A stretch of DNA of 64,000 nucleotides, from IMG/VR virus record IMGVR_UViG_3300010356_000998, positions 44,743 through 108,742 of that record, one strand, 5' to 3'. Position numbers and translations under genes: made by a program. Below, one piece after another: positions 1-64,000 of this stretch. The notes beneath the pieces were generated by a model, which saw only the letters and a program-made list of their open reading frames with translations, searched no databases and was not told where the DNA came from. Source of the DNA: a virus (taxonomy: Duplodnaviria > Caudoviricetes). Positions within the stretch are counted from its first letter, which is position 1, and every line of letters starts with the position of its first letter.

Positions 1-401
1 TTTGGAATAGTGTAATTAACAACACCTGTAGAATTCTCTGTAACATATAAGATAATACCTGTTAGTATACCAATCGTTGTTAAGTTTTTACTTTTTTTAA
101 ATTTTTTATTGCTTTTATTTAAAAATACACTTAAATTTCCTAAGTGTTTTTTACCGCAACAAGTATAATCAGGATACATATCATAAGATATTGCTAGTTC
201 TTCATCTTTTCTGAATACAAATCGTTTTAAATCAGCTGGTAAACGAATATTGTTACTATACCATATTTCAAATTCTTCAAAAGGTTGAGTTAATTCATTA
301 TTAATCAAATAATCTTGTATAAGATTAAATACTACACTATTTTTAGTTAAATAGTTAATATCTTTATTTAAAATAAATAATGAATCTTTTATTAAAGCCA
401 T
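1..401 (-). CDS. hypothetical protein (runs off window edge)
   Basis: Manual translation from ATG at 401 (MALIKDSLFILNK...) stays open to position 1; starts 3 nt after the helicase stop. Confidence 0.7.
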   Translation of the reverse strand, partial: MALIKDSLFILNKDINYLTKNSVVFNLIQDYLINNELTQPFEEFEIWYSNNIRLPADLKRFVFRKDEELAISYDMYPDYTCCGKKHLGNLSVFLNKSNKKFKKSKNLTTIGILTGIILYVTENSTGVVNYTIP

Positions 402-403
402 TT

Positions 404-1360
404 TTACAATTCTTTAAAAAATGAGACAGCTCCGTCAAAATATACAGCTAATTCTTTTTGTCCAGTAGATTCTCTACCACCCATTATATTAAGAATTCGT
501 AAATTATTTTTATAATTATTTACATTAATCCCTTCATAAGTAGATAGTTTTGCCATTTCTGGACTAAATATACCAAAGCCAATATCAATATCTCTTTGAG
601 TATCTTTTGAATCTGCTAAACCATTAAAAGATGGTAATAAATCATTCATTTTTCTAGCTTCAAAAGATTCTTTTTCATTAGCTTGTTGCTGTACTATGAC
701 GGGATTGATTTTATATAAATTTCTTGCTTTAACAAATGTAGAAGCAGATGTTTCATCAATAGCTTGTTTTAATGTTTGTCCTCTTCTTGGAATAATTAAT
801 GATGCGTGATCTAAAATCAACATCGTTATTTTTTCAGAATTAGGATTTACTTTTTTACTTAATTCTACCGTAAAATTAGCTATTTCATCTACACTTCTAA
901 ATCTGTCATAATAGTTTACTCTTTCTAAATATTTTTCAAAAAATGGTTCATATTTTACAATAGCTTCGTATACTTCGGGTTCTAAAGATTTTTTAGTTGA
1001 TCTAATATCTTCAGGAGATACTCTAATCATACCTTTAGAATCAATAAATAGGAAGTGACACATTGCTTGAATCATTTTTTGCTGACTGGTCATTTCTAAA
1101 GATAAATAATGAACTTCAACATCTAAATCTGATTCTGTATCCATACAAAACTTAACAGGATTGTATACATACATGAAATCAGTAAATTGAGATTTACCTC
1201 TTTTTGGAGATGCTGATACCATTTCATATTTACCTTTTTCAATACCTGTGTAATATTGTTCTAATTTTGGAAAAGGACACGGAATAGCATTAAATTTACC
1301 AGACTCTCTTCTAAGTTTTCTTCTTTCAATATTTTTTAATGTTTCTTTAAATAAACTCAC
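404..1360 (-). CDS. DnaB-like replicative helicase (SF4, RecA fold)
   Basis: Walker A-like ASPKRGKS, SLEM motif, Walker B ILDH, GLADSKDTQRDID motif; located in the replication block. Confidence 0.8.
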   Translation of the reverse strand: MSLFKETLKNIERRKLRRESGKFNAIPCPFPKLEQYYTGIEKGKYEMVSASPKRGKSQFTDFMYVYNPVKFCMDTESDLDVEVHYLSLEMTSQQKMIQAMCHFLFIDSKGMIRVSPEDIRSTKKSLEPEVYEAIVKYEPFFEKYLERVNYYDRFRSVDEIANFTVELSKKVNPNSEKITMLILDHASLIIPRRGQTLKQAIDETSASTFVKARNLYKINPVIVQQQANEKESFEARKMNDLLPSFNGLADSKDTQRDIDIGFGIFSPEMAKLSTYEGINVNNYKNNLRILNIMGGRESTGQKELAVYFDGAVSFFKEL

Positions 1361-1920
1361 AACAAATTAGATTCTTGACTTATCAATCGCAATTCTTCTA
1401 ATATTGTGTAAAGTTTAGATTCTTCTCCGTTATTAGTAGTTCTAAAAATAAAATTTTCAGCACTGGTAATATATTTCATTTCAGTATGGTTAATATAATA
1501 ATGAGCAGCTTGTAATATTTCATCAAAAGTATACCCATATTCAAGAATAAATCTTATAATATACGCTATACAAGTTTTTCTATTACCCATATTACCTATT
1601 CTAAAACCTTTAAATAAAGTTCTATATTCATCTATTCTATTCTTAACAATTTCTTCTATAGAATTTAATTCTTCAAAAGTTTTAAATTTACCTGAAACTA
1701 CTTCACCATTTTCTAAAATAGGAACTTTTAATATAAACTTGTTCTTTATGTAATCTCTTTCTATAATACAATCTCTTGTTAACTTGGATATTATTGAATC
1801 TTCTATAGGAAATTCCCAATCAATATTATTAGCTAATTTTATTAGAAACAATAAAGCATGGTTTTTTTCTATATTTGATTCAAAGCAATTATTCAAGTAC
1901 AACAGCAAACTTTGATTCAT
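1357..1920 (-). CDS. hypothetical protein, possible replication initiation or helicase-loader factor
   Basis: 187 aa ORF with 4-nt overlap to the helicase; function inferred from position only. Confidence 0.55.
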   Translation of the reverse strand: MNQSLLLYLNNCFESNIEKNHALLFLIKLANNIDWEFPIEDSIISKLTRDCIIERDYIKNKFILKVPILENGEVVSGKFKTFEELNSIEEIVKNRIDEYRTLFKGFRIGNMGNRKTCIAYIIRFILEYGYTFDEILQAAHYYINHTEMKYITSAENFIFRTTNNGEESKLYTILEELRLISQESNLL

Positions 1921-2581
1921 TTGTTTTTTCTTTTTCTAAAATCGCATTACATATTGTAACTTTTACATGAGAATTTCTTTTTTCAGTTTTAAAATAATAC
2001 CCTAATTCATCAACAGTTGAAGAACAGTAAACATTATAACTAAAATAAACATTTTCAGTAAACCCATCTTTTTCAACAGGGGTTAATGTATTTCCTACAT
2101 ATTTTAACATCGCTTTAAGCACGTCTAAAATCTTATGATTAGCCAATTCTCTATTAATTTTTAGTCTCAATGATGAATCTATGTTATAAACTCTCCTAAC
2201 TACAGTTGAACACATTAAAGATTTAATTTGAAATCTTGTGAATAATTCTGACATTGCGTTTATTAGTATATCATAATTAGCAAATTGTTTATTGTAACTA
2301 TTTGCAAATAAACCAATATCTAATAAACTCCTATTAGTATTAAGTGTAATTCCTGCTCTACCTGCATTAACAAACCTTTTATATCTAAAAGAATATCTTT
2401 TAGTTGTATAGATAGTATTCAATATTAATATTGACATTATAAACATACCTGGATGTTTTAATTCGTTTAAAAACTTTTCAACATCTTCTGGAAGGTTATC
2501 AAAAACAAGTTTAGTTAACGAAAATAGTCTATCATGCTCATCAGGATGAATAGGGTTAGTATATTTAATTTTTCCGTACAT
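1889..2581 (-). CDS. hypothetical protein
   Basis: 230 aa ORF overlapping both neighbours. Confidence 0.65.
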   Translation of the reverse strand: MYGKIKYTNPIHPDEHDRLFSLTKLVFDNLPEDVEKFLNELKHPGMFIMSILILNTIYTTKRYSFRYKRFVNAGRAGITLNTNRSLLDIGLFANSYNKQFANYDILINAMSELFTRFQIKSLMCSTVVRRVYNIDSSLRLKINRELANHKILDVLKAMLKYVGNTLTPVEKDGFTENVYFSYNVYCSSTVDELGYYFKTEKRNSHVKVTICNAILEKEKTNESKFAVVLE

Positions 2582-3773
2582 AATTTTTTATAAAATCTTG
2601 CATTGTATTATAAGTTTTAAATTTTAAACCAGTGGCTTCTATAATTTTGTTTAACCAAGTTTCTTCTTGAGTACCTCTTGTACAAAATATAATTACATTA
2701 CCTTTTTCTGGTCTATTTCTTAATCTACCTACTCTTTGAATAAAATCTTTTTCTACTCCATAGTAAGAATGAAGTATTACAGTATCTAAATTATCAAGAT
2801 TAATTCCTTGCTTTAACATTTTAAAAGAACCTATTACGTTAATTTTACCTTCATTAAAATCTTTAATGATTTGTAAATTAACATCTTTAATTCTTTTACT
2901 AGATACTGTTGGGCATATTTTAACTAATTCTGTAATACTATTAGCAAATACAATAGTTCTTTTTAAATCTATTGCTTTTAATAGAGATATTACAGATTCT
3001 GTTTTAGAAGGTAAATTATATAATATTTCATTACGTTTTCTCATCCAGTATTGTTTTAAAAAATCTGAATCAGAAAACATACATTTTATAAATCTTTGAT
3101 GACAATAAGAATAATAATCTTTTTCAGTTTGATAAAAAGTTTTTTTAACACCTGTTGTTTTATCTTTATAATCAACGGGTATTATTTTCTTTTTATCATC
3201 TAGTTCTGTAATTATTACACTTATTTCAAGTTCTCTGGCAGTTTTATCTTCCTGTCCTTGTTTAATATTGTAAGAAAAACATATAGGCGCTATTTTATTT
3301 AATAATGTTATTTTAGTTATTTCTTCACCATCTATTTCAAAAGTACTTTTTTTATCTATTGTAGCAGATAAGCCGATCAAATGATTAAATTTGTTATTTT
3401 CGTAATATTTGAAATATTGAGGTGTTAATGAATCATGTATTTCATCAGCAACTACCATATCATAAAAAGTACTTATCCATTTATAAGCACTTTGATAACA
3501 TGCAAACGTTACTGAATGATTTGCTAAAATATCATAATTAAATACTTCTTTAAACTTAGCTATATCTTTTCTAATATCTAATTCTCTTAAATTAGTTTCA
3601 GCTAAAAATAAAATAGATTTTGGCTTTAGTTCTTTTATCATCATTAATGAAATAAAAGTTTTACCAATACCTGTAATAGCTTCTATAGTACCTCTTACAT
3701 TACCATTAATTTTACTATTTAACAGTGATTGAACTGCCTTATTTTGTATATCATTTCTGTCAATACTAATCAA
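2565..3773 (-). CDS. superfamily 2 (DExH) helicase
   Basis: TGIGKT (motif I), DEIH (II), SAT (III), QRVGR (VI). Confidence 0.9.
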   Translation of the reverse strand: MISIDRNDIQNKAVQSLLNSKINGNVRGTIEAITGIGKTFISLMMIKELKPKSILFLAETNLRELDIRKDIAKFKEVFNYDILANHSVTFACYQSAYKWISTFYDMVVADEIHDSLTPQYFKYYENNKFNHLIGLSATIDKKSTFEIDGEEITKITLLNKIAPICFSYNIKQGQEDKTARELEISVIITELDDKKKIIPVDYKDKTTGVKKTFYQTEKDYYSYCHQRFIKCMFSDSDFLKQYWMRKRNEILYNLPSKTESVISLLKAIDLKRTIVFANSITELVKICPTVSSKRIKDVNLQIIKDFNEGKINVIGSFKMLKQGINLDNLDTVILHSYYGVEKDFIQRVGRLRNRPEKGNVIIFCTRGTQEETWLNKIIEATGLKFKTYNTMQDFIKNYVRKN

Positions 3774-4011
3774 TGTTTTTTATTACTCCAATAACGATCG
3801 CACGTTTGTGAAGTGGCAACTTAATATGTTGCGTTTCATTATTATCATTAAATCTTTTTACATTGACTAACGTAACATGATGTTTCATTGCAGGAATTCC
3901 TACATTTTCTTCCCAAAATACAAGAGGTAGATCTTTTAAATCTACCCCTTGATTTTTAATATCTGTCAGTAATTTAAGTAATTCTTCAGCTGTAACCATA
4001 GTTATCCACAT
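3766..4011 (-). CDS. hypothetical protein
   Basis: 81 aa ORF overlapping the RNR end and the helicase start. Confidence 0.55.
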   Translation of the reverse strand: MWITMVTAEELLKLLTDIKNQGVDLKDLPLVFWEENVGIPAMKHHVTLVNVKRFNDNNETQHIKLPLHKRAIVIGVIKNID

Positions 4012-4659
4012 TTAGATGATCCACATTCTTTACATACAGCACACCCTTCTTCAAATACAACCGATTTAGATCCACAGTCTAAGCATGATACTGTACTGTT
4101 TGTTCCATCAGGAATATATGCTTTAAGTGTTCTTGCTATAGCTTTTGTAAATGAATGTAACTCACCATCGGTTTTTTGTAATTGCTCAACAATAAAGCGT
4201 ATTTCTGCGCCATGTCGTAAAGCAGTTGAAATAAGTCTGGTAATAGCTTCTTGTTCATCAGTCATCATATAAGCTAATTGATGATATTTACTATTATCAA
4301 TTATTACGTTATATTTTCCTTTACTTTTTTTAGAAATAATACCTTTACTATAACCTTCTAATATAAGTTCTGGTACAGCAAATACTTCGTAAGGCTTGTT
4401 ATCTAATAAACCAACAATAACTGTAAAACCATTACCCTTTACTTTTAAGTGTTTAATATCACATTCTAAATCAATAGGTCTTTTAGGTGCGTTTCTTTGT
4501 TCAAAAGTATTATTTTTAGTAGTATCTGTTACTAAAACACCTGTCCTACTACCATCTCTATATACAGTAACTCCTTTAAGATTTGCATCAAAAGCAGTCA
4601 TATATATAATATCTACTTCTTCAGTAGAAATTTCATTTGGTAGATTAATTGTACTACTT
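4002..4659 (-). CDS. nrdJ: class II (B12-dependent) ribonucleotide reductase, exon 3
   Basis: After splicing reads (HS)ISSTINLP...KGVTVYRDGSR; C-terminal CxxC...CxxCGSSKCG zinc-ribbon tail typical of NrdJ. Confidence 0.9.
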
Positions 4660-4735
4660 CATATTTGTCTCATATTTCTATGAGTATGGACTATATCATA
4701 TTCCTTAATAAAGGAACTCGGACGCTGATACGGTA

Positions 4736-5566
4736 TTACTCATCACGCTTGATGAACCCGTTAGTCTCTGCACCTTCACTACAAGATCGTGTAGTGCTTG
4801 GCTCAATGTTAGCATGATTATTTGCTATTTCTCTGCATAGTTGTAAAAAGTCACTATTAGTCATATTGTTTTTCATTGTATTAACTCTTTTTGTGACCCA
4901 CTGGACATTATCTTTAACATACCCTTTATCGGAATTTATTCTATCTAAAGAACACGTGTGCTTTACTCTATCTTCTTTATTATTAAATTTTGTATTCATT
5001 AATAATTCTCTTTGTGTATAAGCACATTTACCATTTTGATTATTCCACAATTCTTCCAAATATTCTGGTGTAAGATCAAATTCAAAACCTCTTAATTTAG
5101 CGTTTCTCTCAATAACTTTAAAATAAGTTAATGAAAGATTATTAGTTAACATTGTATTTCTTTTAGGTTTTTTTAAATTAGTATTAAAACAGTTATTACA
5201 ATAAGAAAGTCCTTCCCCTTTACATTTTCTAGTTAATGTGGTATGACCTGTTCTGTAAATATGGCCACAATCACATTGTACTTTATAAATAGTATTTCCT
5301 TTTTGAAGACCTTCACATTTCAATACTGTTAAATTTTGTACTTTGAATCCGTCAAAATAAGTTTTTTTGTCTTTCCATCGCAATTTTCCAGAACACGAAC
5401 GACATGATTTTGAAAACCCGTTTCGATTAATATAATGTTTTCCAAAAATATATTCTTTATCACAAGTACATTTTAATACAAAATGATCTCTACCATTTTC
5501 TTTAAATGGTTCTGATACAACTGTCCAGTTGTTTACTTTACTTCCAATTTCTAAATTTCTTTGCAT
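4736..5566 (-). CDS. intron-encoded HNH homing endonuclease
   Basis: CAY...SLDRINSDKGYVKDNVQWVTKRVNTMK HNH-type motif; two N-terminal Cys-rich repeats; C-terminus runs through the Q and R elements of the intron. Confidence 0.88.
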   Translation of the reverse strand: MQRNLEIGSKVNNWTVVSEPFKENGRDHFVLKCTCDKEYIFGKHYINRNGFSKSCRSCSGKLRWKDKKTYFDGFKVQNLTVLKCEGLQKGNTIYKVQCDCGHIYRTGHTTLTRKCKGEGLSYCNNCFNTNLKKPKRNTMLTNNLSLTYFKVIERNAKLRGFEFDLTPEYLEELWNNQNGKCAYTQRELLMNTKFNNKEDRVKHTCSLDRINSDKGYVKDNVQWVTKRVNTMKNNMTNSDFLQLCREIANNHANIEPSTTRSCSEGAETNGFIKRDE

Positions 5567-5587
5567 ATTTTATGTATTTTTATTACA

Positions 5588-5595
5588 CAAAGATA
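5588..5595 (-). promoter_or_regulatory. Bacteroidota -7 promoter element (TAnnTTTG) inside intron 2
   Basis: TATCTTTG about 21 nt upstream of the HNH start codon. Confidence 0.55.
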
Positions 5596-5698
5596 ATTAA
5601 AAATTGATTACTTCAACAGATAACTTACATTTAATTTTAGCCTTCTTTGAATTCATCCGATTTTCGATACACATTACTGTGTAAAGGCACAAGTTTTT

Positions 5699-6665
5699 AT
5701 GCTGTGAGTAGTATATTTTTGAATAATAGATTGAATAAATACTCTATTTTGCCAGTTAATATCATTAGCTATTGAACCATACCAAGGAGACATTTTAAAA
5801 CGTGCTTCTAATTCAGACTTTGGCATCATTTCTATAGAATACGATAATGGATCTGGAGCAGTTTTATTAATTTGAATTTGAAGCCAATCTTTAAATTTAG
5901 GATGAAGTACAGGATATTCCATCCAGTTATCTCCATTTTGATCTGTAAAATCTACTCTAACACCTGTTTCACCCGGATTAACTTTTTTACGACGCATGTA
6001 ATATGGTGCAAATAAAGGTTCTAATCCAGAAGTTGTTTGTGTTAAAATACTTACAGAACCAGTTGGAGCTACTGTAGACCATGATACATTACGACGTCCC
6101 CATTTTATCATTTTTAAAACTTTAAAATAAAAGTTTTCTACTAAAAATTGATAAAATTCATTACGTCCACTAATAATATCACCATCTATTTTAAATTCAC
6201 TTTCAGCATCCCAATCTTTAAATGAACCCCTTAATATAGATAAATCAATACTACAATCTAGTTCTCCTGACATTTTAGTTTGCATCACTCTTTCAATAGT
6301 TTCCATAGCTTCTTTAGAATCATATTTTAATCCTAAAGCTGCTAACATATCACCTAAAGCAGTGAAACCACTACCCGTTCTTCTAGAACTTTCAGCAATA
6401 TATCTTATATTTTGCCAAAGTTCTAATTCAGTACGTTTAACTGAATCATTTTCAGGATCTTGATTGATTTTATCGATAATTCTATCAATGTGTTCTAATT
6501 CAAGATCAATTAAATTATCAGCTAATCGTTGTTGTTCATACGCCATTTTATAAAGACTTTCGTAATCTATTTGAGCATCTTTAGTAAATGGGTTCTTTAC
6601 AAAGGAATAAAAATTAAGTGCTAATAAACGACAAGCATCATAAGCACTCATGAAAATTTCTCCAC
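5699..6665 (-). CDS. nrdJ: class II ribonucleotide reductase, exon 2
   Basis: (C)GEIFMSAYDACRL, RRTGSG, RRNVSWSTVAPTGSVS, TSGLEP motifs. Confidence 0.92.
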
Positions 6666-6673
6666 CTTTTTAT

Positions 6674-7405
6674 CTACACTTTATTAATCATGTTTTTAAA
6701 TTCATTATAATAATCTTTTTCTGTCCACAATTCATTCTTTTTAATTTTTTTAATGTTAGTACCATTATAATAAAAAATACCTTCTTGTGCAGGATACGAA
6801 CAAATACACCTTATTGAAGAATTGTTAATACGACTTTTAAATTCTTCAACTGTAATTAATTTAGGAAAGGTATCAATTGCAGTTTTTCCATAGTAATTAT
6901 TCAAAAAACAATGATTAACATTTACTTTTTCAATATCTAACATTAAATTATGACAAAATAAAAATACTTGTAAAGAATCTTCGTTTTTAAATAAATCTTT
7001 TTCTATTAATTCTAAAAATAAATTGTATACATCAAAATATGAATCATCAGAGTTATCATTAGTATGTTTAGGACTTACAAAATAACCTTCATAAGCAAAT
7101 CTAATAAACATACCTAATAAAGTTAATTCAATAATTTTTGAATCGTTTTTTACATGTACTTCTATTCTTTCACAATCTTTATTATCAATAATTTCAGTTA
7201 TACAATCTATGAAATTAGATTTAATAATATTTAAATATTTCATAAATTTATCATAATTTTCTATTTTAACATATTCTATTATAATTGCTACAGGATCTGC
7301 AGAAGGAACAGTATAATCATGAGCAAACGAATGAAAACAAGCTTCGTTGGTATGTGTGTTAATTTCGCCTTTTACTTTTTTAATAAAACTTGAATTGTAT
7401 GACAT
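6674..7405 (-). CDS. intron-encoded hypothetical protein in the P9 loop, no endonuclease motif seen
   Basis: 243 aa from ATG 7405 (alternative start 7456 overlaps the S element); no HNH, GIY-YIG or LAGLIDADG motif recognised. Confidence 0.75.
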   Translation of the reverse strand: MSYNSSFIKKVKGEINTHTNEACFHSFAHDYTVPSADPVAIIIEYVKIENYDKFMKYLNIIKSNFIDCITEIIDNKDCERIEVHVKNDSKIIELTLLGMFIRFAYEGYFVSPKHTNDNSDDSYFDVYNLFLELIEKDLFKNEDSLQVFLFCHNLMLDIEKVNVNHCFLNNYYGKTAIDTFPKLITVEEFKSRINNSSIRCICSYPAQEGIFYYNGTNIKKIKKNELWTEKDYYNEFKNMINKV

Positions 7406-7442
7406 AATAACATGATTTGAGTTATTTGTAGTTTGGACTGTA

Positions 7443-7811
7443 TCATAAACTTGCATTAAGTTTTTCCTTGTCAGTCTCTCGCGGCTTATTGATTAAATTG
7501 TCTATGATTTCTTTTAAGATAGCTTTTTCGTCAATGTTAAAGCTATTAGTTAATGTAAGTATTCTATTTAGTTTATTTAACAATTTATATTCAATCTGTC
7601 CGACGGGATTGACCTCTCCAGGTGTTTCCCCGTTAGCCTTATTCAGACCCTCAATTTTTTGAGATTCGGAATTTTTGTTAAATGGATTATCTTGATATAC
7701 AATATTTTCAAGTTTCGTAAGTCTATCATAAAGTTCTTGTATTTGTTTTTGAAAGAGTTTTTCATTTCTGTCAATTCTTTCAAATTGTTTAATATTAAAT
7801 TGTTGACTCAT
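7443..7811 (-). CDS. ORF overprinting the intron 1 catalytic core (helical/coiled-coil-like)
   Basis: 122 aa open frame spanning the P, Q and R elements and ending in S; coding status unproven. Confidence 0.5.
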   Translation of the reverse strand: MSQQFNIKQFERIDRNEKLFQKQIQELYDRLTKLENIVYQDNPFNKNSESQKIEGLNKANGETPGEVNPVGQIEYKLLNKLNRILTLTNSFNIDEKAILKEIIDNLINKPRETDKEKLNASL

Positions 7812-7864
7812 AATCTATTTAACTTTCCATAAGTATCACTACTTACAGCCGCATGGTATGTTTT

Positions 7865-8744
7865 ACGGATTTGTGGTTACCCCTTTGTATTTTGGATAAA
7901 CTGTATCAGGAGAATAATCCCAGTGTCTATCTACAAATAATATTCCGGGTTCTGCTGTACTATGTGCAGCTTCTATCATCTTATCCCAAAGTTCTCGTGC
8001 TTTTATTTCTTTAGTAATAGATGGATTATCTGAATCGCAAGGCCATCTCAATGTATAATTTGTATTTTGTTTAACAGCTTGCATAAAGTCATCTCTTACC
8101 ATTACTGAAATATTAGCTCCAGTTACTTTAGTTAGATCTTTTTTAATAGTTATAAAATGTTCAACATCAGGATGTCGAACGTCTATGCTTAACATTAAAG
8201 CACCTCTACGGCCATTTTGTGCTACTTCTCTTGTACTATTAGAAAATCTCTCCATAAAACTAACTGCTCCTGTAGAAGTACCAGCAGCATTAGTTACAGG
8301 TGTATTATTTGGTCTCAATGTAGAAATATCAAGACCTACACCACCTCTTCTTTTCATTAACTGAACTAATTGCTCGTCTTTTTGAAGAATACCTCCATAA
8401 GAATCTTCAGGTTGCCCTACCACAAAACAGTTACTTAAAGATCCTATTTTTTTAGAACCTAGCATTGACATTATAGATCCTTGTGGTACAACATACTTAA
8501 AGTGTTTAAACAAATCATAAATACGTTCTTCTGAAAGATATTCTCTTTCTTGTCCATATTTACTTAATTCTGTTCTGTTTTCGGAGTTTTCTTCTTTTTC
8601 TTTGTAATTAGATTCAATTCTAGCAAATTCTTTTGCCATTCTTTTGTGCATGTCATCGGGAGTCGTTTCTCCTTCTTGAGCATACTTTCCTTGCCATACT
8701 GACATGGCTAATTCATCTTGATTAAAGTAATTGGATAATGACAT
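7865..8744 (-). CDS. nrdJ: class II ribonucleotide reductase, exon 1
   Basis: SLSNCFV, RRGGVG, QNGRRGALM, ANISV, EPGILF, TTNP; exons total 880+967+658=2505 nt (834 aa plus stop). Confidence 0.92.
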
Positions 8745-8747
8745 ATA

Positions 8748-10595
8748 TTAAAATAAAGTAGGTTTTTTATCAAATAATGATAATTCTTCTTTTACATTTT
8801 TTATATAAAAATTGTAATTAATATCATAATTTAAAGCATTAGTATCTGTGATAGTATTCAATAGTGTTTGATACCATGCTTTACCTTTGATAGATGGGGC
8901 ATTTAGATATTCACTTCTACCATCGTTATATAACTTTTTAAATACACTACCTTTATTAGAGATAATATATCTAATTGTTTTATGTAATGGTTTTTTATTT
9001 GCGTTCTTATCATATTCGTATAATTCAGCTCCTTGTCTTACTCTAATACCAAAACAAAAATCGAATATATTACTATGTTCTTTAATTGTTTTTTCTATTG
9101 GAGTGTTATATAAAAACCAGTTATAAACAGCTATTCTTTCAATTAATGATGATTTATTTTTATGTAAAGGAATATTTTCTATTTCATAAGCACCTTTACA
9201 TTTAGTTTTACCATTTGTATAAACTGCGATATAGTTATTTACATCTCTAATCATCATTTTTGAATAGTATGCATATTCTAATTGAAGTTTTGTAATAGAT
9301 TCCCATTCTTTACAAATATCATAATACATAGATTCATACTCTTTTTTTAATTTAAGAGTTAAACCATCTGTATTTATTTGAATAAGTGTACTATCTGGAA
9401 TATTCATTAACTTTTCAGCTAACATTGTAAGCATAAGTTGACCATTTATAGTAGTTGTATAAGTATATTTAGGATCATACAACCAACTAGTAGATTCATT
9501 ACTTTTACCGTACACACTATTAGCAGCTTCTTTTAGTCCAGCAATAATAGCTTTATCCCCATCTGGTTTAGCTTTTTCAGCTAATCTTACAGCAACAATA
9601 TCATTATTATAAATAGTAGCAAAATCTTCTCCTAAATGTTCAGGATATAGTTTATTTACTACCGCAATACTTGGATATAGACTTGCTACATCAGCATCTA
9701 TTATAATATAATCATCTTCTGCAGATATAATGATATTTTTTAAACTACCGTGAATACCACCCAATCCATAATCAAATTGAAAATGTTTATAAATAGCGGA
9801 TTTTGAAATAGAACTTTCAGAATTAATATTTAAATTTTTAAAATATTCTAATAATTCATTAAATTCTTTTGATTCAAATTTAATGTAATCAAATATAATG
9901 TCTGATAATTTAATATTACTTCTATAAGTTCTTAAATCTCTTACATTCCATTTATTTAATCCACATTTGTTAGAATATAATTCTAACATTAAATCACTTC
10001 CTATTTTTGAATTACTAGCATTTAAAAAATTTAATTTATATTTTTCTGTCAAGTTAATTCTTAACTCTATTTCTTTTTTATTTTTATTAAATAAACTTTC
10101 AGTAGAATTAACGTCATTAATACAATATTGTATTATTTTATCAGCTTCTTCTCTATTACTAATTGGTTTGAAAAAAGGCATGTCTTCTATGTTAGGCCAA
10201 TCTATCATATACTGACACCATTTTAAACCAACTCTTCTGTTTTTATTATCTAAATGTAATATTTTATAAATGTCAAGATTAAAAATATGAAAATCTTTTA
10301 CTTTATAAGGTTTCCTATCTTGTTCTATTAAATATGTTTGAACAAAATTAAATATTTCTTCAGCTGATTTTTCAATACTCCAAATGTATTCTATAACTTG
10401 AGCATCAAAATCTAAATTATTAAATCCTCGCAATGCTTTTACTTCATTACGTAAAAATGCCCATAGAGGCTCATAATCGTCTCTGTAAGGCGATATCTCA
10501 AACACTCTGTAATCTTCTTCGTCTTTTGCTTTAAATACAGCACAAAAGAAATTAGGTAGTGTTTCGAGGTCATACGTCCAAACTTTTTTAATCAT
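8748..10595 (-). CDS. family B DNA polymerase
   Basis: Exonuclease motifs YDLET and FNNLDFD; polymerase motifs DVASLYPS, KEAANSVYG, NTDG. Confidence 0.92.
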   Translation of the reverse strand: MIKKVWTYDLETLPNFFCAVFKAKDEEDYRVFEISPYRDDYEPLWAFLRNEVKALRGFNNLDFDAQVIEYIWSIEKSAEEIFNFVQTYLIEQDRKPYKVKDFHIFNLDIYKILHLDNKNRRVGLKWCQYMIDWPNIEDMPFFKPISNREEADKIIQYCINDVNSTESLFNKNKKEIELRINLTEKYKLNFLNASNSKIGSDLMLELYSNKCGLNKWNVRDLRTYRSNIKLSDIIFDYIKFESKEFNELLEYFKNLNINSESSISKSAIYKHFQFDYGLGGIHGSLKNIIISAEDDYIIIDADVASLYPSIAVVNKLYPEHLGEDFATIYNNDIVAVRLAEKAKPDGDKAIIAGLKEAANSVYGKSNESTSWLYDPKYTYTTTINGQLMLTMLAEKLMNIPDSTLIQINTDGLTLKLKKEYESMYYDICKEWESITKLQLEYAYYSKMMIRDVNNYIAVYTNGKTKCKGAYEIENIPLHKNKSSLIERIAVYNWFLYNTPIEKTIKEHSNIFDFCFGIRVRQGAELYEYDKNANKKPLHKTIRYIISNKGSVFKKLYNDGRSEYLNAPSIKGKAWYQTLLNTITDTNALNYDINYNFYIKNVKEELSLFDKKPTLF

Positions 10596-11118
10596 TTAAT
10601 AATTCAATGACTTTATGTTTGATCGCACAATTTTTCCAAGCTTTATAAGTTAACCAATCAGGAGTTTCTAATCTTCTTAAATAAAGTTGAACAGCCAGTC
10701 TTAATTCAGCATGTTCAAAGTTATTTAATAAATCAAATTTTTCTTTTAACTTATTAATTTTGGTTTGAAGTTTTCGTTCTTCAGATTTTAAATGCCAATT
10801 AATAGCATCACGATAATTACTAGTAGTGTATGCTTTTATACCATCAGTATGATAATTAGGTGGGTCTTCAATAGGTTTTTCTACATAATCTACAGGATCG
10901 GTAGATCCAACGACTTGTTCATAAGGAACTCTAAATACACCTCTAATTCTCATACCGTCTTCTGTCAAACACTCATAAATTTCTCCAGCATATTCTTCTC
11001 CATTAACAACTTTTTTTTCTATATGTCCTTTCCAACCTCTTAATCCGAGGTATTTCATTTTCTTAACATATTTAGGCTGTCCTTTTTGACTAGCCCATCT
11101 AGAATACAGTAAATCCAT
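10588..11118 (-). CDS. hypothetical protein
   Basis: 176 aa ORF coupled to both neighbours. Confidence 0.65.
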   Translation of the reverse strand: MDLLYSRWASQKGQPKYVKKMKYLGLRGWKGHIEKKVVNGEEYAGEIYECLTEDGMRIRGVFRVPYEQVVGSTDPVDYVEKPIEDPPNYHTDGIKAYTTSNYRDAINWHLKSEERKLQTKINKLKEKFDLLNNFEHAELRLAVQLYLRRLETPDWLTYKAWKNCAIKHKVIELLND

Positions 11119-11717
11119 TAAGTTTTAATCATTTCATATTGATCGATAAAAGTTTGAATTTGATTGTTATTTTTAGCTCGTTTAATTTGAAATTTTAATA
11201 AATCTTCTTTTGTAATAACATTATCTTTATTCAAATCTAAAGCAGCTAAATATTTATTAGTTACTCTACTTAAAATAGTTTTATTGTATCTACTTGGTGC
11301 AAAATGTAATATATGTAAATCTATACTATTTTTAACAGCTGCTAGATATCTTTTATTACAATTTCTTAAATATTTTTCGTAATATAATAGTTGTTCAGAT
11401 AATGTTAAACTATCTAGTTTAGGAATGTTAAGTGCTTGTCTAGTAGCTTCAGTAAGTTGAAACACACCTATTTGACTAGATGCTGTATTTATTCCTTTAC
11501 CATACGCATTCGGTTTTAAATTACTTTCTGCGTAATGTACTATCATACTAGCAATTGCAAACTCGTAAGGATCTATTGTTAATACATCCTGCATTCTTTT
11601 TCCTACTTCTACATAACAATTGAATATACTATTTTCTTCAATTGTAATTTCAGATACTGTTCCAGTTTCTTTTCTTGGAAGAAAAATCATGATTAGAATT
11701 AAAAGTATATGTTTCAT
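11118..11717 (-). CDS. putative lytic transglycosylase (lysozyme-like) with N-terminal hydrophobic anchor
   Basis: AESNLKPNA (catalytic Glu) and GVFQL motifs; C-terminal LDLNKDNVITKED EF-hand-like loop. Confidence 0.65.
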   Translation of the reverse strand: MKHILLILIMIFLPRKETGTVSEITIEENSIFNCYVEVGKRMQDVLTIDPYEFAIASMIVHYAESNLKPNAYGKGINTASSQIGVFQLTEATRQALNIPKLDSLTLSEQLLYYEKYLRNCNKRYLAAVKNSIDLHILHFAPSRYNKTILSRVTNKYLAALDLNKDNVITKEDLLKFQIKRAKNNNQIQTFIDQYEMIKT

Positions 11718-11748
11718 AATAATTATAAATCAATCCATAAAAGGTAAA

Positions 11749-11788
11749 GAAAAAAGGTTTAGACGGGGAATAACCCTATCTAAACCTT
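11749..11788 (-). terminator. intrinsic terminator
   Basis: AAGGTTTAGA/TCTAAACCTT hairpin followed by a T-run on the minus strand. Confidence 0.65.
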
Positions 11789-11793
11789 AATAT

Positions 11794-12255
11794 TTATTTC
11801 TTTTTAGACTGTGTTTTATTCATGATCCAATTTGCAATTTCTTGCAAGTTTGGAATCAATGATTCATTTTTACCTTGAGTAATTTGCTGATCTCCAATAT
11901 GCTCACGAAGAGCATTGGCACCAGCAAAGAAACAGGCGAAAGCTGCGTTGATGTTAGCTCTTGCGAGTCTATTGAGATCAGGTGTGTCTGAAGTAGCTGC
12001 CAGTGCTACTTTTCGACCGAAATTAGTCAATCGAAGTGGTTCTCCATTTTTTAGTTCAAGATAACCGGCTTCTGTCAGATCATTCAAAGCGTTTTCCAAC
12101 AATTCTGAGTGATCTTTTGCACCTTCTCCAAAAATAATGTCATCGCAAAACTTACTTTCTGCTACTTCTTTTTCTTTCGGTTCTTGTGAAAGAAAGAAAG
12201 AAATGAGTAATGCGGTTGAAAACAGGTTTCTTTTTTTTTTAAATGTTTCTGTCAT
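11794..12255 (-). CDS. hypothetical protein, possible winged helix
   Basis: ALNDLTEAGYLE...LRLTNFGRKVA wHTH-like pattern. Confidence 0.55.
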   Translation of the reverse strand: MTETFKKKRNLFSTALLISFFLSQEPKEKEVAESKFCDDIIFGEGAKDHSELLENALNDLTEAGYLELKNGEPLRLTNFGRKVALAATSDTPDLNRLARANINAAFACFFAGANALREHIGDQQITQGKNESLIPNLQEIANWIMNKTQSKKK

Positions 12256-12339
12256 GTTAAGAAATTTAAGTAATAAATAAGAAGCTGGGTTTTGTTTTTG
12301 TTAGTAGCGATACAAAACCAGCAATGAAAAAACGCTAGG

Positions 12340-12425
12340 TACTCCGAGCGAGACTCGAACTCGCAAGAAGCTTACGCCTCCAAGGGATTTTAAGTCCCTC
12401 GTGTATACCATTCCACCACCGGAGC
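12340..12425 (-). tRNA. tRNA-Leu(UAA)
   Basis: Cloverleaf; anticodon arm AGGGA CTTAAAA TCCCT; long variable arm; TTCGAGT T-loop. Confidence 0.92.
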
Positions 12426-12490
12426 GAAAAATGTCAGATTAAAACCTATAATTAGGAAACTTCTTCTGACAAAAGTTTTATTTTTTGTAA

Positions 12491-13015
12491 TTAGTTTACA
12501 TTAAAAGCATCCGCTTCTTCTTCCACTTTTGCTGGAGTAAACGCATCTGCAGCTACAGATCCGTTATGAGTGATAAAAGTGTGCCGTGCTTCAGAAGCAG
12601 GCGTCAAAGAAACTTCACGGTAAATTGGAGACCCGTCTTTCAAAAGAACCTCATTAGTTTGAGGATTGATTTTTGGAGTTGGGTTTTTGCGAGCTGGATT
12701 TGGCGTCAAAGATTCGGTAACCTGCAATTGAAACTCAATCCCAGCTTCAGCTTCAATATTTTCAATTGTGGGCCATTCAGCTTGCGGTTTGTTGCTATAA
12801 TCAGCGTCCGTTGTTCCGAAATATTTCATTGCCTGTTCTTCGCTAAAAGAAACTACAGCGACTGCTTTTGTTTCACCCGTGATGCCTTGCGTAATTGAAA
12901 GAAGCGGATTGCTTGAACCTTTGAAAGTTTGTTGCAGCATCACATTTACTTGGTTTTTGTCAGAATTAGCGTTTGGCCAAATGCGACGTACCTGAACTTT
13001 AGAGAATGGTTTCAT
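12491..13015 (-). CDS. putative single-stranded DNA-binding protein (crAss-like)
   Basis: PKINPQTNEVL..DGSPIYR motif and acidic C-terminal tail. Confidence 0.55.
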   Translation of the reverse strand: MKPFSKVQVRRIWPNANSDKNQVNVMLQQTFKGSSNPLLSITQGITGETKAVAVVSFSEEQAMKYFGTTDADYSNKPQAEWPTIENIEAEAGIEFQLQVTESLTPNPARKNPTPKINPQTNEVLLKDGSPIYREVSLTPASEARHTFITHNGSVAADAFTPAKVEEEADAFNVN

Positions 13016-13058
13016 GTGTGAAAAAGTTGAAATTGTTAAGAGTTATATGGACTGTATT

Positions 13059-13436
13059 CTATTCAGAATCTACAAATCCATATTTTTTGAGTTTTTTTGA
13101 ATTTTCATAGGCGAATTCGACAATAGTTTTATTGTCTTCATAGCCTATTACCCGGAACTTTTCTTGTTTCGGTTTAACAGTTATTCGTTTCTCTTTTTTA
13201 GAAAGAGATTTAATAAACTCTTTTTGATACTCAGCTTTAACATCTTCAGAAATATTTTCTTCTGATATTTTACTGATCAGCATTTGCTGTTTCATCAATT
13301 GAGCTGAATTTTCTTGATACTGTTGTTTAGCGATAGCATCATCATGGTTGTTTAAAAATTTACCATTAAATACTTTCCCAACAGGTTTCAGAAAATTATT
13401 TACTATAAATTTATTATCTTTTCTATATATAATCAT
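13059..13436 (-). CDS. hypothetical protein
   Basis: Start moved to ATG 13436 because the track's upstream extension lies inside tRNA-Tyr. Confidence 0.6.
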   Translation of the reverse strand: MIIYRKDNKFIVNNFLKPVGKVFNGKFLNNHDDAIAKQQYQENSAQLMKQQMLISKISEENISEDVKAEYQKEFIKSLSKKEKRITVKPKQEKFRVIGYEDNKTIVEFAYENSKKLKKYGFVDSE

Positions 13437-13450
13437 AAAATATAATTTAG

Positions 13451-13534
13451 TGCCGGTTGATGGATTCGAACCACCCGAACGATTAAGTACCTGAGTTACA
13501 GTCAGACCCGCGACCATTTACGGAATAAACCGGC
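13451..13534 (-). tRNA. tRNA-Tyr(GUA)
   Basis: GCCGGTT/AACCGGC acceptor stem, CTGTAAC anticodon loop, long variable arm. Confidence 0.88.
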
Positions 13535-13585
13535 ATTAAAATCTTACAGTTTTTACAACTATAAGAATTATTAATTTTGATTAAA

Positions 13586-14155
13586 CTATTTATAAATTCC
13601 TTGTGATAGTACAGTAGGGATGTATGTTACGTACATTTTACAAAATTGAGGATATAATTCTAATAATCCTTTTAATGCTTTTTCAGCATCATATTTTGTT
13701 TCATATACGCCATAATGAGTGATCCAGTTACCATCTTGTAATTGACTTACTAAAAAATCTTTTGGTCTATTTTTAGCTGGAGTTTTTAAATATTCAAATC
13801 TAACAGTCCAACAATTACCATAAGACATTTTTCTAACTTTAGTACCAGTTTCAATAGTATCTACAGATAAAATTTGAATAATGTTGTAACAACCGTCAAG
13901 AATTGCATTAATACGCACTTCTTTAGTTTTTTCTACAATATCATCTTGATTTTCATAATAATGTAATACACCTGTATATTTAGGGTGTTTTGTACTACAA
14001 ATATCTGGTTTGTAGTTTTTAGGAGTTGTGATAGATACGGAATACATTGCTGGACTAGGATTTGAACTAGTTTCAACAATAGGTGGACAATATACTTGAC
14101 TGTAAATATGTACAGTCTGAAGTATTGAAATAAGAATAAAAATAATCTTTTTCAT
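13586..14155 (-). CDS. secreted hypothetical protein, SPOR-like C-terminus
   Basis: Signal peptide MKKIIFILISILQ; GVYETKYDAEKALKGL pattern. Confidence 0.5.
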   Translation of the reverse strand: MKKIIFILISILQTVHIYSQVYCPPIVETSSNPSPAMYSVSITTPKNYKPDICSTKHPKYTGVLHYYENQDDIVEKTKEVRINAILDGCYNIIQILSVDTIETGTKVRKMSYGNCWTVRFEYLKTPAKNRPKDFLVSQLQDGNWITHYGVYETKYDAEKALKGLLELYPQFCKMYVTYIPTVLSQGIYK

Positions 14156-14169
14156 TGTTTAATTTTTAG

Positions 14170-14242
14170 TGATCCCGACAGGGGTCGAACCTGTAGCCTA
14201 CAGATTAGAAATCTGTTGCACTATCCTTTGTGCTACGGGACC
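14170..14242 (-). tRNA. tRNA-Arg(UCU)
   Basis: Cloverleaf; anticodon arm ACAGA TTTCTAA TCTGT. Confidence 0.92.
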
Positions 14243-14249
14243 AGGTTAT

Positions 14250-14399
14250 TTAATGTTTACAACTACCGTCACAATCTGCAACAACTTTACATCGTTTTAC
14301 ACAATGCCAAGTTATTTTTAACAATGGTTTACAAATACATGGAAATTGATGTCCATTAATTGTAACCCAACCAGTATCGTCACAAAGTTTACATTTCAT
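14250..14399 (-). CDS. small Cys-rich putative zinc-binding protein (49 aa, not in ORF track)
   Basis: MKCKLCDDTGW...FPCIC...HCVKRC...DCDGSCKH fills the gap between two tRNAs. Confidence 0.6.
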   Translation of the reverse strand: MKCKLCDDTGWVTINGHQFPCICKPLLKITWHCVKRCKVVADCDGSCKH

Positions 14400-14414
14400 A
14401 TAAATTTATTTTAG

Positions 14415-14487
14415 TGGGCCCAGCAGGACTTGAACCTACAACCCTCAAATTATGAGTTTGGCGCTCTACCGATTGAGCTATGGGCCC
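14415..14487 (-). tRNA. tRNA-CAU, probably Ile2 (lysidine-modified)
   Basis: GGGCCCA/TGGGCCC acceptor stem, CTCATAA loop; body resembles bacterial Ile2 more than Met. Confidence 0.8.
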
Positions 14488-14530
14488 GGTGTTTTAATAC
14501 ACACTTTTAATTGTAATATAATATTTTTGA

Positions 14531-14628
14531 TGACACTAGCAGGAATTTAACCTACCACAACCGCAGAAGAACTAGTATTACGTTGGTTCGCCCACATACA
14601 AATGTAGTGTTCAGGAACATGTAGTGTC
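14531..14628 (-). ncRNA. tRNA-like RNA (acceptor stem and T-arm, non-canonical body)
   Basis: GACACTA/TAGTGTC stem plus discriminator A; GTAGG TTAAATT CCTGC T-arm; no normal D or anticodon arm. Confidence 0.55.
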
Positions 14629-14634
14629 GAGTTT

Positions 14635-14904
14635 TTAATTATAGATAGATTGTAATAATCTACCTAAAATGTGTTTGTTTTTTGGATTCCATCCGTTGAT
14701 TACTCTCATGGTGGAATCAACATATAAATTCGATAATCCACGATGTATTACATGTGGCTTACTTGAATTCATAATGTTATCTATTTGTTGAGTATTTAAT
14801 TCAGGTATTTCAAATTGTACATCAGCAAATGATTTATAAGCCTGTGTACAATCTTCATAATCTGAAATAAATAATTGCGGATGCTGTTCTGGTGATATTA
14901 TCAT
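14635..14904 (-). CDS. hypothetical protein
   Basis: 89 aa ORF with ATGA overlap to the upstream gene. Confidence 0.55.
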   Translation of the reverse strand: MIISPEQHPQLFISDYEDCTQAYKSFADVQFEIPELNTQQIDNIMNSSKPHVIHRGLSNLYVDSTMRVINGWNPKNKHILGRLLQSIYN

Positions 14905-15323
14905 GATGTTACATATTTAACAGCGTTAATGTAATCGTTTTTTAAAGGACTACCTGCATAATATTTCTTAATTCTTTTTATTACTTCTGCAGGATATTCT
15001 CCATGTATACCACTACCATTACATATCCATACTTTTCCTTTATAACCGTAAATGGTTCTTTCTTTATAACCCAAATGTCTAGATACTTTAATTTTGGGTA
15101 CATATACAATTTGGTTATAATTATAAATAATAAGACTAACTAAAACTATAAATACTGGAAAAGCAATTAATGTTTTGAAAAATTCTACTTCTATTGGATA
15201 AGTTTTCTTTTCCGAATTTAATAAAGAAATTGCTGACTCTAAATCTAATGCTAAATTATAATTTAAATAATTGTTAATTAAATTTAGCATAATTAAAATC
15301 ATTAAAAGAATTAAAAGTTCCAT
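14901..15323 (-). CDS. membrane hypothetical protein
   Basis: Two hydrophobic segments; start moved to ATG 15323 because the upstream extension lies in a structured RNA. Confidence 0.55.
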   Translation of the reverse strand: MELLILLMILIMLNLINNYLNYNLALDLESAISLLNSEKKTYPIEVEFFKTLIAFPVFIVLVSLIIYNYNQIVYVPKIKVSRHLGYKERTIYGYKGKVWICNGSGIHGEYPAEVIKRIKKYYAGSPLKNDYINAVKYVTS

Positions 15324-15348
15324 AATTAAATATTTAAGAATGATAAAA

Positions 15349-15477
15349 ATCAAAGAAGAAAAATGATAAAACTGTCTTTGTTGCATACGGGGCTCGAACC
15401 CGTAATTCAAAATCCGAAATTTTTGCGATCAACCAATTGATCTAATGCGAAGTAAGTTTTATCTAACTATCTTTGAT
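15349..15477 (-). ncRNA. Y RNA-like (YrlA-type architecture): long terminal helix capped by a tRNA-like domain
   Basis: ATCAAAGA/TCTTTGAT and GATAAAACT/AGTTTTATC helices enclose a D-arm (GATC/GATC), an anticodon-like arm and a T-arm (ACGGG TTCGAGC CCCGT); lies near the TROVE gene. Confidence 0.7.
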
Positions 15478-15554
15478 TGGTGGCGGGTACGGGACTTGAA
15501 CCCGTGATCTCCAGGTTATGAGCCTGGCGAGATACCAACTTCTACCAACCCGCT
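15478..15554 (-). tRNA. tRNA-Met(CAU), initiator-like, CCA encoded
   Basis: A1:C72 mismatch, CTCATAA loop, ACCA 3' end. Confidence 0.85.
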
Positions 15555-15569
15555 ATTTGTTTCTTCAAA

Positions 15570-15749
15570 TCACTTAATAAGTATGATTATCGCTAATACC
15601 ATCAAACTTGATACGACAGCAACCGTTGAAGTTATCCGTTCATATTTAGGGTGTGGTGTATCTTCAAGATACCTGTAAGTTAGGTTAAGTGCAGTTGCAG
15701 TAAAGGCAACTCCGAACAAAAACATCTCTATACAAAGTATCCAATTCAT
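15570..15749 (-). CDS. small membrane protein (two TM segments)
   Basis: Two hydrophobic helices; start moved to ATG 15749. Confidence 0.5.
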   Translation of the reverse strand: MNWILCIEMFLFGVAFTATALNLTYRYLEDTPHPKYERITSTVAVVSSLMVLAIIILIK

Positions 15750-15980
15750 TTCAAAAAGGGAGTCTTGATCCCTATGCACCCGCATTAGAGGAGTTCACTC
15801 GCTGGTTAATTCCAGATGTGCATCTTAACTCCATCTATCAACAGTTTTACGGTCAAGACTCTTTTTTTACCTGGTCGCCTTTCGACTTAGAGGACTTTGC
15901 CCAGAGTTTTATGGTGAGGTGTCTTTCGACAAGGATGCCATCGTTTTAGCAACCCAACTCCCAGGGACTATAACCATCGG

Positions 15981-16104
15981 TGGGGGAGGCTAGAATCGAA
16001 CTAGCGACAGTCAGCTTTGCAGGCTGATACTCTACCGATGAAACTCTTAAATAACTACCTTTCGGAGAAAATTTAAAGAGTTGTTGTAACTGAGTTACTC
16101 CCCC
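15981..16104 (-). tRNA. tRNA with GCA (Cys) anticodon and a 51-nt D-loop insertion
   Basis: GGGGGAG/CTCCCCC acceptor, ACTC/GAGT D-stem, TCAGC CTGCAAA GCTGA anticodon arm, GCTAG TTCGATT CTAGC T-arm; insert at 16037-16087. Confidence 0.8.
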
Positions 16105-16186
16105 ATTAGTTTTAAAACACTATCCCTGCATACGCACATCCGGGATCAGACGTAGACCAACGCCGTATGTTATAGTGTTTTGTATT

Positions 16187-16540
16187 TTAGGCTACTTGAA
16201 AAGTATTTTGTTTCTTAGCACCTCTTGTGCGTCTTCGATAATTGTGATTCATCTTGAGAATATCACACAATTCTCGACACTTGGTAACAAAGAAATCATT
16301 TCGATCTCTTATGGGTAATCCCTCACTGTCAAATTTCCATTGTGGATCAACCATAGCTTTACCGGCCGCTTTTGTACGACCTGTTTTGCGACAAAATTGA
16401 TCTGCTCCATGACAATAAGACATACCAATTCGAAGTTCGTCGTTAACGAAGATGCCGGCAAATGATGCACGGCTTTTGTACAAACGTTTTTTTCCGCGCT
16501 GTTCGGGCGGATTAACGTGAAAAAACATTAGCTTTTCCAT
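16187..16540 (-). CDS. hypothetical phage protein
   Basis: GMSYCHGADQFCRKTGR motif; start moved out of tRNA-Trp. Confidence 0.6.
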   Translation of the reverse strand: MEKLMFFHVNPPEQRGKKRLYKSRASFAGIFVNDELRIGMSYCHGADQFCRKTGRTKAAGKAMVDPQWKFDSEGLPIRDRNDFFVTKCRELCDILKMNHNYRRRTRGAKKQNTFQVA

Positions 16541-16570
16541 AAATTTGTTTTTAAGTGAAAAAATATTTAG

Positions 16571-16643
16571 CGAATGCGGCAGGATTCGAACCTGCAACCT
16601 TTGGTTTTGGAGACCAATACTCTACCAATTGAGCTACGCAAAC
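16571..16643 (-). tRNA. tRNA-Trp(CCA)
   Basis: TTGGT CTCCAAA ACCAA anticodon arm, G73; two U-U mismatches in the acceptor stem. Confidence 0.82.
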
Positions 16644-16732
16644 GTTTTATTTAAGATAGCCGCCCAGGACAAGTAAACTGAATTACGATCGGTGTTCCTG
16701 CTTCCTTCAGCTATACGGCTAACTTAAATTTG

Positions 16733-16807
16733 ACCTGCTAGAGAGGGCTTGAACTCCTCAACTACTTACTTATAAGGCATATACTTTACCAGTTGAACTA
16801 TATCCGC
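16733..16807 (-). pseudogene. degenerate tRNA-like sequence (UAU loop)
   Basis: GCGGATA TAGTTCAACTGGTA...CTTATAA...GTTCAAG pattern with broken stems. Confidence 0.45.
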
Positions 16808-16939
16808 CAATAGAGGTTTATCATCCTTTGATGACTTAATGGTTGTCACTGCCATTTTTCAGGTATTCTTAAGTAACCCTGTTCCATTTTCCTCTATTGA
16901 CGGAACGACTAGACTCGAATTAAATTACGCAAGCGTTTT

Positions 16940-17128
16940 TTAAGATAATTCTTTATATTTTTCAATTATTCTTATATAGAATAGAATACCACATAAAGCA
17001 TATAAGAATTCTTTTTTTGTTAAATTAGTACCATACTCATCAAGTAAATCATCTATTGACATACCTAAATTTACCAACCATTGTGATACATGAATAATTA
17101 ATAAAAATATTATAAAAAATGTTATCAT
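16940..17128 (-). CDS. small membrane protein
   Basis: Hydrophobic ORF from ATG 17128. Confidence 0.5.
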   Translation of the reverse strand: MITFFIIFLLIIHVSQWLVNLGMSIDDLLDEYGTNLTKKEFLYALCGILFYIRIIEKYKELS

Positions 17129-17140
17129 AATCGAAAAGTT

Positions 17141-17207
17141 AACGGGTAAATGGGGAGAGTTATGTTGTGACACCAAAAAGTCGAAGTAACTCTCCCCTAA
17201 CCACGTT
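17141..17207 (-). ncRNA. minimal Y RNA-like module
   Basis: AACG TGGTTA GGGGAGAGT TACTTC GAC..GTC ACAACATA ACTCTCCCC ATTTACC CGTT; same loops as 15349-15477. Confidence 0.65.
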
Positions 17208-17222
17208 TATATTTTAAAGAAT

Positions 17223-17375
17223 TTACTGTTTGCTAGGTGATGCTATTGTTAAACCTGTGCAAAATGATAATAGTAGCATGAAAATATAAAAATATTCATC
17301 ACTACTACACATTGTAACAATAACACCAATTACTGTAATAACAGTAAATAACAAAGCTTTTTGTTTATATGTCAT
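17223..17375 (-). CDS. small two-TM protein coupled to the TROVE gene (50 aa, not in ORF track)
   Basis: ATGA overlap with the TROVE stop; MTYKQKALLFTVITVIGVIV... Confidence 0.5.
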   Translation of the reverse strand: MTYKQKALLFTVITVIGVIVTMCSSDEYFYIFMLLLSFCTGLTIASPSKQ

Positions 17376-19015
17376 ACAAATTCAATTGATTTAACTGTTT
17401 GAATTATTTCATTTGGATTGAATTCCACATGTTTGATTTGTTCAAACACATGATTTCCATATCCATAGATATAATGTACTTTTGGCCCAACTAATTGAGT
17501 TGTGCCGTAGGCTGCTAAATCAACTGAATACACGTAAGGTCTTCCACACTTTTCTATATAATCCTGATATGCTTTGTAAGTATTACCTACATTACATTCA
17601 TGATCAGAGAAAATGAATACACGATCGTACTTTTTAGTAGAAGCGAGTTTCCAAGCTTCTGCTAAATTAGTTGAGCCCATTTCAGATTTAAATCCAGAAG
17701 CAATTGTAAACACATCATCACTGATTTTATAGTTTACATAATTTGCTTTAGACCCAAATCTAATAATATCCGCATTTGTAGCTTTAGCGATAGTAGCTGC
17801 TAACAAACACGCTTTATCACCAGCGTATGATTTGTAAGTAACTGCATTATTTCGATTGCCGTTCTTTACATAACCATTTAGCATCCACATTGAACCAGAC
17901 TGATCAACAATAACAAGAGTATTACCTGTAAGCAATTCAGCGAAGTTTGGAATACTTTGCTTATAACCTACTGTTAATTCTTGTACAATTCTTCTTGATT
18001 CAGGAGAATTGAATTCATTGTTAATTACTTCAATAGCAATGTCGAAATGATATGGCATTATTTTACCTTGTATAACCTTGTTAGGGTCAGATACAAGAGC
18101 ACATAACATATTTACAGTATCTCTTGTCGGATTTGACAAAAGAATACTACGGATATTGCGCAGTGCTGCCATAATACCAAGACGACCTTCTGACAGCAAC
18201 TGATTCCAGTTTTGCTCTTTAGCTTCTTGTAGAAGTTGTTGAGCTTCTTGCTGGTTAATATTACCTTCACGTACAGCACGAGCAATTTCTTGCCCAGCTT
18301 CACTCTGAGCATTCTCCCATGTATGAGCAGGAATGTTATTTCCTCTCATAATATAGTCAAGTGCTGCAACACTATGTGCTTTTTCTAATGATATTTCTGG
18401 TGTTTTCCAAGGATTAGGATGCACCATATTAGCAACATCACGAATTTGTTTCGTGTATTTGCCAAAATTATACAAATCCAATCCTTCAATCGTCATAGCA
18501 AATCCTTTCTTCATGGAAGCAGGCAGGGATTTGTTATTATTCAATTTATAATATGCCATAATTTCAGACATATCGTCAGTTCTGAAAATAACACCGCCTT
18601 TCTTAGTTTTTTTATTCCAAGCAGAATAAAAATACTTTGCCCATGGTTGACCAGAAATGTATGGAGCAATTGTTACTGCAGCTACATGAGATACAGAACG
18701 TAGACCTTCTCCCAAACAGCGAGAATAAACAATACATTGTGCTGTGAAATATGGATTTTCTTTAGCACATTCGATAACAACAGCTTTCAAATTACGAATC
18801 TGTTGAGATTCTGATTTATAATACTGTTGTTCTAGTTTTAGCGTATTAAGCATAGAAAGTAGTTTTAACCACTTATCCATATTATACGCTGGTGAGCCAC
18901 TGATATTAGTAGCTTTTGGTGGTGCTGCTGTTTGTTTCTTTTTATGTGAAACAAATGAAGCAGTTTGATTCTTACCATCCAACTTTTTTTTGAGTTCGGA
19001 GTTAAATTTTGACAT
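17372..19015 (-). CDS. TROVE-domain / vWA RNA-binding protein (Ro60/Rsr-like)
   Basis: N-terminal TNISGSPAY, HTWE, MAALRNIRSI motifs of TROVE; vWA MIDAS VDQSGSM, GSTN, IFSDHE; C-terminal SVDLAAYG. Confidence 0.85.
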   Translation of the reverse strand: MSKFNSELKKKLDGKNQTASFVSHKKKQTAAPPKATNISGSPAYNMDKWLKLLSMLNTLKLEQQYYKSESQQIRNLKAVVIECAKENPYFTAQCIVYSRCLGEGLRSVSHVAAVTIAPYISGQPWAKYFYSAWNKKTKKGGVIFRTDDMSEIMAYYKLNNNKSLPASMKKGFAMTIEGLDLYNFGKYTKQIRDVANMVHPNPWKTPEISLEKAHSVAALDYIMRGNNIPAHTWENAQSEAGQEIARAVREGNINQQEAQQLLQEAKEQNWNQLLSEGRLGIMAALRNIRSILLSNPTRDTVNMLCALVSDPNKVIQGKIMPYHFDIAIEVINNEFNSPESRRIVQELTVGYKQSIPNFAELLTGNTLVIVDQSGSMWMLNGYVKNGNRNNAVTYKSYAGDKACLLAATIAKATNADIIRFGSKANYVNYKISDDVFTIASGFKSEMGSTNLAEAWKLASTKKYDRVFIFSDHECNVGNTYKAYQDYIEKCGRPYVYSVDLAAYGTTQLVGPKVHYIYGYGNHVFEQIKHVEFNPNEIIQTVKSIEFV

Positions 19016-19019
19016 TTTT

Positions 19020-19214
19020 TTAATTTTCAAGATGAACAATTTTTACTACATCATCTGCATAAAAAACTGTTTGATCATCTTCGTTATAAAAATCTGGTTC
19101 TATAGGAATAATTAAGTCTATTGCAAAATTTTTATCATCGTAATAAAATTTAATTATTCCTGTAAACCAATTTTCATTAATAGTTTTAAAAGCAACAATT
19201 GATCCTTTTTGCAT
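19020..19214 (-). CDS. hypothetical protein
   Basis: Short ORF between tRNA-Thr and the TROVE gene. Confidence 0.5.
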   Translation of the reverse strand: MQKGSIVAFKTINENWFTGIIKFYYDDKNFAIDLIIPIEPDFYNEDDQTVFYADDVVKIVHLEN

Positions 19215-19229
19215 AATAATTTGATTTAG

Positions 19230-19302
19230 AGCCACGTAAAGGATTCGAACCTTTGACCTTCTGATTACAAATCAAGCGCTCTACCAACTGAGCTAACGCG
19301 GC
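19230..19302 (-). tRNA. tRNA-Thr(UGU)
   Basis: Cloverleaf with TTTGTAA anticodon loop. Confidence 0.88.
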
Positions 19303-19534
19303 ATAAAATTGACACCTGGTTACCAACCTACGCAGGGTGTCCTACGCTCTTTATTCCAGAAGAGTAACTGTGATTTAATTATGACGGTAATTAAATGCAT
19401 AAAAACCGACAAGTTTCTCATTAACTATTAAACTTGTAAAAACTACAGACAGCTTATTCTGCAGGACGAGTAATCTCAGGTGACTACCAACCCAATCGTT
19501 TGTTTCATCCAGACCGATTAACTGGAGAGATTGG

Positions 19535-19771
19535 TTAGATCTCATTATCTTTGTCCGTAAAATTAAAAATGGAAATTACTGCATTATCTTTAGTAAATGC
19601 AGTTGCAGCAAGATCACCGTTAGGTTCTCTGCTAAGATCAATATCGTGAGCTCCAGTCTCTTTCAGTTTATTGTGAAGAGCTTTTTCAGCTTCTTCTTTT
19701 GAATCGAAAGCTTCTGGGCTACCAATATCCCCATCTTTAATGGTTGTTTGAAATATTTTTGCCATGATCAT
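19535..19771 (-). CDS. hypothetical protein
   Basis: 78 aa ORF. Confidence 0.55.
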   Translation of the reverse strand: MIMAKIFQTTIKDGDIGSPEAFDSKEEAEKALHNKLKETGAHDIDLSREPNGDLAATAFTKDNAVISIFNFTDKDNEI

Positions 19772-20223
19772 TAATATTTAGTCCACCAGCAAGTATCACA
19801 AGTAGTGTGGTATTTAGTACCTCCGATACCGTTTACGTTAGCTGGTTTATTTTTAATCCAATAATATTTCCTATGGTTTACCAGACCAATATACGGAAAT
19901 TCAATAACAATCATCGGACGATTGTTAGAGAACCCATAAATGATCTCCCATCTGCTCATATTTGTCCAGACAGTCATCTGAACTCCAGGTATCGATTGTT
20001 CGAAACCCAAAATCTCTTCGATAAATAGAACAGATTCTTCTTGTCCACTTACGACGAGTCTGTGTGACTCAAAGTCGAAACCTAGTTGAATAGTATCACC
20101 AGCTTCAATAGACTGATATTCATCAGTTTCTACTGTAGTATTGGCGTTGAAAATGATACTATTTCTTTGAGCAAATAGCATAGAGCTAAATGCCATCAAT
20201 GCGATGAATAAAACGTTCTTCAT
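19771..20223 (-). CDS. secreted hypothetical protein
   Basis: Bacteroidota-type signal peptide ending LFA-Q. Confidence 0.6.
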   Translation of the reverse strand: MKNVLFIALMAFSSMLFAQRNSIIFNANTTVETDEYQSIEAGDTIQLGFDFESHRLVVSGQEESVLFIEEILGFEQSIPGVQMTVWTNMSRWEIIYGFSNNRPMIVIEFPYIGLVNHRKYYWIKNKPANVNGIGGTKYHTTCDTCWWTKY

Positions 20224-20237
20224 ATTTAAATTGTTTG

Positions 20238-20267
20238 AAAAAAACAGAGAGAATCCACCTCTCTGTT
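20238..20267 (-). terminator. intrinsic terminator
   Basis: AACAGAGA/TCTCTGTT hairpin followed by a T-run. Confidence 0.6.
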
Positions 20268-20329
20268 AAGATGCTATTATTGTGATATTTAAAAAAGGAA
20301 CGGATGACGGTGGTTCGTCTAAGGCGGGG

Positions 20330-20671
20330 TTAGTATTGGTTGTGATTGAACTTCCAGGCGCATACTTGAGGATGATAATTCATCCCCCCGATGAGAGCAA
20401 GGAAGTGATCGTTTAACCAAAACTGCAACCGCTTTTGAAATGGATGTTTAAGTTTGATGATGCGTTTACCATCACCACCGTAACTCACTTCATCAGGAAG
20501 TGGTTTTACGGCCATGAAGTTAATTACATCATCGCTCAAATTGTGAAGAGACTGAGTGACTTGTTGGTGGTAATGATGGTTGCCATCGCTTGCGTACAAA
20601 CGACACCCTTTCCGTGCTGGAATCTCAATTACCATGAGACCCCCGGTCAAGGGTTTTGTGGGAGTAGTCAT
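20330..20671 (-). CDS. hypothetical protein
   Basis: 113 aa ORF. Confidence 0.55.
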   Translation of the reverse strand: MTTPTKPLTGGLMVIEIPARKGCRLYASDGNHHYHQQVTQSLHNLSDDVINFMAVKPLPDEVSYGGDGKRIIKLKHPFQKRLQFWLNDHFLALIGGMNYHPQVCAWKFNHNQY

Positions 20672-20676
20672 ATTTT

Positions 20677-20964
20677 TTAATCAGGAATTTCACCACGTAA
20701 CCATGCTTGTTTACGTTCGTGTTCTTGAATAAGCTTTTCTCTTGCTTGTACGTAATCCTCTTTCGGAATTACGTACACATCTTCTCTATTACCCCTGACA
20801 ATATCTTTATCAGGGTTCAAAGATTTAATTTCAGATTTATTAAGCTCTTCTGCTTTAGACAGAGCTTCTTCTCTTCCATTAATTTGACCCAAAAACGTAA
20901 CATCTTCGGGTGGTTCTGGGTTTGTGAGTGTTGTTTTTTCTTTTTTAAAAAGCAGGTGTAACAT
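20677..20964 (-). CDS. hypothetical protein
   Basis: 95 aa ORF. Confidence 0.55.
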   Translation of the reverse strand: MLHLLFKKEKTTLTNPEPPEDVTFLGQINGREEALSKAEELNKSEIKSLNPDKDIVRGNREDVYVIPKEDYVQAREKLIQEHERKQAWLRGEIPD

Positions 20965-21829
20965 ATGATGATGAGTTTGATTTAAGTTTATTTAGGAAAA
21001 CGTACTAAGTCTATTAAACAATTAATGTTTAACTAAATGAGGTTTCCGTTTTCCTAAATTATATAAGAGATAGATTACACTATCATGACCATACTATCTA
21101 GTTTCCCTACAGTATTTAACTACTGCAATCTTTCGCAATAAATCGATTTACACCGTATATGTAATAACATACGTTATTTGGTTGGAGACGATTTATCCTA
21201 CTCGAATATAGCTACTTTGATAGTATGATTGATTTTAAATGTTTGAATAGCCGTGACTATTCACTGCACAATATTAACACAATTTGATCAGAATTGTATT
21301 AATTAGGATTGTGTATCAATTTGGTGGTGCTTTTCACCCTTAATGTGTCTTATTGACTGTTTGACCAAATTACGATATACAAAACGCAAGTATCCAACTT
21401 GCTGCCTTCGATTGAGTACTGGATTTTTATTTTTGAATTTCCTATTGTTTCATTCACCGCTATTCTCCATTTACAATCGTCATTGCAGGATAAGGTGATC
21501 TCCTTCCGCAACTAGTAATTCACAAAATAAACTCAATCTTATCCCATTTAAGGGCTTACATGATCTCTTTCGAGTCAATGTTTTACAGGTTATCAAGCCT
21601 GTATATAAACACATAATTGTAAACAGATGCCTATTTCAAGATCGGCTCCAATGATCCTGGCGAACCACCTTCTTAGCCTCGGCATTATCCTATACAGTTT
21701 ACAATATGTTTGATATTTAATATAATATACATTTTCCGGCAATGTATTTATTCCAACAATTTTTATGACACGGCTTTGTCATTGTCGGATACATAGAAAA
21801 CTTCTATTATATTAATGTTTCTTTGAGAA

Positions 21830-22177
21830 TTAAAATTCTCTTTTCTTATTTATCGCAGCTTTTGACAGCTTTGATAAAACTTGGTTGACAGTCATAGTAA
21901 CTGTCTCAATGGGTTCATTACTAAAAGTAGTTACTTCTACTTTAGATGACCAACTGAGGTTGTTTACATAGCAGAACGTTACAAATTTTCTCCATTCAGT
22001 AGCTGGACTGAATGGAATACGAATGATGTAATGCATAGGTGATGATTTAAGTAATGATGAGATCAGAACTATATGATTATAATTATTCATACAGTCTGAT
22101 CTCATCATCACAAATTTATCTATTAAGTGGGTTTTTAGCCCACAAAGTCTCTGCCTGATCACAAAGTCTGTGAACAC
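21830..22177 (-). CDS. hypothetical protein
   Basis: 115 aa ORF, start uncertain. Confidence 0.4.
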   Translation of the reverse strand: MFTDFVIRQRLCGLKTHLIDKFVMMRSDCMNNYNHIVLISSLLKSSPMHYIIRIPFSPATEWRKFVTFCYVNNLSWSSKVEVTTFSNEPIETVTMTVNQVLSKLSKAAINKKREF

Positions 22178-22532
22178 GCAACCAGTATGCCGGTGTCAAT
22201 GATTGGATTCCGATGCAAACCTTGAATCCAAGTTGTAAGAACCACTTGCTATTGTGGTATTCAATCACAACATTGTTATTGTGATTGTTTTGGATTATTT
22301 CAAAACCAGCCTTTTTGCAAAGACTGATTAATCGTTTAACTGCCGCTATTGATTCACGACACTTTTGTACTTTTTCTCGCACGTCTTCAATAGAAGACGT
22401 ATCAATAGCTTTTTCAAGCTCTTGTACATGAGTGATAAGTTTTAACTTACCGCTCACAATGTCTGAATTTACTGGAAGTGGTCGATCGACCAACTTCTCA
22501 ATTTGTTCTCTTAATGTCATATTTTTTAACAT
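22116..22532 (-). CDS. hypothetical protein
   Basis: 138 aa ORF. Confidence 0.55.
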   Translation of the reverse strand: MLKNMTLREQIEKLVDRPLPVNSDIVSGKLKLITHVQELEKAIDTSSIEDVREKVQKCRESIAAVKRLISLCKKAGFEIIQNNHNNNVVIEYHNSKWFLQLGFKVCIGIQSLTPAYWLRVHRLCDQAETLWAKNPLNR

Positions 22533-22832
22533 TTAAGATGAGTTAAACTATTAAAGGTTAGTTTAAAAAACCTGCTACCTAAAGGGTGAAATAAATTTCA
22601 AATCCTTTAATCATTAGTTATACTCCAACGGGTAACTCCCACAATGAGTTTCACATATACTTGCACTAATACTTGATTGTCAAACTAACATCAAGATATA
22701 AGCCCTGCCTGTGAATGGCGTGATAAGGATTCTCACCTTATAATGAGCGGAGTGTCTGCACCCACTCATACTATTTGTTCTCATCGGTCTAAAGAACTTC
22801 TGTTGCTAGGGTAATAGTTTACCCCCAAACCT

Positions 22833-23429
22833 TCAGAATTTGGATGTCAAAGCTTTAAGATAAGGTGCTGGAGCTTTAAAACTCAGCACGTTATTATAAG
22901 CTAAATATGACAGTTTTTCTAAGTACAAAGTTTCATCTTTCTGTGTATACTCTGTACCTTTAAAAAATGTCATTTTGAAATTATCTACTCCAAATACTGA
23001 AACATGGTTAGCAATTAACATGCCAACCATGAATTTTTTTTGGGTTTTGTAGATATTTCTACACCCGCAGGCCTTGTAATAATCTCTCCGATCATCACAA
23101 GACTCTGCTTTGCTTGAAGTGCCATCAAAATCTGTAAGATCGTCAACTTCCATAAAGAAATTGTCGATAAACATTTTGCTGGCAGAACCTAACTTTTCAG
23201 AAAATGGAATCAAATTTAATTTTGTCCAAACAAAATCAATTTTATCCAGTACTGAAATTTGGGTTCCTTCAAGTCGCTTGAAGGTTTCTAGCTTGGTGTT
23301 AGCAACTTCATCTAACATTCCACCTAAAAAAGTGAAATTTGGTGAAATTACTATGGCCCAAGCCAGATTATTTGAAAAGTGATAATGATAAAATATATTA
23401 CCACTTTTCAAAATAATTTTGGTGATCAT
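22833..23429 (-). CDS. hypothetical protein
   Basis: 198 aa ORF. Confidence 0.6.
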   Translation of the reverse strand: MITKIILKSGNIFYHYHFSNNLAWAIVISPNFTFLGGMLDEVANTKLETFKRLEGTQISVLDKIDFVWTKLNLIPFSEKLGSASKMFIDNFFMEVDDLTDFDGTSSKAESCDDRRDYYKACGCRNIYKTQKKFMVGMLIANHVSVFGVDNFKMTFFKGTEYTQKDETLYLEKLSYLAYNNVLSFKAPAPYLKALTSKF

Positions 23430-24334
23430 TTAAAAAAGTTTCATTTTTTTAAATCCAAAATTAAATGTTAATAATATGTGGGAAACTCTTCCTCATATTT
23501 CATACCTTTGAAAAGTATGAAGTGAGTATCCACATTATAGGAATTATGACAATTTCATTAATGTAGTATAAGATTTTTATAATATTTTAGTTACCTCACT
23601 CATTCGCTTGTATGAAGAGCTTATGAGATAAAGTTAAAATACCATCAATCTTATAGTTTACATTATGACATGCATAATTAAATCTATAGACCCTGTTTAT
23701 ATTCAGTAGGAGTCTTCACTGTACAAGTTTCTTTGCCTTGTATTACTCAAACAGTAAGATGTTAGCTAATCATTTACATTTAAGTGTCAATATGATCATA
23801 AGACACCGAGTAGATTCGTGATCTACACAGACACTACGGTCTGTATCTGACAACTCACCAATAGTTATGAACGTTTATTAGATAAATCTAATACTCCGCT
23901 TGTATGGATAATCCACAACTATTCTTTAAAGGAGTGTAATGCTCCTTTGGCTTCTTTGTTTATAATGATCATTACTATGATCATTACTATCTTACGTCCC
24001 AGATTCGACAGTAAGACCACAATTACTAATGTGGCTTGCTTTAGGATGAGTCAGTTACGCTCAAACATGTGTTTTAACCTATTAACACACAAAGGTCGAA
24101 ATCGATAACTCAAATTTTAATTTAGTTAAAATAAAAACATATTCAGAGATGAGTTAGTCTCTTAGGTGTGTTTATCACCATTTACCTTTATTAATAACAG
24201 TTATCAGTTGTTATTAATACCACAGAACGCTTGAATGACTAAATCCTACTGTGGAAATATTAGTCAGCGCTAAACTAAGGATTTTAGTTTAGATTTACTT
24301 TTTTTACCAGAAGTATAACTGGTGAAGACTATCT

Positions 24335-24706
24335 TTACAGATAATCTTCAAGTGGGCGTCGACCCAATCGGGTCAACACCGCGTTAATCTGCTCGGTAGT
24401 GGCTTCTTGAGTCAGGTCAGTCGGCCAATATTGGGCGACTGTTTCGTAGTTGAAGCCCAGCAGGGATTGGATCTCCCAGATTGGCCATAGTTTACTAGAA
24501 GGAGCGTCAGAAGGAGCTTCGACCGTCTCCATTTTTTCTTCTGCAGCTGGAACGTTCGATGGATAGAGCTTGTTCAGCTCTTCCATTTCGGCCTCGATGG
24601 CCTTTTTGAGCTCTTCAGCAGCACTGGTAGCGTTTTTAGCCGCTTCCTCTGCGGCCTGAACTGCCTCTTTCCATTTCTGGTTGAGGCTTTTGATTCTCTT
24701 GTTCAT
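24335..24706 (-). CDS. hypothetical coiled-coil protein
   Basis: Ala/Glu-rich helix; GC-rich codon usage; start at ATG 24706. Confidence 0.6.
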   Translation of the reverse strand: MNKRIKSLNQKWKEAVQAAEEAAKNATSAAEELKKAIEAEMEELNKLYPSNVPAAEEKMETVEAPSDAPSSKLWPIWEIQSLLGFNYETVAQYWPTDLTQEATTEQINAVLTRLGRRPLEDYL

Positions 24707-24747
24707 AAAATAGATTTCAAATTCTCCCTGCACGGAGATTTTAAAAA

Positions 24748-25065
24748 TTAGACCAGATACCAATATAATAACAGTGCAGTGTTATCAATGATATCTGGCC
24801 AGTTTTTTTCTACGAATGTGCCGCTTATCCAACTACCATTGTAGGTGTCACCATCCATTATTACTTTGGATGGGAACAGAATAATGGTGTACTCATTTTC
24901 AATCACGCTACTGTCTGCAGCAACGTAATTGAATTTGAGTGGCTTGTGAGACTCTATCGCTGATTCCACATTGATAGTGGTTTCAGCGTTTTGATAATAC
25001 GAAGCACCTATAAAGATGCTCGCAATTATCAAAACTGATACGAAAATTGTGATAAAAAGTTTCAT
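24748..25065 (-). CDS. membrane-anchored hypothetical protein
   Basis: N-terminal TM segment. Confidence 0.55.
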   Translation of the reverse strand: MKLFITIFVSVLIIASIFIGASYYQNAETTINVESAIESHKPLKFNYVAADSSVIENEYTIILFPSKVIMDGDTYNGSWISGTFVEKNWPDIIDNTALLLYWYLV

Positions 25066-25698
25066 GTTGTTAACAGTTGTAATGAAAAATTTTTGTTATA
25101 CATAATATAACAAAAAAGTCATGCCAAAAACCTTTCGGTAAAAACAGCATGTAAAGATGATTAAAGGTCTATTCCCCAACCAAATCCATCATAACTCACT
25201 GATTTACAACGATTTACAACGCTCAAGGCGAATACGTATCAGTGGATGGAGCCCGTAACTGGGCAGTGTGGAAACACCTAATCATCTTTGTTTGAAAAAC
25301 CATATTTTAAGGGAAGAAGTCATCGCATTTCTGCTCGTTCTTATCGAGTGTATTAACCTTCTGCTACTTATTGAGCATTGGTTTATACGAATCTATCCCT
25401 TATATATCTTAAAACCAGATAGTGACATCATCGCAGCCCAGTGATAAATCGAATGGGTTATTCTGCTCCGTCATGAAGATGAATTCAATTACCTATATTA
25501 TATAGGTGTATTCATCAAACATCTTTACTATCTGGTTATCTAAACAAACCAGGTTGGATTTTAAATGTGGTTTACTCCACTTTACCCCAATAGATGAAAC
25601 TATTGAGTTTACTACTTTCAACCCGGTTTGTGACTGATTTAATTGAGCTTGGACAAAGGCTGTGGCCCCACACCCCGCAGAGTGTGAGACCACCACCA

Positions 25699-25989
25699 TC
25701 ACCAGGCCATGTTCTTCAGGCTTTCGAAGGTCTCTTGGACCTTGCTAACAGCCTGGGCACTCTCGGCCATACCCTCCATTCGATAGAAGGTCGCGCCGTT
25801 ATACTCGTCCTCGACGAGCTTAACGACACCATTCAGGGTCAGGGCGCCGCACTTCCAAGAGTACTGAACGCCGTTTACAGTTTGGGTGTGCCGGTACGAG
25901 CCAGCAATCACCTCTTTCGTGTTAAAGTCCCGCACGACCCCGCCAACGGAGCCGATGCATGGGACAAGGATAACATCTCCCTTTGCCAT
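25699..25989 (-). CDS. hypothetical protein, first gene of the leftward arm
   Basis: 96 aa, markedly GC-rich, co-oriented with the arm. Confidence 0.6.
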   Translation of the reverse strand: MAKGDVILVPCIGSVGGVVRDFNTKEVIAGSYRHTQTVNGVQYSWKCGALTLNGVVKLVEDEYNGATFYRMEGMAESAQAVSKVQETFESLKNMAW

Positions 25990-26000
25990 GATAACAGATT

Positions 26001-26148
26001 TTCACGACAGGGGGAATTCCCTGCCGTAAAAGTTAGTGGGGGGTGGGGGCTGGGATACCCTATCAAATAAGCTGTCTCCTCAAAAAACTTTATAAATAAA
26101 AGGGGGGAGGGGTACTTTTATTTCAAAAAAAGACCGGGTGGGGTACTT
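26001..26148. other. divergence point with hairpin and G-tracts (possible terminus, origin or control region)
   Basis: Gene orientation flips here; G6/G5/G3 and G6/G4 runs; GGGGTACTT occurs twice. Confidence 0.5.
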
Positions 26149-26247
26149 ACAAAAAATATTTTAAAAATCATTTTGCGAAAAATAATATAAAATGACACAA
26201 TTTGCAAAAAACACTAAAATAAAAAAATAAAATAATTATTTTTTCCT

Positions 26248-26255
26248 TATCTTTG
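26248..26255 (+). promoter_or_regulatory. Bacteroidota -7 promoter element
   Basis: TATCTTTG at the start of the rightward arm; similar sites at 26703, 37085, 52532 and 54738. Confidence 0.55.
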
Positions 26256-26747
26256 TACCGTAACATGAATAACATAGGTATTCATATCACCCGATTGCAA
26301 CTCATCACCATGAGAGAACTAGGATCTGGGTCAGACGTTGGATAGGTAGGACGCTGATGAAAAAAGCAGCAACATAGTCCGAGGGTTTCTCCGACAGTTA
26401 CGAAAATGGCTTAAATGTATAAGCTTGTAGTTGAGATAGAACGAGAGGGTGCCGATAACAGTAGGCGCGGTTCTGATGACCAATTTACCGAAAAGGAAAA
26501 ACATCAGGTTCTATCGGGGTTTTAAAATGCACTGGCTACATGGAAGATTTAAGCTAAACGACCGGCACGATAAGATCGACAGTTGGTCAAACGGTAAACG
26601 TCAAGTTAATCCGATAGGGAGAGGTATATCTAAAAATAAAGATTCTTCTTTTACATCAGGGATAATATTTAAAGATAATGTTTAAAGTAATCGGGGGTGT
26701 TGTATCTTTGTGTTAAATTAACCTAACGAGTATAAAAACAATAATTA

Positions 26748-27107
26748 ATGGGTATAAAATTTAAAATAATCGTTAAAAGAAGTTCGATTAATAAATTGAA
26801 CGATCTTATTTATAAAAGAAAAGTATTAGTATTTTTAATTAATGGAGAAGAATATTGTATAATGCAAACAGATAATTATAATGATGAAGATGGGTTTAAT
26901 ACATCAATTCATATATGGCCTAGATGCTGGGGTTATGATGGTTATAAAGATGGTCACAGCATGTATATAGTTAATGTAACTAATGATATACTATTAAGCT
27001 ATTCTGAATATTTAATTGATGTTCTAAATAAACTTAAAGAAAGATCTTTAATTGATTTATCAGTTATTGAAATAAATGAAAATGACACAACATCAGAAGA
27101 TACTTAA
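26748..27107 (+). CDS. hypothetical protein
   Basis: 119 aa ORF downstream of TATCTTTG at 26703. Confidence 0.55.
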   Translation: MGIKFKIIVKRSSINKLNDLIYKRKVLVFLINGEEYCIMQTDNYNDEDGFNTSIHIWPRCWGYDGYKDGHSMYIVNVTNDILLSYSEYLIDVLNKLKERSLIDLSVIEINENDTTSEDT

Positions 27108-27393
27108 TTATATAGGTTTGATCAGAGAATCACATTCTAGTATGGTTAATATTTTTACAAAAGGAAGTTGTTTCAATTTCTATTTGATTTTAAAACAAAT
27201 GTATCCGCAAGCAATACCTTATTATAATATGGATCATGTGATTACTAATATCGATGGTAAATATTATGATATTACTGGAGAGGTGAAGAATATATCAGGT
27301 TATTATAAAGGATTAACAAATCATTTTATAAAACGTAAACAATCACAAATTATAAAACAATTATTAAAGTATGAGTATAAGAATGAAAGCTAG
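27076..27393 (+). CDS. hypothetical protein with Cys-His-Asp (papain/transglutaminase-like) pattern
   Basis: FTKGSC...DHV...YYDITG. Confidence 0.55.
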   Translation: MKMTQHQKILNYIGLIRESHSSMVNIFTKGSCFNFYLILKQMYPQAIPYYNMDHVITNIDGKYYDITGEVKNISGYYKGLTNHFIKRKQSQIIKQLLKYEYKNES

Positions 27394-27570
27394 AGGTAAA
27401 GGTGGTAAACCAAGTATAACTTGGGGTAGAAAAGCATCTAAAAAATTACACACATCAGAATTTAAACCTACTAATAATAGTAACAAAAATTACACTAAAC
27501 ATGTTCTTATAAGTTTACTACTATTTGTTAGTATTATACTTGGGTTTATATTATTTAAAAAATAAACAAT

Positions 27571-27957
27571 ATGGAATTAAATATCTTAAACAAGAGGTTA
27601 AATGTAGATTCAGATACGTTTCATGAAAAATCTGAATTTGAATTTTGGAATATTTATTTTCAACTTCTTAATTTAAGAAACCCTGTTTTAACTGATAAAG
27701 ATTGTAGTATAATGGCTTCTATATTAACAGAACCATTAGAAGAGAATGTTATTAATATGAAAAGAATTGAAGAAGTAACAAAAACAAGTGCTACAAATTT
27801 ATATGCTAAATTTAAGCAATTGTGTGAAAAGGGCTTTTTAATTAAGAATGAAGAAGGGTATTTATTAAATCCTGCATTAATAGGTTTTCAAAAATATATT
27901 AAGAAAACGACAAACAAAAGAATTAAATTTACAATACCTTTAGAGATATGTCAATAA
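27571..27957 (+). CDS. winged-helix DNA-binding protein
   Basis: LYAKFKQLCEKGFLIK...YLLNP pattern. Confidence 0.6.
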   Translation: MELNILNKRLNVDSDTFHEKSEFEFWNIYFQLLNLRNPVLTDKDCSIMASILTEPLEENVINMKRIEEVTKTSATNLYAKFKQLCEKGFLIKNEEGYLLNPALIGFQKYIKKTTNKRIKFTIPLEICQ

Positions 27958-28139
27958 TTGAAACTATACTAGAATGTCAATCTGACTATTATAAAAGACA
28001 TAATCGAGCGGTATCTTTGTTAATGTTAAATAAGGATACTTATAGAAAGTTGTTAATGGAATTAGAAAAAAGTCATATAAGTAATTTACACGGTATGCAG
28101 ATTATTTTAAATTCTAAGAAAAATTTAGAATTAATATGA
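27948..28139 (+). CDS. hypothetical protein
   Basis: 63 aa, coupled to both neighbours. Confidence 0.5.
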   Translation: MSIIETILECQSDYYKRHNRAVSLLMLNKDTYRKLLMELEKSHISNLHGMQIILNSKKNLELI

Positions 28140-28486
28140 CGTCTAAAATAATAGAAAAGATCTCAAAAGAAAGAAAATTACCACCTGAACAAGTTAAAAT
28201 GGTAATTGATAGTTTATATGATGGGTTAAGATATTACTTAACCAACCCTTTAGAAACCAAAGATGGTATTATATTACATAACTTTTTATCTTTTTATATT
28301 GATGAAAAAAAAGTAAATAAGTATGTAGAAAGATTAAAATTAAAACAATTTAAAAACCCACCTAGATCTGAAGAAAGTCAATTAGAATTTTATGACGATC
28401 TTTTAAAAGTAAAGAAAAAATATGAAAGACAAAAGAAACAGCCAGTATTCAATCAACAATTTGGTACAAGAACACCGCAAGAATGA
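28136..28486 (+). CDS. HU/IHF-like DNA-binding protein
   Basis: IIEKISKE..LP..QV..VID..GIILHNFLSF matches the HU N-terminal pattern. Confidence 0.55.
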   Translation: MTSKIIEKISKERKLPPEQVKMVIDSLYDGLRYYLTNPLETKDGIILHNFLSFYIDEKKVNKYVERLKLKQFKNPPRSEESQLEFYDDLLKVKKKYERQKKQPVFNQQFGTRTPQE

Positions 28487-29018
28487 TTTAGTAAAAAGAA
28501 GAAGTACATCTGCTAATTTTACAGATGATGATATTCCTGAAATAAGTCAGGAAGAATTAGCGGCTATTTATGAATATAATAGTTCATTAGCTAATATTGA
28601 TTCAGAATATGCTTCCGTACAACCAATGTCTAAGGTTTTAGTAAGAGTGTTTTTATTAGAACCTCATAAAACAGAAAATGGACTTTTAGAACCTCATACT
28701 CAGTTATTACCTGTTCCTACTAATAGTGGTTATGGTTCGGTTATGCAAATAGAATCACCATTTCCTTATTCAAATAAAGCAATTGTAATAGCAACTCCTC
28801 CTACATTTTCTATGATTAAAGTTGGAGATATTGTACAATTAGAAAGTAATCCAGTTAAACCAATTGTTACTGGTTCTGGTGCTAACGCTAGTGTACATGT
28901 ACCTTATGCTTATATGCATCCTTCCGCAAATACAATTGAAATTCCCACATCCTGTACTAATAAACATTATGGTTATTTGTTAATTCCTTTTCATGAAATA
29001 GCAACTAAAATAGCATAA
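28422..29018 (+). CDS. GroES-like co-chaperonin, extended
   Basis: QPMSKVLVR..KTENGLL, KAIVIA, IKVGDIV, YLLIPFHEIA mirror GroES strands. Confidence 0.55.
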   Translation: MKDKRNSQYSINNLVQEHRKNDLVKRRSTSANFTDDDIPEISQEELAAIYEYNSSLANIDSEYASVQPMSKVLVRVFLLEPHKTENGLLEPHTQLLPVPTNSGYGSVMQIESPFPYSNKAIVIATPPTFSMIKVGDIVQLESNPVKPIVTGSGANASVHVPYAYMHPSANTIEIPTSCTNKHYGYLLIPFHEIATKIA

Positions 29019-29386
29019 TGATGAAATACTATACACCTACTGAAGATGAATTTTTTAACGGGTTTGAGTATATTGAAAATGAAATAACAAAGGTATACCA
29101 TAATCGAATACTTGGTATTGAAAATTTAAAAATTAAATATTTAGATGTAGAAGATATTTTAAAATTAGGTTTTACATTAGAAGAAAATAAAGATGGTGTT
29201 TATAAATTTAATAAAATGTTCTTTGGAGAATCTCCATCATTTTATGAATTGATTTTTAAATTAGAAGATCGTACATTAACATTAAATGAAGTAAATCAGT
29301 TTAAAACTACAAATTTATTTTTAAATTTTCATTTAAAAAACATTAGCGAATTAAAATGGATTCTCAATAGATATGGGATTCTCTGA
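29018..29386 (+). CDS. hypothetical protein
   Basis: 122 aa ORF. Confidence 0.6.
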   Translation: MMKYYTPTEDEFFNGFEYIENEITKVYHNRILGIENLKIKYLDVEDILKLGFTLEENKDGVYKFNKMFFGESPSFYELIFKLEDRTLTLNEVNQFKTTNLFLNFHLKNISELKWILNRYGIL

Positions 29387-29618
29387 AACAAAAATAAAAA
29401 AACCAGCATTAATGGGTTCTACTCTTAAACATACTTTTATATACAATGGTGATAAAAAAATTGTTAGAGTAAACCCATTATGCGATTGTGTAAAATCTAA
29501 TATAAACCATCCTAATTATACTTTTTGGTTTAAAGTTAAAAGTAATTCTAATAAAATTATTGTAATTACTTATAATGATGAATCTAAAGAGTTTTTAGAA
29601 TTACAAGCAATAACATGA
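29373..29618 (+). CDS. small Ig-like hypothetical protein
   Basis: Beta-rich sequence with a PLCDC motif. Confidence 0.45.
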   Translation: MGFSETKIKKPALMGSTLKHTFIYNGDKKIVRVNPLCDCVKSNINHPNYTFWFKVKSNSNKIIVITYNDESKEFLELQAIT

Positions 29619-30046
29619 GATTAAATAACTATTTCGATTTAAGAGAATTTATACCTCCTCAAATATATAATCAATTTGGAGAAAGATCTTTACAATTTTT
29701 AGATCCTAAAATAATAACTTTAGCTACAGCGTATAGAGAATTTTTTCAATTACCTGTAGTTATTAACAACTGGCATTTAGGTAAAGGATTTTCATATAGA
29801 GGTTATCGTCCACCTAGAGTTAACGTTGGTGGTGAATATTCTCAACATAAGTTTGGAAGAGCTTTTGATTGTAACATTGGAAAAATGAATGAGTTGCAGA
29901 TGTTTAATGCAGTAAAAGAAAACTTTGAATATTTTAAACAGTTTGGATTAACCACTTTAGAAGATTATAGATTTACAGATGGTTGGTTACATTCAGATGT
30001 TAGATTTACAAATAAAGATGAACTTTTAATTGTAAAACCATTATGA
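29615..30046 (+). CDS. peptidase M15 family endolysin
   Basis: GYR...SQHKFGRAFD...WLHSD zinc-peptidase motifs. Confidence 0.85.
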   Translation: MRLNNYFDLREFIPPQIYNQFGERSLQFLDPKIITLATAYREFFQLPVVINNWHLGKGFSYRGYRPPRVNVGGEYSQHKFGRAFDCNIGKMNELQMFNAVKENFEYFKQFGLTTLEDYRFTDGWLHSDVRFTNKDELLIVKPL

Positions 30047-30661
30047 TTGAATTATAATAAAATGAATAGTTTTATAAATATAAAAAAAGAATTAAAACCA
30101 GATGAAAACTTTTGGGAGCTTAATCCACATTTAAGATTTGTAAATCCTTTTTCAAAATTATATTCAGAAGACGAATCTAAAAATAAAATTGATTCTTCAA
30201 AAACAATGTGGTGTATATTTTATTTATCAGAACCTGATGAAGATATAAATCTTTATTACAGATTATCTGAAGATGAAATATATGAAGTTTGCAAAAGTTT
30301 TCATCCTAAGTTTTCAATAGAAGATGAAGTTGTTTTAGAATGTATATCAGTTTATCCTGAAATTTGTTTAACTGTAATAGAAAGACTTTTAAAAACAACT
30401 AAAGATCTTTTTAAGAAAAGAAATAAATTTTTAAAAGAAGCAGATTATAATTTTGAAACAATGACTGCTATTGATAATGCTATAGCAAAGACTCCTAAAA
30501 TGGAAGAAGATTTTGATAAAATAGTTCAGAAATATACTGAAAGTAAGAAAACTGAAATACAGTTATATGGAGGTAGAAAATTAACAGCTAGAGAAAAGAA
30601 AACGATTAGAACTATAAATAATGATACAGACTTTAGAGCCCTTGAAGGCGACATTGATTAG
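30047..30661 (+). CDS. hypothetical protein, possible terminase small subunit
   Basis: Helical protein directly upstream of TerL; function from position only. Confidence 0.45.
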   Translation: MNYNKMNSFINIKKELKPDENFWELNPHLRFVNPFSKLYSEDESKNKIDSSKTMWCIFYLSEPDEDINLYYRLSEDEIYEVCKSFHPKFSIEDEVVLECISVYPEICLTVIERLLKTTKDLFKKRNKFLKEADYNFETMTAIDNAIAKTPKMEEDFDKIVQKYTESKKTEIQLYGGRKLTAREKKTIRTINNDTDFRALEGDID

Positions 30662-32984
30662 AATTGAAAATATAAAAACATGGTTGGTTAATGTACCTAA
30701 ATTACATCCTGATTCTGAAAGATTTAGTAAGTTATGGTCTTTATACACTAAGTATAGTATTGAAGGACTTTGGGGATATGATAATGGTGGATGGAGATAT
30801 ATGCCAGGTACTTTATTTTTCTATGGTAATTTCTTTTCAATTCTAGACATAGATCGTAAACAAAAAGTAAGACGATACGTCAGACCAACTATTAGAGATA
30901 TTGATTGGATGTTACATTATGCTTATTTAGAAGCTCAGGGTTTTTCTGGTTGGTCAAACGATGATGAATATACGTCTAATTATGATGTATTAAACTGCAA
31001 ATCTGTATCTGATACTACAGATCCTGATTTAATTAGTTCAAAAGGTACTCTTAAAAAGTTTATACATCCCAGAGATAATATTAAAAAGTTGCATGATGAA
31101 AATAAAGGAGTTCCTTTATATGCAAACGCTACTAAAAATCTTATGGTTTTTGGTTCAAGAGGTGGTGGTAAATCATTCTCTTTTGCTGGTATAGCAGCGC
31201 ATCATGTAACTTTTGATGGATTAAAATATTTTACTCAAGAAGATTTTGATAATCCTCCTACTATTGAAGTATGTATTGGTTCTGGTGGTACAGAAAAATC
31301 ATCTGAATTGTGTACAAAAATAGAAGATGGTTTAAAACAGTTTGGTACTAATAATGAATTAGGTGTTTGGGGAAGAGCTGATAAAGGAGATGATGATTAT
31401 ACACCTAATCCTTTTTATAGGGATTGGGAAGGTTCTATAGCAGTTGGTAATAAAAAGAATCCTTTTAGATATGAATATTCTGCTAAAATAAACGATCGTT
31501 GGATTAAAGGTTTAGGTACTAAAACTAAATTAGTTCACGTAAACTATTCTGATAAAAAACAAGGAGGTGAAGCTGCAGCGGCTGGTGGTCGTTATGTTTT
31601 ACATCTTTATGAAGAAGTAGGTTTAATGGCTAATATAGTAGACGCTTGGTTTTCAAATGTTGGTACTGTAACAGATCCTGATGGTAAACAATTTGGTGTA
31701 CAAGTTGCAATAGGCACTTCTGGTAATATTGATTTGGTGCAACAATCTAAAAAAATATTTACAAATCCAAATGATTATAATTGTTTAGAGTATGACGATC
31801 TTTGGGAAAATAGTGGTAAGATAGGTTTCTTTTTACCAGCGTATTTAACCAACTCTAAATTTAAAGATGAGAATGGAAATACAGATATAGATGCTGCTTT
31901 ACAGTTTTATATGAATCGTAGATTAGAAGCAGCTAAATCAACAGATCCTGAATCATTGCGAAATGAGAAAATGAATTATCCTATTATTCCATCAGATATG
32001 TGGATATCTTCTAAAGGATATTACTTTCCTATAATGGAATTAATGGATAGAGAAAAAAACTTAGTAAAAAAATCAACTTATCGTAATATAGGACAAGCTA
32101 CTAAATTTACTTGGGATTCTAATTATCCTAGAGGTGTTAGGTCAGATTTAGATTTAGAAGCTGAACCTTTTTACGAATTTCCTTATAATAGAAGTGTTTC
32201 TAAATTAGATGGTGCTATAATGATTTATCAAAATCCAGAAGAAATTGATGGAGAGATTCCAGACGATATGTATTTCTTTGTATTAGATCCTTATGTAGCA
32301 GATAATATAGATGAAGGAGAATCTTTAGGTGCTTTTTATGGATTTGTAAATCCTAAATATGGTTCTAAATATAATGGTGGTACAATGGTGTGTTCTTATA
32401 TAGGAAAACATCCCAATGGGAAAGATTCTTTTTATGAGAATATAGAAAAAATTATAGCTTATTATGGTAATTGTTCAAGAAGTTTATGGTATGAATCTAA
32501 CCGAGGTGATTCTGTTAGAGGTTATTTTTTAATGAAAAATAAATTAAATTTATTAGCTTTAGAACCTTTAAGAGAACGTGGTAATAATATATATGAAAGA
32601 AAAGTTATAAAATTTGGTATTCCTGTAAATAGTCAGGAAGATAAATTACAAATGATAACAGATGCTTCTGAATATTTATTACAAGAAATTACATACAATA
32701 ATGAAACATTAAGAGTTATTGAAACAATACCTGATATATTTTTAATTCGTCAAATGATGAATTTTGAAATTAAAAAACATAAAAACTTTGACGCGGTGTC
32801 AGCATTCATATTAGCTCCTTTTGTTATGAAAGAATTGAGACACAAAGAAAAAACAGAATTGGAAAAAAAGACAAGACATAACCCACTATCCTTTTTATCA
32901 GTAAATCCAAATGTATTTGATTTAGATGATACTAGGAATAGATTACTAAAATTTAAATATGCAACACAAGACTCAGATAATTGA
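30621..32984 (+). CDS. terminase large subunit
   Basis: Walker A GSRGGGKS, Walker B LYEEVG, GTSG coupling motif, nuclease motifs LDPY, YESN, NFDAV. Confidence 0.88.
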   Translation: MIQTLEPLKATLIRIENIKTWLVNVPKLHPDSERFSKLWSLYTKYSIEGLWGYDNGGWRYMPGTLFFYGNFFSILDIDRKQKVRRYVRPTIRDIDWMLHYAYLEAQGFSGWSNDDEYTSNYDVLNCKSVSDTTDPDLISSKGTLKKFIHPRDNIKKLHDENKGVPLYANATKNLMVFGSRGGGKSFSFAGIAAHHVTFDGLKYFTQEDFDNPPTIEVCIGSGGTEKSSELCTKIEDGLKQFGTNNELGVWGRADKGDDDYTPNPFYRDWEGSIAVGNKKNPFRYEYSAKINDRWIKGLGTKTKLVHVNYSDKKQGGEAAAAGGRYVLHLYEEVGLMANIVDAWFSNVGTVTDPDGKQFGVQVAIGTSGNIDLVQQSKKIFTNPNDYNCLEYDDLWENSGKIGFFLPAYLTNSKFKDENGNTDIDAALQFYMNRRLEAAKSTDPESLRNEKMNYPIIPSDMWISSKGYYFPIMELMDREKNLVKKSTYRNIGQATKFTWDSNYPRGVRSDLDLEAEPFYEFPYNRSVSKLDGAIMIYQNPEEIDGEIPDDMYFFVLDPYVADNIDEGESLGAFYGFVNPKYGSKYNGGTMVCSYIGKHPNGKDSFYENIEKIIAYYGNCSRSLWYESNRGDSVRGYFLMKNKLNLLALEPLRERGNNIYERKVIKFGIPVNSQEDKLQMITDASEYLLQEITYNNETLRVIETIPDIFLIRQMMNFEIKKHKNFDAVSAFILAPFVMKELRHKEKTELEKKTRHNPLSFLSVNPNVFDLDDTRNRLLKFKYATQDSDN

Positions 32985-34416
32985 TGACAGTTTACAAAAT
33001 GTTATCGAAGGATTAAATACAGCAGCTGATATAATCATATCTACGATGGGAGGTTCTGGACAAAATGTTATAATAAGTAAACCAGATATGGAATCTCCAG
33101 AAAATTCAATAAACTTTACTAAAGATGGTGTATCCGTAGCAAAAAGTATAAAATTAAAAGATCCTGTAAAAAATATAGGGGCTTCTTTATTAATTAATGC
33201 AGCTGATAAAACAGTTAAAGAATGTGGTGATGGTACTACATCTACTGCATTGTTTATTAAAACATTATTAAATTCTAATCATGTTTCTTTAATTCAGGAT
33301 AAGAATGAATTTATTGATGATTTAGAATTATTTTTAGAACAATTGGAAAGTATTTTAAAAGAACAATCTAAGAAAGTAGAGTCTATTGATGATATTTATA
33401 AGATTGCTATAACTTCATGCAAGTCTCCTAAAATAGCAAATTTAATAAAAGAGATTTATATTAAAACAGGATTTAATGCAGATATTGCTTTAGAATTATC
33501 TAGAACTTCAGATACTACTTATTATGAATTAATTGAAGGATTGAGTTTTGAATCTGGTATGGTTAGTACACTGTTTGCAAATCAAGATAATAATACTTGT
33601 ATTTTAGAAAATGCAATTGTATTAATTGAAAAAGAATTAATTAACTCAGCACAACCATTTCATGAAATTTTAGATGAATGTTTAGCTCAAGATAAAGCTA
33701 TATTAATTATGGCTCCTCAGTTTGGGGATGCTTTTGTAAGATTTGCTGTACATAATAAAATTCAAAAAGGTTTAAAAATATGTTTAGTTAATATTCCTGG
33801 ATATGGTGTTTTTCAAAAAGAAAATATTAAAGATATATTAACGTTTACTACAGATAATGAAGTAAATAAAGTTGTAATTACTCAACAAAATTTTACATTA
33901 TATAATAAACCGTATTCTGATAAAATTAACAAACGAGTTGCTCAATTACAAAAACTTGCGGACAATGCTGTTGAAGATTATGAAGAACAAGATTTTAAAA
34001 ATAGAATAACTAGACTTCAACAGACGGGTGCTGTAATTTATGTAGGCGGTGTTACAGAAAAAAATGCAAAAGAAGAATTTGATAGAATTGAAGATGCGTT
34101 AGGTGCTGTAAAATCTGCGTTACGTTTAGGTTATGTTAGAGGAGCTGGTGTGGAACTAATTCAAATAATTCCTTTATTTAAAAATAGTAGAATATTTCCT
34201 TTAATAAAAGAATTATTATCAAAACCACATAAGCAAATTTTACAAAATGCTAATATAACACGAGAAGTAAAAACGGACATTCCGTTTAATGTAAGAACTA
34301 AGACTTATGATGAAACTATTATTGATCCTACAGATGTGATATTAAATTCACTAAAGAATTCAGTATCATTATTTAAACTTTTAATTAACACATCTTTTAT
34401 TATTCATAATGAATAA
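32959..34416 (+). CDS. groEL: GroEL-like chaperonin
   Basis: TKDGVSVAKSI, GDGTTS, DRIEDALGAVKSA, IIDP motifs; lacks the GGM tail. Confidence 0.88.
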   Translation: MQHKTQIIDDSLQNVIEGLNTAADIIISTMGGSGQNVIISKPDMESPENSINFTKDGVSVAKSIKLKDPVKNIGASLLINAADKTVKECGDGTTSTALFIKTLLNSNHVSLIQDKNEFIDDLELFLEQLESILKEQSKKVESIDDIYKIAITSCKSPKIANLIKEIYIKTGFNADIALELSRTSDTTYYELIEGLSFESGMVSTLFANQDNNTCILENAIVLIEKELINSAQPFHEILDECLAQDKAILIMAPQFGDAFVRFAVHNKIQKGLKICLVNIPGYGVFQKENIKDILTFTTDNEVNKVVITQQNFTLYNKPYSDKINKRVAQLQKLADNAVEDYEEQDFKNRITRLQQTGAVIYVGGVTEKNAKEEFDRIEDALGAVKSALRLGYVRGAGVELIQIIPLFKNSRIFPLIKELLSKPHKQILQNANITREVKTDIPFNVRTKTYDETIIDPTDVILNSLKNSVSLFKLLINTSFIIHNE

Positions 34417-37006
34417 ACAAGAAATAAAAAGTCCAGTTTTTTCGTTAAAAGTGTCGGAAAAACATAAACACGAAAATGACAATCAATGGTATAAGGATTA
34501 CATGAATTATGTAATACCTTCAGAAGCATCTTCTGTTGAAGATTATGATATGATGTTAAATTGTTATAAAATTGCAAATAATGATTTATCTGGTTTTAAA
34601 GATAAGATCAAAGAATTTTGTAATCCTCTTGGTGAAGACGTTGGTCAAATAAATGAAGAACTAGTTCCTTATCCAGAATTATATAATAAGATATCTGCAT
34701 TAAAAGGAGAAATGTTAAAAAGAGGTGATGATTTTAGAATTGTATTATTAACTGCAAAAGCTATACAAGATAAAAATGAAGCATTGTTTCAAAAAATAAA
34801 AATGTCAGTAGACGAAAAATTAGCAATTTTTCTGGAAAAACAAAAAGCTCAAATGCAGCAAATGAAACCAGAAGAAGCTGAAGAATATATAAAGTCTATA
34901 AGAACTCAATTAGAACCTGAAGATTTGTTAGCAAAAACATGGCAATCTGAACAAGAGATATTTGCAGACAAAGCTATAAAGTATTGTTATTACGATCAAG
35001 ATATTAAAACTAAAAAATTAGAGACATTTGAAGATGTTATTAATGTTGATAGATGTTTTATATTTTCTGGATGGAGATTTGGTAAACCAATTTTACAAAT
35101 AAGAAACCCTTTGTTTTCTATTTATCACAAAGCTCCTAATGAAAGATATATTCACAAAGGTGATTATTTTGCTTACAAGCAAGCAATTACTCCTGCAGAT
35201 GTATTTAATAATTATGATTTAACTGATGATGAAATTCAAAAACTAGGTTTGAATACATATAGTGCTACAGTTGCTGATAAAAGACATGCATTAGGTAAAA
35301 ATTCAAAACCAATTTTTGATAAGACTAATCAAGAATTAATGATGGCGGCTGATAAGACTTTAGTTCATGATAAAATGAAAGGGTTACATCAAACTTCTGC
35401 CAGAACATTACATAGACAATCTGATTTAATTTGGGAAACTCATTTTGAATTTAAGGCATATAAGGAATTAATATTTCTATCTTATATTGATGAATATAAC
35501 AAAGAAGTTGTAACAATAATGCCTTCTTCATTTTCTGATCAAATTCCAGATACAGCTGTTAAAGAATCTTTTATTAATAGGTATGGTCAAAAATCTACAA
35601 GATATGTTTGGGTTGATGAACTTACCGGTACTGAATATAAAACAGAAAATATATGGATACCTAGAAAATATGAAATTGTTAGATTAGGTAATAATGTATA
35701 TCCTATTTGTAGAGAAGTACCTAATCAACATACAAATATAGATGATCCTTTTGGTTCATTTGAACTTTCTACAAAAAGGATATTATTTTCAGCTCGTAAT
35801 GCAAAATCAGTATCTTTACTTCAAAGAGCTTTACCTTATTACTTTCAATATATTTTTATAAAACATATTCAAAATAAAGAACTATCTAAATACATAGGTT
35901 CTAATTTAGATATGGATGTTGATCAGATACCTGATGATTTAGGTAAAGATTTTATGGGTAATGATATTAGAGATAAATTCTTAACTTGGTTTTTATATTT
36001 AAAGAAAACTGGTATTAATTTTTATTCAGGTAGTCAAACTTCTTTAGGTGGATTACCCCCTGCAACAAGATCTCCTGGATCTAAAGGTATCACATTTGAT
36101 AATGCTATGAATATTTATAATCTACAACAACTTGTAGAACTTATAAAAAGAGAAATAGGCATGTCAATGGGGATTTCTCCACAGAGAGAATCTATGTTTG
36201 CACAAAATTCAAATGTAACAGATAATCAACAAGCAATTACTCAATCTTATAATATTACAGAACCTTATTATTATTTACATAATGAACTTTGGAAAGCTGC
36301 TATAAATGATTGGTTGACTAACTTTATAACATATTGTAGAAATATATTTTTAGCAAATCCTCAACTTAAAGAACATACGTTACATTATGTAATGCCTAAT
36401 GGTATGGAGGATTTACTTAGAGTTACTCCTGAAACATTAAACCACATGTCAATTGGATTATATGTTTCAAACTCTGGACAAAATCAAAAATATATTGATA
36501 CAATGTTTAATTATGGTTTGTCATTTGCTCAGAATGGTGGACAAGGTATGGAATCAATGTCTACATTAATTATGGCATTGGTTTCAGGAGCGTCTCCTCA
36601 AGAAATACACAAGTTAATTTTAATTGAACAAGATAAACAAGCTAAAAGACAAGAGCAACTTGAAAAAATGAGATTAGAATCTCAAGAAAAACAAGTCAAA
36701 TTGCAAGTTGAATCCAGAGAAGATGTACAAGCTCACGAAATAGAAAAGATTGTTGTAAAAGCTGTAGAAGATAGAAAGACAGCTCTTCTAGTTAATCAAT
36801 CACAGGTTGAAGAAGATGTTGATAACGATGGTGATGTAGATATGGTAGATATTGCAAAATTGAATATTGAACGAGAAAAGTTAAATCTTTCCAAAAGAGA
36901 GCAGGTTAGAAAAGAAAAGTTAGATGAAACTAATAAAGAACTTGCCGAAGAAAAATTAAAAATAGATCGTAAAAAAGCAAGTCAACCAAAAACAGCAAAA
37001 AAATAA
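34409..37006 (+). CDS. portal protein
   Basis: 865 aa, located after TerL and before the capsid; GISPQR motif and C-terminal coiled coil as in crAss-like portals. Confidence 0.75.
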   Translation: MNKQEIKSPVFSLKVSEKHKHENDNQWYKDYMNYVIPSEASSVEDYDMMLNCYKIANNDLSGFKDKIKEFCNPLGEDVGQINEELVPYPELYNKISALKGEMLKRGDDFRIVLLTAKAIQDKNEALFQKIKMSVDEKLAIFLEKQKAQMQQMKPEEAEEYIKSIRTQLEPEDLLAKTWQSEQEIFADKAIKYCYYDQDIKTKKLETFEDVINVDRCFIFSGWRFGKPILQIRNPLFSIYHKAPNERYIHKGDYFAYKQAITPADVFNNYDLTDDEIQKLGLNTYSATVADKRHALGKNSKPIFDKTNQELMMAADKTLVHDKMKGLHQTSARTLHRQSDLIWETHFEFKAYKELIFLSYIDEYNKEVVTIMPSSFSDQIPDTAVKESFINRYGQKSTRYVWVDELTGTEYKTENIWIPRKYEIVRLGNNVYPICREVPNQHTNIDDPFGSFELSTKRILFSARNAKSVSLLQRALPYYFQYIFIKHIQNKELSKYIGSNLDMDVDQIPDDLGKDFMGNDIRDKFLTWFLYLKKTGINFYSGSQTSLGGLPPATRSPGSKGITFDNAMNIYNLQQLVELIKREIGMSMGISPQRESMFAQNSNVTDNQQAITQSYNITEPYYYLHNELWKAAINDWLTNFITYCRNIFLANPQLKEHTLHYVMPNGMEDLLRVTPETLNHMSIGLYVSNSGQNQKYIDTMFNYGLSFAQNGGQGMESMSTLIMALVSGASPQEIHKLILIEQDKQAKRQEQLEKMRLESQEKQVKLQVESREDVQAHEIEKIVVKAVEDRKTALLVNQSQVEEDVDNDGDVDMVDIAKLNIEREKLNLSKREQVRKEKLDETNKELAEEKLKIDRKKASQPKTAKK

Positions 37007-37093
37007 TTTTGCATAAAATATTATAAAATGATGCAATTTACATTAAATTGTATAATTAAAAATAAAATAAATAAAAAACCTACGTAATTTTGT

Positions 37094-38077
37094 ATGGAAA
37101 ATAACACAATTCCAGAATTTGATTTAGAGCTTGATGATAAGATAGTAATTGATCTTCCTTTAGAAGACGATGATAATATAGCTAATGATTCTAAAGATAC
37201 ATCTGAAATAGATACTGGTTCTGAAGAAACTTCTCAAACAGTAGAGCAAAGTGAAACAGCTAAAATAATTTTTGAACAATTAGTAGAAGAAAATATATTA
37301 TCTGAAGATTCAGAGTTTGATGGTAGCTGGGAAGGTTTGCGAAAAAATGTATCAGAACTTCCTCAAAGAATTTTAAACTCCTTAGTAGAAACTAGAAACG
37401 ATGTTAGTAAAGATGTACTTCGTTATATATTTACATCAGATAATATTACTAAAGATGAGATGTTAAATTTTATAAAAACTAATTTAGAAGAATCCGTTGA
37501 AACAGAATTGCAATTAGAAACAATGGATGATGCTAGAGAGTTTTTGGAAAATGTTTATAAAAATAAAGGTTTGAAACCAAAAGCTATTGAAGCCACTTTA
37601 GCAGCTTTAGAAGAAGATGAGAGTTTACTTGAAGAAGCTAGAGAAGAATTAGAAAAGCAAAAATTAAACGCTAAACCAAAAACTGAAAAATTAATAGCTG
37701 AAAAAGAACAACAAGAGTATGAAGAAAAACAACGCAGAATTGAATATACAAACTCTGTTATATCAGCTTTAGAAGATACTGGTTGGAAAAAAACAAAAAT
37801 TGATACTATTAAACAAAAAATAGCTAATAATGAAATTAATCCTACATTAGTAGAAATTTTTAGAAACCCTAAAGCATTAGTTAAAATGGTTGATTTTATA
37901 AGTTATTACAAAAATGGAGACATTGATTACGATAAGTTTATAAATACAATTGAAACACCTAAAGCTAAAGATTTTAAAACAAGATTAGAAACATCTATTA
38001 GTTCACCAACTACTTCTAGTAGATCAAATTTAAAAAATCCTGAAGAGGAGCTTAATAATTTAAAAGCAATAATTTAA
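37094..38077 (+). CDS. putative scaffolding protein
   Basis: Acidic helical protein between portal and major capsid. Confidence 0.5.
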   Translation: MENNTIPEFDLELDDKIVIDLPLEDDDNIANDSKDTSEIDTGSEETSQTVEQSETAKIIFEQLVEENILSEDSEFDGSWEGLRKNVSELPQRILNSLVETRNDVSKDVLRYIFTSDNITKDEMLNFIKTNLEESVETELQLETMDDAREFLENVYKNKGLKPKAIEATLAALEEDESLLEEAREELEKQKLNAKPKTEKLIAEKEQQEYEEKQRRIEYTNSVISALEDTGWKKTKIDTIKQKIANNEINPTLVEIFRNPKALVKMVDFISYYKNGDIDYDKFINTIETPKAKDFKTRLETSISSPTTSSRSNLKNPEEELNNLKAII

Positions 38078-38086
38078 TAAAATTTT

Positions 38087-39691
38087 ATGAGTAGAAAAAC
38101 AGCATTACAAACTGTTGAACGTCATGCATGGGGTGGGTCATATTTTGATTCACTTACTCACGCTGCAATGTTCAAACGCTATCAACCATTTAACTTCGGT
38201 GTTCGTACATCTCAGTTATTTTCTTCTAAACTTGGTAGCCATTTAGTAAACAAAAAATTTACTTACATGACATCTGCCAAAAAGAACGTTTATGTTCTTC
38301 CTGGTGGAACTGATGATTATCAGTGGTTCCTTATGGGTGACGCTGATGTAGATTTCCGTATTACGGAACTTTTAGTAGCTAGCGATGCTACTCCGGGTAA
38401 AGGTAATCTCCCATTTAAAATTGCTGCTGACCGTGATTGGCTTCATGAACCAGCTGTAATTAAACTTGAAGGTTCTAACTTGCCTCTTTTAAGAATCATA
38501 GGTCATCCTGTACAACGTTCTGTAAACTCTTGGGAGTATGAAGTAGAACTGCAAACTGGTGATCCTAATGCATGGATTCCTGTTGAATATCTGATGCCTG
38601 GTCGTAGATTCATGCGTGTATCTACATTAGTATCTGATGAACTTAATACAAAATACGCTCCTGATCAGTATGGTGAGATGTTTAAACTTCAGTCTTGGGT
38701 AGCTAACTATGCTAATAAAGCTGAATTTACTGATAAATTCATTCGTACTGAAATAGCTTGTCGTAAAGAAGGAAGAGCTCTTCCAAGTAATGCAGGCTAT
38801 TCTGTAGGTGGTGCAATGTATTCTGAAGGCGCTGTAAGTACGGGATATGTATATCAACAAGAGTTCCAATCTAACGATAAAACCACTATTGAAAAAGGTG
38901 TGTTTATTTCTAAGATTGAAGCGCGCTTGCTTGATCGTACAGAAATGGACCGTGAGATGGCTATGGAATTTGGTCAATTGCAAAAAACAGTAGATCGTGA
39001 ATCCGGTAGAGTTATTAAAGCTGCTCCAGGATGGAGACAAATCGTTAGAGATGGTCACTATAAAGAGCATAATGGTACATTGACTCTTAGTGAGATTTAT
39101 GAATACTTGCAACAAATTTTCATTACTCGTAAATCATTTACTGATCGTCATATTATGATTGCTTCTGGTGAAGCAGGTATCGAATTTTTGAGCAGACTTA
39201 TTGCTTCTGAAGCTAGTCAGTTCCAATACATTGATACGTTGTTTACTACTAAGCGTACTGATCCACAAGGTTACCACCCCAATGAGCTTGAATATGGTGC
39301 TCAGTTTACCAAAATCAAGATGACAAACGGTGTAATTGTAGAGATCGTATATGATCCAATTAAAGATGATCGTAAACTTTTCCCTGAGTTAGCTCCTGGT
39401 ACTAATCGTACTATTGAGTCTTATGCAATGGATATCTTTGACTTCGGTGTAACTGAACAAAAAGCTAACGATGCTGCTCGTGATGAAAATATTACAATGG
39501 TTATGCAAGATGGTGTAGAGTCTTACTTTACTGTAAGTAACGTTTATGACTTTAATACTGGAGCTATCAAGGATGGTAGCAACGCATACGCTAATAATAA
39601 AGAACTCGGTATTTACCGTGAATTGTCTGGTTCTCTTTGTGTTTGGGACGTAACTCGTGTCGGACGTATTGAATATGTACCTGTACAATAA
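38087..39691 (+). CDS. major capsid protein
   Basis: 534 aa; codon bias of a highly expressed gene; synteny; followed by a terminator. Confidence 0.78.
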   Translation: MSRKTALQTVERHAWGGSYFDSLTHAAMFKRYQPFNFGVRTSQLFSSKLGSHLVNKKFTYMTSAKKNVYVLPGGTDDYQWFLMGDADVDFRITELLVASDATPGKGNLPFKIAADRDWLHEPAVIKLEGSNLPLLRIIGHPVQRSVNSWEYEVELQTGDPNAWIPVEYLMPGRRFMRVSTLVSDELNTKYAPDQYGEMFKLQSWVANYANKAEFTDKFIRTEIACRKEGRALPSNAGYSVGGAMYSEGAVSTGYVYQQEFQSNDKTTIEKGVFISKIEARLLDRTEMDREMAMEFGQLQKTVDRESGRVIKAAPGWRQIVRDGHYKEHNGTLTLSEIYEYLQQIFITRKSFTDRHIMIASGEAGIEFLSRLIASEASQFQYIDTLFTTKRTDPQGYHPNELEYGAQFTKIKMTNGVIVEIVYDPIKDDRKLFPELAPGTNRTIESYAMDIFDFGVTEQKANDAARDENITMVMQDGVESYFTVSNVYDFNTGAIKDGSNAYANNKELGIYRELSGSLCVWDVTRVGRIEYVPVQ

Positions 39692-39705
39692 TAACTAATT
39701 TTAAT

Positions 39706-39745
39706 CCCGGTAGTCCCTGAAGAAATTCAAACTACCGGGTTTTTT
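39706..39745 (+). terminator. intrinsic terminator
   Basis: CCCGGTAGT/ACTACCGGG hairpin plus T6. Confidence 0.8.
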
Positions 39746-39747
39746 AA

Positions 39748-40905
39748 ATGCAAGAAAAGCAAACTGATATGAAAAATCAAAAAACAACCATCTACGTAAA
39801 TCCGATTAATCGGATGTCTGCACAAGGTAGACACAAACAAAGTTTCACTATTCAACAAAAAACAGGTGAATTTGTACCCACAGTGGGTATGCAAAAAAAT
39901 AAAGAATTTGGTGTTCCTTCAGAATATAGTTTTAGAGCTAATGTTTCTACAAATAAGTTAATTACAGGTTTAGATAAAATGGTACAAAATCCATATAAAG
40001 ATCTTGAACCACATTTAATTGTAGAACAAAACGGTCTTTCTCAAGATTGGGTAAAACATCTTGAATATATTGTAAAACAAGACCAAATAAAATTGCAAAC
40101 TCAGTATGAGATTATAGATAATGTTCCCTATAATCATTATACTAATGAAATAACTGGATCAATGTTTTCTTCAAACTGGAAAGCAAATCTAGAAAAACCA
40201 AGAAACTTTTTAGAAAGTTTTAAAATTATTTTATACGATAGACCTAATGAATTTTCTGATGATACACCTAGAGGTAGGTTGTCAATTATGTTAATAAAAA
40301 ATCATCCTAAGATTGCAGCAAATAAAACTATGGCTAATGCTGCTGTGCATGATTGGTATATTTCAGAAGAGAATGAGGCGGCTATTGAAAAACTTAAAAA
40401 GAGAGATATTATAGAAGATGCTGTATGGAAATGGGGTAATCTTAAACAAAAAACTACGCCTTATATTGTATATCAAGTAGCTAGTCTTTTGAAAAATAAT
40501 GATGGTAATCCTATTGTAAAAGGTAAAATGAATGATATAACAGTTAGAAATCAAATCTCAGATTTTATTAATGATTCTACAACTTATCAATTAGATAATA
40601 TAGAAAAGTTCAATAAACTTTATAATATGGTTACCAGTGATAAAGAAAGTAGACAAAGATTCGAGTCTATGTATCTTGTTCAGCAAGCTATTAATCTTAA
40701 TATTATAGGTGTAAGAGATGGTTTTTATGTATGGCATTCTAAATCTTCTCAAGATAATATATATAAGCATACTACTTATGATGCTTTAGTAAGTACTATT
40801 CAAAGAGAATTTCTTAATTATAATCCAACTGAAACCGATATTTCTAACTGGTATAAAGATCTTTTAGAAGAAGTTAAAAATAAAGGTGGTTGGGTTGAAA
40901 ACTAA
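39748..40905 (+). CDS. conserved late hypothetical protein
   Basis: 385 aa, directly after the major capsid gene. Confidence 0.6.
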   Translation: MQEKQTDMKNQKTTIYVNPINRMSAQGRHKQSFTIQQKTGEFVPTVGMQKNKEFGVPSEYSFRANVSTNKLITGLDKMVQNPYKDLEPHLIVEQNGLSQDWVKHLEYIVKQDQIKLQTQYEIIDNVPYNHYTNEITGSMFSSNWKANLEKPRNFLESFKIILYDRPNEFSDDTPRGRLSIMLIKNHPKIAANKTMANAAVHDWYISEENEAAIEKLKKRDIIEDAVWKWGNLKQKTTPYIVYQVASLLKNNDGNPIVKGKMNDITVRNQISDFINDSTTYQLDNIEKFNKLYNMVTSDKESRQRFESMYLVQQAINLNIIGVRDGFYVWHSKSSQDNIYKHTTYDALVSTIQREFLNYNPTETDISNWYKDLLEEVKNKGGWVEN

Positions 40906-40910
40906 AAACT

Positions 40911-41654
40911 ATGAATATTCAAAGAATGCATTCCGAAGTAAAACTTCGGTATAATAAACTCAATTCAAATAACAAACCAGATTTACCTAAACAATTTATA
41001 GATGATTATTTAAATAATGCTCAAGATGAGTTTATAAGAATTTGTTATGCTGGTAATAACACAAAGAAATTTAAAATAGGTTTTGAAGTAACTCAGCAAA
41101 GAATTGATTTATTATCGTCTATTGTAATCCCAGAAGAAACTGTTTCATCTGTTTCGTTATTTAAACCAAATGTGTATAAAATAGAATTAAATGATCTAAC
41201 ACATCCATATAGACATTTAATTAGATTATATGCAAACACTTCTTGTGGAAAGATAGAATGTATTCCTGTTAAACATGAAGATATTGATCCTTATTTAAGA
41301 AATGAAAACACAAAACCTTCAGCGATTTGGAGACGTTGTTTATATGTTGTAGCTAGTGATGGCTCAAACAATCCTTGTTTGTATTTATATACAGGAGGAG
41401 AATTTACAATAACTAGTGTAACACTTAGTTATATTAAAGAACCTAAAAAAGTATTTTTTGGAGGGTATAACACTTTAGAGTTTATAAATGGTGATGCTAC
41501 TGCTCCTAGTACAGTAACCCCTGCTATTAATACAGAGTTGCCACAAACTTCTCATGATTTTATAGTAGATATTGCAGTACAACTTATTAGCCGTTCTTTA
41601 GAAGATATAAATCAGCTTCAAATAACTGAAGATAAAATTACAAGAACAATTTAA
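40911..41654 (+). CDS. tail ring / head-tail adaptor protein
   Basis: IDDYLNNAQ...YIKEP...ELP..H..IVDIAV pattern. Confidence 0.65.
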   Translation: MNIQRMHSEVKLRYNKLNSNNKPDLPKQFIDDYLNNAQDEFIRICYAGNNTKKFKIGFEVTQQRIDLLSSIVIPEETVSSVSLFKPNVYKIELNDLTHPYRHLIRLYANTSCGKIECIPVKHEDIDPYLRNENTKPSAIWRRCLYVVASDGSNNPCLYLYTGGEFTITSVTLSYIKEPKKVFFGGYNTLEFINGDATAPSTVTPAINTELPQTSHDFIVDIAVQLISRSLEDINQLQITEDKITRTI

Positions 41655-41661
41655 TTTAATT

Positions 41662-43347
41662 ATGTCAAAAAGAACAAACAAACTTTCAGTACCAGTTATT
41701 GAAGTAGCTACTGGTGATCAGGTGCTTGCTTCCGGTACTCTTACTAGTTCTACTAGTGATTTAAACATTAACAACGGTCAAATTGGAGTATTATCTTGGG
41801 ACTTTAATGGAACTAAACCATTGGGTACTTTTATAGATTCTACTGACAATGCTACCGATGTAAGTGCTATTAAAATTCTTGTAGGCACTCCTAAATCTTC
41901 TGCATCTCATTTAGCTGATTTGTGGGAGGTTGGTGATAAAGCTTACGTAGAAAGCGGTGTTATTAGAGCCGGTCAAATTAGAAGCGTAGCTGTAGAAAAA
42001 GCTCGTTTTGCAAAATGGGGTGGTGTAGCCGCGACAAATTTCCCAACTCCAGCTGATGATGTAGAATATAAAGCATATATTAGATTGCTTTCTGTTAGAA
42101 AAGATAGAGATTATGGTAAAAATAACGATGTGCTTTCTGTAGTAGTTCCCGCTACTGATTTTACCGGTTTAGCTATTACTAGCCCTAAAGATTATGTTAT
42201 CAAACAAATGGTTGATAAAATTAATCGTTATAGTGCTATAGTTAATCAAAACGGAAATCAAGCTAAAGGTAATAAAGAAGTTGTAGCAATGGCTGTTAGA
42301 TCTACTGGATTTACTGCTGGTGCTGCTACAGCTACTGTTAATGCTGGTGCAGTTACTGCAGTTACTGTGGGTACAGCTGGTACAGGTTATGAAGTAGCTC
42401 CTACTATTAGTTTTACTGGTGGTGGCGGAAATGGTGCAACAGCTGTAGCTACAATTAACGCTGCTGGTGCTATTACTGCAATTACTGTAACTAACGGTGG
42501 TACTGGGTATGCTACAGCACCTACGGTTGTAATATCTGGTGGTGGTGTAACTACTATTGGTACAATTGCTGTAGGTACTTCTGTTCCATTCCAAACTATT
42601 AATGGTGTTACAACAAGTATCACTGCTGATGAAGCTTTCATCACTGCTCTAGCTGAATTAGTTAATTCTAATGCAGATTTGACAGGAACATCTGTAATAG
42701 TAGTTACTAATGCTGCAACTGCTGGTCAAGGTACAAAATCTGACGGTCTTATTGTATTAGGTCTTCCTGCTACAGAAGCTGCTTATTTTGATAATATTGA
42801 ACAAGTTCAAACAACTGCTGAAGTAAGTTTTGGTGGCGGATTTGAATCTGTTTCTACCAGACCTACAGTAACAAAAATGTGGGCTGAGGAAGGTACTGGT
42901 CAAGGATCTAAATGGATTATTAATTCATTTGACAGATATTTACTGACAGTACACACTAAACAAAATCATCCACACGGTGAATGGTTTAAAACAGGTAAAG
43001 ATTATATTGATGCTGATAAATTGTATACCAGCTATTCTATCGATTTTTACGATACTGAAGATGCTTTGAATACACAAATCACATCTCCTAAAAATGTTAC
43101 TATATTGTTTCCTTGCGAAAAAAGTTCTGCTTTTACCGTTAATGTAAATAATGTTGTAACTAGGTTAGCTGCTGGAAACACTCCAATTACAATGCTTACA
43201 AGTGACGGCGCAGGCACAGGAACTGCTTCTGCAAATACTGTATCTGATGTTAATGATATCTTGGATGCTTGGTTGGAATCTGCCAGAGCGATCAAACCTT
43301 TTGATTTAATTGGTGAGGCTGTTGTAGGTGGGCCTTACTTGTCTTAA
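41662..43347 (+). CDS. abundant virion structural protein (auxiliary capsid-like) with inserted repeat module
   Basis: Ala/Thr/Gly-rich; followed by a terminator; tandem GTGY..APT repeats. Confidence 0.55.
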   Translation: MSKRTNKLSVPVIEVATGDQVLASGTLTSSTSDLNINNGQIGVLSWDFNGTKPLGTFIDSTDNATDVSAIKILVGTPKSSASHLADLWEVGDKAYVESGVIRAGQIRSVAVEKARFAKWGGVAATNFPTPADDVEYKAYIRLLSVRKDRDYGKNNDVLSVVVPATDFTGLAITSPKDYVIKQMVDKINRYSAIVNQNGNQAKGNKEVVAMAVRSTGFTAGAATATVNAGAVTAVTVGTAGTGYEVAPTISFTGGGGNGATAVATINAAGAITAITVTNGGTGYATAPTVVISGGGVTTIGTIAVGTSVPFQTINGVTTSITADEAFITALAELVNSNADLTGTSVIVVTNAATAGQGTKSDGLIVLGLPATEAAYFDNIEQVQTTAEVSFGGGFESVSTRPTVTKMWAEEGTGQGSKWIINSFDRYLLTVHTKQNHPHGEWFKTGKDYIDADKLYTSYSIDFYDTEDALNTQITSPKNVTILFPCEKSSAFTVNVNNVVTRLAAGNTPITMLTSDGAGTGTASANTVSDVNDILDAWLESARAIKPFDLIGEAVVGGPYLS

Positions 43348-43363
43348 TTCCTTATTTTTTATT

Positions 43364-43399
43364 AGGGGGCTTATGTTGCATTACGTAAGTCCCCTTTTT
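43364..43399 (+). terminator. intrinsic terminator
   Basis: AGGGGGCTTATG/CGTAAGTCCCCT hairpin plus T-run. Confidence 0.75.
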
Positions 43400-43410
43400 C
43401 ATTTATACCG

Positions 43411-45978
43411 ATGGGAAAATACGATAAATATAAAAAAATAATATTATCTGCTAATCTGATAAAAACTATGATAACTACTTCAATACCGGGTAGTTATGGC
43501 CAGCTTACTACAGCTGGGCCTGGTAATGAAGGTGTTGATTTAGCAGAATGGATTAATGAAAAAATAGATGAAGGTGTTATTATTTCGCCATCTACCCCAT
43601 CAGCAACTAACTTGTCTTTTATAAGAGATTCTACTTCAGTAACTGTTCAATCTGATACAGGGACTGATGCTGTTCTTCCTATAGCAACTCCTACACTTGC
43701 TGGTGTAATGTCAGCATCTGATAAAACAAATCTTAGTAGTTTAATTGTATTAAGTGGTGTTCCGGCAGGATCGTCTCATTTGAATACATTTACCGGAACT
43801 ATAATTCCTGATAATTCTTCTATCAAAGAGGCTCTACAAGCTTTAGAAACAGAACTTGAAAACGCATCTGATGGAAATGGTATTTATTCAGGATCAGGGA
43901 CAATTCCTACCACAACCGTAGCTACAGTTACTGATAGATTTAGTATTGACATACCTGTTACAAGTGGCATATTTGAAGTAGGTGATTATAATAATGTTGT
44001 TACAAACGGCAATCATTTTATAAGACTTCAAACAGATTATGGCATAGAGATGGGAAGATCTGCTGGATTTTTCCCTAGATTTGAAATGAATCCTTTTAAA
44101 ACTGAATTTTACGGACCTGCTGAATTTGGATTTGATGTTTTTCATTTTAATCTTACTCAACCGGGTTATTTAAATACAGAAAAAATTAAATTTAATATTG
44201 GTAGTTCTAATGGAAATTTCCAAGGTTTAGTTTATTCAAATGATTTTTCTGCAAATTTCGTAGCTAACTCTTTAATAACTAAACAATATTTAGAAGATCA
44301 ACTAACAGCTCTTCCACATAATGACCTAACAGGTTTACAAGGAGGTATTGCTGGAGAATATTATCATTTAACTAAAGCACAACATGATACTCTTTTCTTA
44401 ACAGCTCCACCTAATTCATTAGTAGGATCAGATAATGGAGGTAGTATCAAAGCTTTAGGAGTAGCTGGTTCTATAACATTTTCAGGAACTAATATTCAAT
44501 TAGTAAATGATAATGTATCTCCCGGTAATAATAAATATTATGGTACTGATGCTAGTGGTGTAAAAGGATTTCATGATATTACTTTATTAGGGGTATCTTC
44601 AGTTTCTGTTACAGATTCTTCCGATATTGATTTTACAGTAACCAATCCTACAACTACACCGAATATTACAGGAGTATTAACTTCAACAGGAGTTATTGCA
44701 GGTAGTTATGGTAGTAGTTCAGCAGTTCCTATATATACAGTTGATTCAAAAGGTAGATTAACTTCAGCTGGAAATACAAGTATTTCTATATCAAGTTCTT
44801 CAGTTGTTGATTTTAATGAATCTGTTGACGATCGTGTTAATACTTTATTAGTTGCTGGAACAGGTATTACTTTAAATTATGATGATACAGCTAATACATT
44901 AACTATAGCAAGTTCTGGTACAGTTAGTGGAACAGGTACTGCTAATTATGTAGCATATTGGAATAGTTCTTCTAGTTTAACTGGAGATATTGATTTTCAA
45001 TTTGATGGTACTTATTTAACCTTAGGAACTCCTACACCAGCTTCTTTAAGTAGATTTACTACAAAAGGAACTGGTTCTACAGTTTCTACATTTGGTTGGA
45101 CTCATCAAAATTTAGCTGGAAATAATGTTTTTCAAGTAGCTGATAACGGCGCTGTAACAATAGGAGCTTTAGGAGATGTATATATACATCCTGATCAGAT
45201 GAATATATCTGCTGGAGGTACGTATGTTATTTCTAAATCTGGTGGTGATTTAGGTCTTTATTCAGATACTACTGTAGTTGTTGAAGGTGGTGGGATTGCA
45301 ACAACAACCCCGTCATTTAAATCTGTAGCTACGAGATCTAGTAATATAGGAACTTTAATTAACGCACAGATTCAGGGAACTTTTAATATGGTAGCTGGAT
45401 CTAACCGTTACTCAGATCTTTATATTGACACACAAGTAAATCAGTCTGGTGGTACGTCTCCAATTAGATCTATTTACATTAATCCAACTCTTACTGCAGC
45501 TACTAATTATGCAGGTATAGAGATAAATGCTCCTGGACATCATGCATTGAGAACAACAGCCGGTAAGGTTAGATTTGATCTTGGGTCTGATGCTGTAGGG
45601 GATATTTACTATAGAGATGCTAATGGTGATTTAGCAAGGTTACCTATTGGTGGGCCCACTGAAGTATTAGGTTCTGATGGCACAATACCGGCATGGACCA
45701 CTACCGCTGGTTCATTACCGGGAGGTACTGCCGGCTCTTTCTTACTTTACTCAGGCGGATCTTGGGTATCAGGAACTTACCTTAGAGAAATACAAACAGG
45801 CATGACAGGAACTAATGTTACTCTAGCTAGTACTCCATTAGTAGATACTCCTGTACAAATTTATAAAAATGGTTTATTACAAAACGTTGGTGATGATTAT
45901 ACTATAGTAGGTACTACACTTACTATGGTTATCGCACTTGTAACTACAGATAAGATAACCGCAATTTATTATATTTAA
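43411..45978 (+). CDS. tail or head fibre protein
   Basis: 855 aa Ser/Thr/Gly-rich; AGVMSASDK, HNDLTGLQGG, VDSKGRLT fibre motifs. Confidence 0.7.
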   Translation: MGKYDKYKKIILSANLIKTMITTSIPGSYGQLTTAGPGNEGVDLAEWINEKIDEGVIISPSTPSATNLSFIRDSTSVTVQSDTGTDAVLPIATPTLAGVMSASDKTNLSSLIVLSGVPAGSSHLNTFTGTIIPDNSSIKEALQALETELENASDGNGIYSGSGTIPTTTVATVTDRFSIDIPVTSGIFEVGDYNNVVTNGNHFIRLQTDYGIEMGRSAGFFPRFEMNPFKTEFYGPAEFGFDVFHFNLTQPGYLNTEKIKFNIGSSNGNFQGLVYSNDFSANFVANSLITKQYLEDQLTALPHNDLTGLQGGIAGEYYHLTKAQHDTLFLTAPPNSLVGSDNGGSIKALGVAGSITFSGTNIQLVNDNVSPGNNKYYGTDASGVKGFHDITLLGVSSVSVTDSSDIDFTVTNPTTTPNITGVLTSTGVIAGSYGSSSAVPIYTVDSKGRLTSAGNTSISISSSSVVDFNESVDDRVNTLLVAGTGITLNYDDTANTLTIASSGTVSGTGTANYVAYWNSSSSLTGDIDFQFDGTYLTLGTPTPASLSRFTTKGTGSTVSTFGWTHQNLAGNNVFQVADNGAVTIGALGDVYIHPDQMNISAGGTYVISKSGGDLGLYSDTTVVVEGGGIATTTPSFKSVATRSSNIGTLINAQIQGTFNMVAGSNRYSDLYIDTQVNQSGGTSPIRSIYINPTLTAATNYAGIEINAPGHHALRTTAGKVRFDLGSDAVGDIYYRDANGDLARLPIGGPTEVLGSDGTIPAWTTTAGSLPGGTAGSFLLYSGGSWVSGTYLREIQTGMTGTNVTLASTPLVDTPVQIYKNGLLQNVGDDYTIVGTTLTMVIALVTTDKITAIYYI

Positions 45979-45985
45979 TTAACAA

Positions 45986-48193
45986 ATGGCAATTTCAAGA
46001 ATTAATTTAGCAAAACAGCTCGCTAAATCTAGCACAATAGGTTCTATATTAGCAACCAATGGAGATAATGAGCTACAATACGTAGCCCCACCAACATCAA
46101 ATGTGTTATGGGGGTATGATCATGGAGAACTAGGTACTGTATATGTCAATATAGGTACAAACCTATCTTATGATGCTGTTAGTAATACATTAAGCGCATC
46201 CGCCGGTGCAGGTGGATATTCTGATGTTTTAAATGATGGTAGTGGTTTTACCAATTCAAACACAAATACCAAATTAAATTTTGTAGGATCTGCTTTACAG
46301 GCTTCCGATGGTGGTTCTGGAGAAACAGATATTACAATTGCAACTATTCTTAATACCATCGCTACTGATGGAGCTGTTACATTGTCAACATCTGTTACAG
46401 GAATACTTCCTGTAGGAAATGGGGGTACAGGAGCTAATTCTTTAACTGGTATTTTACAAGGTAATGGTGCATCTCCTGTAACCGCAATTACTGACTCTTC
46501 AACTGTTGGTCAAGTTCTCAGAGTAACTGGGGCTTCTACCTACGGATGGGGAGCTTTGGATTTAGCTGATGCCGATGCTGTAACCGGTATTTTATCTATT
46601 ACAAATGGAGGTACTGGTTCAGCTACTCAAAACTTTGTAGATTTATCTACTAACCAAAATTCTATTGGTGGCGATAAAACATTCACTGGAAATACAACTT
46701 TTTCTAATAATGTTGTAATTAATGGATCTCCATCTGCAAGCAATCATGCTGCTACTAAAGGATATGTAGATGATTTGCTTCATGGTCTTTCTTGGAAAGA
46801 TTCTGTTGACGTAGCTACCACTGCAAACATTACTCTTTCTGGCGAACAAACAATTGATGATGTATTAACATCTTCTTCTCGTGTGCTTGTTAAGAATCAA
46901 AATACTCCGGCTCAAAACGGTATTTATGTAACCGCTGCAGGAGCTTGGACCCGTGCTACAGATATGAATGCCTGGTCAGAAGTACCGGCTGCTGCAGTAT
47001 TTGTAGAAGCTGGTACGACACAGGCAGATACGGCTTGGGTTTGTACTTCCAACGATGGAGGAACTTTAGATACTACAGATATCACTTTCGTTAAGTTTAG
47101 TTCTGCATCTGGAGTGATTGATGGTTCAGGTACAGCTAATAGATTGACATGGTGGTCTGACACTGATACAGTTACCGCAGCAGCATCTTCTTACACAGAT
47201 GGTTCAGTGTTCGCATTAGGTACTACTTCGGCAGCTGCGTCTACAATCCTTACTACTAAAGGTACTGGTACAGGTTCTTCTACTTATGGTATACTTCACC
47301 AAACTTCAGGTGGTATTCAGGCATTTAGAGTAGCCGATGATGGAACATTACAAATAGGTACTGGAACTGATTTTCTACAAATCACTAAAGGGAAAATAAG
47401 TAGAACTTCGGAAATGCAAATAGCTCCATCACTAGCTACTTCTTCCATTCATCTTTTTAATGATGTAGCTGCTACTAATCCTGTAACTGAAGTGGTTAAA
47501 ATTTTTACTTCAGCTAGATCTTATACATCAGGTAATCAAATAGATTTATCTATAGGTTCTAATTATATACCAACAAGCGGTACTGGTACAATAACAGCAA
47601 TCAACATAGCAAATAGTATTAATCAGACAGGTGGTGCAAGTGGTATTACTAGAGGTATTCATATTAATCCTACTTTAACAGCAGCTGCCGATTATAGAGC
47701 TTTAGAGATTACAACTAACGCTTCTCAATATTCTATTTGGTCTACTGCGGGCAAAATTCGTTTTGATCTAGGATCAGATGCTACTGGTGATCTATATACT
47801 CGCGCATCTGGTGGCGAACTAGCAAGAATTGCAGCTGGTACTTCTGGATATGTACTTACATCTAATGGTGCAGGTGCGGCTCCTACTTATCAAGCTCTCC
47901 CAGCAACAGGTACTACTGTAACTAGAGCTTATATTATTGGATCAACCGCTGGTACTTTCGATCTTGATGCAAATACTGGTGTAGTAAAAGATCGCAATGG
48001 TAACAACGTAGCGTTTACTATTCCGACAGCTACTGACCAATTCTTTGTTTATCTTAATGGTCAATTATTACAGCAGGGTGGAACTGGTAACAATAGAGAT
48101 TACACTGTGGATACAGCAACTCATATTCTTACGCTGTCCGATAGTAGAACACTTGTTGCAACAGATGAATTAGTAGTAGTCAAATTTAGTTAA
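45986..48193 (+). CDS. tail fibre protein
   Basis: LPVGNGGTG repeats, HAATKGYVD, RVLVKNQ..QNGIY motifs. Confidence 0.72.
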   Translation: MAISRINLAKQLAKSSTIGSILATNGDNELQYVAPPTSNVLWGYDHGELGTVYVNIGTNLSYDAVSNTLSASAGAGGYSDVLNDGSGFTNSNTNTKLNFVGSALQASDGGSGETDITIATILNTIATDGAVTLSTSVTGILPVGNGGTGANSLTGILQGNGASPVTAITDSSTVGQVLRVTGASTYGWGALDLADADAVTGILSITNGGTGSATQNFVDLSTNQNSIGGDKTFTGNTTFSNNVVINGSPSASNHAATKGYVDDLLHGLSWKDSVDVATTANITLSGEQTIDDVLTSSSRVLVKNQNTPAQNGIYVTAAGAWTRATDMNAWSEVPAAAVFVEAGTTQADTAWVCTSNDGGTLDTTDITFVKFSSASGVIDGSGTANRLTWWSDTDTVTAAASSYTDGSVFALGTTSAAASTILTTKGTGTGSSTYGILHQTSGGIQAFRVADDGTLQIGTGTDFLQITKGKISRTSEMQIAPSLATSSIHLFNDVAATNPVTEVVKIFTSARSYTSGNQIDLSIGSNYIPTSGTGTITAINIANSINQTGGASGITRGIHINPTLTAAADYRALEITTNASQYSIWSTAGKIRFDLGSDATGDLYTRASGGELARIAAGTSGYVLTSNGAGAAPTYQALPATGTTVTRAYIIGSTAGTFDLDANTGVVKDRNGNNVAFTIPTATDQFFVYLNGQLLQQGGTGNNRDYTVDTATHILTLSDSRTLVATDELVVVKFS

Positions 48194-48213
48194 TAATTTA
48201 TAACTCGATCGAT

Positions 48214-48244
48214 GTGGGTGGTTGTTAACTAAATAATCACCCAC
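48214..48244 (+). terminator. hairpin, possible terminator
   Basis: GTGGGTG/CACCCAC inverted repeat. Confidence 0.5.
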
Positions 48245-48270
48245 TTAATTTATAAAATAAAAAACTAAAT

Positions 48271-50331
48271 ATGGCACAATCAAAATTAAGTCCTAGTCAA
48301 TTCACAAGTGGAAGATTGTCTGCCGATGTAGTCTTTACATTACAGGACTCTTCTTCTACTTTTCAAATAGATTATAGTACAGGTGGTCAACCAGCACTGT
48401 ATATACAAGAAAACGTTGCTAGCGGAATTTCGCTGCAAAATATAGATGGAACAGAACTATTAGGTGTTGATGATAATGGTATTACTTTTAGTAATAACGG
48501 AGCAGAGGTAATGCGTATAGAGGATAGAAACTTTCGTATGTTTGATTTAGATAAATCACACTATCTAAATTTAAAAGCTCCAGATACTATTACAACCAAC
48601 TTTACTTTAATTCTTCCAGATAATGATGGGGCTGCGGGACAGTATTTAAAAACTGATGGCTCTGGTGTTCTTTCTTGGGACACACCAGCAGGAGGAGGAT
48701 CTTCTTCAGGAGCGGCTGGAGCAGTTCAGTATTCTGATGGTTCCGGAGGATTTTCTGCTGAAGAAGCTAATTTCTTCTATGATTCTACTAAGAATCAGTT
48801 ACTATTAGCTAACAGTACAACTGGTAACTATCAATTAGAAATCGATTCTGATTTTGGAGGTATTCAAATATCACCAGTAACTACTGGATTATCTGGAGCT
48901 CTCAACGCAATTAATGTTACCGGTAGTGCTACTGGAAGTATGAATATAAATATTAGTAATACTAATACAGGATCTTCGGCAAACTCAAGATTACAGCTTT
49001 CTACAGCGGCTGCTGGGGGGGATCCTTTTACTAGTTTTAGCGTTGGAGATATTACTTATGTTGTAGGCACAGACAATTCAGATAATGATACTTTTAGGAT
49101 TGGTATAGGAACTAATCCTTCCTCAATGACGTCAAGCTCTATTAATATTAGAGGTAATAAAATAGGCGTATCTGGACAAACATCTCCTACAGCCGCGCTG
49201 CATTTACCAGCAGGGACAGCTTCTGCAGAATCAGCTCCGCTTAAATTTACTACTGGTACAGCTCTTACTACACCTGAAGATGGTGCTTTAGAGTACCACG
49301 GGTCTCATTTGTATTTTACAATTGGTTCTACCAGATATCAATTAGATCAACAAGCTGCTTCTATTTCAGATGGCGATAAAGGAGATATAACAGTATCATC
49401 AGGAGGCACGGTGTGGACTATTGATAATTTAGCTGTTACAGACGCTAAGATTAATGACGTTAGTGTTTCTAAATTAACTTCTGGTACTGTAGCGTCTACT
49501 TTAAGTTTAACATCCACAGCAAGCTCTAATATTAATTTAAAATATAATTCTGGAGTAAATGGTTTACAACTTAGCGATGGGCTCGGTCAAATAGTGTTAT
49601 CAAGCCCAGATGGAAATAAACAAGTAAATGCTAGTAATACATCCGTATCTATAATAGACGGTACAGCTAGTTGGGAATACGTTGGGGGAGTGATGCGTAT
49701 TTACGATTCCGATTCTACGCATTATATAGGTTTTCAAACTCCAGCCACAGGATCTTTAACAACTAGTTATACGTTAACATTTCCTACAACAGATGGTAAT
49801 GCTAACCAAGTTTTAACTACTGACGGTTCTGGTGTTCTTAGTTGGACTACACCCGCTACTGGAGATGTTGTAGGTCCAGGATCATCAGTTAATGATCGTA
49901 TTGTATTATTTGACGGCATTACTGGTAAATTAATAAAAGATGGAGGTAAAACTCTACCTGCTGGTTCAGTTGTAGGCACTTCTGATTCTCAAACACTAAC
50001 AGCTAAACGTATTGATCCTAGAGTAACATCTAATGCATCAGTAGCTTCACCGACGCCTGACGTAAGTACAACAGATATATACATACTTACTGCTCAAGCA
50101 GCAACAGCAAGTTTCCAAGTACCAACAGGCACACCAGTTCAAGGTACTAGATTATTAATAAGAATAAAAGATAACGGTACAACTAGAACATTAAATTGGG
50201 ATGCTATTTATCGTGGTATAGGAGTAAGTTTGCCATCAGCTACTGTAGCTTCTAAAACATTGTATTTAGGTTTTATATACAATTCTACTGATACTAAATG
50301 GGATTTAATAGCTTTAGCAGAACAAGCATAA
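48271..50331 (+). CDS. tail fibre protein
   Basis: Two TDGSGVLSW modules; DGDKGDITV; QTLTAKRI. Confidence 0.7.
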   Translation: MAQSKLSPSQFTSGRLSADVVFTLQDSSSTFQIDYSTGGQPALYIQENVASGISLQNIDGTELLGVDDNGITFSNNGAEVMRIEDRNFRMFDLDKSHYLNLKAPDTITTNFTLILPDNDGAAGQYLKTDGSGVLSWDTPAGGGSSSGAAGAVQYSDGSGGFSAEEANFFYDSTKNQLLLANSTTGNYQLEIDSDFGGIQISPVTTGLSGALNAINVTGSATGSMNINISNTNTGSSANSRLQLSTAAAGGDPFTSFSVGDITYVVGTDNSDNDTFRIGIGTNPSSMTSSSINIRGNKIGVSGQTSPTAALHLPAGTASAESAPLKFTTGTALTTPEDGALEYHGSHLYFTIGSTRYQLDQQAASISDGDKGDITVSSGGTVWTIDNLAVTDAKINDVSVSKLTSGTVASTLSLTSTASSNINLKYNSGVNGLQLSDGLGQIVLSSPDGNKQVNASNTSVSIIDGTASWEYVGGVMRIYDSDSTHYIGFQTPATGSLTTSYTLTFPTTDGNANQVLTTDGSGVLSWTTPATGDVVGPGSSVNDRIVLFDGITGKLIKDGGKTLPAGSVVGTSDSQTLTAKRIDPRVTSNASVASPTPDVSTTDIYILTAQAATASFQVPTGTPVQGTRLLIRIKDNGTTRTLNWDAIYRGIGVSLPSATVASKTLYLGFIYNSTDTKWDLIALAEQA

Positions 50332-50332
50332 T

Positions 50333-51037
50333 ATGGTACAACTATTTGAATCTAACGCAAGTTGGGTGGTTCCAAAAGGCTGCACTTCTGTTTATGTGGA
50401 AGTTTACGGAGCCGGAGGCGGCGGCGGCGGTGTAGAAGGAAATCCAGCTGCAGGAGGAGGAGGTGGGGGAGGGGCTTATGCTGCTTCTTTACTAACAGTT
50501 ACACCTGGGGATACTTATACTATTAACATAGGTGCTGGAGGTGCCGGCGGTTCTGCCCTTACTTCATGGAATGGTAATACTGGTGGAGCATCTTTTTTTA
50601 ACGGGCCGGGTGGTTTAGTTAGAGCTGCCGGTGGTCAAGGTGGTGTCGGTGCTATAGCAAACAATAGTTCTGGTGCTGGTGGAGCTGGTGGAAATACAGG
50701 TTCTGGAGATATTATTAATGCCGGTGGAAATGGAGCTAATGGATTACATGCCTCAGCCCCCGCTGGTGGCGGAGGTGGGGGCGGTATAACTGCTGGTGGA
50801 GCTGGCGGTAACCCAACTGGAGGAACTGGTGGAGATGGTTTAGGTGGAAATGGAGCCAATGGAGTAAATAATGCTACTGGGGCGGCTGCTGAAGCTACTT
50901 ATGGAAACTACGGCGGTGGCGGCGGAGGTTCTAGAGCAAATCTTAACGATACTAATAGAGCAGGGGGAGCTGGTAGACAAGGAGCCATCAGGCTTACATG
51001 GAATCAGTATGATTTTTTACCATTTATAAAAGATTAA
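50333..51037 (+). CDS. glycine-rich fibre-associated protein
   Basis: WVVPKG..V.VEVYGAGGGGG glycine-rich domain. Confidence 0.7.
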   Translation: MVQLFESNASWVVPKGCTSVYVEVYGAGGGGGGVEGNPAAGGGGGGGAYAASLLTVTPGDTYTINIGAGGAGGSALTSWNGNTGGASFFNGPGGLVRAAGGQGGVGAIANNSSGAGGAGGNTGSGDIINAGGNGANGLHASAPAGGGGGGGITAGGAGGNPTGGTGGDGLGGNGANGVNNATGAAAEATYGNYGGGGGGSRANLNDTNRAGGAGRQGAIRLTWNQYDFLPFIKD

Positions 51038-51040
51038 AAT

Positions 51041-51460
51041 ATGTGGACTACAAAAATAACAAGTGTACTAAAAAATAAATTAACGTTAGATTATACCGTA
51101 GAGTTTTATAAAGACGGTATACTAAGAGAAACTTTTGTATTTAAAAATGTGTCAAAACCAGAGTCTATAAAAAGATTGATATACGATCAATTAAACCAGT
51201 ATAAAAAACTAGATGAAACTCCTATTGAAACAGGAGATGTAGATCTAACTGTGTTTGACCCTAAAGATCCGGAAGAAGTAGTTCTTACTCCAGAGCAAAT
51301 TGCATATAATGATTATGTAACAAAGTTTCATACTTTTCGTAAGCTTAGATTAGCTATAGAACTTGGGCTCATTACTGATACAAATCAAAGGTATGAAAAT
51401 CTTTTAAAGTATCTAAAGACAAACTTTGATCCAAATCTCCATTTGGATTTATTAAATTAA
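51041..51460 (+). CDS. hypothetical protein
   Basis: 139 aa ORF. Confidence 0.6.
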   Translation: MWTTKITSVLKNKLTLDYTVEFYKDGILRETFVFKNVSKPESIKRLIYDQLNQYKKLDETPIETGDVDLTVFDPKDPEEVVLTPEQIAYNDYVTKFHTFRKLRLAIELGLITDTNQRYENLLKYLKTNFDPNLHLDLLN

Positions 51461-51466
51461 TCTAGT

Positions 51467-52516
51467 ATGGCATATCTACAATATAGAGAGATAACCATAG
51501 ACCATTTAGAAGTACCTAACACAGACCAGACAGATTTCCCAGTATTAATTTCAGGAACCTACAGTTACTTGGCAACAATAGCTAATGGTGGTAAGGTAAA
51601 TAGCAGTAACGGATACGATATTGCTTTTTATGCAGACTCTGGTTTAACTGATCAACTTTCGCATGAAGTAGAGAGTTATAATGCTACTACAGGAGAAGTA
51701 ATTTTTTGGGTAAAAGTTCCTACTGTTTCTCACTCTGTAGATACCACTATTTATCTTGCATATGGTAATGTAGACATAAGTACATCTCAAGAAAACATAA
51801 ATGATGTATGGTCAAATAACTTTAGAGAAGTTTTTCATATAAAAGATGGTACAACTTTAATAATAGAAGATTCTACATCATTAGGTAATGATCCAGGAAG
51901 TGTAGCAAGTTTATCAGCTGTCAATGCCAAAATAGGCGGTGGTGCTTCTAGTGGGGTTAATTCGATAGCAAATGGATTTAGTAGTAATCTTTCACCATCT
52001 GGAAATAGTAGAACAATAACCGCATGGGTAAAAAGAGATAATTCTACAAGAGGAGGTATTATTAGTACAAGACCTGCAAACGGAACTCAAGGTTGGGTAT
52101 TTACAATTAACTTTGGTAATGTAGCGGGACGGATTACATACTTTAATACAGGGGGTGCAATAGTAAATATAACTAGTAGCTTGGCTCGAGATACTTGGGG
52201 TTACGTTACGGCTACTTGGGATGGTACTGAAGCTGAGGTATTTTTAAATGGAACTTCATTAGGGACAGCGACTGGTAATTCAGATAATGCTTCTGGTATA
52301 AATGGGCAAATATTTTGCGAGACTACTTTTGGAGGAGTTCAACATCCCTTAAGAGGAGATCTGGATGAAGTAAGGATAGCTCACACTATTAGAAGTTCTG
52401 ACTGGTTAACAACAGAATATAATAATCAAAACAATCCGTCAAAATTTTACAGAATCGGTGCAGAAATACCGATAAGTGTGGCTGAAACTAACTTTATGTT
52501 TTGGTTTACATTTTAA
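51467..52516 (+). CDS. DUF2341 + LamG/ConA-like lectin domain protein
   Basis: TDFPVLI, GYDIAF, WVKVP, IYLAYGN; TITAWVK...GDLDEVRI. Confidence 0.75.
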   Translation: MAYLQYREITIDHLEVPNTDQTDFPVLISGTYSYLATIANGGKVNSSNGYDIAFYADSGLTDQLSHEVESYNATTGEVIFWVKVPTVSHSVDTTIYLAYGNVDISTSQENINDVWSNNFREVFHIKDGTTLIIEDSTSLGNDPGSVASLSAVNAKIGGGASSGVNSIANGFSSNLSPSGNSRTITAWVKRDNSTRGGIISTRPANGTQGWVFTINFGNVAGRITYFNTGGAIVNITSSLARDTWGYVTATWDGTEAEVFLNGTSLGTATGNSDNASGINGQIFCETTFGGVQHPLRGDLDEVRIAHTIRSSDWLTTEYNNQNNPSKFYRIGAEIPISVAETNFMFWFTF

Positions 52517-52569
52517 TAATCATTAATCAATTATCTTTGTAAAGATAAGGACAAAACCTTAGAATATAT

Positions 52570-52863
52570 ATGAAACCTACAGAAATTAATTTAACACTTT
52601 CAGTAGTCAATGTATTAAAAACATTCGACACAGAGTTAAAACAATTAAATGAGAAAATGAATAATCTTAGAATTAAAGCTAATGATTTACTTATTGGTAT
52701 AGCATTAAATAATAATATTGATTTAGAAAATAATAAAATGACATTAGCTCCAGATTATTCAAAATTAATATTCGAACCAGTTAATAAACAAGAAGAAGAA
52801 ACTACTGAAGACAAACTTAAAAAAGTAAAACCAAAGGCTACGAAAAGAGCTCTATCTGAATGA
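52570..52863 (+). CDS. hypothetical protein
   Basis: 97 aa ORF after a TATCTTTG element. Confidence 0.55.
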   Translation: MKPTEINLTLSVVNVLKTFDTELKQLNEKMNNLRIKANDLLIGIALNNNIDLENNKMTLAPDYSKLIFEPVNKQEEETTEDKLKKVKPKATKRALSE

Positions 52864-52878
52864 TGGGGCTCTTTTTTT
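52843..52878 (+). terminator. intrinsic terminator
   Basis: GAGCTCT/GGGGCTC hairpin plus T7. Confidence 0.65.
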
Positions 52879-52911
52879 AATACCCCTCTAAAACTTAAAG
52901 TTTGTTATATT

Positions 52912-53427
52912 ATGGAAAACACGCTCGATATGCTCAAATCTTATTTATTTTCTTTATTCACAACTTTAAAAAATTCTTTTATTTCTGCAGCTAGTGTATT
53001 TACTGCTTTCGTAGCTCCCATAGGGGATTTACTATTTTTTGTATGCTTCTTAATATTGATTGATTTTATAACAGGCGTTACTGCAGCTAAATATAAAGGT
53101 GAAATAAGAACTTCTGGTAAAATGATAAAGTCAGCTTATAAAATGTTTTTTTATACTTCATTATTAATGGTTATGCATTCTTTCGACCATTTTGTTGAAA
53201 TGAATTTTAAACCTAATTTACTTAATGTAATAGTAGGAGATGAAGGTGTAGAAACAGTAAATCAATTTAAATTCTTAGCTGCTTTAGCATTTTTATTAAT
53301 TGTTAGAGAACTTAAATCAATAGATGAAAATTGGAATTTTATTTTTGGATGGAGTTTTATTAATCATGCCAGTGTTATATATGATAAAGTGATAAACATA
53401 ATTACATTAATAAAATCAAAAAAATGA
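52912..53427 (+). CDS. phage holin
   Basis: LILIDFITGV...S.KM..S..K...ELKSIDEN pattern; several TM segments. Confidence 0.75.
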   Translation: MENTLDMLKSYLFSLFTTLKNSFISAASVFTAFVAPIGDLLFFVCFLILIDFITGVTAAKYKGEIRTSGKMIKSAYKMFFYTSLLMVMHSFDHFVEMNFKPNLLNVIVGDEGVETVNQFKFLAALAFLLIVRELKSIDENWNFIFGWSFINHASVIYDKVINIITLIKSKK

Positions 53428-53942
53428 AAAATTTTGCAATTAAAATTTTACTCAATGCTTTAGCATTATTTTCAGAAATTGTTATTTCTAGAATTAATGT
53501 AGAATGGGTTAAAAAAACTTTAGATCTTACTATTAAAAGATTAAAGTTGTTTGGAGAAGCACTTACTGACAATGATCCTAATGATAAAGATCAAATAGAA
53601 TTGATCGCAAAACAAACATTAATGTCAGAAGAATTTCAAGCTCTTGAAAAACATATTACTTTAGAAATAGTAAAACAAATACCAAATGAAAAATTAGGTA
53701 ATCTTTTATTACAAACTGATGATCTTAGATTAAGATTCTTTGCTTTACTTGGGGATGAAAATCCTGAAAATAAAGAACAAATAAAAGATATGTTTGAACA
53801 ATTTATCAAATCAGAAGAGTTTGATACTGTTGTAATTAATCTTACAGAATTACTTGTTGAAAAATACGCTAAAAATGAAGCTGCTAAACAATTCATTATA
53901 GCTATGGTTACAAGTCTGGTAAATTCAGACGATAACAATTAA
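53424..53942 (+). CDS. hypothetical protein with an internal duplication
   Basis: LFGEALTDNDPNDKDQI repeated as FFALLGDENPENKEQI. Confidence 0.6.
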   Translation: MKNFAIKILLNALALFSEIVISRINVEWVKKTLDLTIKRLKLFGEALTDNDPNDKDQIELIAKQTLMSEEFQALEKHITLEIVKQIPNEKLGNLLLQTDDLRLRFFALLGDENPENKEQIKDMFEQFIKSEEFDTVVINLTELLVEKYAKNEAAKQFIIAMVTSLVNSDDNN

Positions 53943-53971
53943 TATAAATAAGCATGGGTTAGAAATAGCTC

Positions 53972-54511
53972 ATGCTTATTTTTAATATTTTTATTATGCA
54001 ATTAACAATATCTCAAGATTATACAGATATTACTTTTACCCACAGTGTTTTAAAACAAGGAGATGTTTCTACTCTTTCTTTAAGATATAAAAAAAATTGT
54101 GGAACTTTACAAACAGTTAACGTTACTTCTAAAATAGGAACTATAATAGATGCTACAACCAGTATAACTTTAAATGTTTCAGATATAATATCTGGGAAAA
54201 CAATATTTGATGATGGGGTTTATTATTTTGAACTTATAGTCGGTGGTCCAGATGTTCCACCAGATAATGTTCCTGGTACTTATTTTTTAAAAGGATGTAT
54301 TTATATAGGGACTACGAGTAGATGTAAAGCATTATGTCTTTATGAAACATCTGAAAATGAATTATTGCTTTATTTAATTAAAGCATTAGATTTAGTAAAT
54401 GATTGTGATGAATGTGATTGTTCAACACAATGCGAACTGTACGATTATTTAATAACATTATTAACCACAAAAACAACAGACAATGTGTATAAATCCTGCG
54501 GATGTGACTGA
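53972..54511 (+). CDS. Cys-rich putative virion protein
   Basis: C-terminal CDECDC...CGCD. Confidence 0.55.
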   Translation: MLIFNIFIMQLTISQDYTDITFTHSVLKQGDVSTLSLRYKKNCGTLQTVNVTSKIGTIIDATTSITLNVSDIISGKTIFDDGVYYFELIVGGPDVPPDNVPGTYFLKGCIYIGTTSRCKALCLYETSENELLLYLIKALDLVNDCDECDCSTQCELYDYLITLLTTKTTDNVYKSCGCD

Positions 54512-54725
54512 AGTTAAATGTTTGTTTTACAATGAAGTATTATCTCAAATACAATCTAACACATACGGTATAGAATGTGGAGACGATCCGTTATCTACCG
54601 CTAGGAAACTATATAATCATATAATCTTTCAATGTTATTCTAATGATTATATTAGAAATTTAGTTTTAGATAATGATCTTGAATTATGTGAAAGAGATAC
54701 TTATGTTGAAGGATTATTAGAGTAA
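54483..54725 (+). CDS. hypothetical protein
   Basis: 80 aa ORF. Confidence 0.5.
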   Translation: MCINPADVTEVKCLFYNEVLSQIQSNTYGIECGDDPLSTARKLYNHIIFQCYSNDYIRNLVLDNDLELCERDTYVEGLLE

Positions 54726-54761
54726 TCATCTAAATCGTACCTTTGCATAAATAATAACATT

Positions 54762-55667
54762 ATGCAAAAAGATTTAATTAAACATTTAACAGAAAAAGGA
54801 AAAACTCATGACTGGAGAAAACTTGCTGATATGTATGGTATATTATCTGATTTACCTGATACTTATCAAACTAGAAAGAAAAAATGTGATTATGTAAGAA
54901 GATTGTATTACAAATTACAAAAAGAAAAACCAGTCACAACTTCTCAAAATTCTTCTCTTATTGAAGAGTTTAAAACTTTTATAAGATACAATAAACCAGT
55001 AAAAAATTATAAAAGTTATGATAACGGAAATCCTGAAAATATACTGGTTATTGGAGACACTCATATTCCTTACCACGATCCTAATTATTTAGAGTTCTGT
55101 ATAGGTCTTCAAAAGAAATGGGATTGTGGTAAAATAATACACATCGGAGATATTTTAGATTTTCAGTCTACTACTTATCACACACCTCATCCCGATGGTC
55201 TTTCCCCTTATTATGAACTTGAAATTTCAAAATTAGAAATTGAAAACTGGAAAAAAGCTTTTCCAAACATGACAGTTATTATGGGTAATCATGATAGAAG
55301 AATATCCAGAAAGTTATTTGATAGTCAAATAAGTTCTCAATGGCAATTTTCACTTAAACAAATTTTAAATGTTGATTGGGATTTTGTTGTTGATTATGAA
55401 TATAATAATATTTACTTTTGTCATGGAGAGGGTACAACAGCTAGAGTTACTGCTTTACAAAAGCAATTATCTGTTGTACAAGGACATAGGCATAGTGAAA
55501 GTTATATAGATTATCCTGCAAAAAATTTATTTGCTGTTCAATGTCCGATTGGTATTGATAGAAAAGCATTAGCTTTTGAGTATGCTAGAACGGATACTAA
55601 AGAATGGCTTTTAGGAGCAACTGTAATATTAAATTCTAAAACACCTATAATTGAAAAAATGTCATGA
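54762..55667 (+). CDS. calcineurin-like metallophosphoesterase
   Basis: GDTH, GDILD, GNHD, HG, GHRH motifs. Confidence 0.88.
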   Translation: MQKDLIKHLTEKGKTHDWRKLADMYGILSDLPDTYQTRKKKCDYVRRLYYKLQKEKPVTTSQNSSLIEEFKTFIRYNKPVKNYKSYDNGNPENILVIGDTHIPYHDPNYLEFCIGLQKKWDCGKIIHIGDILDFQSTTYHTPHPDGLSPYYELEISKLEIENWKKAFPNMTVIMGNHDRRISRKLFDSQISSQWQFSLKQILNVDWDFVVDYEYNNIYFCHGEGTTARVTALQKQLSVVQGHRHSESYIDYPAKNLFAVQCPIGIDRKALAFEYARTDTKEWLLGATVILNSKTPIIEKMS

Positions 55668-56545
55668 TATTAGATTTTTATAAGAACTTTCAAAACATAC
55701 AATATATTGATGATTCTCACCTGTATTATGATTCTGATACGGGTGAGAGTCTAATTTCAGTAACTACTTTATTAAAGAAATTAAAACCTCCTTTTGAATC
55801 TATATTTTGGGCTTGTTATACTTCTTTAAAAAGAAGTGGCTTTGAGAATATTAGACCTATGAAACCATATAAAATAATGATAGATGGAGCCATCTATGAT
55901 ATAGATGATATTAAATTATGGGATCTTTCTTTTACATACAAAGATGTATTAAAAGAGTGGGATATTAAATCAAAAATAGGATCTACATTAGGGACGTTTT
56001 TACATAATAGTATTGAAAATAAAATACATAGAAAAGAGCTAAGTCAACCTATACCATTGTTTGTTAGTAGTTTACCTGCTTTGGAAGCTGTTAAATATAT
56101 GAATACTAGAAACACATTAGGTGTATTAGCTAATGATTTTTATAATACAATGATAGATAGATATGTTCCTTTATTATCTGAATTTGTTATAGGAGACGCT
56201 GATTTAAAAATAGCTGGTACATTTGATCTAATTGTATTAGATAAAGAAACCAATAAAATTGAATTATGGGATTTTAAAACAGATAAGGAAATAAAGACTC
56301 AATCAGATTATGGAAATAAAATAAAATATTTTGACGTAGATGATTGTGAATTAAACAAATATAGTTTACAATTAGGTATATATAAATATTTAATAGAAAG
56401 AAATACTAAAATAAATATATCTAAATGTAAGATTATTCATTTTTCTTCTAAAGCTCAAACATATACTGTTTATGATACTTTAGATTATCATGATAAAATA
56501 AAAGAATTTTTTGAAGATGACAACAATAAATCAATATATCTCTGA
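55664..56545 (+). CDS. PD-(D/E)XK exonuclease (RecB/Cas4-like)
   Basis: SVTT, GTFLH, AGTFD, WDFKT, YSLQLGIY motifs. Confidence 0.82.
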   Translation: MILDFYKNFQNIQYIDDSHLYYDSDTGESLISVTTLLKKLKPPFESIFWACYTSLKRSGFENIRPMKPYKIMIDGAIYDIDDIKLWDLSFTYKDVLKEWDIKSKIGSTLGTFLHNSIENKIHRKELSQPIPLFVSSLPALEAVKYMNTRNTLGVLANDFYNTMIDRYVPLLSEFVIGDADLKIAGTFDLIVLDKETNKIELWDFKTDKEIKTQSDYGNKIKYFDVDDCELNKYSLQLGIYKYLIERNTKINISKCKIIHFSSKAQTYTVYDTLDYHDKIKEFFEDDNNKSIYL

Positions 56546-57197
56546 TTTAAGAGCATTGATTAAAGAATCCGGTAGAAGTGAAGACATCTACACGGATTCT
56601 TTTTTATATTCACTTTTAAATGGTGCAAGAACTGCAATATTAGAACAAGAAGCTAATAAATTAAGTTTTACTTCTGAATGGGACTGGTTAAGTTTTCCAG
56701 TAAAATTAATAAAAACAAAATCTCACCTTGTAGGTTGTGTAGAAGTTGGGTGCGATGTATTACGATCTGAATACAAACTACCAAGAGTATTAGCGTCAAA
56801 CATAAAAGATTTATTTAGAGTAACTACATTTGATTATTCTAAAATTACAATAGGTACTGAACAAGATTATCAAAATAGTAAATATGATGATATTAAATCT
56901 AAAGAACCTTTTGTATCTATTATCAATGGTTATTTAGTTGTTTGGAATAGACCTACTTGGAAATGGGTATTAGTTAGTGCTATTTGGGAAGATGTGTTAG
57001 ACTGGATGACAATACCGCATTGTGATGAAGATGGAGAATACACAACTAGTCCTTGTTTTGATATGTTAAACTCTGATTTTAAAATTAGTGAAAAATTAAA
57101 ATTAGCAACTTATCAAATGGTTTTAGATAAATTAGGAATGACTTTAAATAAAATTAAAGATATGACTAATGATGCTAATTCTCAAATACACGCATGA
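56511..57197 (+). CDS. putative tail ring protein
   Basis: Synteny in the tail block; N-terminal helix pattern. Confidence 0.5.
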   Translation: MKMTTINQYISDLRALIKESGRSEDIYTDSFLYSLLNGARTAILEQEANKLSFTSEWDWLSFPVKLIKTKSHLVGCVEVGCDVLRSEYKLPRVLASNIKDLFRVTTFDYSKITIGTEQDYQNSKYDDIKSKEPFVSIINGYLVVWNRPTWKWVLVSAIWEDVLDWMTIPHCDEDGEYTTSPCFDMLNSDFKISEKLKLATYQMVLDKLGMTLNKIKDMTNDANSQIHA

Positions 57198-57673
57198 AAA
57201 GAAATAAGACAATAACTGAAAAAGATATTTATTATTTTTATCCCTACAAAAAAAATCCAATCAATAGTATAGGTGTACCGCAACCTTATGTTAAGAAAAA
57301 AGATGTATCGGATCATCAATATTCTTTAACGTATGATCAATGGTTAGATATTGTAAAAGAATATTTAATACTTGTTAGAGAAGAATTATACGCTGGTAAA
57401 TCATATAGATTTCCTAAATTATTAGGTGCTGTTCAATTTAAAAAATATAAAGTTTATAGAAGAATTGATTGGGGAGAAACTATTAAAAAACAAGAAAAAG
57501 TGTACTTTAAAGACACGGATCGAATAATTGTAAAATGGGATCGTTCTACAAGCAATTCTAGTTTTAAATTTAAAAATCATTGGAAGATAAGAATGACATT
57601 TGGATTTAGACAAGAGTTAGCTAAAAAAATATTTGAAGATTCTACTTATATTTATAATATAATGGACATATAA
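57194..57673 (+). CDS. HU/IHF-like protein
   Basis: GKSYRFPKLLGAVQFKK...IDWGET pattern. Confidence 0.5.
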   Translation: MKRNKTITEKDIYYFYPYKKNPINSIGVPQPYVKKKDVSDHQYSLTYDQWLDIVKEYLILVREELYAGKSYRFPKLLGAVQFKKYKVYRRIDWGETIKKQEKVYFKDTDRIIVKWDRSTSNSSFKFKNHWKIRMTFGFRQELAKKIFEDSTYIYNIMDI

Positions 57674-58480
57674 ATGAACTATGTTTCTATAAAATCAGCT
57701 TTAAGATTTATACCAAGACCTTTGTTTAATCAATCTTCTGAACATGATTTTTTATCATGGATGTTAGATGGTTATAGACAATTAGATTTACCTGTTACTG
57801 TAGAAAATCATGTTAAGATATTTGAAATTGTTGATGGGAAATTAGAACTTCCTCAAGAATTAAAAGAAATAAATTCTATAAAGTATTTAGATAAAGAGCC
57901 TACACAAGATGATATTTATTCTTTACAGGCTTGTATATGTGAACCAGAATCTAATGCTAATACTGAAGATACAAATAACCCTTGTCAATATACTTTAGCA
58001 TATAGACAATTTTTAAATTCTCCTTATTATAAGAATAATTATTTACCTCTTCTATATAAAGGTAATGGAGATCTTTTATGTACAGATTGTGTAAATAAAA
58101 CCGTAAGATGTAATAATTATTTTACTATCAATAAAGATCGTATTTTACATACAAATATTCAAAAAGGATATTTATGTATAGATTATAGTAGAGAAATGAA
58201 ATCTGATAAAGGAGATTTTTTAATAGTAGATTTAACTGAAATAAAACAGTTTTTAGCTTACTATGCTATAGCTAAACACTGGGAAGAAAGAGCTATGATA
58301 AAAGAACAATCTGCAATGAATATGTATCAAGACGCTTTAACTAAAGCTGAAATATACTTGAAAAAATGTAGAGGTATATTAATAATGAGAGGTATAAGTC
58401 CTCATGATATTTCTGCTGCTCAATACGATGGTTATCAACATTATTTAAAACTACCTGAGAAATATGTCTATTCTAGATAA
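57674..58480 (+). CDS. putative tail ring protein
   Basis: Directly upstream of the muzzle-like gene; MNYVSI..., LELP. Confidence 0.5.
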   Translation: MNYVSIKSALRFIPRPLFNQSSEHDFLSWMLDGYRQLDLPVTVENHVKIFEIVDGKLELPQELKEINSIKYLDKEPTQDDIYSLQACICEPESNANTEDTNNPCQYTLAYRQFLNSPYYKNNYLPLLYKGNGDLLCTDCVNKTVRCNNYFTINKDRILHTNIQKGYLCIDYSREMKSDKGDFLIVDLTEIKQFLAYYAIAKHWEERAMIKEQSAMNMYQDALTKAEIYLKKCRGILIMRGISPHDISAAQYDGYQHYLKLPEKYVYSR

Positions 58481-61400
58481 AAATTCATTAACCCAATTAC
58501 AGAACGGGTTAAATAAAGATATGAATATGCAAAAGCAAGGTGATGTTACATTTGCTTTAAATGCTATTAGAGACGCTCATGATGGAGGTAAGTACGATTA
58601 TCAATCAGAACCAGGAAATGAATTAGTAGAATCAATACCTAGTGGTTTTACTTTTATGGGAGCTATTAATGGTAATAATAATAATGTATATATATTTGCT
58701 ACAAATCAAGATCTTAACTTAGGTACTATTGGAATATTTAAAGAAGGTAAATATAATGAAGTTGTAAGAACTTCTTTTACTTGGGATGTAAACTATCCTA
58801 TTACTGGAGAGTTTAGAGTTAGGAACGGTTGTGAAAATATTATATATTGGTGTAATGGTGATACTTGGGATGGGTATTTTAATTTTGATAGACCAGAGTT
58901 ATTTAAAGATGAATTTGGTAACTGGGTATTGAATAAATTTAAATTAGTTCCTGATGTATCACCTCCTAAAATAGATTTAAAATCTGTAAATGATTCCGGT
59001 GGTTCTTTACCTTTAGGATCTTATTACTTCCAAATTGAGATTTTAGATACTACTTTAAACTCATTATATAAAACAGATTTATCACCTCAAACAATTATAT
59101 ATGATGATTCTTTTGGGGAATCTTATAATAAAATTGACGGTGGTTTAAACATTGCACAATTTACTGAAGAAATAGGTGGAGTACCTATTACATCAAAATC
59201 TATTACATTAACTATTTCAAATTTAGATACACAATTTGCTTATTTAAGATTAAATGTAGCAAGAGAAATAGCATCTAATCAAACCATTGATGCACACGCT
59301 GTAGCTGAATTAATACCTATCAGTAACGAAACAGTTGAGTTTACATATACCGGATATGATCCATCTAAGGGAGATTATCCTTTAGACTATTCTCAAATGT
59401 TAGTTGATAATATAAAATACGATACTGCTTATGTAATGGAACAAGTACAAGGCAGATTACTTAGAGCTAATTTAAAAAGTGATGATAGAGATTATTCTAA
59501 TTATCAAAAATATGCTTCTAAGATAATTACAAAATGGGTCGCTAAAGAAGTAGAAGTTAATAATGTAAATAGTGTAGGTGATCCTAAAAATCCTAAAACA
59601 TATTGGTCTTGTACTTCATTTCAAGGTGATGAAATTTATGCTGTTGGTATTAGATATCTTCATAGTAATGGGTTATGGTCTCCAGTATTTCATATACCAG
59701 GTAGATCGTCTGTTGCAAATGATACTAAATTACTTACTGTAGTAGCTGATTCTACTAACCCAATTAATTCAAATCAAGTTTGGGAATCTGATGTAAAACA
59801 TTTAGATTTACAAATTGGAGATACAATTGAACATTGGAAGGTATTTAATACAGCGTCTATAACTGATTCTCAAACTACAGTACACCCATATACGTATGAA
59901 GGTTTAATGGGATATTACGAAACAGATAATAATTATCCTGAAATTAGAAGTTGTGATAATGAATTAATTTGGGGTAAGGATTTTAATGATATTGATATTA
60001 CAGAAACTACAAAAATAAGACATCATAGATTTCCAGATAGACGACTTGTTTCACATTTTTCAAGTCATAAAAATATAGGTGAAGATAAGCTTATAGAGGT
60101 AGCTAGACCATTTGGTATTAAATTTGATAATTTAGAATATCCTTCTTCTGATGTAGTAGGTCATCAATTTTGCTATGTAAAAAGAAGTGAAACAAACAAA
60201 ACGGTTTTAGATAGTGGATGGTTTACAAAAGAATACGATAATCGTAAAATAACATCTGTTGATGCGGAGGGAGTTTCTCTTTCTTATATAGAAAATTCTG
60301 TTAGTGCAAATAATGGAACAGATTGGATGAAGTTTGGAACTTATGGTAGATTTACCAGTAGTAATATTCTTTATGATAATAAATTATTTAGACCTGATTA
60401 TTTAAAGTTTAATAGAGCTTTTGAATTTACAAATACCATTACAAAAAATATATTTTTAGATGATGTAGCTGGTATAAATATTTTTGGCATTTACTATAAT
60501 CATTTAGAATATAAAACAAGTGTTATACAATCTAGACAAAATTATAAGGTAGAAAATCAATTATTAAATCCTGCCAAAAGCGTAACGTTAACTGGTTTCC
60601 CTGTAAAAGTAGGATCTGTAGAAAGTGTTTCTCCAGATAGTGTAATAGAAGTAAAATCAGTTTTACAGAATTTATCAGATTTTTTAGGAATTGCTACTAA
60701 TACAAAAATTCAAAATTCATACATATATAAAAAAATTGAAATAAAACCATATGGAGATTTATTTAATTTAAATTATAGTTACATTAATTATAATTATGTT
60801 AATTTATCAGATGTCAATGAGTTTTATAATGGTGATATTTTAATTACTTTATCAAATTGCACAAGAGTTTTAGATTGGATGAGTCAAGATGGTTCTTTAA
60901 GAGTATTGGCTCACACAAGATATGAAGAACAATCTATAAACAGTGCGTTAAGACATGGTGGTAGTATTAATAACCAATATTATAAAGTAGATGCAAATCC
61001 TGATTGGGCTTTAGGTAAGTTTTTTGAAAGATCGGCTGATGGAAAATATACATTATTAGCAGATAATAAATATGAATATTATGCCTATAATAAAGATTAT
61101 AATAAAAATTCAATTGAACAATTTAAAACTGTAATCCCAATAACCTATAATTATTGTTCAGATTGTTTAGGAGAATTTACAAATAAAATTATATTTAGTC
61201 CAAAATCATTTGATGAAGAATCTTTTGATTTATATAGAGTTAATTTAGTAAATGATTCTATAACAATACCTGCACATAGAGGATCTATAACAGGTTTAAA
61301 GTATCAAAATAATTTATTGCTAGTTCATACTGAAAATAGTTTGTTTATATTACAACCTAATCCTCAATCGTTGAATACAGATGTAAGTCAAGTATATTTA

Positions 61401-62615
61401 ACCACAGGCGGGTTTCTTAGTTTACCACCATCTGAAATAATACAAGATGATATTGGATATGCTGGCATGCAGTCAAAACAACACTGTTGCGAAACACCTA
61501 ATGGACACGCTTGGTGTGATCAGAAAAGAGGTCAAGTATTTTTGTTTAATGTTAAGTTAGAAGAATTATCTCACGAAAATAGTGGGATGTCTCAATGGTT
61601 TAAACAAGAACTTCCTTCAGCTATGTTACAGTCGTATTATGATGTAATGGAAAGTGATTATCCGAATACAAGTACTTATGATTTTGTCAATAATGGTGTT
61701 GGTTTAATAATGTATTATGATCCTAGATTTAAAAGGTTAATCATATCTAAAAAAGATTATAAACCTGTTAATTTTTCAGCTAACGATAATGATATTTTAG
61801 GTAATGTATATCATGTACCTAATGAAAATAAATGGTATTATATTGCTACAGAATCTTTAAACATACCTGTTTACTTTTATGATACTATAGCTTTTGAAAA
61901 CAAGTCATGGACAATATCTTATTCTTTTAATACTGGTAATTTTACATCTTGGCATTCCTATAGACCAATGGCTGCTTTTTCTGACAGTTATAATTATTAT
62001 ACTTTATCAGTATCTGATTTCAGCTTAAATAGAATATGGAGACATAAACATATAGGTAATTATCAAAAGTATTATAATGTAAAATATGATTTTGTAATTG
62101 AATGGATGACTTATGATTCATCAACAGATGTTTTTTCATCTATATATTACAATGCTTATACAATGCAGTGGGATGAGCTGAATAAACAGTGGTTAGTTCC
62201 CACCAATGATAATGATGTTACTTTTAATAGAGGTATAGTTTATAACCATGAACAAAGTTCTGGTTTATTCAACTTAACCTTAGTAAATCAACAATTGAAT
62301 CCATACTCTTCATTAAATACTTCTAACTTAAATAAAACAGTTATTAAAACAGATAATACTTACAAAATATCTGGTATATATGATTTATTAGTAACTCGAC
62401 CAGCTTTTACATCTGCTTGGGCAAACGTTAGCGGATATCCTGGATACATAGATCAAGTTCCTAGAGCTGCTGGTTATAACTTTAATTTAAGCGCTTATGA
62501 AGTAGGTAATATAAAAGATAAACATGTATATTGTAGATTATTTTATAAACCTGCTCAGGATTATAAAAAGGTAGTACATTTAATTCAAACAAATGAAATG
62601 CGTTCAATACGATGA
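58464..62615 (+). CDS. tail muzzle / stabilisation protein
   Basis: 1383 aa; GLNKD..ALNA N-terminus, IRHHRFPD, SWTISYS..SWHSY motifs of crAss-like tail stabilisation proteins. Confidence 0.7.
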   Translation: MSILDKNSLTQLQNGLNKDMNMQKQGDVTFALNAIRDAHDGGKYDYQSEPGNELVESIPSGFTFMGAINGNNNNVYIFATNQDLNLGTIGIFKEGKYNEVVRTSFTWDVNYPITGEFRVRNGCENIIYWCNGDTWDGYFNFDRPELFKDEFGNWVLNKFKLVPDVSPPKIDLKSVNDSGGSLPLGSYYFQIEILDTTLNSLYKTDLSPQTIIYDDSFGESYNKIDGGLNIAQFTEEIGGVPITSKSITLTISNLDTQFAYLRLNVAREIASNQTIDAHAVAELIPISNETVEFTYTGYDPSKGDYPLDYSQMLVDNIKYDTAYVMEQVQGRLLRANLKSDDRDYSNYQKYASKIITKWVAKEVEVNNVNSVGDPKNPKTYWSCTSFQGDEIYAVGIRYLHSNGLWSPVFHIPGRSSVANDTKLLTVVADSTNPINSNQVWESDVKHLDLQIGDTIEHWKVFNTASITDSQTTVHPYTYEGLMGYYETDNNYPEIRSCDNELIWGKDFNDIDITETTKIRHHRFPDRRLVSHFSSHKNIGEDKLIEVARPFGIKFDNLEYPSSDVVGHQFCYVKRSETNKTVLDSGWFTKEYDNRKITSVDAEGVSLSYIENSVSANNGTDWMKFGTYGRFTSSNILYDNKLFRPDYLKFNRAFEFTNTITKNIFLDDVAGINIFGIYYNHLEYKTSVIQSRQNYKVENQLLNPAKSVTLTGFPVKVGSVESVSPDSVIEVKSVLQNLSDFLGIATNTKIQNSYIYKKIEIKPYGDLFNLNYSYINYNYVNLSDVNEFYNGDILITLSNCTRVLDWMSQDGSLRVLAHTRYEEQSINSALRHGGSINNQYYKVDANPDWALGKFFERSADGKYTLLADNKYEYYAYNKDYNKNSIEQFKTVIPITYNYCSDCLGEFTNKIIFSPKSFDEESFDLYRVNLVNDSITIPAHRGSITGLKYQNNLLLVHTENSLFILQPNPQSLNTDVSQVYLTTGGFLSLPPSEIIQDDIGYAGMQSKQHCCETPNGHAWCDQKRGQVFLFNVKLEELSHENSGMSQWFKQELPSAMLQSYYDVMESDYPNTSTYDFVNNGVGLIMYYDPRFKRLIISKKDYKPVNFSANDNDILGNVYHVPNENKWYYIATESLNIPVYFYDTIAFENKSWTISYSFNTGNFTSWHSYRPMAAFSDSYNYYTLSVSDFSLNRIWRHKHIGNYQKYYNVKYDFVIEWMTYDSSTDVFSSIYYNAYTMQWDELNKQWLVPTNDNDVTFNRGIVYNHEQSSGLFNLTLVNQQLNPYSSLNTSNLNKTVIKTDNTYKISGIYDLLVTRPAFTSAWANVSGYPGYIDQVPRAAGYNFNLSAYEVGNIKDKHVYCRLFYKPAQDYKKVVHLIQTNEMRSIR

Positions 62616-64000
62616 AAAATAAAAATTATAATTTAGGTGGACCTTTAGACCCACCCGTTAAAACTTTAAACAGACCTTATAAAAAAAGAGAACCTTATTA
62701 TATAAATGTAAATAAACCGTTAATGGAATACCATCCTCCAAAATTTATTGATCCGATGAATGTATATGAGGGATTTAACGAAAGTGTTAATAAACAAGCA
62801 ATAGCTAACTTAACACCTTTACCAACAGATACAAGTGTTAAATCTAGATCCACAAATAGATTTAGAGAAAGAGCTTTAGGTGGTTTAACTACAAATGAAT
62901 CTAATTTAATTGAAGCACTTATTAAAAATTTAGATAAACCTACAGCTAGCTTTAGTAATCAACTTAGTATGGGGGGTAAACCACCAAAATATTATTTAGA
63001 TTATAATAAATCTACTGACCCTAATATTTTAAAGAAAGCACAATTAGAATTACAAAAAGCTGGGTTATATAAAGGAAATATAGATGGTAAATATGGACCA
63101 ATGACTGAACAAGCTATTTCAGAATATAACTTACAATCTAATGGAGAATCTATATCTCAAAGTATGGAACTTCTTGGTAATAATTGGAATAGAGTTCGTA
63201 AAGTTGTATCAGATAAACAAAATAAAAATATTCAAAAATTAGACGGTATAACATTTGATTCTAATACAAGTAGACCGTCAGCCGACGGAACTCACATGAT
63301 TGTTAAAGATGAAAGAACTGGAAAAGATTACGGTGTACGTAGAAGAAAATCAGATGGTTCTTATAGTTGGTATGGTAAACAAGACCCTAATGTTATAGAT
63401 GATGCAAATCGTCATTTTATGGAAAATAATTCAAAAAGTCAGGATAATAAAATGTTAATTGCTCATAGCATGGGTGGGCAAATATTATCTTCGTTAGCTG
63501 GATTAGTGCCTGGAGTTGGTGGTGTGTTATCTACTGCGGTTAATGTAATAGATCAACAAATTGATAAAAGTAATCCTGCTACACCAGAAGTACCCAAAAC
63601 ACAGTTGAATACAAACATATACGGTCAAATGGCTCATGGTGGAATGATTACTAAAAACTTTAAACAGTATAATACTGGTAGTCATGCTTCAGGAAATGAT
63701 TTAGCTGTAAACGCTAAAGGTAATCCAGCTCAAGGGAATAATGTAGTAACTGTTCAAAATAAAGAAAATGCTTACACAAATACAAAAGGAGAATCCTATG
63801 TATTTTCAGATGTTTTAGTAAATCCATTAACAGGTAATCATTTTAATAAAGACGCTGCTAAAATTAATAAAAAATATTCTAAAGCTGATTCTTATAAAGA
63901 AGAACAAAATGCTTTAGAATTTTCTATGAATAGATTATCTATGTTAAATGAGATTGTAAAACCTAAAGAACAATCTACACAATTATTTAATGGTGGTCCT
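62612..64000 (+). CDS. putative virion cargo protein with peptidoglycan-binding domain (runs off window edge, not in ORF track)
   Basis: Frame from ATG 62612 reaches the window end; QLELQKAGLYKGNIDGKYGPMTEQAI PG-binding motif; repeated xxGG motifs. Confidence 0.7.
   Translation, partial: MKNKNYNLGGPLDPPVKTLNRPYKKREPYYINVNKPLMEYHPPKFIDPMNVYEGFNESVNKQAIANLTPLPTDTSVKSRSTNRFRERALGGLTTNESNLIEALIKNLDKPTASFSNQLSMGGKPPKYYLDYNKSTDPNILKKAQLELQKAGLYKGNIDGKYGPMTEQAISEYNLQSNGESISQSMELLGNNWNRVRKVVSDKQNKNIQKLDGITFDSNTSRPSADGTHMIVKDERTGKDYGVRRRKSDGSYSWYGKQDPNVIDDANRHFMENNSKSQDNKMLIAHSMGGQILSSLAGLVPGVGGVLSTAVNVIDQQIDKSNPATPEVPKTQLNTNIYGQMAHGGMITKNFKQYNTGSHASGNDLAVNAKGNPAQGNNVVTVQNKENAYTNTKGESYVFSDVLVNPLTGNHFNKDAAKINKKYSKADSYKEEQNALEFSMNRLSMLNEIVKPKEQSTQLFNGGP

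What the first reader, a model, noticed from the sequence alone, without database searches (positions are those of the whole stretch)
6666..7864. Group I intron carrying a non-endonuclease cargo gene in its P9 loop
Seen in sequence: P1, P10, P4, P5, P7, P8 and the terminal G are all present, and splicing restores NPCGE by rejoining the catalytic Cys codon (T|GT). After the S element the layout is AGTCC-AAA-CTACA-[about 750 nt]-TGTAG-8 nt ending in G. This parallels intron 2 (AGTCC-ATA-CTCAT-6 nt-ATGAG-9 nt), so the 243-aa ORF fills loop L9 and its TAG stop is part of P9. Established: phage intron ORFs are nearly always homing endonucleases. This one (ACFHSF, FIRFAYEG, CHN, NVNH) is not basic and shows no HNH, GIY-YIG or LAGLIDADG motif. 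Inference: the intron serves as a protected gene vehicle in an essential site, or the ORF is a new nuclease or maturase family.
Basis: partly seen in the sequence, partly recalled or inferred. Interest (0 to 1): 0.82.

Follow-up and report, generated by a model that had tools for sequence, protein, structure and literature searches.

The report
ORF-laden group I intron in nrdJ
A real self-splicing-type intron splits the active-site cysteine codon of a phage ribonucleotide reductase gene and carries two protein genes that match no known homing endonuclease, and a sister intron in a related phage carries an ordinary metabolic enzyme, so these introns seem to ferry passenger genes.

Summary
Window 7864..6666 (minus strand, 1199 nt) is a group I intron that splits the Cys codon of NPCGE in nrdJ.

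- **Intron structure.** P1, P10, P2 to P9 and the terminal G are all present. Seven homologous introns at the same codon in related phages show compensatory changes in P2 to P9.
- **The L9 gene.** The 243-codon ORF (7405..6674) fills L9, and its TAG lies inside the 3' strand of P9.
A second gene, ORF1 (7811..7443), runs through the ribozyme core.
- **The ORF2 family.** It has 9 clusters among 1.8 billion representatives. It is mildly acidic and evolves about twice as fast as the host exon. Seven of the eight contexts examined are L9 of this same intron; one member is free-standing beside a dnaB-like gene.
- **Function not assigned.** No sequence library or fold search places it in a known endonuclease family. 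The LAGLIDADG hints are not significant.
- **Support for the cargo idea.** A paralogous intron in a relative's nrdJ carries an intact class-I glutamine amidotransferase (Peptidase_C26) gene.

My reading is a passenger gene (about 0.45). A new homing endonuclease family (about 0.3) is not excluded. The scan noted this same stretch before, in readings of other windows.

The parts
7865..8744 (-). nrdJ exon 1, ending ...TTNP plus the T of the Cys codon
   Evidence: Pfam Ribonuc_red_lgC E 1.6e-37; sequence
6666..7864 (-). group I intron 1, 1199 nt
   Evidence: exact exon junction; helices and covariation
7829..7856 (-). internal guide sequence (P10 strand 7856-7853, P1 strand 7852-7849) and P2 hairpin 7846-7829 with GUGA loop
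   Evidence: the P2 stem differs in compensatory fashion in five relatives
7443..7811 (-). ORF1, 122 codons, running from after P2 through P3, P4, P5, P6, P7 and P8; its TGA (7445-7443) lies in the S element
   Evidence: the frame stays open in all relatives, including their in-frame L6 and L8 insertions; only synonymous changes in the KINEIIDHLN stretch among L151, L154 and L159
7600..7671 (-). P3 5' strand (7671-7668), extra hairpin 7662-7651, P4/P5/P4' (7632-7604), P6 5' strand (7602-7600)
   Evidence: the P3 assignment is tentative because 35 nt lie between P3 and P4
7435..7484 (-). P6 3' strand, R element / P7 5' strand, P3 3' strand, P8 hairpin, S element / P7 3' strand
   Evidence: R reads GAGAGACUGACAA and S reads AUGAUACAGUCC, close to the classical group I R and S consensus (own knowledge)
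7427..7431 (-). P9 5' strand CTACA
   Evidence: covaries with the 3' strand (CTATA/TATAG in L155, CTCACA/TGTGAG in L161, ATCC/GGAT in L070)
6674..7405 (-). ORF2, 243 codons plus TAG, filling L9; member of an orphan family
6666..6678 (-). P9 3' strand TGTAG (6678-6674, containing the ORF2 stop) and the 8-nt tail ending in the terminal G at 6666
5699..6665 (-). nrdJ exon 2
   Evidence: Pfam Ribonuc_red_lgC; junctions read from sequence
4660..5698 (-). group I intron 2, with an HNH-type endonuclease ORF (5566..4736) that runs into the R element
   Evidence: PHROG endonuclease and HNH families, E 3e-25; sequence; DNA matches to other phage introns
4002..4659 (-). nrdJ exon 3 (TSCPD domain and C-terminal zinc ribbon)
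   Evidence: Pfam TSCPD; junction gives ...HSI-SSTINLP

Best explanation
Window 7864..6666 is a genuine group I intron. It sits in the catalytic Cys codon of nrdJ in a phage of about 108 kb that is distantly crAss/FpV4-like. The intron has been loaded with genes.

- **ORF1** is threaded through the ribozyme core.
- **ORF2** (243 aa) fills loop L9.

ORF2 is a real, conserved protein of a very small, fast-evolving, mildly acidic family with no recognisable nuclease domain.

My best reading is that ORF2 is a passenger (accessory) gene rather than the intron's homing endonuclease. The intron's peripheral loops act as harmless landing sites in an essential, highly transcribed gene. The passenger is transcribed with nrdJ, and splicing removes it so that the reductase stays intact.

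Because the ORF2 stop lies in P9 and ORF1 covers P3 to P8, translation of these ORFs and folding of the ribozyme should exclude each other on any one RNA molecule.

**Shown:** the intron anatomy, the covariation, the family distribution, the lack of any match to known endonuclease families, and a non-nuclease enzyme gene in a sister intron.

**Inferred:** that the intron splices, that ORF2 is expressed, and that ORF2 is not a nuclease. The confidence of 0.45 refers to the passenger reading. That the intron and ORF2 are real I put at about 0.95.
For: **The intron is real.**
- Exact junction.
- All helices pair with compensatory changes across seven homologous introns.
- Rfam RF00028 scores 85.6 bits on L179, an ORF-less intron with a very similar P1-P2 whose flanking exons read ...GCNP and, after splicing, CFEI.

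**ORF2 is a real protein.**
- A profile search of 1.84 billion representatives finds 9 members, with E from 1e-135 to 4e-5.
- Invariant R102, N162, H165 and Y172; near-invariant E/D106, D143 and N153.
- AF2 model with pLDDT 78 and pTM 0.82.

**ORF2 is not a known endonuclease.** No hit in Pfam, PHROGs, NCBIfam, PADLOC or PDB sequences, and no significant fold match.

**ORF2 is acidic.** The seven intron copies have pI 5.5 to 6.5; the HNH of intron 2 has pI 9.3.

**Introns of this family carry non-nuclease genes.**
- L070's paralogous nrdJ intron holds an intact Peptidase_C26/GATase ORF (E 2.5e-20) between P9 and the 3' splice site.
- L070's intron at the NPC|GE codon has three unrelated ORFs in the same loops.
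- In L151 a true LAGLIDADG_2 gene sits in the same intron beside the ORF2 homologue.
- Of 48 distinct ORFs in nrdJ introns of this clade, at most 11 match a nuclease or intein Pfam family (domains can overlap on one ORF) and one matches GATase.

**A free-standing ORF2 homologue exists.** P0009 lies in tandem with a homologue of another L070 intron ORF, directly upstream of a dnaB-like gene.
Against: - Seven of the eight contexts examined are L9 of this one intron at this one codon. That is what a dedicated homing endonuclease or maturase would show.
- The conserved set of polar residues looks like an active site.
- Between the window and L163 the flanks and core are 90 to 99% identical while ORF2 is about 55% identical at nucleotide level, and the break falls exactly at P9. 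This shows the ORF moves or is exchanged as a unit, as homing endonuclease genes do.
- Free-standing copies between conserved genes are also typical of phage homing endonucleases.
- A weak motif resemblance exists between LLGMFIRFAYEG and the second LAGLIDADG_2 motif.
- No expression or splicing data exist.
Confidence: 0.45

Rival explanations
1. ORF2 is the founding member of a new homing endonuclease family. It would cut intronless nrdJ at the NPCGE codon and drive intron homing. The free-standing copy would be a seg/mob-like relative.
For: - Near-exclusive linkage to this intron and site.
- L9 is an ORF-bearing peripheral loop of the kind homing endonuclease genes occupy (PMC3984707, Figure 2).
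- Unit-like exchange with a sharp boundary at P9.
- Conserved R, E/D, D, N, N-x-N-H and Y residues.
- The top Foldseek PDB rows are all LAGLIDADG enzymes, though not significant.
- The intron is absent from most nrdJ relatives, and inteins occupy the same Cys in others, so this site attracts mobile elements.
Against: - Acidic pI of 5.5 to 6.5.
- No nuclease domain in four HMM libraries or in PDB sequences.
- hhalign probability 0.2 to 0.3% against LAGLIDADG_2.
- Foldseek TM only 0.18.
- A bona fide LAGLIDADG_2 gene co-resides with it in L151.
- Sister introns carry plainly non-nuclease genes.
Confidence: 0.3
2. ORF2, alone or with ORF1, is a maturase-like splicing helper. It would be needed because the ribozyme is burdened by long insertions in J3/4, L6 and L9.
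For: - ORF1-type and ORF2-type genes co-occur in all seven ORF2-bearing introns.
- The core is interrupted by unusual insertions.
- The family is confined to this intron.
Against: - Acidic proteins are poor RNA binders.
- No RNA-binding or LAGLIDADG-maturase signature was found.
- L070's intron of the same family lacks ORF2.
- The free-standing homologue in L162 has no intron beside it.
Confidence: 0.08
3. ORF2 is a decaying remnant with no present function.
For: Fast divergence, 28 to 50% identity against 62 to 88% for the adjacent exon.
Against: - It is intact in every lineage seen.
- It has invariant residues and conserved motifs across 23 to 37% identity to the window's copy.
- It folds confidently.
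- It is identical in at least five independent assemblies of this phage.
Confidence: 0.07

Closest known systems
Phage group I introns in ribonucleotide reductase genes (T4 nrdB and nrdD, Twort nrdE, SPbeta bnrdE/F)
   Same: A self-splicing-type intron in a conserved catalytic region of an RNR gene of a lytic phage, with an ORF in a peripheral loop and sporadic distribution among relatives. The review PMC3984707 names RNR genes as typical targets and cites the Twort nrdE introns.
   Different: Those introns carry HNH, GIY-YIG or LAGLIDADG genes, or no ORF. This one carries two ORFs without any such domain, one of them across the core. The list of examples and their ORF content is from my own knowledge apart from what the review states.
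IStrons (group I intron fused to an IS200/605 element)
   Same: A group I ribozyme whose excision makes a block of protein genes harmless to the host gene. The genes are not classical homing endonucleases (PMC4227781).
   Different: No TnpA or TnpB and no IS ends here. ORF2 has no transposase or RuvC-like signature. The placement of IStron genes in the 3' part of the element is from my own knowledge.
Group I introns whose ORF overlaps core sequences
   Same: ORF1 overlaps P3 to P8. Overlap of intron ORFs with core sequences is described in PMC3984707, Figure 2b.
   Different: Described cases are endonuclease ORFs that extend partly into the core. Here a small non-endonuclease ORF spans nearly the whole core, and this is a family trait of paralogous introns at two nrdJ sites.
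Intron- and intein-rich crAss-like and Jug phages
   Same: Related Bacteroidota-type phages with many introns and inteins in core genes (PMC7886860, PMC12880540). Here the nrdJ genes of relatives hold up to five insertions each.
   Different: Those surveys found introns through endonuclease domains or covariance models. They did not describe non-endonuclease intron genes such as ORF2 or the GATase.

Membership tests
Group I intron | P1 with U.G at the 5' splice site, formed with an internal guide sequence, plus P10 with the 3' exon | tested here: met
   CCGU with GCGG, and CCAU with GUGG. The same pairing is seen in all relatives, with a covarying P10 (CUAC in L070).
Group I intron | Terminal G before the 3' splice site, and exact restoration of the reading frame | tested here: met
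   G at 6666; T|GT gives NPCGE; intronless relatives align with a 3-nt gap.
Group I intron | Conserved core P3-P4-P5-P6-P7-P8 with R and S elements, supported by covariation | tested here: met
   Compensatory changes in P2 to P9 across seven homologous introns. P3 is tentative in the window because of an insertion between P3 and P4.
Group I intron | Match to Rfam RF00028 | tested here: inconclusive
   No hit in the window even at E up to 10. The core is broken by long insertions that the model cannot span, and intron 2 is missed as well. An ORF-less intron with a very similar P1-P2 in L179 scores 85.6 bits.
Group I intron | Self-splicing activity | not testable with these tools
   Needs in vitro transcription and splicing, or RNA data.
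LAGLIDADG homing endonuclease (for ORF2) | LAGLIDADG motif or motifs detectable by profile | tested here: not met
   No Pfam hit for any of the 9 members at E up to 10. hhalign against LAGLIDADG_2 alignments gives probability 0.2 to 0.3%, with only a 19-residue motif aligned.
LAGLIDADG homing endonuclease (for ORF2) | alpha-beta-beta-alpha-beta-beta-alpha fold | tested here: inconclusive
   The top Foldseek PDB rows are LAGLIDADG enzymes, but at E 0.06 or worse, TM 0.18 and rmsd 14 A. None are among the best VIA-align rows.
HNH, GIY-YIG, PD-(D/E)XK, EDxHD homing endonucleases (for ORF2) | Family domain detectable by sequence profile | tested here: not met
   No hit in Pfam, PHROGs, NCBIfam, PADLOC or PDB sequences. 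The HNH ORF of intron 2 is found easily by the same PHROG search.
HNH, GIY-YIG, PD-(D/E)XK, EDxHD homing endonucleases (for ORF2) | Family fold | tested here: inconclusive
   Not listed among the fold matches. The C-terminal half was barely tested, and no further model could be made.
IStron | IS200/605 or IS607 transposase and TnpB genes within the intron | tested here: not met
   No such domains in ORF1 or ORF2.

The most novel reading that the evidence does not exclude
In this clade of environmental Bacteroidota-type phages, group I introns work as gene cassettes. Their loops (J3/4, L5, L6, L8, L9 and the 3' tail) take up, exchange and carry accessory genes: the ORF2 family, a GATase/Peptidase_C26 enzyme, small Cys-rich proteins and others. 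These genes sit inside an essential early gene. ORFs overprinted on the ribozyme core would couple translation to splicing. On this reading ORF2 is a non-nuclease accessory protein whose only link to the intron is that the intron makes its insertion harmless.
Probability: 0.4. Interest if true: 0.8.

Novelty: new variant of a known kind. Interest (0 to 1): 0.62.

Why it matters
Phage group I introns are usually seen as ribozyme plus homing endonuclease. This intron lineage instead has several conserved genes that match no known endonuclease family. One sister intron carries an ordinary metabolic-type enzyme. A protein frame also runs through the catalytic RNA core.

- If ORF2 is a passenger, self-splicing introns are a so far overlooked route for phages to add and swap accessory genes inside essential genes.
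- If ORF2 is a nuclease, it founds a new homing endonuclease family with an unusual acidic protein, of interest for genome-editing enzymology.

Either outcome can be tested with a simple cleavage assay and a splicing assay. Surveys that find introns through endonuclease domains or Rfam models would miss introns like this one.

Tried and rejected
- **Rfam on the window.** The gathering threshold and E up to 10, on 3.5 kb and on 0.5 kb, gave no group I hit for either intron. I put this down to the long insertions, not to absence of the ribozyme.
- **blastn and tblastn against phage records.** The intron and ORF2 gave only chance-level DNA matches and no protein match.
- **ESM Atlas.** Only unnamed clusters, with scores at chance level.
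- **First AF2 model from two sequences.** pLDDT 44, unusable.
- **LAGLIDADG hypothesis.** It was raised by the motif LLGMFIRFAYEG and by the Foldseek ranking. hhalign against 4-sequence and 116-sequence LAGLIDADG_2 alignments gave probability 0.2 to 0.3%, and VIA-align did not rank LAGLIDADG chains. I kept it only as a lead.
- **hhalign of the ORF2 family against two other intron ORFs.** The LAGLIDADG ORF of the cr108_1 intron and the L9 ORF of L070 showed no relation.
- **ORF1-ORF2 complex prediction.** No answer, score 0.00. This is not evidence either way.
- **Search for versions of this intron with an empty L9.** Scanning for the S element followed within 8 to 38 nt by exon 2 gave 44 metagenome and 3 viral matches. 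None had a matching 5' splice-site signature or a P9-like tail. The pair that looked most like a deletion variant, L290 and L294, read as DNA-ligase coding sequence on inspection. I treat all of them as chance matches, and no empty form was found.
- **A loose P1-P2 pattern scan.** Most matches were chance. It did turn up the ORF-less introns of L179 and L238.
- **Alternative genetic code.** No suppressor tRNA among the 8 tRNAs. Reading through the TAG of ORF2 adds only about 12 codons.

Full report
**Setting.** The finding lies on the minus strand in a class II ribonucleotide reductase gene (nrdJ) that is split into three exons: 8744..7865, 6665..5699 and 4659..4002. Pfam finds Ribonuc_red_lgC in the first two pieces and TSCPD in the third. 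The window belongs to a tailed phage of about 108 kb that was assembled almost identically in at least five metagenomes. Its major head protein is only 25% identical to that of Flavobacterium phage FpV4, with crAss-like records further down the list. Its nrdJ resembles that of crAss-like phages at about 66% nucleotide identity.

**The junction.** Exon 1 ends AATCCGT and exon 2 begins GTGGAGAA, so splicing gives T|GT and the peptide TTNPCGEIFM. I fetched 67 loci with nrdJ relatives from viral contigs. In most of them the two exon matches are separated by exactly three bases, the Cys codon. Others carry inteins at this same Cys (L009, L018, L031, L043, L069). So the site attracts mobile elements, and the intron has the patchy distribution expected of one.

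**The ribozyme.** Rfam finds no group I intron in the window, even at E up to 10. It also misses intron 2, which has DNA matches to other phage introns. The evidence for intron 1 is comparative. Homologous introns at the same codon occur in L163/L001, L151, L154, L155, L159, L161 (partial) and L070.
- Every helix I assigned in the window pairs in every homologue.
- Compensatory changes are frequent. P2 reads AAGU/ACUU, ACAG/CUGU, ACAU/AUGU, AUAG/CUAU or AUAC/GUAU.
- P3 reads UUCC/GGAA, CUCC/GGAG, CUCU/AGAG or CUUU/AAAG.
- P4 reads CGGG/CCCG or CGGU/ACCG. P5 reads ACCU/AGGU or UCCA/UGGA.
- P6 reads CGG/CCG, GGG/CCC or CACGU/ACGUG.
- The extra P7 pair is G-C, or A-U in L154. P8 has six different stems.
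- P9 reads CUACA/UGUAG, CUAUA/UAUAG, CUCACA/UGUGAG or AUCC/GGAU.
- R (GAGAGACUGACAA) and S (AUGAUACAGUCC) are close to the classical consensus (own knowledge).
- Rfam RF00028 scores 85.6 bits on L179, an ORF-less intron with a very similar P1-P2 whose flanking exons read ...GCNP and, after splicing, CFEI. I take that gene to be a more distant reductase from this motif only; I did not check it.

One oddity remains. All homologues except L155 have an insertion between the P3 5' strand and P4. It is 35 nt in the window and holds whole ORFs in L151, L154, L159 and L070. My P3 assignment rests on covariation and on the compact L155 form, and it is tentative for the window.

**The ORF in L9.** After S comes AAA, then CTACA (7431-7427), then the ORF, then TGTAG (6678-6674), then 8 nt ending in G at 6666. 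The ORF begins at 7405, not at the upstream ATG at 7456, because the N-terminus M-x-x-S/T-S-S-F/Y is shared by relatives whose ORFs start after P9. In all homologues the 3' end of the ORF overlaps the P9 3' strand. The stop lies inside that strand in the window, L154 and L155, and one to three codons past it in the others.

A second ORF of 122 codons (7811..7443) starts just after P2 and runs through P3, P4, P5, L6, P7 and P8. It stops at the TGA inside the S element.
- In AT-rich DNA, a stop-free run of this length has a chance of roughly 1 in 10,000 by my own rough estimate.
- The frame stays open in every homologue, through independent in-frame insertions of about 100 to 140 nt in L6 and L8.
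- In L151, L154 and L159 the stretch KINEIIDHLN differs only by three synonymous changes.
- Paralogous introns at nrdJ residue 180 also have a core-threaded ORF of 172 to 256 aa, some with Cys-rich tails encoded in L8.

Much of the ORF1 conservation (NGETPEV..GQ, KP.ETDKEKP) is simply the translated ribozyme core. Its function as a protein is therefore likely but not proven.

**What ORF2 is.**
- *Sequence searches.* No Pfam, PHROG, NCBIfam, PADLOC or PDB-sequence match for any family member. No tblastn hit in 50,697 phage records.
- *Family size.* The word-index search found one homologue. A profile search of 1.84 billion representatives found nine clusters in all, 128 to 260 aa long, none fused to another domain.
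- *Conserved residues.* Invariant R102, N162, H165 and Y172. Near-invariant E/D106, G107, D143 and N153.
- *Structure.* With nine sequences AlphaFold gave pLDDT 78 and pTM 0.82. The model has an N-terminal alpha/beta domain (residues 4 to 106) and a mostly helical C-terminal half.
- *The LAGLIDADG lead.* The motif LLGMFIRFAYEG aligns with the second LAGLIDADG_2 motif, but hhalign gives probability 0.2 to 0.3%. I treat this as a lead, not a finding.

**Distribution and evolution.**
- Of the eight genomic contexts I could read, seven are L9 of this same intron.
- The eighth (P0009 in L162) is free-standing, directly upstream of a dnaB-like gene. It lies in tandem with a homologue of a 98-aa ORF that in L070 sits inside an nrdJ intron.
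- ORF2 copies are 28 to 50% identical, while the adjacent 200 exon residues are 62 to 88% identical.
- Between the window and L163 the exons and the intron from P1 to the P9 5' strand are 90 to 99% identical in nucleotides. ORF2 drops to about 55%, and the break falls exactly at P9. L163's ORF2 is closer to L151's than to the window's. So the ORF is exchanged as a unit.
- The intron copies have pI 5.5 to 6.5. The HNH protein of intron 2 has pI 9.3.

**Do introns of this family carry non-nuclease genes?** Yes, in at least one clear case. In L070 a paralogous intron at nrdJ residue 180 has the same R, S, P3, P4 and P8 pattern. It carries a 98-aa ORF, a 138-aa ORF and, between P9 and the 3' splice site, an intact 268-aa ORF. 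That ORF matches Peptidase_C26 (E 2.5e-20) and class-I GATase (E 1.1e-12), and the GICRGAQ, HHQ and GHPE motifs are present.
- L070's intron at the NPC|GE codon has three further ORFs in J3/4, L5 and L9, none related to ORF2.
- L151 has a real LAGLIDADG_2 gene in the same intron next to its ORF2 homologue.
- Of 48 distinct ORFs of at least 70 aa inside non-intein nrdJ insertions of this clade, at most 11 match a nuclease or intein Pfam family, with some domains probably on the same ORF. One matches GATase. The rest match nothing apart from one DUF6501 hit.

**Weighing.** The tight link to one intron, the unit-like exchange, the free-standing copy and the conserved polar residues fit a new homing endonuclease. 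The acidic charge, the lack of any nuclease signature, the co-resident LAGLIDADG gene in L151, and above all the plainly non-nuclease passenger in a sister intron fit the passenger reading. The link to one intron can also be explained by vertical inheritance within one small phage clade. My estimates are passenger 0.45, new endonuclease 0.30, maturase-like helper 0.08 and functionless remnant 0.07.

**Mechanism proposed.** The genes are transcribed as part of the nrdJ pre-mRNA, and splicing removes them and restores the reductase. ORF1 covers P3 to P8 and the ORF2 stop lies in P9, so a translating ribosome would unfold the ribozyme. Each transcript would therefore be either spliced or translated. 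This step is inferred. [quoted passage not shown]

**Relation to the literature.** Introns and inteins are known to be dense in some crAss-like and Jug phages (PMC7886860, PMC12880540). Those surveys located introns by endonuclease domains or covariance models and did not describe non-endonuclease intron genes. ORFs that overlap the core are known for endonuclease genes (PMC3984707, Figure 2b). IStrons are the known case of a group I ribozyme carrying other genes (PMC4227781), but nothing here resembles an IS element. I therefore class this as a new variant of a known kind.

Noticed in passing
window 7443-7811 (minus strand): ORF1, 122 codons, runs through the ribozyme core from after P2 to the S element, with its stop inside S. 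The frame is kept open in all homologous introns, including their in-frame L6 and L8 insertions. Paralogous introns at nrdJ residue 180 also have a core-threaded ORF.
   Followed up: partly
L070:6463-8209 (intron at nrdJ residue about 180), ORF 7391-8197: A paralogous group I intron carries an intact Peptidase_C26 / class-I glutamine amidotransferase gene between P9 and the 3' splice site, preceded by a run of about 20 A. This is a clear non-endonuclease intron passenger.
   Followed up: partly
L162:1-1207: The only free-standing ORF2 homologue (P0009) lies in tandem with a homologue of a 98-aa ORF from an L070 intron. Both sit directly upstream of a dnaB-like helicase gene, with no intron structure around them.
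   Followed up: partly
window 7633-7667 (minus strand); also L151, L154, L159, L070: An insertion lies between the P3 5' strand and P4, where group I introns normally have a short J3/4. It starts with a small covarying hairpin (7662-7651) and holds whole ORFs in relatives. Only L155 has the compact form. How the core tolerates this is unexplained.
   Followed up: partly
window 4660-5698 (minus strand): Intron 2 of nrdJ carries an HNH-type endonuclease ORF (5566..4736, pI 9.3) whose 3' end runs into the R element. The splice restores ...HSI-SSTINLP.
   Followed up: partly
L009, L018-L021, L031, L032, L043, L069: Relatives carry inteins of about 430 to 1130 nt at the very same catalytic Cys of nrdJ where the window has the intron. 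Several relatives have up to five insertions in nrdJ.
   Followed up: partly
L154:4199-4603, L161:1-142, L154:2451-3218, L159:1339-1923: Core-threaded ORFs of several relatives end in Cys-rich tails (CxxC-type) that are encoded in the L8 insertion. These are possible small zinc-binding modules.
   Followed up: no
window 12338-19302 (minus strand): A cluster of 8 tRNA genes (Leu, Tyr, Arg x2, Met x2, Trp, Thr) with no suppressor tRNA.
   Followed up: no
L158 (uncultured phage cr108_1, MT774385.1 74898-75824): The protein annotated as hypothetical between two nrdJ fragments of this crAss-like phage is a LAGLIDADG_2 endonuclease (E 3e-7). Its intron is inserted one codon downstream, at NPCG|E.
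   Followed up: partly

Follow-up and report, generated by a model that had tools for sequence, protein, structure and literature searches.

Ribonucleotide reductase locus

The minus strand of the window, the 64,000-nt stretch of viral DNA analyzed here, carries a B12-type (class II-like), nrdJ-like ribonucleotide reductase (RNR) gene in three pieces (Pfam Ribonuc_red_lgC). The best solved relative of the gene is T. maritima NrdJ, with which exon 1 was aligned up to the TNP motif. The exon 1 frame is closed by a UAA (7865-7863) that spans the 5′ splice site, and the open frame of the second piece starts K-G-G-E-I-F-M-S-A-Y-D-A-C. Joining U7865 to GU6665-6664 restored the codon of the catalytic Cys and rebuilt TNP-C-GEI, so that the gene is split at TNP/CGE. 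At the majority of 67 related viral loci, the matches to the two exons lie exactly one codon (3 nt) apart, and the intervening sequence was therefore assigned to intron 1 as listed in Table 1. The 5′ splice site directly follows U7865, the terminal base of the intron is G and the G+C content of the intron is 25%.

A tRNA search of the window found no suppressor tRNA; the standard code was therefore assumed and recoded stops were set aside. For phage taxonomy, a DNA polymerase search gave a best match of only 37% identity. An S-like motif at 13058 (minus strand) was also examined and is not an intron.

Two ORFs, ORF122 and a second, downstream ORF, occupy 93-95% of intron 1, slightly more than the roughly 90% that a preliminary description of the locus had considered potentially coding. 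In its longest form, the second ORF starts in the P8 loop; an alternative AUG at 7405, just after the candidate P9, would give a protein of 243 aa. The only homologue of this ORF (P0008) begins opposite residue 18, and AUG 7405 is therefore probably the true start. The second ORF belongs to no Pfam or PHROG family.

Table 1. Features of the RNR locus and of intron 1 in window coordinates.
Feature	Position	Strand	Description
RNR exon 1	7865..8744	-	Pfam Ribonuc_red_lgC 1.6e-37; ends ...GVTTNP plus U of the Cys codon
Intron 1	7864..6666	-	1199 nt; group I type; last base G6666 is omega-G
RNR exon 2	5699..6665	-	Begins GU GGA GAA (C-G-E)
Intron 2	5698..4660	-	HNH ORF
P1	7849..7868	-	CCGUA 7868-7864 with UGCGG 7853-7849; U7865-G7852 wobble at the splice site
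P2 hairpin	7829..7846	-	7 bp; GUGA (GNRA) tetraloop
P2.1 domain	7677..7823	-	GUUAAAU 7823-7817 with AUUUAAC 7683-7677; loop of ~135 nt
ORF122	7443..7811	-	122 aa; ATG start (ORF list)
Candidate P3, 5′ strand	7668..7671	-	UUCC, inside conserved UUCCGAAUC
Extra hairpins X and Y	7636..7664	-	Between P3 5′ strand and P4
Hairpin X	7664-7649	-	UCUCAA/UUGAGG
Hairpin Y	7648-7636	-	GUCU/AGGC
P4 and P5	7603..7633	-	P4 ACGGG/CCCGU; P5 ACCU/AGGU, loop GGAG; classical P and Q elements
P6 and P6a	7482..7602	-	P6 CGG/CCG; P6a AUUGA/UCAAU; 98-nt loop
P7/P3′/P8/J8/7 block	7436..7476	-	Classical R and S elements
P7		-	GACUG 7476-7472 with CAGUC 7440-7436
P8	7463-7447	-	AAACUU/AAGUUU
J8/7	7446-7441	-
Candidate P9 hairpin	7406..7426	-	AAUAAC/GUUAUU; from fold prediction alone
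Second intron ORF	6674..7456	-	260 aa in longest form; AUG 7456
P10, 3′ exon strand	6662..6665	-	GUGG with CCAU 7856-7853

Comparative anatomy of intron 1

Homologous introns were gathered by searches with RNR exon 1 and with the intron ORF of L066 (P0005). One of them (L065b) occupies the insertion site of window intron 1, three (L066, L057 and L065a) lie at a second RNR site, NGRR/GALM, and one (L188) interrupts a DnaB-like helicase gene. The guide sequence of P1, which in the window extends 5′ as CCAU (7856-7853), tracks the 5′ exon (CCGU/GCGG in the window, GCCGU/GCGGC in L066 and L057 and GGCGU/GCGCC in L065a), and equivalents of P10 were found in L065b (CUAC/GUGG) and in L066 and L057 (CUCU/GGAG). 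Across three insertion contexts, both P1 and P10 thus covary with the exons. P2 recurs in all relatives as a covarying stem capped by GUGA or GUAA, and the P2.1 domain (folding z-score of -2.1) has a counterpart at the same place in L066 and L057 (GUUGACA/UGUCAAC). The 5-bp P6a of the window is replaced by unrelated sequences that pair over 10 bp in L066 and 8 bp in L057, P7 shows a compensatory G-C to A-U change in L065a and L188 (GACUA/UAGUC) and P8 varies to AACCU/AGGUU in L065b and to CACCCU/AGGGUG in L057. P7, P8, the candidate P3, P6a and the extra hairpins X and Y pair in all five to six family members, with compensatory changes.

The 446-nt 5′ part of the intron folds with a z-score of -3.5, and its predicted fold recovers P2, P2.1, X, Y, P4-P5, P6a, P8 and P7. 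The P4-P5-P4′ and J8/7-P7′ blocks align with the proven T4 td intron, and the P-Q (P4-P5) pattern is present in more than 116 IMG/VR contigs; blastn searches with the intron and with the P-Q block against 50,697 phage records returned nothing usable. Judged by comparison with its relatives, intron 1 is a true group I intron, albeit an atypical one, with expanded peripheral loops, and would be self-splicing.

The preliminary description had remarked that P3 was not obvious by eye and that the core might be atypical, and both remarks held. The best P3 candidate spans only 4 bp (UUCC 7671-7668 with GGAA 7467-7464), with a single compensated variant, CUCU with GGAG, seen in L066, L057 and L188; the R elements of L065a and L188 are near-identical, the difference being exactly this compensated P3 pair. 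The 5′ strand of P3 is set apart from P4 by hairpins X and Y, an arrangement that is not textbook, and no relevant report of helices between P3 and P4 emerged from a literature search. Both hairpins covary, and all of their variants are fully paired: X is a 10-bp long-range stem closing an ORF-bearing loop in L066 and L057, and in L065b Y extends to an 11-bp stem around a 236-codon ORF. An alternative pairing of UUCCG with a CGGA after Q, as in the minimum free energy fold, was dropped, as L065a and L065b keep UUCCGAAUC without the CGGA. P7.1 and P7.2 are absent, with only ACAA lying between the GACUG of P7 and the GGAA of P3′ (7476-7464). These inserts are present in T4 td and in intron 2 of the window; intron 1 is therefore not a td-type IA2 member.

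Alignment to group I covariance models had been proposed as a check in the preliminary description. RF00028 gave no match to the intron core at E ≤ 10 on either 6.5 kb or 491 nt in relaxed mode, and at the gathering score Rfam reported no group I match in the window. Applied to 30 related loci at gathering and relaxed settings, the same searches returned no group I match for this intron subfamily. In control searches, T4 td and nrdB scored 40.3 and 35.7 bits, respectively, against a gathering score of 50. Because T4 td itself falls under the gathering score, the Rfam miss is weak negative evidence, and RF00028 is a weak detector for these phage introns; we therefore relied on comparative anatomy instead. 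RF00028 did detect L055, an ORF-less intron at the L066 insertion site (31.9 bits, E = 1.7e-4).

The lack of a group I match in Rfam, the nearly complete occupation of the intervening sequence by ORFs and an AUG preceded by AAGGUGGAG five codons into exon 2 would also fit an RNR gene in pieces, as in nrdA of phage Aeh1, with no splicing intron and only an incidental likeness to P, Q, R and S. We regard this arrangement as very improbable. The split lies inside the catalytic Cys codon, so that separate RNR pieces would lack the catalytic Cys. Furthermore, the U-G at the 5′ site, the terminal G and the way in which P1 and P10 track the exons from site to site are all peculiar to group I introns, the core helices covary, the core resembles that of T4 td and the L055 intron was itself recognized by the group I model.

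An open frame across the intron core

The AUG of ORF122 lies 53 nt into the intron, with a UAG two codons upstream, and the frame stops at a UGA (7445-7443) in J8/7, the 5′ portion of the classical S element. From the P2.1 loop, which holds the AUG and the first ~42 codons, the frame passes through the P2.1 3′ strand, the P3 5′ strand, X, Y, P4, P5 and P4′ and continues through P6/P6a and its loop, the P7 5′ strand, the P3 3′ strand and P8 before ending in J8/7. The frame reads the P4 5′ strand as ANGET, the P4 3′ strand as NPVG and J6/7-P7 as PRETD, in agreement with the preliminary description, which had placed a 122-codon ATG frame at these coordinates running through P, Q and R to a stop in S. 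Its overlap with the core amounts to ~235 of 369 nt and takes in essentially all of P3-P8.

Over the ORF122 stretch, the three phases contain 0, 8 and 24 stops. In the 98-nt loop of P6a the counts are 7, 0 and 6, and the sole open phase is the one that links Q to R. The null model consisted of first-order Markov random sequences of 1199 nt. An ATG ORF of at least 122 codons arose in none of 3000 sequences with the composition of the intron and in 0.17% of those with the composition of ORF122 itself. Chance does not explain the ORF122 frame (P about 0.002 or less), as had been surmised from its length in AT-rich DNA.

Codon usage was scored per codon as log-odds, with 22 long ORFs of the window as the training set. 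ORF122 scored +0.33 in frame versus -1.0 and -1.6 out of frame; the in-frame value is ~2.7 SD under that of ordinary phage genes (0.90 +/- 0.21) and near that of the HNH gene in intron 2 (0.44). Pfam and PHROG searches assigned no family to ORF122 or to the frames of its relatives and found no homing endonuclease. The TAnnTTTG promoter motif was not found on the minus strand at 7443-7900 and is not enriched in the window; with no separate promoter motif before it, ORF122 would be read from the nrdJ pre-mRNA.

An intermediate codon score and the lack of a protein family are compatible with a frame that is open but functionless, either a relic or a passive read-through product. Such a frame could have formed when a short loop ORF lost its stop or when a longer gene decayed, and it would rarely or never be translated, with its AUG buried in P2.1. 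We consider this unlikely, in view of the AT-rich P6a loop that is open only in the Q-to-R phase and of the evidence from relatives.

Maintenance of the frame in related introns

Three proteins from public collections begin at the start codon of ORF122: P0002 (156 aa), P0003 (155 aa) and P0004 (100 aa). P0002 and P0003 are 90% identical relatives that part from ORF122 exactly at the P8 5′ strand and continue into a 38-residue tail, whereas P0004 is 59% identical over residues 3-58 and leaves the core after hairpin X. For RNR exon 1, identity to the nearest relative in the protein collection reaches only 69%, compared to 90% for the relatives of ORF122, and the intron has therefore probably moved recently between diverged hosts or genes. 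A start conserved in four proteins, ORF122 included, argues against a functionless frame. ORF122 itself lacks the 38-residue P8-loop tail, a loss in keeping with decay, and may therefore represent a shortened copy undergoing decay. No relative turned up when viral and metagenome contigs were scanned with protein sequence as the guide, and a degenerate DNA pattern for QFERIDRNE matched only L186, a GC-rich bacterial contig, and was rejected as a chance site.

Frames in L066, L057, L065a and L188 cross the core in the phase of ORF122, with Q read as NPV and R as ET(D/N)KE. The L066 frame (172 aa) starts in the X loop and ends just after P7′, the L057 frame (212 aa) runs from the X loop to the P8 loop, the L065a frame (138 aa) runs from the P5 loop to the P8 loop and the L188 frame (129 aa) starts in the P5 loop and ends inside P7′. 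The core of L065b carries no frame across Q-S. Conservation of the frame in homologous introns, put forward in the preliminary description as a check, was accordingly found in four relatives and is absent from L065b. The loops crossed by these frames are mostly non-homologous among the relatives, and all seven traversed loops have exactly one stop-free phase, with 2-8 stops in the other phases. For six independent loops, the joint chance of single open phases is ~10^-11.6, a pattern that a functionless frame does not predict. Among 116 occurrences of the P-Q pattern, an ATG ORF of at least 100 codons runs across Q in only five, two of which (L072 and L150) are GIY-YIG genes merely starting in L5. 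From these comparisons, the frame is kept open across diverged introns and is not accidental.

Substitution patterns in relatives were compared by dN/dS, as the preliminary description had proposed for homologous introns. Between L066 and L188, the Cys-rich tail encoded in the P8 loop (C-x-C...PHYGFK...CTDCNGIKDDAYW) has a dN/dS of 0.33, with a synonymous excess of p = 0.013, compared to 0.76 and 1.43 in the shifted phases. This tail lacks its own start codon and is reachable only through R. Between L066 and L057, the alignable loop-encoded N-terminus of the core frame has a dN/dS of 0.52 (13 changes), indistinguishable from neutral, with 0.18 for the downstream intron ORF and 0.11 for the RNR exon. 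Across the wider family, the conserved residues are those dictated by the RNA core. A non-significant dN/dS at the N-terminus and family-wide conservation centered on RNA-dictated residues are both as expected if the frame has no function; purifying selection on a downstream domain that can be reached only via the core is not. As judged by substitution in the tail, protein-level constraint is shown for the downstream loop-encoded domain of the relatives.

Predicted protein and accessibility of the start codon

An AF2 model of ORF122, built from four sequences, was of low confidence (mean pLDDT of 58). It placed helices in the loop-encoded residues 3-40, 69-87 and 93-108, while the core-encoded residues 41-71 and 111-122 had a pLDDT below 50. 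The amphipathic helices that had been suggested for the peripheral insertions gain weak support from this model, whose low confidence would also suit a frame without function.

Thermodynamic prediction on the full 446-nt 5′ fold gave the bases of the ORF122 AUG a probability of being unpaired of 0.04-0.29 (0.00-0.29 when the five preceding bases are included), with pairing within the P2.1 extension. In the nascent 171 nt, before the 3′ strand of P2.1 is present, the predicted values for the AUG bases rose to 0.44-0.85. A start codon predicted to be paired in this way would suit a frame that is seldom read.

Proposed relation of translation to splicing on one RNA

We lean, with some reservation, toward the reading that intron 1 is an atypical group I intron and that ORF122 is a frame kept by selection and threaded through P3-P8, an extreme phage case of the 'core creep' discussed below. 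The same RNA probably serves as both enzyme and message. Under this reading, the coding segments of separate loops would be joined by reading through the strands of the ribozyme, and the core-encoded residues would serve as flexible linkers in the predicted protein. A ribosome on the ORF122 frame would melt P3-P8; since it must unwind these helices, translation and splicing would exclude each other on one RNA molecule. With the AUG paired inside P2.1 in the folded intron, splicing would be the default, and ORF122 would be translated only from pre-mRNA that is nascent or unfolded. In the phage setting, transcription is coupled to translation. Translation of ORF122, masking of its AUG and mutual exclusion of ribosome and ribozyme are all inferred. 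Translation may also gate RNR splicing, a plausible idea in view of the I-TevI/td precedent and of the predicted burial of the AUG in P2.1.

The act of translation could instead be the function, with the sequence of the peptide largely irrelevant. Ahead of synthesis of the 3′ strand of P2.1, a pioneer ribosome would engage the nascent AUG and then follow the polymerase, the core would be held unfolded until all of its strands exist and termination at J8/7 or P7′ would time or chaperone folding and hence RNR expression. An AUG that is predicted to be accessible only in nascent RNA is in line with these steps. So is the maintenance of openness while loop sequences are replaced wholesale, as in L066 and L057 with their different L6 and L8 loops. 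The family frames also end at or just before P7′ and never beyond, apart from the L066 frame with its end just after P7′, and td splicing is known to benefit when the exon upstream is translated (PMC3073962). The protein-level constraint on the Cys-rich tail, however, is not needed by a pure 'track' model, L065b presumably splices without a frame across Q-S and in I-TevI/td, the only tested case, ribosomes in the core harm splicing (PMC3073962). We therefore think it improbable that translation matters here irrespective of the peptide. There is an equally small chance that the intron family as a whole acts as a translate-then-splice timer, in which the ribosome tracks the polymerase through the core and is released at J8/7-P7′. 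If so, folding of the ribozyme, and with it expression of RNR, helicase or other core genes, would depend on translation, and the frame would not be the cargo gene of a parasite.

Under the favored reading of a selected frame threaded through the core, the locus offers a compact natural system in which one RNA meets the demands of both a ribozyme fold and a protein code, and it lets translation-timed splicing of an essential gene be tested. Because these introns escape Rfam and have no endonuclease domain, surveys based on either signal would miss them and report their host genes as fragments.

Relation to known systems

Overlap between ORFs and intron cores is known in phage and bacterial introns, where it has been shown as a general class (PMC3984707, Fig. 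2b; Hausner et al. 2014), and goes by the name 'core creep' (Edgell, Chalamcharla & Belfort 2011, PMC3073962). The concept itself is therefore not new. The closest parallel is the T4 td intron with I-TevI. Both introns are phage group I introns in nucleotide-metabolism genes with a stop codon at the 5′ splice site, and closure of the exon frame at the splice site is a feature of most phage introns (PMC3073962). The P4-P5 and J8/7-P7 sequences of the two are near-identical, and in both the ORF begins in a peripheral loop and enters core helices, with a start region masked by RNA, as shown for I-TevI and predicted for ORF122. In contrast to the ~235 of 369 nt in ORF122, the core overlap of I-TevI is limited to ~20 nt at its 3′ end, and ribosomes over only these ~20 nt cause a splicing defect (PMC3073962). 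I-TevI is also a GIY-YIG homing endonuclease, while ORF122 has no recognizable family, and td has P7.1 and P7.2, both of which are missing from intron 1 with its two extra P3-P4 hairpins.

Intron ORFs of fungal mitochondria that are fused to the upstream exon extend across core elements (PMC8393795). Like ORF122, they are long frames over many core elements, with RNA and protein constraints falling on the same nucleotides. These ORFs continue the exon frame and specify LAGLIDADG or GIY-YIG proteins or maturases, whereas ORF122 has its own AUG, follows an exon frame closed by UAA at the splice site and resides in a phage/bacterial host setting. Within the window, the tail of the HNH ORF in intron 2 of the RNR gene reads R in the ORF122 phase (AETN), and outside it the GIY-YIG ORFs of the L072 and L150 introns start in L5 and read through Q. 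In all three, which belong to the same broad class of phage introns, the overlap is of the ordinary partial kind, at one end of an endonuclease gene that otherwise lies within a single loop. A further likeness is to crAss-like phages, Bacteroidota phages with dense group I introns and inteins in core genes (Yutin et al. 2021, PMC7886860), with no affiliation of the window phage implied. The introns in that survey were found via endonuclease domains, and it describes no non-endonuclease ORFs threaded through the core.

Compared to these systems, what is new here is the extent of the overlap across the whole core, its phage setting, a free-standing AUG without an endonuclease and its recurrence in a family. 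At least five diverged introns share the arrangement, distributed over three insertion sites in two genes, and across the family nearly every peripheral loop (P2.1, X, Y, L5, L6, L8 and P9) can carry coding sequence.

Intron 1 and its relatives

Relatives of ORF122, the 122-codon frame threaded through the group I core of intron 1, reach 90% identity in the protein collection, whereas the closest exon-1-sized ribonucleotide reductase (RNR) fragment reaches 69%, a disparity that points to separate histories for the intron and its RNR host gene. RNR fragments of ~310–330 aa are numerous in the same collection, and their abundance suggests that many genomes are split at the same RNR site. The P4-P5-P4′ pattern CTAACGGGGNAA...AATCCCGT was found in more than 116 IMG/VR contigs (loci L069–L184), and none of the 16 tested loci carrying it reached the Rfam group I gathering score. 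This looks like a large phage intron class that is invisible to the Rfam group I model.

In the viral locus L065, the intron at the second RNR site (NGRR|GALM) contains a Peptidase_C26-family gene; therefore, introns of this family carry non-endonuclease cargo. The contig that bears this two-intron RNR also encodes a tmRNA. In L188, a same-family intron splits a homologue of window ORF 404..1360; the 129-aa frame of this intron, which begins in L5, ends at a UAG within the P7 3′ strand.

Coordinates of features in the window and related viral loci
Feature	Location	Strand	Details
Glutamine amidotransferase/Peptidase_C26-family gene, 254 aa	L065:7433-8194		3′ of core; Pfam 2e-20
tmRNA gene	L065:420-754		Rfam 68.8 bits, E = 2e-24
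Same-family intron in DnaB-like helicase gene	L188:2140-3340		103-kb viral contig
957-nt insert	L004:6940-7896; L038:6976-7932		Exactly at the intron 1 Cys codon of RNR
First 17 codons of 260-aa ORF	window 7405-7456	minus	Span P8 3′, J8/7, P7 3′ and P9
AAGGUGGAG	window 6651-6672	minus	Lies within this stretch, at exon 2 start; formed by C-G-E codons
Intron 2 of RNR gene	window 5698..4660	minus
3′ end of HNH endonuclease ORF, intron 2	window 4736-4790	minus	C-terminus ...SCSEGAETNGFIKRDE, then stop

The catalytic Cys codon and exon 2

The insert in the relatives L004 and L038 is probably an intein, because its length is divisible by three and no group I motifs were seen in it. The RNR catalytic Cys codon seems to act as a hot spot for mobile elements of different kinds. 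Downstream of this codon, an in-frame AUG (MSAYDAC...) lies 8 nt after AAGGUGGAG, and the pair might allow translation of a Cys-less fragment of exon 2 to begin on unspliced RNA; the placement of AAGGUGGAG may be a coincidence.

Overlap of reading frames with intron cores

As P0008, the sole homologue of the 260-aa second ORF of intron 1, begins opposite Met18, AUG 7405 is probably the true start. Choosing the longest ORF has probably created the 14-nt overlap between the 260-aa ORF and ORF122 as an artefact. In intron 2, the final ~45 nt of the HNH ORF cross R (GCAGAGACUAAC) and a P7.1/P7.2-like insert; the phase in which they read R matches that of ORF122 in the R element of intron 1. This tail is ordinary core creep, in which an ORF overlaps the core, within the same RNR gene as ORF122.

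What the first reader, a model, noticed from the sequence alone, without database searches (positions are those of the whole stretch)
14531..19015. Candidate phage Ro60/TROVE system with one RNA module used in three architectures
Seen in sequence: a TROVE+vWA gene lies inside the tRNA cluster. Downstream of it, the same RNA module occurs three times: 5' TRGTTA, a 9-10 bp helix, TACTTC, a payload, a CAA-containing linker, the return strand, then ATTT(T/A)CY. The copies are at 17141-17207, 15349-15477 and, permuted, 16037-16087. Helix sequences differ but stay complementary (GGGGAGAGT/ACTCTCCCC, GATAAAACT/AGTTTTATC, TTAAGAGTT/AACTCTTTAA) while the loops are conserved, which is the signature of a protein-binding RNA motif. 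Established: bacterial Ro60 (Rsr) binds Y RNAs that are encoded next to it and often mimic tRNA (YrlA). Inference: this module is a portable Ro-binding handle attached to different payloads (none, a tRNA mimic, a full tRNA). It could recruit Ro to protect, repair or decoy tRNAs against host anticodon nucleases.
Basis: partly seen in the sequence, partly recalled or inferred. Interest (0 to 1): 0.93.

Follow-up and report, generated by a model that had tools for sequence, protein, structure and literature searches.

The report
Phage Ro60 with three handle-tagged RNAs
A crAss-like phage encodes its own Ro60 RNA-binding ring protein followed by three small RNAs built on one conserved two-helix "handle"; the same handle sits beside Ro60 genes in many other phages, including the cultured gut phage crAss001, so it is most likely an uncatalogued form of the Ro60 partner (Y) RNA.

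Summary
On the minus strand, within 2 kb downstream of a Ro60/TROVE-vWA gene (17372-19015), lie three RNAs with one module. Its order is P1 helix, bulged U, RG/CY 2-bp step, asymmetric loop (5' UUA / 3' AUUUN), variable 8-9 bp P2, then UUACUUCG and an A/C-rich return strand. Copy A (17208-17140) has almost no payload. Copy B (15474-15352) carries a defective tRNA-Arg-like body. Copy C (16087-16037) is circularly permuted, GAAA-capped and inserted in the D-loop of a tRNA(GCA).

The module is a family. There are 103 unique copies in IMG/VR phage contigs with strong P1/P2 covariation. All copies on Ro60-holding loci share the Ro60 strand (71 of 71; 75 of 75 covariance-model hits). Of 55 unbiased module loci, 39 lie on Ro60-bearing contigs, against 0 of 60 chance matches. 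A sample of 120 pattern matches in cellular genomes held no convincing copy.

crAss001 shows minimal and permuted forms right after its TROVE gene. Rfam YrlA reaches only 29-38 bits on relatives, and the canonical GNCGAA motif is absent.

Ro60 binding is inferred, not shown, and the function is unknown. Other windows of this scan have noted the same theme on other DNA. I class it as a new variant of the Ro60/Y-RNA kind.

The parts
17372..19015 (-). Ro60/TROVE + vWA protein gene (547 aa, ATG at 19015)
   Evidence: Pfam TROVE 23.2 bits against cut-off 23. PHROG 850 'RNA-binding protein' E 5e-35. A profile of 12 homologues hits phage phiLo Ro60 9KOP (E 2.4e-6) and X. laevis Ro60 1YVP (E 1.3e-5). 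The AF2 model's top 13 Foldseek hits are all Ro60 structures. The MIDAS-like D371-x-S373-G-S375 is invariant.
17140..17208 (-). RNA A: minimal handle RNA. P1 17208-17204/17144-17140; bulged U 17203; GG/CC 17202-17201/17146-17145; UUA 17200-17198; P2 17197-17189/17160-17152; UACUUCG 17188-17182; 21-nt payload
   Evidence: Fold -27.8 kcal/mol, z -4.97. It aligns column for column with 10 relatives from other phages. CM R1 scores it 63 bits, but it is a training member.
16037..16087 (-). RNA C handle: circularly permuted module. P2' 16080-16073; AUUUU; CU 16067-16066; P1 capped CC-GAAA-GG 16065-16058; U 16057; AG; UUA; P2 16051-16044; UUUCAUC
   Evidence: Descriptor hit. Deleting this stretch leaves a perfect tRNA-Cys(GCA) by ARAGORN. 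GNRA-capped permuted copies occur in L002, L010, L021 and crAss001.
15979..16104 (-). RNA C host: tRNA(GCA)-shaped RNA with acceptor GGGGGAG/CUCCCCC, A73 and CC, and the handle in its D-loop between U17 and G18
   Evidence: Rfam tRNA 33.4 bits over model positions 6-65. Fold. ARAGORN after deletion of the insert. The same acceptor stem plus ACCA is found in L002, L010 and L021 RNAs.
15352..15474 (-). RNA B: handle carrying a normal-order, defective tRNA-Arg(UCG)-like body (15451-15379). P1 extends to 15476/15350
   Evidence: CM R1 44.5 bits, E 5e-7, full length, and not in the training set. tRNA 39.2 bits. ARAGORN cloverleaf shows 2 acceptor mismatches and a 3-bp D stem. 73.5% identity to a handle RNA in L015.
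15478..15554 (-). tRNA-Met(CAU) abutting RNA B (context)
   Evidence: ARAGORN and Rfam.
16570..16643 (-). tRNA-Trp(CCA) between RNA A and RNA C (context)
   Evidence: ARAGORN and Rfam.

Best explanation
The region is a phage Ro60 ribonucleoprotein locus. The phage is a distant crAss-like phage, probably of a Bacteroidota host. It makes a Ro60 (TROVE+vWA) ring protein and, from the same strand just downstream, three small RNAs that share a conserved handle.

The handle runs in this order: outer helix P1, bulged U, 2-bp RG/CY step, asymmetric internal loop (5' UUA here, YAA in most relatives; 3' U-rich), a sequence-variable helix P2, and a conserved junction (UUACUUCG on the 5' side, an A/C-rich strand on the 3' side).

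I infer that the handle is the docking site for the phage Ro60. That would make it the counterpart of the Y-RNA stem, and the payload would set what the particle does or recruits.

- RNA A is a bare handle.
- RNA B displays an unchargeable tRNA-Arg-like mimic.
- In RNA C the handle is turned inside out, sealed with a GAAA tetraloop and planted in the D-loop of a tRNA(GCA). This leaves a free acceptor end with CC.

Shown: the gene is a Ro60 homologue; the module is a real, covarying RNA family; and it is tied by position and strand to Ro60 genes in many phages. Inferred: that Ro60 binds it, and any downstream role. By analogy with Rsr-Y RNA-PNPase particles, such a role could be tethering host tRNA-binding enzymes or nucleases early in infection.
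For: Protein identity
- TROVE and Ro60 matches by sequence and by fold.

Family and covariation
- 103 unique full modules: bulged U in 101 of 103, AG/CU in 99 of 103, UACUUC fixed, P1 and P2 variable.
- An RNA's own 3' partner is found for 116 of 239 anchors, against about 11 when helices are swapped between copies.
- On an 11-sequence alignment, 96% of cells are paired, 13 of 16 pairs carry compensatory changes, and the covariation score is 0.805 against 0.244 in shuffles (0 of 500 reach it) and 0.20 or less when slid.

Linkage to Ro60
- 71 of 71 unique modules are on the TROVE strand, at a median of 832 nt from the gene. All 75 CM hits in 35 TROVE loci are on that strand.
- An unbiased IMG/VR pattern scan gave 55 real modules. 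30 have TROVE in the held flank and 9 more have it elsewhere on the contig. None of 60 pattern-only matches has it.
- Partner Ro60s range from 25 to 54% identity to this one, so the link spans deep divergence.

Kinship with Y RNAs
- Relatives give full-length sub-threshold YrlA hits of 29-38 bits, E down to 2.8e-5.
- Some payloads are T arm, sealed acceptor, D arm, as in YrlA.
- UUAC after P2 matches the conserved YUAY of YrlA. The 5' strand of the loop is the conserved one, as in known Ro60-Y RNA contacts (PMC4201824).

Cultured relative
- crAss001 has a minimal handle RNA 99 nt after its TROVE gene, followed by two tRNA-like RNAs with permuted handles.
Against: - No binding or expression data exist for this phage.
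- The canonical Ro60-site motif GNCGAAN0-1G (PMC4201824) is absent from the handle.
- No window copy reaches any Rfam Y-RNA model.
- The only YrlA 'hit' in the window is a chimera of two neighbouring RNAs.
- Co-occurrence cannot separate Ro60 from another factor that travels with it.
- About 14 module loci sit on contigs with no TROVE found. All are fragments estimated at 2-39% complete, except one doubtful hit at 67%.
Confidence: 0.65

Rival explanations
1. The handle is a structural or processing element that does not depend on Ro60. It could be an end-protecting clamp or a recognition site for another factor, phage or host (for example RNase P, Z or E, or an unidentified small phage protein). 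Such a factor would release or stabilise small RNAs from the tRNA-array transcript. On this reading Ro60 is linked only because both belong to the same conserved RNA-gene cassette.
For: The handle lacks the published Ro60 motif GNCGAA. A second conserved block, UUACUUCG plus an A-rich strand, has no counterpart in the described Ro60 site and could serve another partner. The copies lie inside tRNA operons, where processing signals are expected.
Against: The link to TROVE holds across crAss-like phages of about 100 kb and jumbo phages of 170-320 kb, with Ro60s only 25-54% identical. Modules cluster within a few hundred nt of the TROVE gene. In the permuted copies the handle is internal and GNRA-sealed, so it cannot act as an end clamp or a leader-trailer duplex.
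Confidence: 0.2
2. The handle RNAs are ordinary tRNA precursors. P1 and P2 would be a leader-trailer duplex that is cut away to give working tRNAs (Arg-UCG from B, Cys-GCA from C after removal of an intron-like insert).
For: B and C score as tRNA (39 and 33 bits). C becomes a perfect tRNA-Cys when the insert is deleted. C keeps a free acceptor end with A73-CC.
Against: Copy A and many relatives have no tRNA body at all. B has a bulged or mismatched acceptor stem and an irregular anticodon arm. In relatives the 'acceptor' 5' strand is the invariant UACUUCG whatever the anticodon, and it runs on into further hairpins rather than to a CCA end. Many payloads are sealed, permuted tRNAs. No bacterial D-loop intron splicing pathway is known (general knowledge). 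The insert is a conserved, covarying module rather than an intron-like sequence.
Confidence: 0.07
3. The three copies are a chance resemblance or a recent local duplication with no function.
For: The genome is AT-rich, and loose versions of the descriptor give about 13 chance hits per window.
Against: The helices differ completely between copies yet stay paired. B is found by a model trained without it at E 5e-7. The module recurs with covariation in dozens of unrelated phage contigs.
Confidence: 0.01

Closest known systems
YrlA-type bacterial and phage Y RNAs bound by Rsr/Ro60 (Rfam RF02553; Chen et al. 2014, PMC4201824; structure preprint 10.1101/312249)
   Same: Encoded next to a Ro60 gene. 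The 5' and 3' ends pair into a long stem broken by an asymmetric internal loop, whose 5' strand is the conserved one. A YUAY element (UUAC here) follows the middle helix. Payloads mimic tRNA, and some relatives have the exact order of T arm, sealed acceptor, D arm. There are several different RNAs per locus.
   Different: No GNCGAAN0-1G motif; instead U-bulge/RG/UUA (YAA in relatives) plus an invariant UUACUUCG. Rfam YrlA gives nothing on the window copies and only 29-38 bits (gathering score 69) on relatives. Payloads are far more varied: none, a normal-order tRNA body, a complete permuted tRNA with anticodon arm, or RNAs of 160-300 nt. The handle also occurs circularly permuted inside a CCA-ending tRNA-shaped RNA. 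In a sample of 120 pattern matches from cellular genomes no convincing copy was seen.
Thermus phage phiLo Ro60 with Yrl1/Yrl2 (PMC12135203; PDB 9KOP, 9L5Y)
   Same: A phage-encoded Ro60 with two or more small partner RNAs encoded beside it. It is the best structural match of the window protein (Foldseek E 2e-13). It offers a precedent for a phage Ro60-RNA particle that engages host PNPase in vitro.
   Different: phiLo Yrls were picked by a CGAA-bearing bulge and lie upstream of the gene. The window RNAs lack CGAA in the handle, lie downstream, and include tRNA-shaped payloads. Protein identity is only about 17%.
Metazoan Y RNAs with Ro60 (X. laevis Ro-Y RNA structure 1YVP)
   Same: A bulged helix formed by the RNA ends serves as the protein platform, and a variable loop or payload region engages effectors.
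   Different: There is no sequence similarity to the GGUCCGA helix. The payloads are tRNA mimics, and the setting is a phage tRNA operon.

Membership tests
Ro60 / TROVE protein family | TROVE domain detectable by profile | tested here: met
   Pfam PF05731 23.2 bits against cut-off 23. PHROG 850 E 5e-35. A 12-sequence profile hits Ro60 chains 9KOP and 1YVP.
Ro60 / TROVE protein family | Helical-repeat body plus C-terminal vWA domain with MIDAS (DxSxS) | tested here: met
   AF2 model has mean pLDDT 73.8. The top 13 Foldseek PDB hits are all Ro60, E 2e-13 to 2e-9, TM 0.37-0.61. D371, S373 and S375 are invariant. Ring closure was not assessed because the model's domain packing is only moderate.
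Ro60 / TROVE protein family | Binds Y RNA or misfolded RNA | not testable with these tools
   Needs EMSA or RIP.
YrlA (Rfam RF02553) | Covariance-model score at or above the gathering score of 69 bits | tested here: not met
   No hit on A, B or C at E up to 5. The only window hit (26.5 bits, 14429-14585) is a chimera of two RNAs. Relatives score 29-38 bits.
YrlA (Rfam RF02553) | GNCGAAN0-1G motif near the 5' end (proposed Ro60 site, PMC4201824) | tested here: not met
   The 5' strand reads ..G-U-RG-UUA.. in the window and U-AG-YAA in 83 of 103 relatives.
YrlA (Rfam RF02553) | 5' and 3' ends form a long stem with internal loops, followed by YUAY | tested here: met
   Folds, covariation, and UUAC after P2 in A and B. 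C has UUUC.
YrlA (Rfam RF02553) | Permuted tRNA-like domain (T arm, sealed acceptor, D arm) | tested here: not met
   Window copies: A has none, B is a normal-order tRNA body, and C is a handle inside a tRNA. The feature is met in relatives L036 3731-3871 and L017 3851-3983.
YrlA (Rfam RF02553) | Encoded adjacent to a Ro60 gene | tested here: met
   A, C and B lie 164, 1268 and 1898 nt downstream of the gene on the same strand.
Phage 'U-AG-YAA ... UUACUUCG' handle RNA family (defined here; not in Rfam) | Match to covariance model R1 built from relatives | tested here: met
   B scores 44.5 bits, E 5e-7, full length, and was not in the training set. A scores 63 bits but was in the training set. 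C is permuted and cannot match a linear model; it aligns by hand with three other permuted copies.
Phage 'U-AG-YAA ... UUACUUCG' handle RNA family (defined here; not in Rfam) | Same strand as, and close to, a TROVE gene | tested here: met
   Window copies. Family: 71 of 71 on the same strand, median 832 nt from the gene.
Canonical tRNA (for RNAs B and C) | Uninterrupted cloverleaf with free, paired acceptor ends | tested here: inconclusive
   C is a perfect tRNA-Cys only after removing the 51-nt D-loop insert; ARAGORN finds nothing in the intact sequence. B's acceptor strands run on into the handle and are mismatched.

The most novel reading that the evidence does not exclude
The handle is a transplantable Ro60 docking tag that phages graft onto tRNA-shaped RNAs at different points. 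RNA C and its relatives, including two in crAss001, would then be chargeable or CCA-bearing tRNAs that carry a Ro60 ring on their elbow. The set of handle RNAs with fast-changing anticodon loops would work early in infection as Ro60-tethered decoys, shields or sensors against host tRNA-targeting defences. That would be a new role for Ro60/Y-RNA particles.
Probability: 0.12. Interest if true: 0.88.

Novelty: new variant of a known kind. Interest (0 to 1): 0.68.

Why it matters
What bacterial and phage Ro60-Y RNA particles do is still largely open. This locus belongs to a large, phage-borne and apparently uncatalogued branch of that system.

- Its RNA handle differs from the published Ro60 site.
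- Each locus carries up to six handle RNAs in the sequence held.
- The payloads run from nothing to complete tRNAs.
- In the permuted form the handle sits inside a tRNA that keeps a free acceptor end.

A shared handle across such different payloads gives a clean experimental lever. Handle mutants and payload swaps can be tested directly. Because crAss001, a cultured gut phage whose TROVE gene is expressed early, has the same set-up, RIP-seq, EMSA and knock-outs are feasible now. The family would also merit an Rfam entry, and it explains many 'odd tRNA' and 'pseudo-tRNA' calls in phage annotations.

Tried and rejected
- Rfam at gathering and at permissive thresholds gave no Y RNA on A, B or C. 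The 26.5-bit YrlA hit at 14429-14585 joins the T arm of a tRNA-like RNA to the D arm of tRNA-Met and was rejected as an artefact.
- The single-protein locus search and blastn against GenBank phages found only tRNA matches or nothing.
The nearest Ro60 relatives (P0002-P0012, 55-63% identity, contigs of about 108 kb) could therefore not be examined.
The link appeared only when the search was anchored on UACUUCG.
- The exact pattern of the permuted loop gave 0 hits in IMG/VR.
- The unconstrained permuted scan was mostly noise. Requiring a paired cap gave the real cases.
- CM search with filters off scored B only locally (16 bits). Default settings gave the full-length hit.
- The other intergenic RNAs of the region have no detectable sequence relatives in the fetched loci.
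- ARAGORN with the intron option gave only spurious calls.
- The GTDB genome scan found no convincing module in its first 120 matches.
- Literature searches found no description of this handle.

Full report
**Setting**

The window is bases 44743-108742 of a 108.7-kb IMG/VR virus record estimated 99% complete. Its large terminase is closest (31% identity) to that of Cellulophaga phage phi14:2 and next to gut crAss-like phages. I therefore read it as a distant crAss-like phage, probably of a Bacteroidota host.

Between about 12 and 20 kb all genes run on the minus strand. ARAGORN and Rfam find tRNA-Leu, Tyr, Arg(UCU), Met, Met, Trp and Thr, plus a weak 'tRNA-Arg(UCG)' and a partial tRNA at 15987-16047. 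A replication module (DNA polymerase, ribonucleotide reductase) lies next to the cluster.

**The protein**

ORF 17372-19015(-) encodes 547 aa.

- It just passes Pfam TROVE (23.2 bits, cut-off 23) and matches PHROG 850 'RNA-binding protein' at E 5e-35.
- It has more than 1,700 homologues, several of them named 60 kDa SS-A/Ro by their sources.
- A profile of the 12 closest hits the Thermus phage phiLo Ro60 (9KOP, E 2.4e-6) and Xenopus Ro60 (1YVP, E 1.3e-5).
- An AlphaFold2 model (pLDDT 73.8) finds only Ro60 structures in its top 13 Foldseek matches, at E 2e-13 to 2e-9.
- The vWA MIDAS-like DxSxS (D371, S373, S375) is invariant.

It is a Ro60 homologue.

**The observation**

Folding refines the anatomy. 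An outer helix P1 is followed by a bulged U, a 2-bp step (GG/CC in A; AG/CU in B and C) and an internal loop (5' UUA; 3' AUUUA, AUUUUU or AUUUU). Next comes a helix P2 of 8-9 bp whose sequence differs completely between copies. After P2 comes UUACUUCG in A and B, or UUUCAUC in C. The return strand is preceded by an A/C-rich stretch (ACAACAUA, ACAAAGAC, ACAACAA).

- Copy A (17208-17140) carries only 21 nt.
- Copy B (15474-15352) carries a normal-order tRNA-like body. Its acceptor strands run on into the handle, its acceptor stem is mismatched or bulged, and its anticodon arm is irregular.
- Copy C is the same module circularly permuted. The open end of P1 is sealed by CC-GAAA-GG, and the P2 end opens into the D-loop of a tRNA(GCA). 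Deleting 16087-16037 leaves a flawless tRNA-Cys by ARAGORN, whereas the intact sequence is not called.

A strict descriptor finds only these three sites in the whole genome.

**Is it more than chance? The comparative test**

An IMG/VR scan anchored on the 5' half of A and B then returned 59 stretches. Only six of them had the full module, and all six lay on four contigs already in my Ro60 list.

Looking closer, the heptamer TACTTCG occurs 144 times on the Ro60 strand of those 47 loci and 32 times on the other strand. 136 of the 144 are outside tRNAs, and nearly all are preceded by [GA]TAG[TC]AA plus 9 nt. The window's UAGUUA/UGGUUA is thus a minority variant of a widespread U-AG-YAA handle.

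A second, unbiased IMG/VR scan (TAGYAA-N7-GTTACTTCG) gave 115 new loci.

- 55 have a complete module, meaning their own P2 partner, CY step and P1 partner.
- 30 of these have a Ro60 gene in the held flank, and 9 more have one elsewhere on the contig.
- The remainder lie on fragments estimated at 2-39% complete, plus one doubtful hit on a contig 67% complete.
- None of the 60 pattern-only matches has a Ro60 gene.

Only 3 of these were loose 'modules', and none had a Ro60 gene in the held 8 kb. Within that sample the family looks phage-borne.

**Covariation**

Across 103 unique modules the bulged U (101 of 103), AG/CU (99 of 103), the loop's final A and UACUUC are fixed, although the last three were search criteria. 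P1 and P2 vary freely.

Each 5' strand finds its own partner downstream in 116 of 239 anchors. When the helices are swapped between copies, only about 11 find a partner.

On a MAFFT alignment of window A with 10 short relatives (A4):

- 96% of cells pair;
- 13 of 16 pairs show changes on both sides;
- the covariation score is 0.805, against 0.244 for shuffles (0 of 500 reach it) and 0.20 or less for slid partners.

The sequences were chosen partly by pairing, so the swap control is the fairer test.

A covariance model from A4 (R1) finds B, which it never saw, at 44.5 bits, E 5e-7, full length. It also finds 75 hits at E 0.01 or better in 35 Ro60 loci, every one on the Ro60 strand. All 71 unique descriptor modules on Ro60-holding loci are co-oriented with the gene, at a median of 832 nt from it.

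**Architectures**

Payload lengths cluster at about 21-49, 64-119 and 160-308 nt. The classes are:

- bare handles like A;
- normal-order tRNA bodies whose 'acceptor' 5' strand is the invariant UACUUCG, with anticodons that differ between related loci and include UUA and UCA;
- D-arm-first bodies like B (73.5% identical to one in L015);
- YrlA-like permuted tRNAs (T arm, sealed acceptor, D arm), some with a full anticodon arm (L036, L017);
- larger RNAs.

Permuted, GNRA-capped handles like C occur in L002, L010 and L021. There they sit inside RNAs with the same GGGGGAG...CUCCCCC-ACCA ends as C, but with reduced tRNA bodies.

**A cultured relative**

In Bacteroides phage crAss001, R1 finds a minimal handle RNA 99 nt after the TROVE gene gp96 (39 bits, E 2.7e-6). 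The next 600 nt hold two tRNA-shaped RNAs with permuted handles, so crAss001 has both the minimal and the permuted forms seen in the window. cr111_1 also has a hit. [quoted passage not shown]

**Relation to known Y RNAs**

Chen et al. 2014 (PMC4201824) described YrlA RNAs beside Ro60 in more than 250 bacteria and phages. These have a 5' GNCGAAN0-1G motif proposed as the Ro60 site, a conserved YUAY, and a permuted tRNA-like domain. They note that Ro60 contacts mainly the 5' strand.

The handle here shares the overall stem-loop-stem plan, the 5'-strand bias of conservation, YUAY (UUAC) and, in some relatives, the tRNA-like domain. Rfam YrlA gives full-length but sub-threshold hits on relatives (29-38 bits).

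It lacks GNCGAA, however. No window copy matches any Rfam Y-RNA model, and the one YrlA 'hit' in the window is a chimera. I found no paper describing this handle. I therefore treat it as a new variant of the Ro60/Y-RNA kind and not as a member of Rfam YrlA.

**Mechanism**

Shown: a Ro60 homologue, and a covarying, modular RNA family tightly linked to Ro60 genes in position and orientation across deep divergence.

Inferred (about 0.65): Ro60 docks on the P1-bulge-loop-P2 region, and payloads determine partners. This follows the analogy with Rsr-Y RNA-PNPase and with the phiLo Ro60-Yrl-PNPase complexes (PMC12135203).

The main rival (about 0.2) is that another factor reads the handle, or that it is a stabilising or processing element. 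The sealed, internal permuted copies argue against a simple end clamp or leader-trailer role. The tRNA-precursor reading (about 0.07) fails on copy A, on the sealed permuted payloads, and on the invariant 'acceptor' strand paired with varied anticodons. The decoy or shield idea against anticodon nucleases is untested.

**Earlier notes of this scan**

Look-ups made after my own analysis show that other windows of this scan have reported the same theme on other DNA: handle-tagged tRNA mimics beside Ro60-like genes, and a handle in a tRNA D-loop that is also present in crAss001. My results agree with them. I verified the crAss001 claim directly.

**Limits**

There are no expression or binding data. 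CM E-values are rough.

Noticed in passing
window 14531-14637 (-): A 107-nt tRNA-like RNA with a 7-bp acceptor stem (GACACUA/UAGUGUC) and a T arm (GUAGG-UUAAAUU-CCUGC), but an aberrant interior of about 60 nt. Neither ARAGORN nor Rfam tRNA calls it. Its T arm, joined to the D arm of the neighbouring tRNA-Met, produces a spurious 26.5-bit YrlA hit. It has no handle module.
   Followed up: partly
window 15786-15980, 16104-16186 and 16644-16939 (-): Three further non-coding stretches, relatively GC-rich, with strong local structure. They include a 10-bp closed hairpin at 16181-16114, GNRA-capped hairpins at 15930-15880, and a 14-bp stem topped by three small hairpins at 16905-16800 next to a degenerate tRNA-like sequence. 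They have no Rfam match and no sequence relatives in the fetched loci.
   Followed up: partly
window 5674-8744 (-): The ribonucleotide reductase large subunit is split into two ORFs (7863-8744 and 5674-6651). These match consecutive parts of the PHROG 84 profile. Two unassigned ORFs (7443-7811 and 6674-7456) lie between them. This may be an intron, an intein or a homing-endonuclease insertion.
   Followed up: no
L021 494-854 and 1541-1963: A 197-kb phage contig with a related Ro60 gene also carries a tmRNA (72.5 bits) and a full-length GOLLD RNA (256 bits) in the same tRNA array.
   Followed up: no
L003 4016, L004 7712, L005 7705, L008 7930, L017 3702, L018 5492, L024 5117 and others: This class of handle RNA carries a normal-order tRNA body. 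Its acceptor 5' strand is the invariant UACUUC(G/U), and it is followed by a GNRA hairpin. Anticodons differ between otherwise near-identical loci (UUA, UCA, UUU, UAA, UUG, AUC, GAU, GAA...), including two stop-codon-reading ones.
   Followed up: partly
L343 (crAss001, MH675552.1) 5810-6716: The unannotated 900-nt gap after TROVE gene gp96 holds at least one minimal handle RNA (5909-5988) and two tRNA-shaped RNAs with permuted handles (~6086-6230, ~6340-6480). The record annotates none of them.
   Followed up: partly
L033, L034, L035, L045, L048 (contigs of about 95-100 kb): These phage contigs are similar in size to the window's genome. They mix UUA-type and UAA-type handles in one locus, with up to six copies. 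The UUA variant is therefore not lineage-exclusive.
   Followed up: partly

What the first reader, a model, noticed from the sequence alone, without database searches (positions are those of the whole stretch)
15349..15477. YrlA-like tRNA mimic starting immediately after the CCA of tRNA-Met
Seen in sequence: D-arm, anticodon-like arm (loop containing TTTCGGA, reminiscent of tRNA-Arg(UCG)) and a perfect T-arm. The acceptor stem is cut to 4 bp (GCAT/ATGC) and continues into the conserved module, so there is no chargeable 3' end. Its first base directly follows the encoded CCA of tRNA-Met. Inference: 3' processing of the tRNA generates this RNA's 5' end, and it acts as a non-chargeable decoy or adaptor.
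Basis: partly seen in the sequence, partly recalled or inferred. Interest (0 to 1): 0.75.

Follow-up and report, generated by a model that had tools for sequence, protein, structure and literature searches.

The report
Phage Y RNA shaped like tRNA
A crAss-like phage encodes, 1.9 kb downstream of its Ro60-type gene, a 130-nt RNA that mounts a nearly complete tRNA cloverleaf on a conserved bulged stem; it belongs to a large family of Ro60-partner ("Y") RNAs, found so far mainly on phage contigs, whose tRNA part is in normal rather than permuted order, and I found no description of this family.

Summary
On the minus strand, 15478-15348 folds as a 9-bp outer stem, a conserved internal loop, a 9-bp inner stem, the motif UUACUUCG, a 4-bp acceptor remnant and then D, anticodon-like and T arms. 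It starts at the CCA of tRNA-Met.

It is not chance. A covariance model of 15 look-alikes scores it 85 bits (E 9e-15). Across 50 distinct relatives, 97% of cells pair and 26 of 28 pairs show double changes.

A Ro60/Rsr gene (TROVE + vWA) lies 1.9 kb upstream on the same strand. The RNA family follows that gene: 57 of 57 hits are on its strand and within 3.6 kb. In a reverse test, 32 of 39 RNA-positive loci held Rsr, against 0 of 40 controls.

The reading "YrlA-like" is only partly right. The Rfam YrlA model does not match, and YrlA is a permuted tRNA without an anticodon arm. The layout instead follows Deinococcus Yrn1, but with a full cloverleaf.

Most likely it is a non-chargeable Y RNA that binds the phage Ro60 through the stem and presents a tRNA shape to an effector. 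Binding, RNA ends and function are untested.

Earlier notes of this scan record similar Ro60-plus-handle RNAs, with other handles, in at least 140 other genomes.

The parts
15348..15478 (-). Whole RNA (about 129-131 nt): conserved stem module plus tRNA-like cloverleaf
   Evidence: Sequence and fold. R1 covariance model 85 bits, E 9e-15. It is the only strong hit in the phage genome.
15470..15478 (-). Outer stem, 5' strand (AAUCAAAGA). The first A is also the last A of the tRNA-Met CCA
   Evidence: Perfect complement of 15348-15356. The helix covaries across the family. The outermost pair is broken in variant contigs (15348 A>G), so 8 bp are secure.
15464..15469 (-). 5' loop motif UAGUUA: a bulged U, then A-G that pair with C-U of the 3' motif. 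Proposed Ro60/Rsr contact site
   Evidence: Family consensus is U-A-G-U/C-A-A. Pair A-U is kept in 49 of 50 rows, with one G-C swap. Pair G-C is kept in 49 of 50. It aligns with the Rsr-protected GGgCCgaA segment of Deinococcus Yrn1 (PMC4201824).
15455..15463 (-). Inner stem, 5' strand (GAUAAAACU)
   Evidence: Perfect complement of 15365-15373. Relatives replace it with AAUAGGG/CCCUAUU and GUAAGUG/CACUUAC.
15448..15455 (-). Conserved motif UUACUUCG at the junction of module and tRNA-like domain
   Evidence: Nearly invariant in 50 relatives. The same GGUUACUUC is in the Rfam Deinococcus_Y_RNA consensus.
15383..15448 (-). tRNA-like domain: 4-bp acceptor remnant GCAU/AUGC, U8-A9, D arm, G26, anticodon-like arm (8-nt loop AUUUCGGA), 4-nt variable loop, T arm
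   Evidence: Rfam tRNA 39.2 bits. ARAGORN calls tRNA-Arg(UCG). U8, A14, A15-U48, G18-G19 and G53-U54-U55-C56-G57-A58 are all present. A compensatory A-U to G-C change in the D stem occurs in natural variants (15441 with 15428).
15374..15382 (-). 3' linker AACAAAGAC after the acceptor remnant (no CCA)
   Evidence: AAC after the acceptor 3' strand recurs in the subclass with longer acceptors.
15365..15373 (-). Inner stem, 3' strand (AGUUUUAUC)
15357..15364 (-). 3' loop motif AUUUUUCU (family consensus AAUUUUCU)
   Evidence: Variant contigs drop one U, which brings it closer to the consensus.
15348..15356 (-). Outer stem, 3' strand (UCUUUGAUU)
15478..15554 (-). tRNA-Met(CAU) with encoded CCA, directly upstream
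   Evidence: ARAGORN. Rfam tRNA 51.2 bits.
17372..19015 (-). Ro60/Rsr orthologue (547 aa; TROVE ring plus vWA domain with a D-x-S-G-S MIDAS motif), 1.9 kb upstream on the same strand
   Evidence: Pfam TROVE 22.9 bits. More than 2000 homologues, most carrying PF05731. The profile matches PDB 9KOP/9L5Y, 1YVP and 2NVO. The AF2 model's top Foldseek matches are all Ro60 structures, E 1e-10 to 5e-14. PHROG 850, E 6e-35.
17141..17207 (-). Second copy of the same module with almost no cargo (67 nt), 165 nt after the rsr stop codon
   Evidence: Regex scan. R1 33 bits. Homologues occur at the same place in L049 and L050.
15981..16104 (-). Third use of the module: a tRNA(GCA)-like RNA with the module, loop-closed and permuted, inserted before its D arm
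   Evidence: Sequence. Rfam tRNA 33.4 bits over model positions 6-65. Homologues in L049 and L050.

Best explanation
The element is a phage-encoded Y RNA, meaning a small non-coding RNA partner of the phage's own Ro60/Rsr protein. Its layout follows Deinococcus Yrn1.

The paired 5' and 3' ends form a stem, bulged-U, internal-loop, stem module (UAGUUA ... UUACUUCG ... AUUUUUCU). This module is the proposed Rsr binding site.

The module continues, through an acceptor stem cut to 4 bp, into an otherwise complete tRNA fold in normal order. That fold has no free 3' end and so cannot be charged.

The RNA is probably cut out of the long rsr-tRNA-array transcript. Maturation of the abutting tRNA-Met would set its 5' end.

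Once bound to Rsr, it would gate the Ro60 ring. It would also present the tRNA shape as the effector-binding end. The most likely effector is host PNPase, as in the RYPER complexes of Deinococcus and of Thermus phage phiLo. A tRNA-recognising enzyme is the alternative.

Shown here by computation: the fold, its covariation, its family, and its tight linkage to rsr. Inferred: Rsr binding, the processing route, and the effector.
For: 1. Structure. Both long helices and all three tRNA arms are in the sequence. Across 50 distinct relatives 97.1% of cells pair (shuffles 70.8%). 26 of 28 pairs have double changes. The covariation score is 0.719, against 0.203 shuffled and at most 0.138 when slid.

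2. Partner gene. A Ro60 orthologue lies 1.9 kb upstream on the same strand.

3. Linkage from protein to RNA. In 51 Rsr loci (±7 kb, both strands) there are 57 full-length hits in 37 loci. All 57 are on the rsr strand and within 3.6 kb, and 42 are within 1 kb.

4. Linkage from RNA to protein. A 15-nt RNA motif scan of IMG/VR gave 79 new loci. Of 39 with a full R1 hit, 32 hold Rsr, all 32 on the same strand. Of 40 motif-only loci, 0 hold Rsr.

5. The same module closes other RNAs beside rsr. These are minimal hairpin RNAs and permuted tRNA-like RNAs. The permuted ones get full-length, below-threshold YrlA hits of 29-40 bits.

6. A GC-rich family member (L079) matches Rfam Deinococcus_Y_RNA over its full length (35.7 bits). 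That consensus shows the same plan: 8-bp stem, 1-nt bulge, 2 bp, loop, inner stem, GGUUACUUC, acceptor-like pairs, D-like region, hairpin, T arm.

7. Precedents. Y RNAs lie within 4 kb of rsr on the same strand, and Yrn2, tRNA-Asp and Yrn1 share a precursor (PMC4201824). The phage phiLo Ro60 binds phage Y-like RNAs and host PNPase (PMC12135203).
Against: - No RNA data exist for this phage. No listed sequencing run is on record as RNA, so expression, RNA ends and stability are unknown.
- The window's element itself matches neither Rfam Y-RNA model, even at E<=10.
- The link to Yrn1 rests on one GC-rich relative and on my reading of the model consensus.
- The published Rsr-contact motifs (GNCGAA, CGAA) are absent.
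- Rsr binding has not been tested in any way.
- U33 and a purine at position 37 are kept in over 90% of relatives. A simple tether or stability role does not explain this.
Confidence: 0.75

Rival explanations
1. It is a real, if odd, tRNA-Arg(UCG) gene. The flanking helices would only be a processing signal of the precursor. RNase P and a 3' nuclease would release a decoding tRNA.
For: ARAGORN and Rfam both call a tRNA. All tertiary-contact nucleotides and a UCG triplet with G37 are present. In the related subclass with 6-7-bp acceptors, Rfam matches the full tRNA model at 50-61 bits, so some relatives could be processed. M. smegmatis YrlA is cut by RNase P and gains CCA (PMC4201824).
Against: Only 4 contiguous acceptor pairs, 5 of 7 in all, with mismatches at 1-72 and 3-70. 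Positions 1-3 belong to the UUACUUCG motif, which is also conserved in cargo-less module RNAs, so they are not free to pair. The anticodon loop has 8 nt. There is no CCA. The orthologues in L049, L050 and L051 carry different 'anticodons', two of them with C33, and ARAGORN does not call them. The flanks are a covarying family linked to rsr, not a general feature of the tRNA spacers: ordinary tRNAs match only model positions of about 24-107.
Confidence: 0.05
2. It acts in cis rather than as a free RNA. The module would be an Rsr operator or a processing or stability element inside the polycistronic transcript. It would control the downstream membrane-protein gene (14901-15323) or tRNA maturation.
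For: The 3' end of the stem lies only 25 nt before the next start codon. No terminator-like or promoter-like excess separates the genes. Three module copies are spread along one transcription unit.
Against: In other phages the same RNA sits in different contexts: before or after rsr, and before or after tRNAs. The context therefore varies, although I did not check which gene follows the RNA in those loci. A full tRNA fold with conserved tertiary nucleotides is more than an operator needs. Known RNAs of this plan (Yrn1, YrlA) are stable trans-acting RNAs (PMC4201824).
Confidence: 0.1
3. It is a decoy or bait for host factors that attack or read tRNA anticodon loops, such as anticodon nucleases of anti-phage defence or tRNA-modifying enzymes. 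Rsr would serve only to stabilise or position it.
For: The family keeps true anticodon-loop signatures although the triplet varies. U33 is in 43 of 47 seven-nt loops and a purine at 37 in 46 of 47. One subclass keeps G36-G37. The RNA sits inside a phage tRNA array, a setting often linked to tRNA-targeting defence (my own knowledge, not tested).
Against: The window's own loop is non-canonical at 8 nt. No nuclease or target is identified. The phage has no RtcB or Rnl-type ligase, which would suggest a cut-and-repair cycle. The idea is speculative.
Confidence: 0.08

Closest known systems
Deinococcus radiodurans Yrn1 (Rfam RF01053, Deinococcus_Y_RNA)
   Same: Encoded beside rsr on the same strand. 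The 5' and 3' ends form an outer stem, a 1-nt bulge, 2 bp, an internal loop and an inner stem. GGUUACUUC follows directly after the inner stem. Next come acceptor-like pairs, a D-like region, a hairpin and a T arm, in normal (not permuted) order. It is co-transcribed with a tRNA (PMC4201824).
   Different: In Yrn1 the D region is unpaired, the middle hairpin has 4 pairs in the Rfam consensus (a 5-bp stem and 6-nt loop in PMC4201824), and there is no variable loop. The authors call its tRNA likeness 'less evident' (10.1101/312249). Here the D arm, the anticodon-like arm and the variable loop are all complete. The bulge is U rather than C, and the loop sequences differ. The window's RNA does not reach any score with RF01053. 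The host is a phage, not a bacterium.
YrlA (Rfam RF02553; Salmonella, Mycobacterium, mycobacteriophages)
   Same: A Ro60-linked RNA with a long terminal stem and a tRNA-like effector domain that lacks a chargeable end. It lies within 4 kb of rsr on the same strand (PMC4201824). In sister phage loci, permuted YrlA-like RNAs carry the very same stem module.
   Different: YrlA is circularly permuted: V, T arm, loop-closed acceptor, D arm. The Ro60 stem takes the place of the anticodon stem and there is no anticodon loop (10.1101/312249). Here the Ro60-type stem extends from the acceptor end and an anticodon arm is present. There is no GNCGAA motif and no model match.
Thermus phage phiLo Ro60 with Yrl1/Yrl2 (PDB 9KOP, 9L5Y; PMC12135203)
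   Same: A phage-encoded Ro60 with phage-encoded Y-like RNAs next to the gene. That protein is the best structural and profile match of the window's Rsr. It offers a working model: hijack of host PNPase.
   Different: Yrl1 and Yrl2 are described as stem-bulge-stem RNAs found through a CGAA motif, and no tRNA-like domain is reported for them. The proteins share only 16-18% identity in the Foldseek alignments.
TROVE protein of Bacteroides phage crAss001
   Same: A crAss-like phage with a TROVE gene, which is transcribed early and was called 'a possible ribonucleoprotein component' (PMC8375218, PMC10136315).
   Different: It is only 25% identical to the window's Rsr. Neither paper, searched for the term, mentions a partner RNA.

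Membership tests
Y RNA (Ro60-partner RNA, functional class) | Gene within about 4 kb of a Ro60/Rsr gene, on the same strand | tested here: met
   1,894 nt downstream of the rsr stop, same strand. Family-wide, 57 of 57 hits are on the same strand and within 3.6 kb. Reverse test: 32 of 39 against 0 of 40.
Y RNA (Ro60-partner RNA, functional class) | 5' and 3' ends pair into a long stem that holds a conserved bulged helix (the Ro60 site) | tested here: met
   Outer stem of 8-9 bp, bulged U, 2 conserved pairs, internal loop, 9-bp inner stem. Covariation is strong.
Y RNA (Ro60-partner RNA, functional class) | Bound and stabilised by Ro60/Rsr | not testable with these tools
   Needs RIP/CLIP or EMSA.
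Y RNA (Ro60-partner RNA, functional class) | Second, effector-binding module at the far end of the stem | tested here: met
   tRNA-like domain, Rfam tRNA 39.2 bits. The effector is unknown.
YrlA (Rfam RF02553) | Covariance-model score at or above the gathering threshold (69 bits) | tested here: not met
   No YrlA match in 15330-15480 even at E<=10.
YrlA (Rfam RF02553) | Permuted tRNA-like domain (T arm, loop-closed acceptor, D arm) with no anticodon loop | tested here: not met
   The order here is D arm, anticodon arm, T arm, and the acceptor is open towards the stem. The definition is from PMC4201824 and 10.1101/312249.
YrlA (Rfam RF02553) | GNCGAAN0-1G motif near the 5' end | tested here: not met
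   No such motif in the sequence. The conserved motifs are UAGUUA and UUACUUCG.
Deinococcus Y RNA / Yrn1 (Rfam RF01053) | Covariance-model score at or above the gathering threshold (80 bits) | tested here: not met
   No match for the window's element at E<=10. Relative L079 reaches 35.7 bits over the full length.
Deinococcus Y RNA / Yrn1 (Rfam RF01053) | Plan: stem, bulge, stem, UUACUUC, acceptor-like pairs, D-like region, hairpin, T arm | tested here: met
   Read from the RF01053 consensus and structure line, and compared with the element.
tRNA (Rfam RF00005) | Covariance-model score at or above 29 bits, with D-loop and T-loop tertiary nucleotides | tested here: met
   39.2 bits. U8, A14, A15-U48, G18-G19 and GUUCGA in the T loop are present.
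tRNA (Rfam RF00005) | 7-bp acceptor stem with a free 3' end (discriminator plus CCA, encoded or added) | tested here: not met
   4 contiguous pairs, 5 of 7 in all. The 3' side runs on into the module as AACAAAGAC.
tRNA (Rfam RF00005) | 5-bp anticodon stem with a 7-nt loop | tested here: not met
   8-nt loop AUUUCGGA, or a bulged A in the stem. A natural variant contig has the 7-nt loop CUUCUAA.
Ro60/Rsr protein (the neighbouring gene) | TROVE HEAT-repeat ring plus a vWA domain with a MIDAS motif | tested here: met

The most novel reading that the evidence does not exclude
This would be one member of a family of Ro60-tethered, complete tRNA cloverleaves, so far found mainly on phage contigs. 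The family keeps authentic anticodon-loop signatures (U33, purine 37, and G36-G37 in one subclass). It would then work as bait or sensor for host factors that read or cut anticodon loops, for example anti-phage anticodon nucleases. The phage Ro60 particle would be a counter-defence or tRNA-surveillance device, not merely a PNPase tether.
Probability: 0.12. Interest if true: 0.85.

Novelty: new variant of a known kind. Interest (0 to 1): 0.6.

Why it matters
Y RNAs are known as Ro60 partners. In bacteria they are known as permuted tRNA mimics (YrlA) or as the weakly tRNA-like Yrn1.

This element, with about 90 full-length matches found here (some redundant), shows a third and common form. A normal-order, nearly complete tRNA is mounted by its acceptor end on a Ro60-type stem.

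The form links Yrn1 to tRNA. It suggests how Y RNAs may arise from tRNA genes inside tRNA arrays.

It also explains 'degenerate' or spurious tRNA calls in phage genomes. The subclass with 6-7-bp acceptors scores as full tRNA genes in Rfam.

Finally, it gives crAss-like phages, whose TROVE protein had no known RNA partner in the papers I searched, concrete candidate RNAs to test.

Tried and rejected
- Megablast of 14000-17000 against GenBank phages gave no match. A tblastn of Rsr against the same collection found only hits below 30% identity.
- phmmer of Rsr against PDB sequences found nothing. Only the profile did.
- blastn-short of the element against the loci found only T-arm matches.
- Rfam at gathering thresholds on six Rsr loci gave only tRNAs.
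- The genome-contig scan returned only 4 MAG contigs.
- No RNA holder is listed among public sequencing runs, so nothing can be said about expression.
- Read laying gave only DNA contigs.
- Promoter and terminator scans showed no excess over shuffles.
- Pfam and PHROGs found nothing for the neighbouring small ORFs.
- RtcB and Rnl-type RNA ligase were not found in the phage genome.
- The first structure job failed and was rerun.
- My first regex scans also gave false positives at window 51962, 47442 and 1306. None of them is among the R1 matches in the phage genome.
- Earlier scan notes propose a likeness to Dictyostelium Class I RNAs. I did not test this beyond noting that no Rfam family other than tRNA matches the element at a credible score.

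Full report
WHAT IS THERE

The window is the right-hand 64 kb of a 108,742-bp, 99%-complete IMG/VR virus record. It carries a crAss-type major capsid gene (Pfam Crass_capsid, E 1.5e-44). The public runs that hold it are activated-sludge metagenomes.

The finding lies on the minus strand. tRNA-Met(CAU) occupies 15554-15478 and ends in an encoded CCA. From the next base the sequence reads as follows:
- outer stem AAUCAAAGA (its first A is the A of the CCA);
- UAGUUA;
- inner stem GAUAAAACU;
- UUACUUCG;
- a 4-bp acceptor remnant GCAU;
- U8-A9, a D arm, G26, an anticodon-like arm, a 4-nt variable loop and a T arm;
- AUGC, the linker AACAAAGAC, then AGUUUUAUC, AUUUUUCU and UCUUUGAUU.

Both long helices are perfect complements, and RNAfold recovers them (-28.9 kcal/mol, z -2.6). 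ARAGORN calls the core tRNA-Arg(UCG). Rfam tRNA gives 39.2 bits with mismatches at 1-72 and 3-70. One correction applies: the anticodon-like loop has 8 nt, or 7 with a bulged A in the stem.

THE NEIGHBOUR THAT GIVES IT MEANING

A 547-aa gene (17372-19015) ends 1,894 nt upstream on the same strand. The evidence that it is a Ro60/Rsr orthologue is:
- It hits Pfam TROVE at the cut-off and carries a D-x-S-G-S MIDAS motif.
- It has more than 2,000 homologues, most carrying PF05731 and some named '60 kDa SS-A/Ro' by JGI.
- A profile of 24 of them matches, in the PDB, the Thermus phage phiLo Ro60 (9KOP, 9L5Y), Xenopus and human Ro60 and D. radiodurans Rsr.
- An AlphaFold model (pLDDT 78) has exactly those structures as its top 13 Foldseek matches, E 1e-10 to 5e-14.
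- PHROG 850 'RNA-binding protein' matches at E 6e-35.

A FAMILY, NOT A ONE-OFF

I fetched 48 Rsr loci from IMG/VR and three closer relatives (L049-L051, 59-62% identical Rsr).

The syntenic spot in L049 holds the same design directly after its own tRNA-Met. L050 and L051 hold it 4-8 nt before a tRNA. The stems differ in sequence but stay complementary:
- outer stem ACAUCAA/UUGAUGU;
- inner stem AAUAGGG/CCCUAUU or GUAAGUG/CACUUAC;
- acceptor remnant GAUA/UAUC.

A regex scan showed the same closing module around three kinds of cargo:
- normal-order tRNA-like domains;
- permuted ones (T arm, capped acceptor, D arm);
- almost nothing.

I aligned 15 normal-order examples. RNAalifold predicted the outer stem, a bulged U followed by two pairs (A-G of UAG with C-U of UUUCU), the inner stem, and the D, anticodon and T stems. 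23 of 28 pairs were compensatory.

A covariance model built on this alignment (R1) found 58 full-length hits of at least 65 bits in 677 kb. Ordinary tRNAs stay at or below 58 bits, and in most cases only their tRNA core (about model positions 24-107) aligns. The window's element scores 85 bits, E 9e-15. It is the only strong hit in the whole phage genome.

On the 50 distinct sequences:
- 97.1% of cells pair, against 70.8% in shuffles;
- 26 of 28 pairs show double changes;
- the covariation score is 0.719, against 0.203 shuffled and at most 0.138 when partners are slid.

This alignment was fitted to the model, which favours the structure. The slid controls and the independent RNAalifold result argue that the signal is real.

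Natural variant contigs of this very phage lineage add further changes:
- a compensatory A-U to G-C change in the D stem (15441 with 15428);
- a one-base deletion that brings the 3' loop closer to the consensus;
- in one contig, a canonical 7-nt loop CUUCUAA.

LINKAGE TO RSR, TESTED BOTH WAYS

From protein to RNA: 37 of 51 Rsr loci hold at least one hit. All 57 hits are on the rsr strand and within 3.6 kb, and 42 are within 1 kb, although ±7 kb of both strands were searched.

From RNA to protein: a scan of IMG/VR for a 15-nt RNA motif alone gave 79 new loci.
- 39 have a full R1 hit. Of these, 32 hold an Rsr homologue, all 32 on the same strand.
- None of the 40 loci with the short motif but no R1 hit holds Rsr.

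In a sample of 151 Bacteroidota genomes, 12 carry TROVE.
- The 10 with the ordinary bacterial type have no R1 hit even with filters off (best 29 bits).
- The 2 with the phage-type Rsr have hits of 82-91 bits beside the gene.

A scan of 185,579 species genomes with two peptide motifs of this Rsr clade returned only four MAG contigs. In what I sampled, the family therefore travels with a largely phage-borne Rsr clade. I cannot claim that it is absent from bacteria.

WHICH KNOWN RNA IT RESEMBLES

The Rfam YrlA model finds nothing in 15330-15480 even at E<=10. By definition, YrlA is a permuted tRNA with a loop-closed acceptor and no anticodon loop, and it has a GNCGAA motif near the 5' end (PMC4201824; 10.1101/312249). 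None of this holds here.

The permuted siblings in other loci share the same stem module. They do get full-length, below-threshold YrlA hits of 29-40 bits.

The normal-order form matches another model. The GC-rich member L079 (R1 82 bits) aligns over the whole Rfam Deinococcus_Y_RNA model at 35.7 bits. That model's consensus shows the same plan:
- an 8-bp outer stem, a 1-nt bulge, two pairs, an internal loop and an inner stem;
- then GGUUACUUC, the same motif that is nearly invariant in this family;
- then acceptor-like pairs ACUUC/GAAGU, an unpaired D-like stretch, a short hairpin and a T arm.

In Yrn1, Rsr protects the nucleotides at the bulge and loop junction (PMC4201824). That segment aligns with UAGUAA here.

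The element is therefore best described as a Yrn1-type Y RNA whose effector end has become, or remained, a complete tRNA cloverleaf. It is not a member of either Rfam family by score.

HOW IT PROBABLY WORKS

Shown: the fold, its conservation and its linkage to rsr.

Inferred from the families named:
- Rsr binds the bulged module.
- The tRNA-like end binds an effector and protects the RNA.
- The bound RNA gates the Ro60 cavity.

The best-supported effector is host PNPase. Yrn1 tethers Rsr to PNPase (RYPER). The phage phiLo Ro60, the closest solved relative of this protein, forms such complexes with phage Y-like RNAs and host PNPase (PMC12135203). The phage has no RtcB or Rnl-type ligase, so an rsr-rtcB-type repair operon is not the model.

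Release from a long transcript by tRNA-processing enzymes is plausible. The grounds are the zero-nucleotide junction with tRNA-Met, the same abutment in L049, tRNAs 4-8 nt after the element in L050 and L051, and the Yrn2-tRNA-Asp-Yrn1 precursor of Deinococcus. How a CCA-ending tRNA and a base-paired 5' end are separated is not obvious and has not been tested. With only 4 acceptor pairs, RNase P cleavage inside the element is unlikely. Relatives with 6-7 pairs might be cut, as M. smegmatis YrlA is.

WHAT REMAINS UNEXPLAINED

Across the family the 'anticodon' triplet varies, but the loop keeps tRNA signatures:
- U33 in 43 of 47 seven-nt loops;
- a purine at position 37 in 46 of 47;
- C32-U33-NNN-A37 in the subclass with 5-bp acceptors;
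- G36-G37 in most of the subclass to which the window's element belongs.

A pure tether or stabiliser would not need this. It leaves room for a bait or sensor role towards factors that read anticodon loops.

NOVELTY

Already known:
- Ro60 with Y RNAs, and tRNA-like Y RNAs (YrlA, Yrn1).
- Phage Ro60 with Y-like RNAs, in mycobacteriophages (PMC4201824) and in phiLo (PMC12135203).
- A TROVE gene in crAss001 (PMC8375218).

Not found in five full-text searches of the held library:
- a Y RNA with a normal-order, complete cloverleaf joined through its acceptor end;
- any partner RNA for a crAss-like TROVE protein.

The held library lacks many subscription papers, among them the 2020 Annual Review on bacterial Ro60. 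The claim is therefore 'not found', not 'never described'.

Earlier notes of this scan flagged the neighbouring module copies in this genome. They also record Ro60-like proteins with other 'handle' RNAs in at least 140 other genomes. I treated them as leads only.

VERDICT

This is a new variant of a known kind, of moderate to good interest.

Noticed in passing
window 17141-17207 (-): A 67-nt copy of the same stem module (UGGUUAG ... UUACUUCG ... AUUUACC) with only a tiny hairpin as cargo. It lies 165 nt after the rsr stop, between two small membrane-like ORFs. Homologues sit at the same place in L049 (about 7665-7715) and L050 (7985-8052). It looks like a YrlB or Yrn2-type minimal Y RNA.
   Followed up: partly
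window 15981-16104 (-): A tRNA(GCA)-like RNA with a 7-bp acceptor GGGGGAG/CUCCCCC. The module is inserted in permuted, loop-closed form (CC-GAAA-GG cap) between the acceptor 5' strand and the D arm. It is conserved in L049 (about 8150-8280) and L050 (about 8805-8920).
   Followed up: partly
window 14531-14628 (-) and L049 10555-10650: A conserved structured stretch sharing GUGGUAGGUUAAAUUCCUGC (a T-arm-like hairpin), upstream of the second tRNA(CAU). It overlaps the region of a weak Rfam YrlA hit (26.5 bits, 14429-14585), which also spans the tRNA at 14414-14487.
   Followed up: no
window 16660-16940 (-): A non-coding stretch of about 280 nt with tRNA-like pieces (UUCGAGUC, UAGUUCAACUGGUA, GAGUUCAAGCCCUC) around a long insert. 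It may be another composite tRNA-like RNA.
   Followed up: no
window 16187-16534 (-); L049 7755-8102; L050 8458-8796; L051 7824-8168: A conserved ORF of about 115 aa (FHVNPPEQRG..., CHGxDQFxRK motif) follows rsr in all four crAss-like relatives. It has no Pfam or PHROG family. It could be a partner of the Rsr-RNA system.
   Followed up: partly
alignment A4 (50 family members); window 15413-15420: The anticodon-like loops keep U33 (43 of 47) and a purine at 37 (46 of 47) while the triplet varies. The subclass with longer acceptors keeps G36-G37. From memory, that is the determinant of the m1G37 enzyme TrmD; I did not test this.
   Followed up: partly
L003 5525-5597, L016 1494-1566 and 1630-1702, L024 413-485, L044 3049-3121, L046 5837-5908: Family members with 6-7-bp acceptors score as complete tRNAs in Rfam (50-61 bits, model positions 1-71). 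Standard pipelines will therefore annotate these module-flanked RNAs as ordinary tRNA genes.
   Followed up: partly
L044 2027-2393: A phage-borne tmRNA (Rfam 60.6 bits) lies about 1 kb downstream of the end of the rsr fragment, within the same tRNA and Y-RNA array.
   Followed up: no
L002, L004, L005, L016, L017 (for example L016 3701-3826 then 3836-3984): A recurrent layout directly after rsr: a normal-order tRNA-like Y RNA, then, 5-10 nt later, a permuted YrlA-like RNA. Both are closed by the same module.
   Followed up: partly
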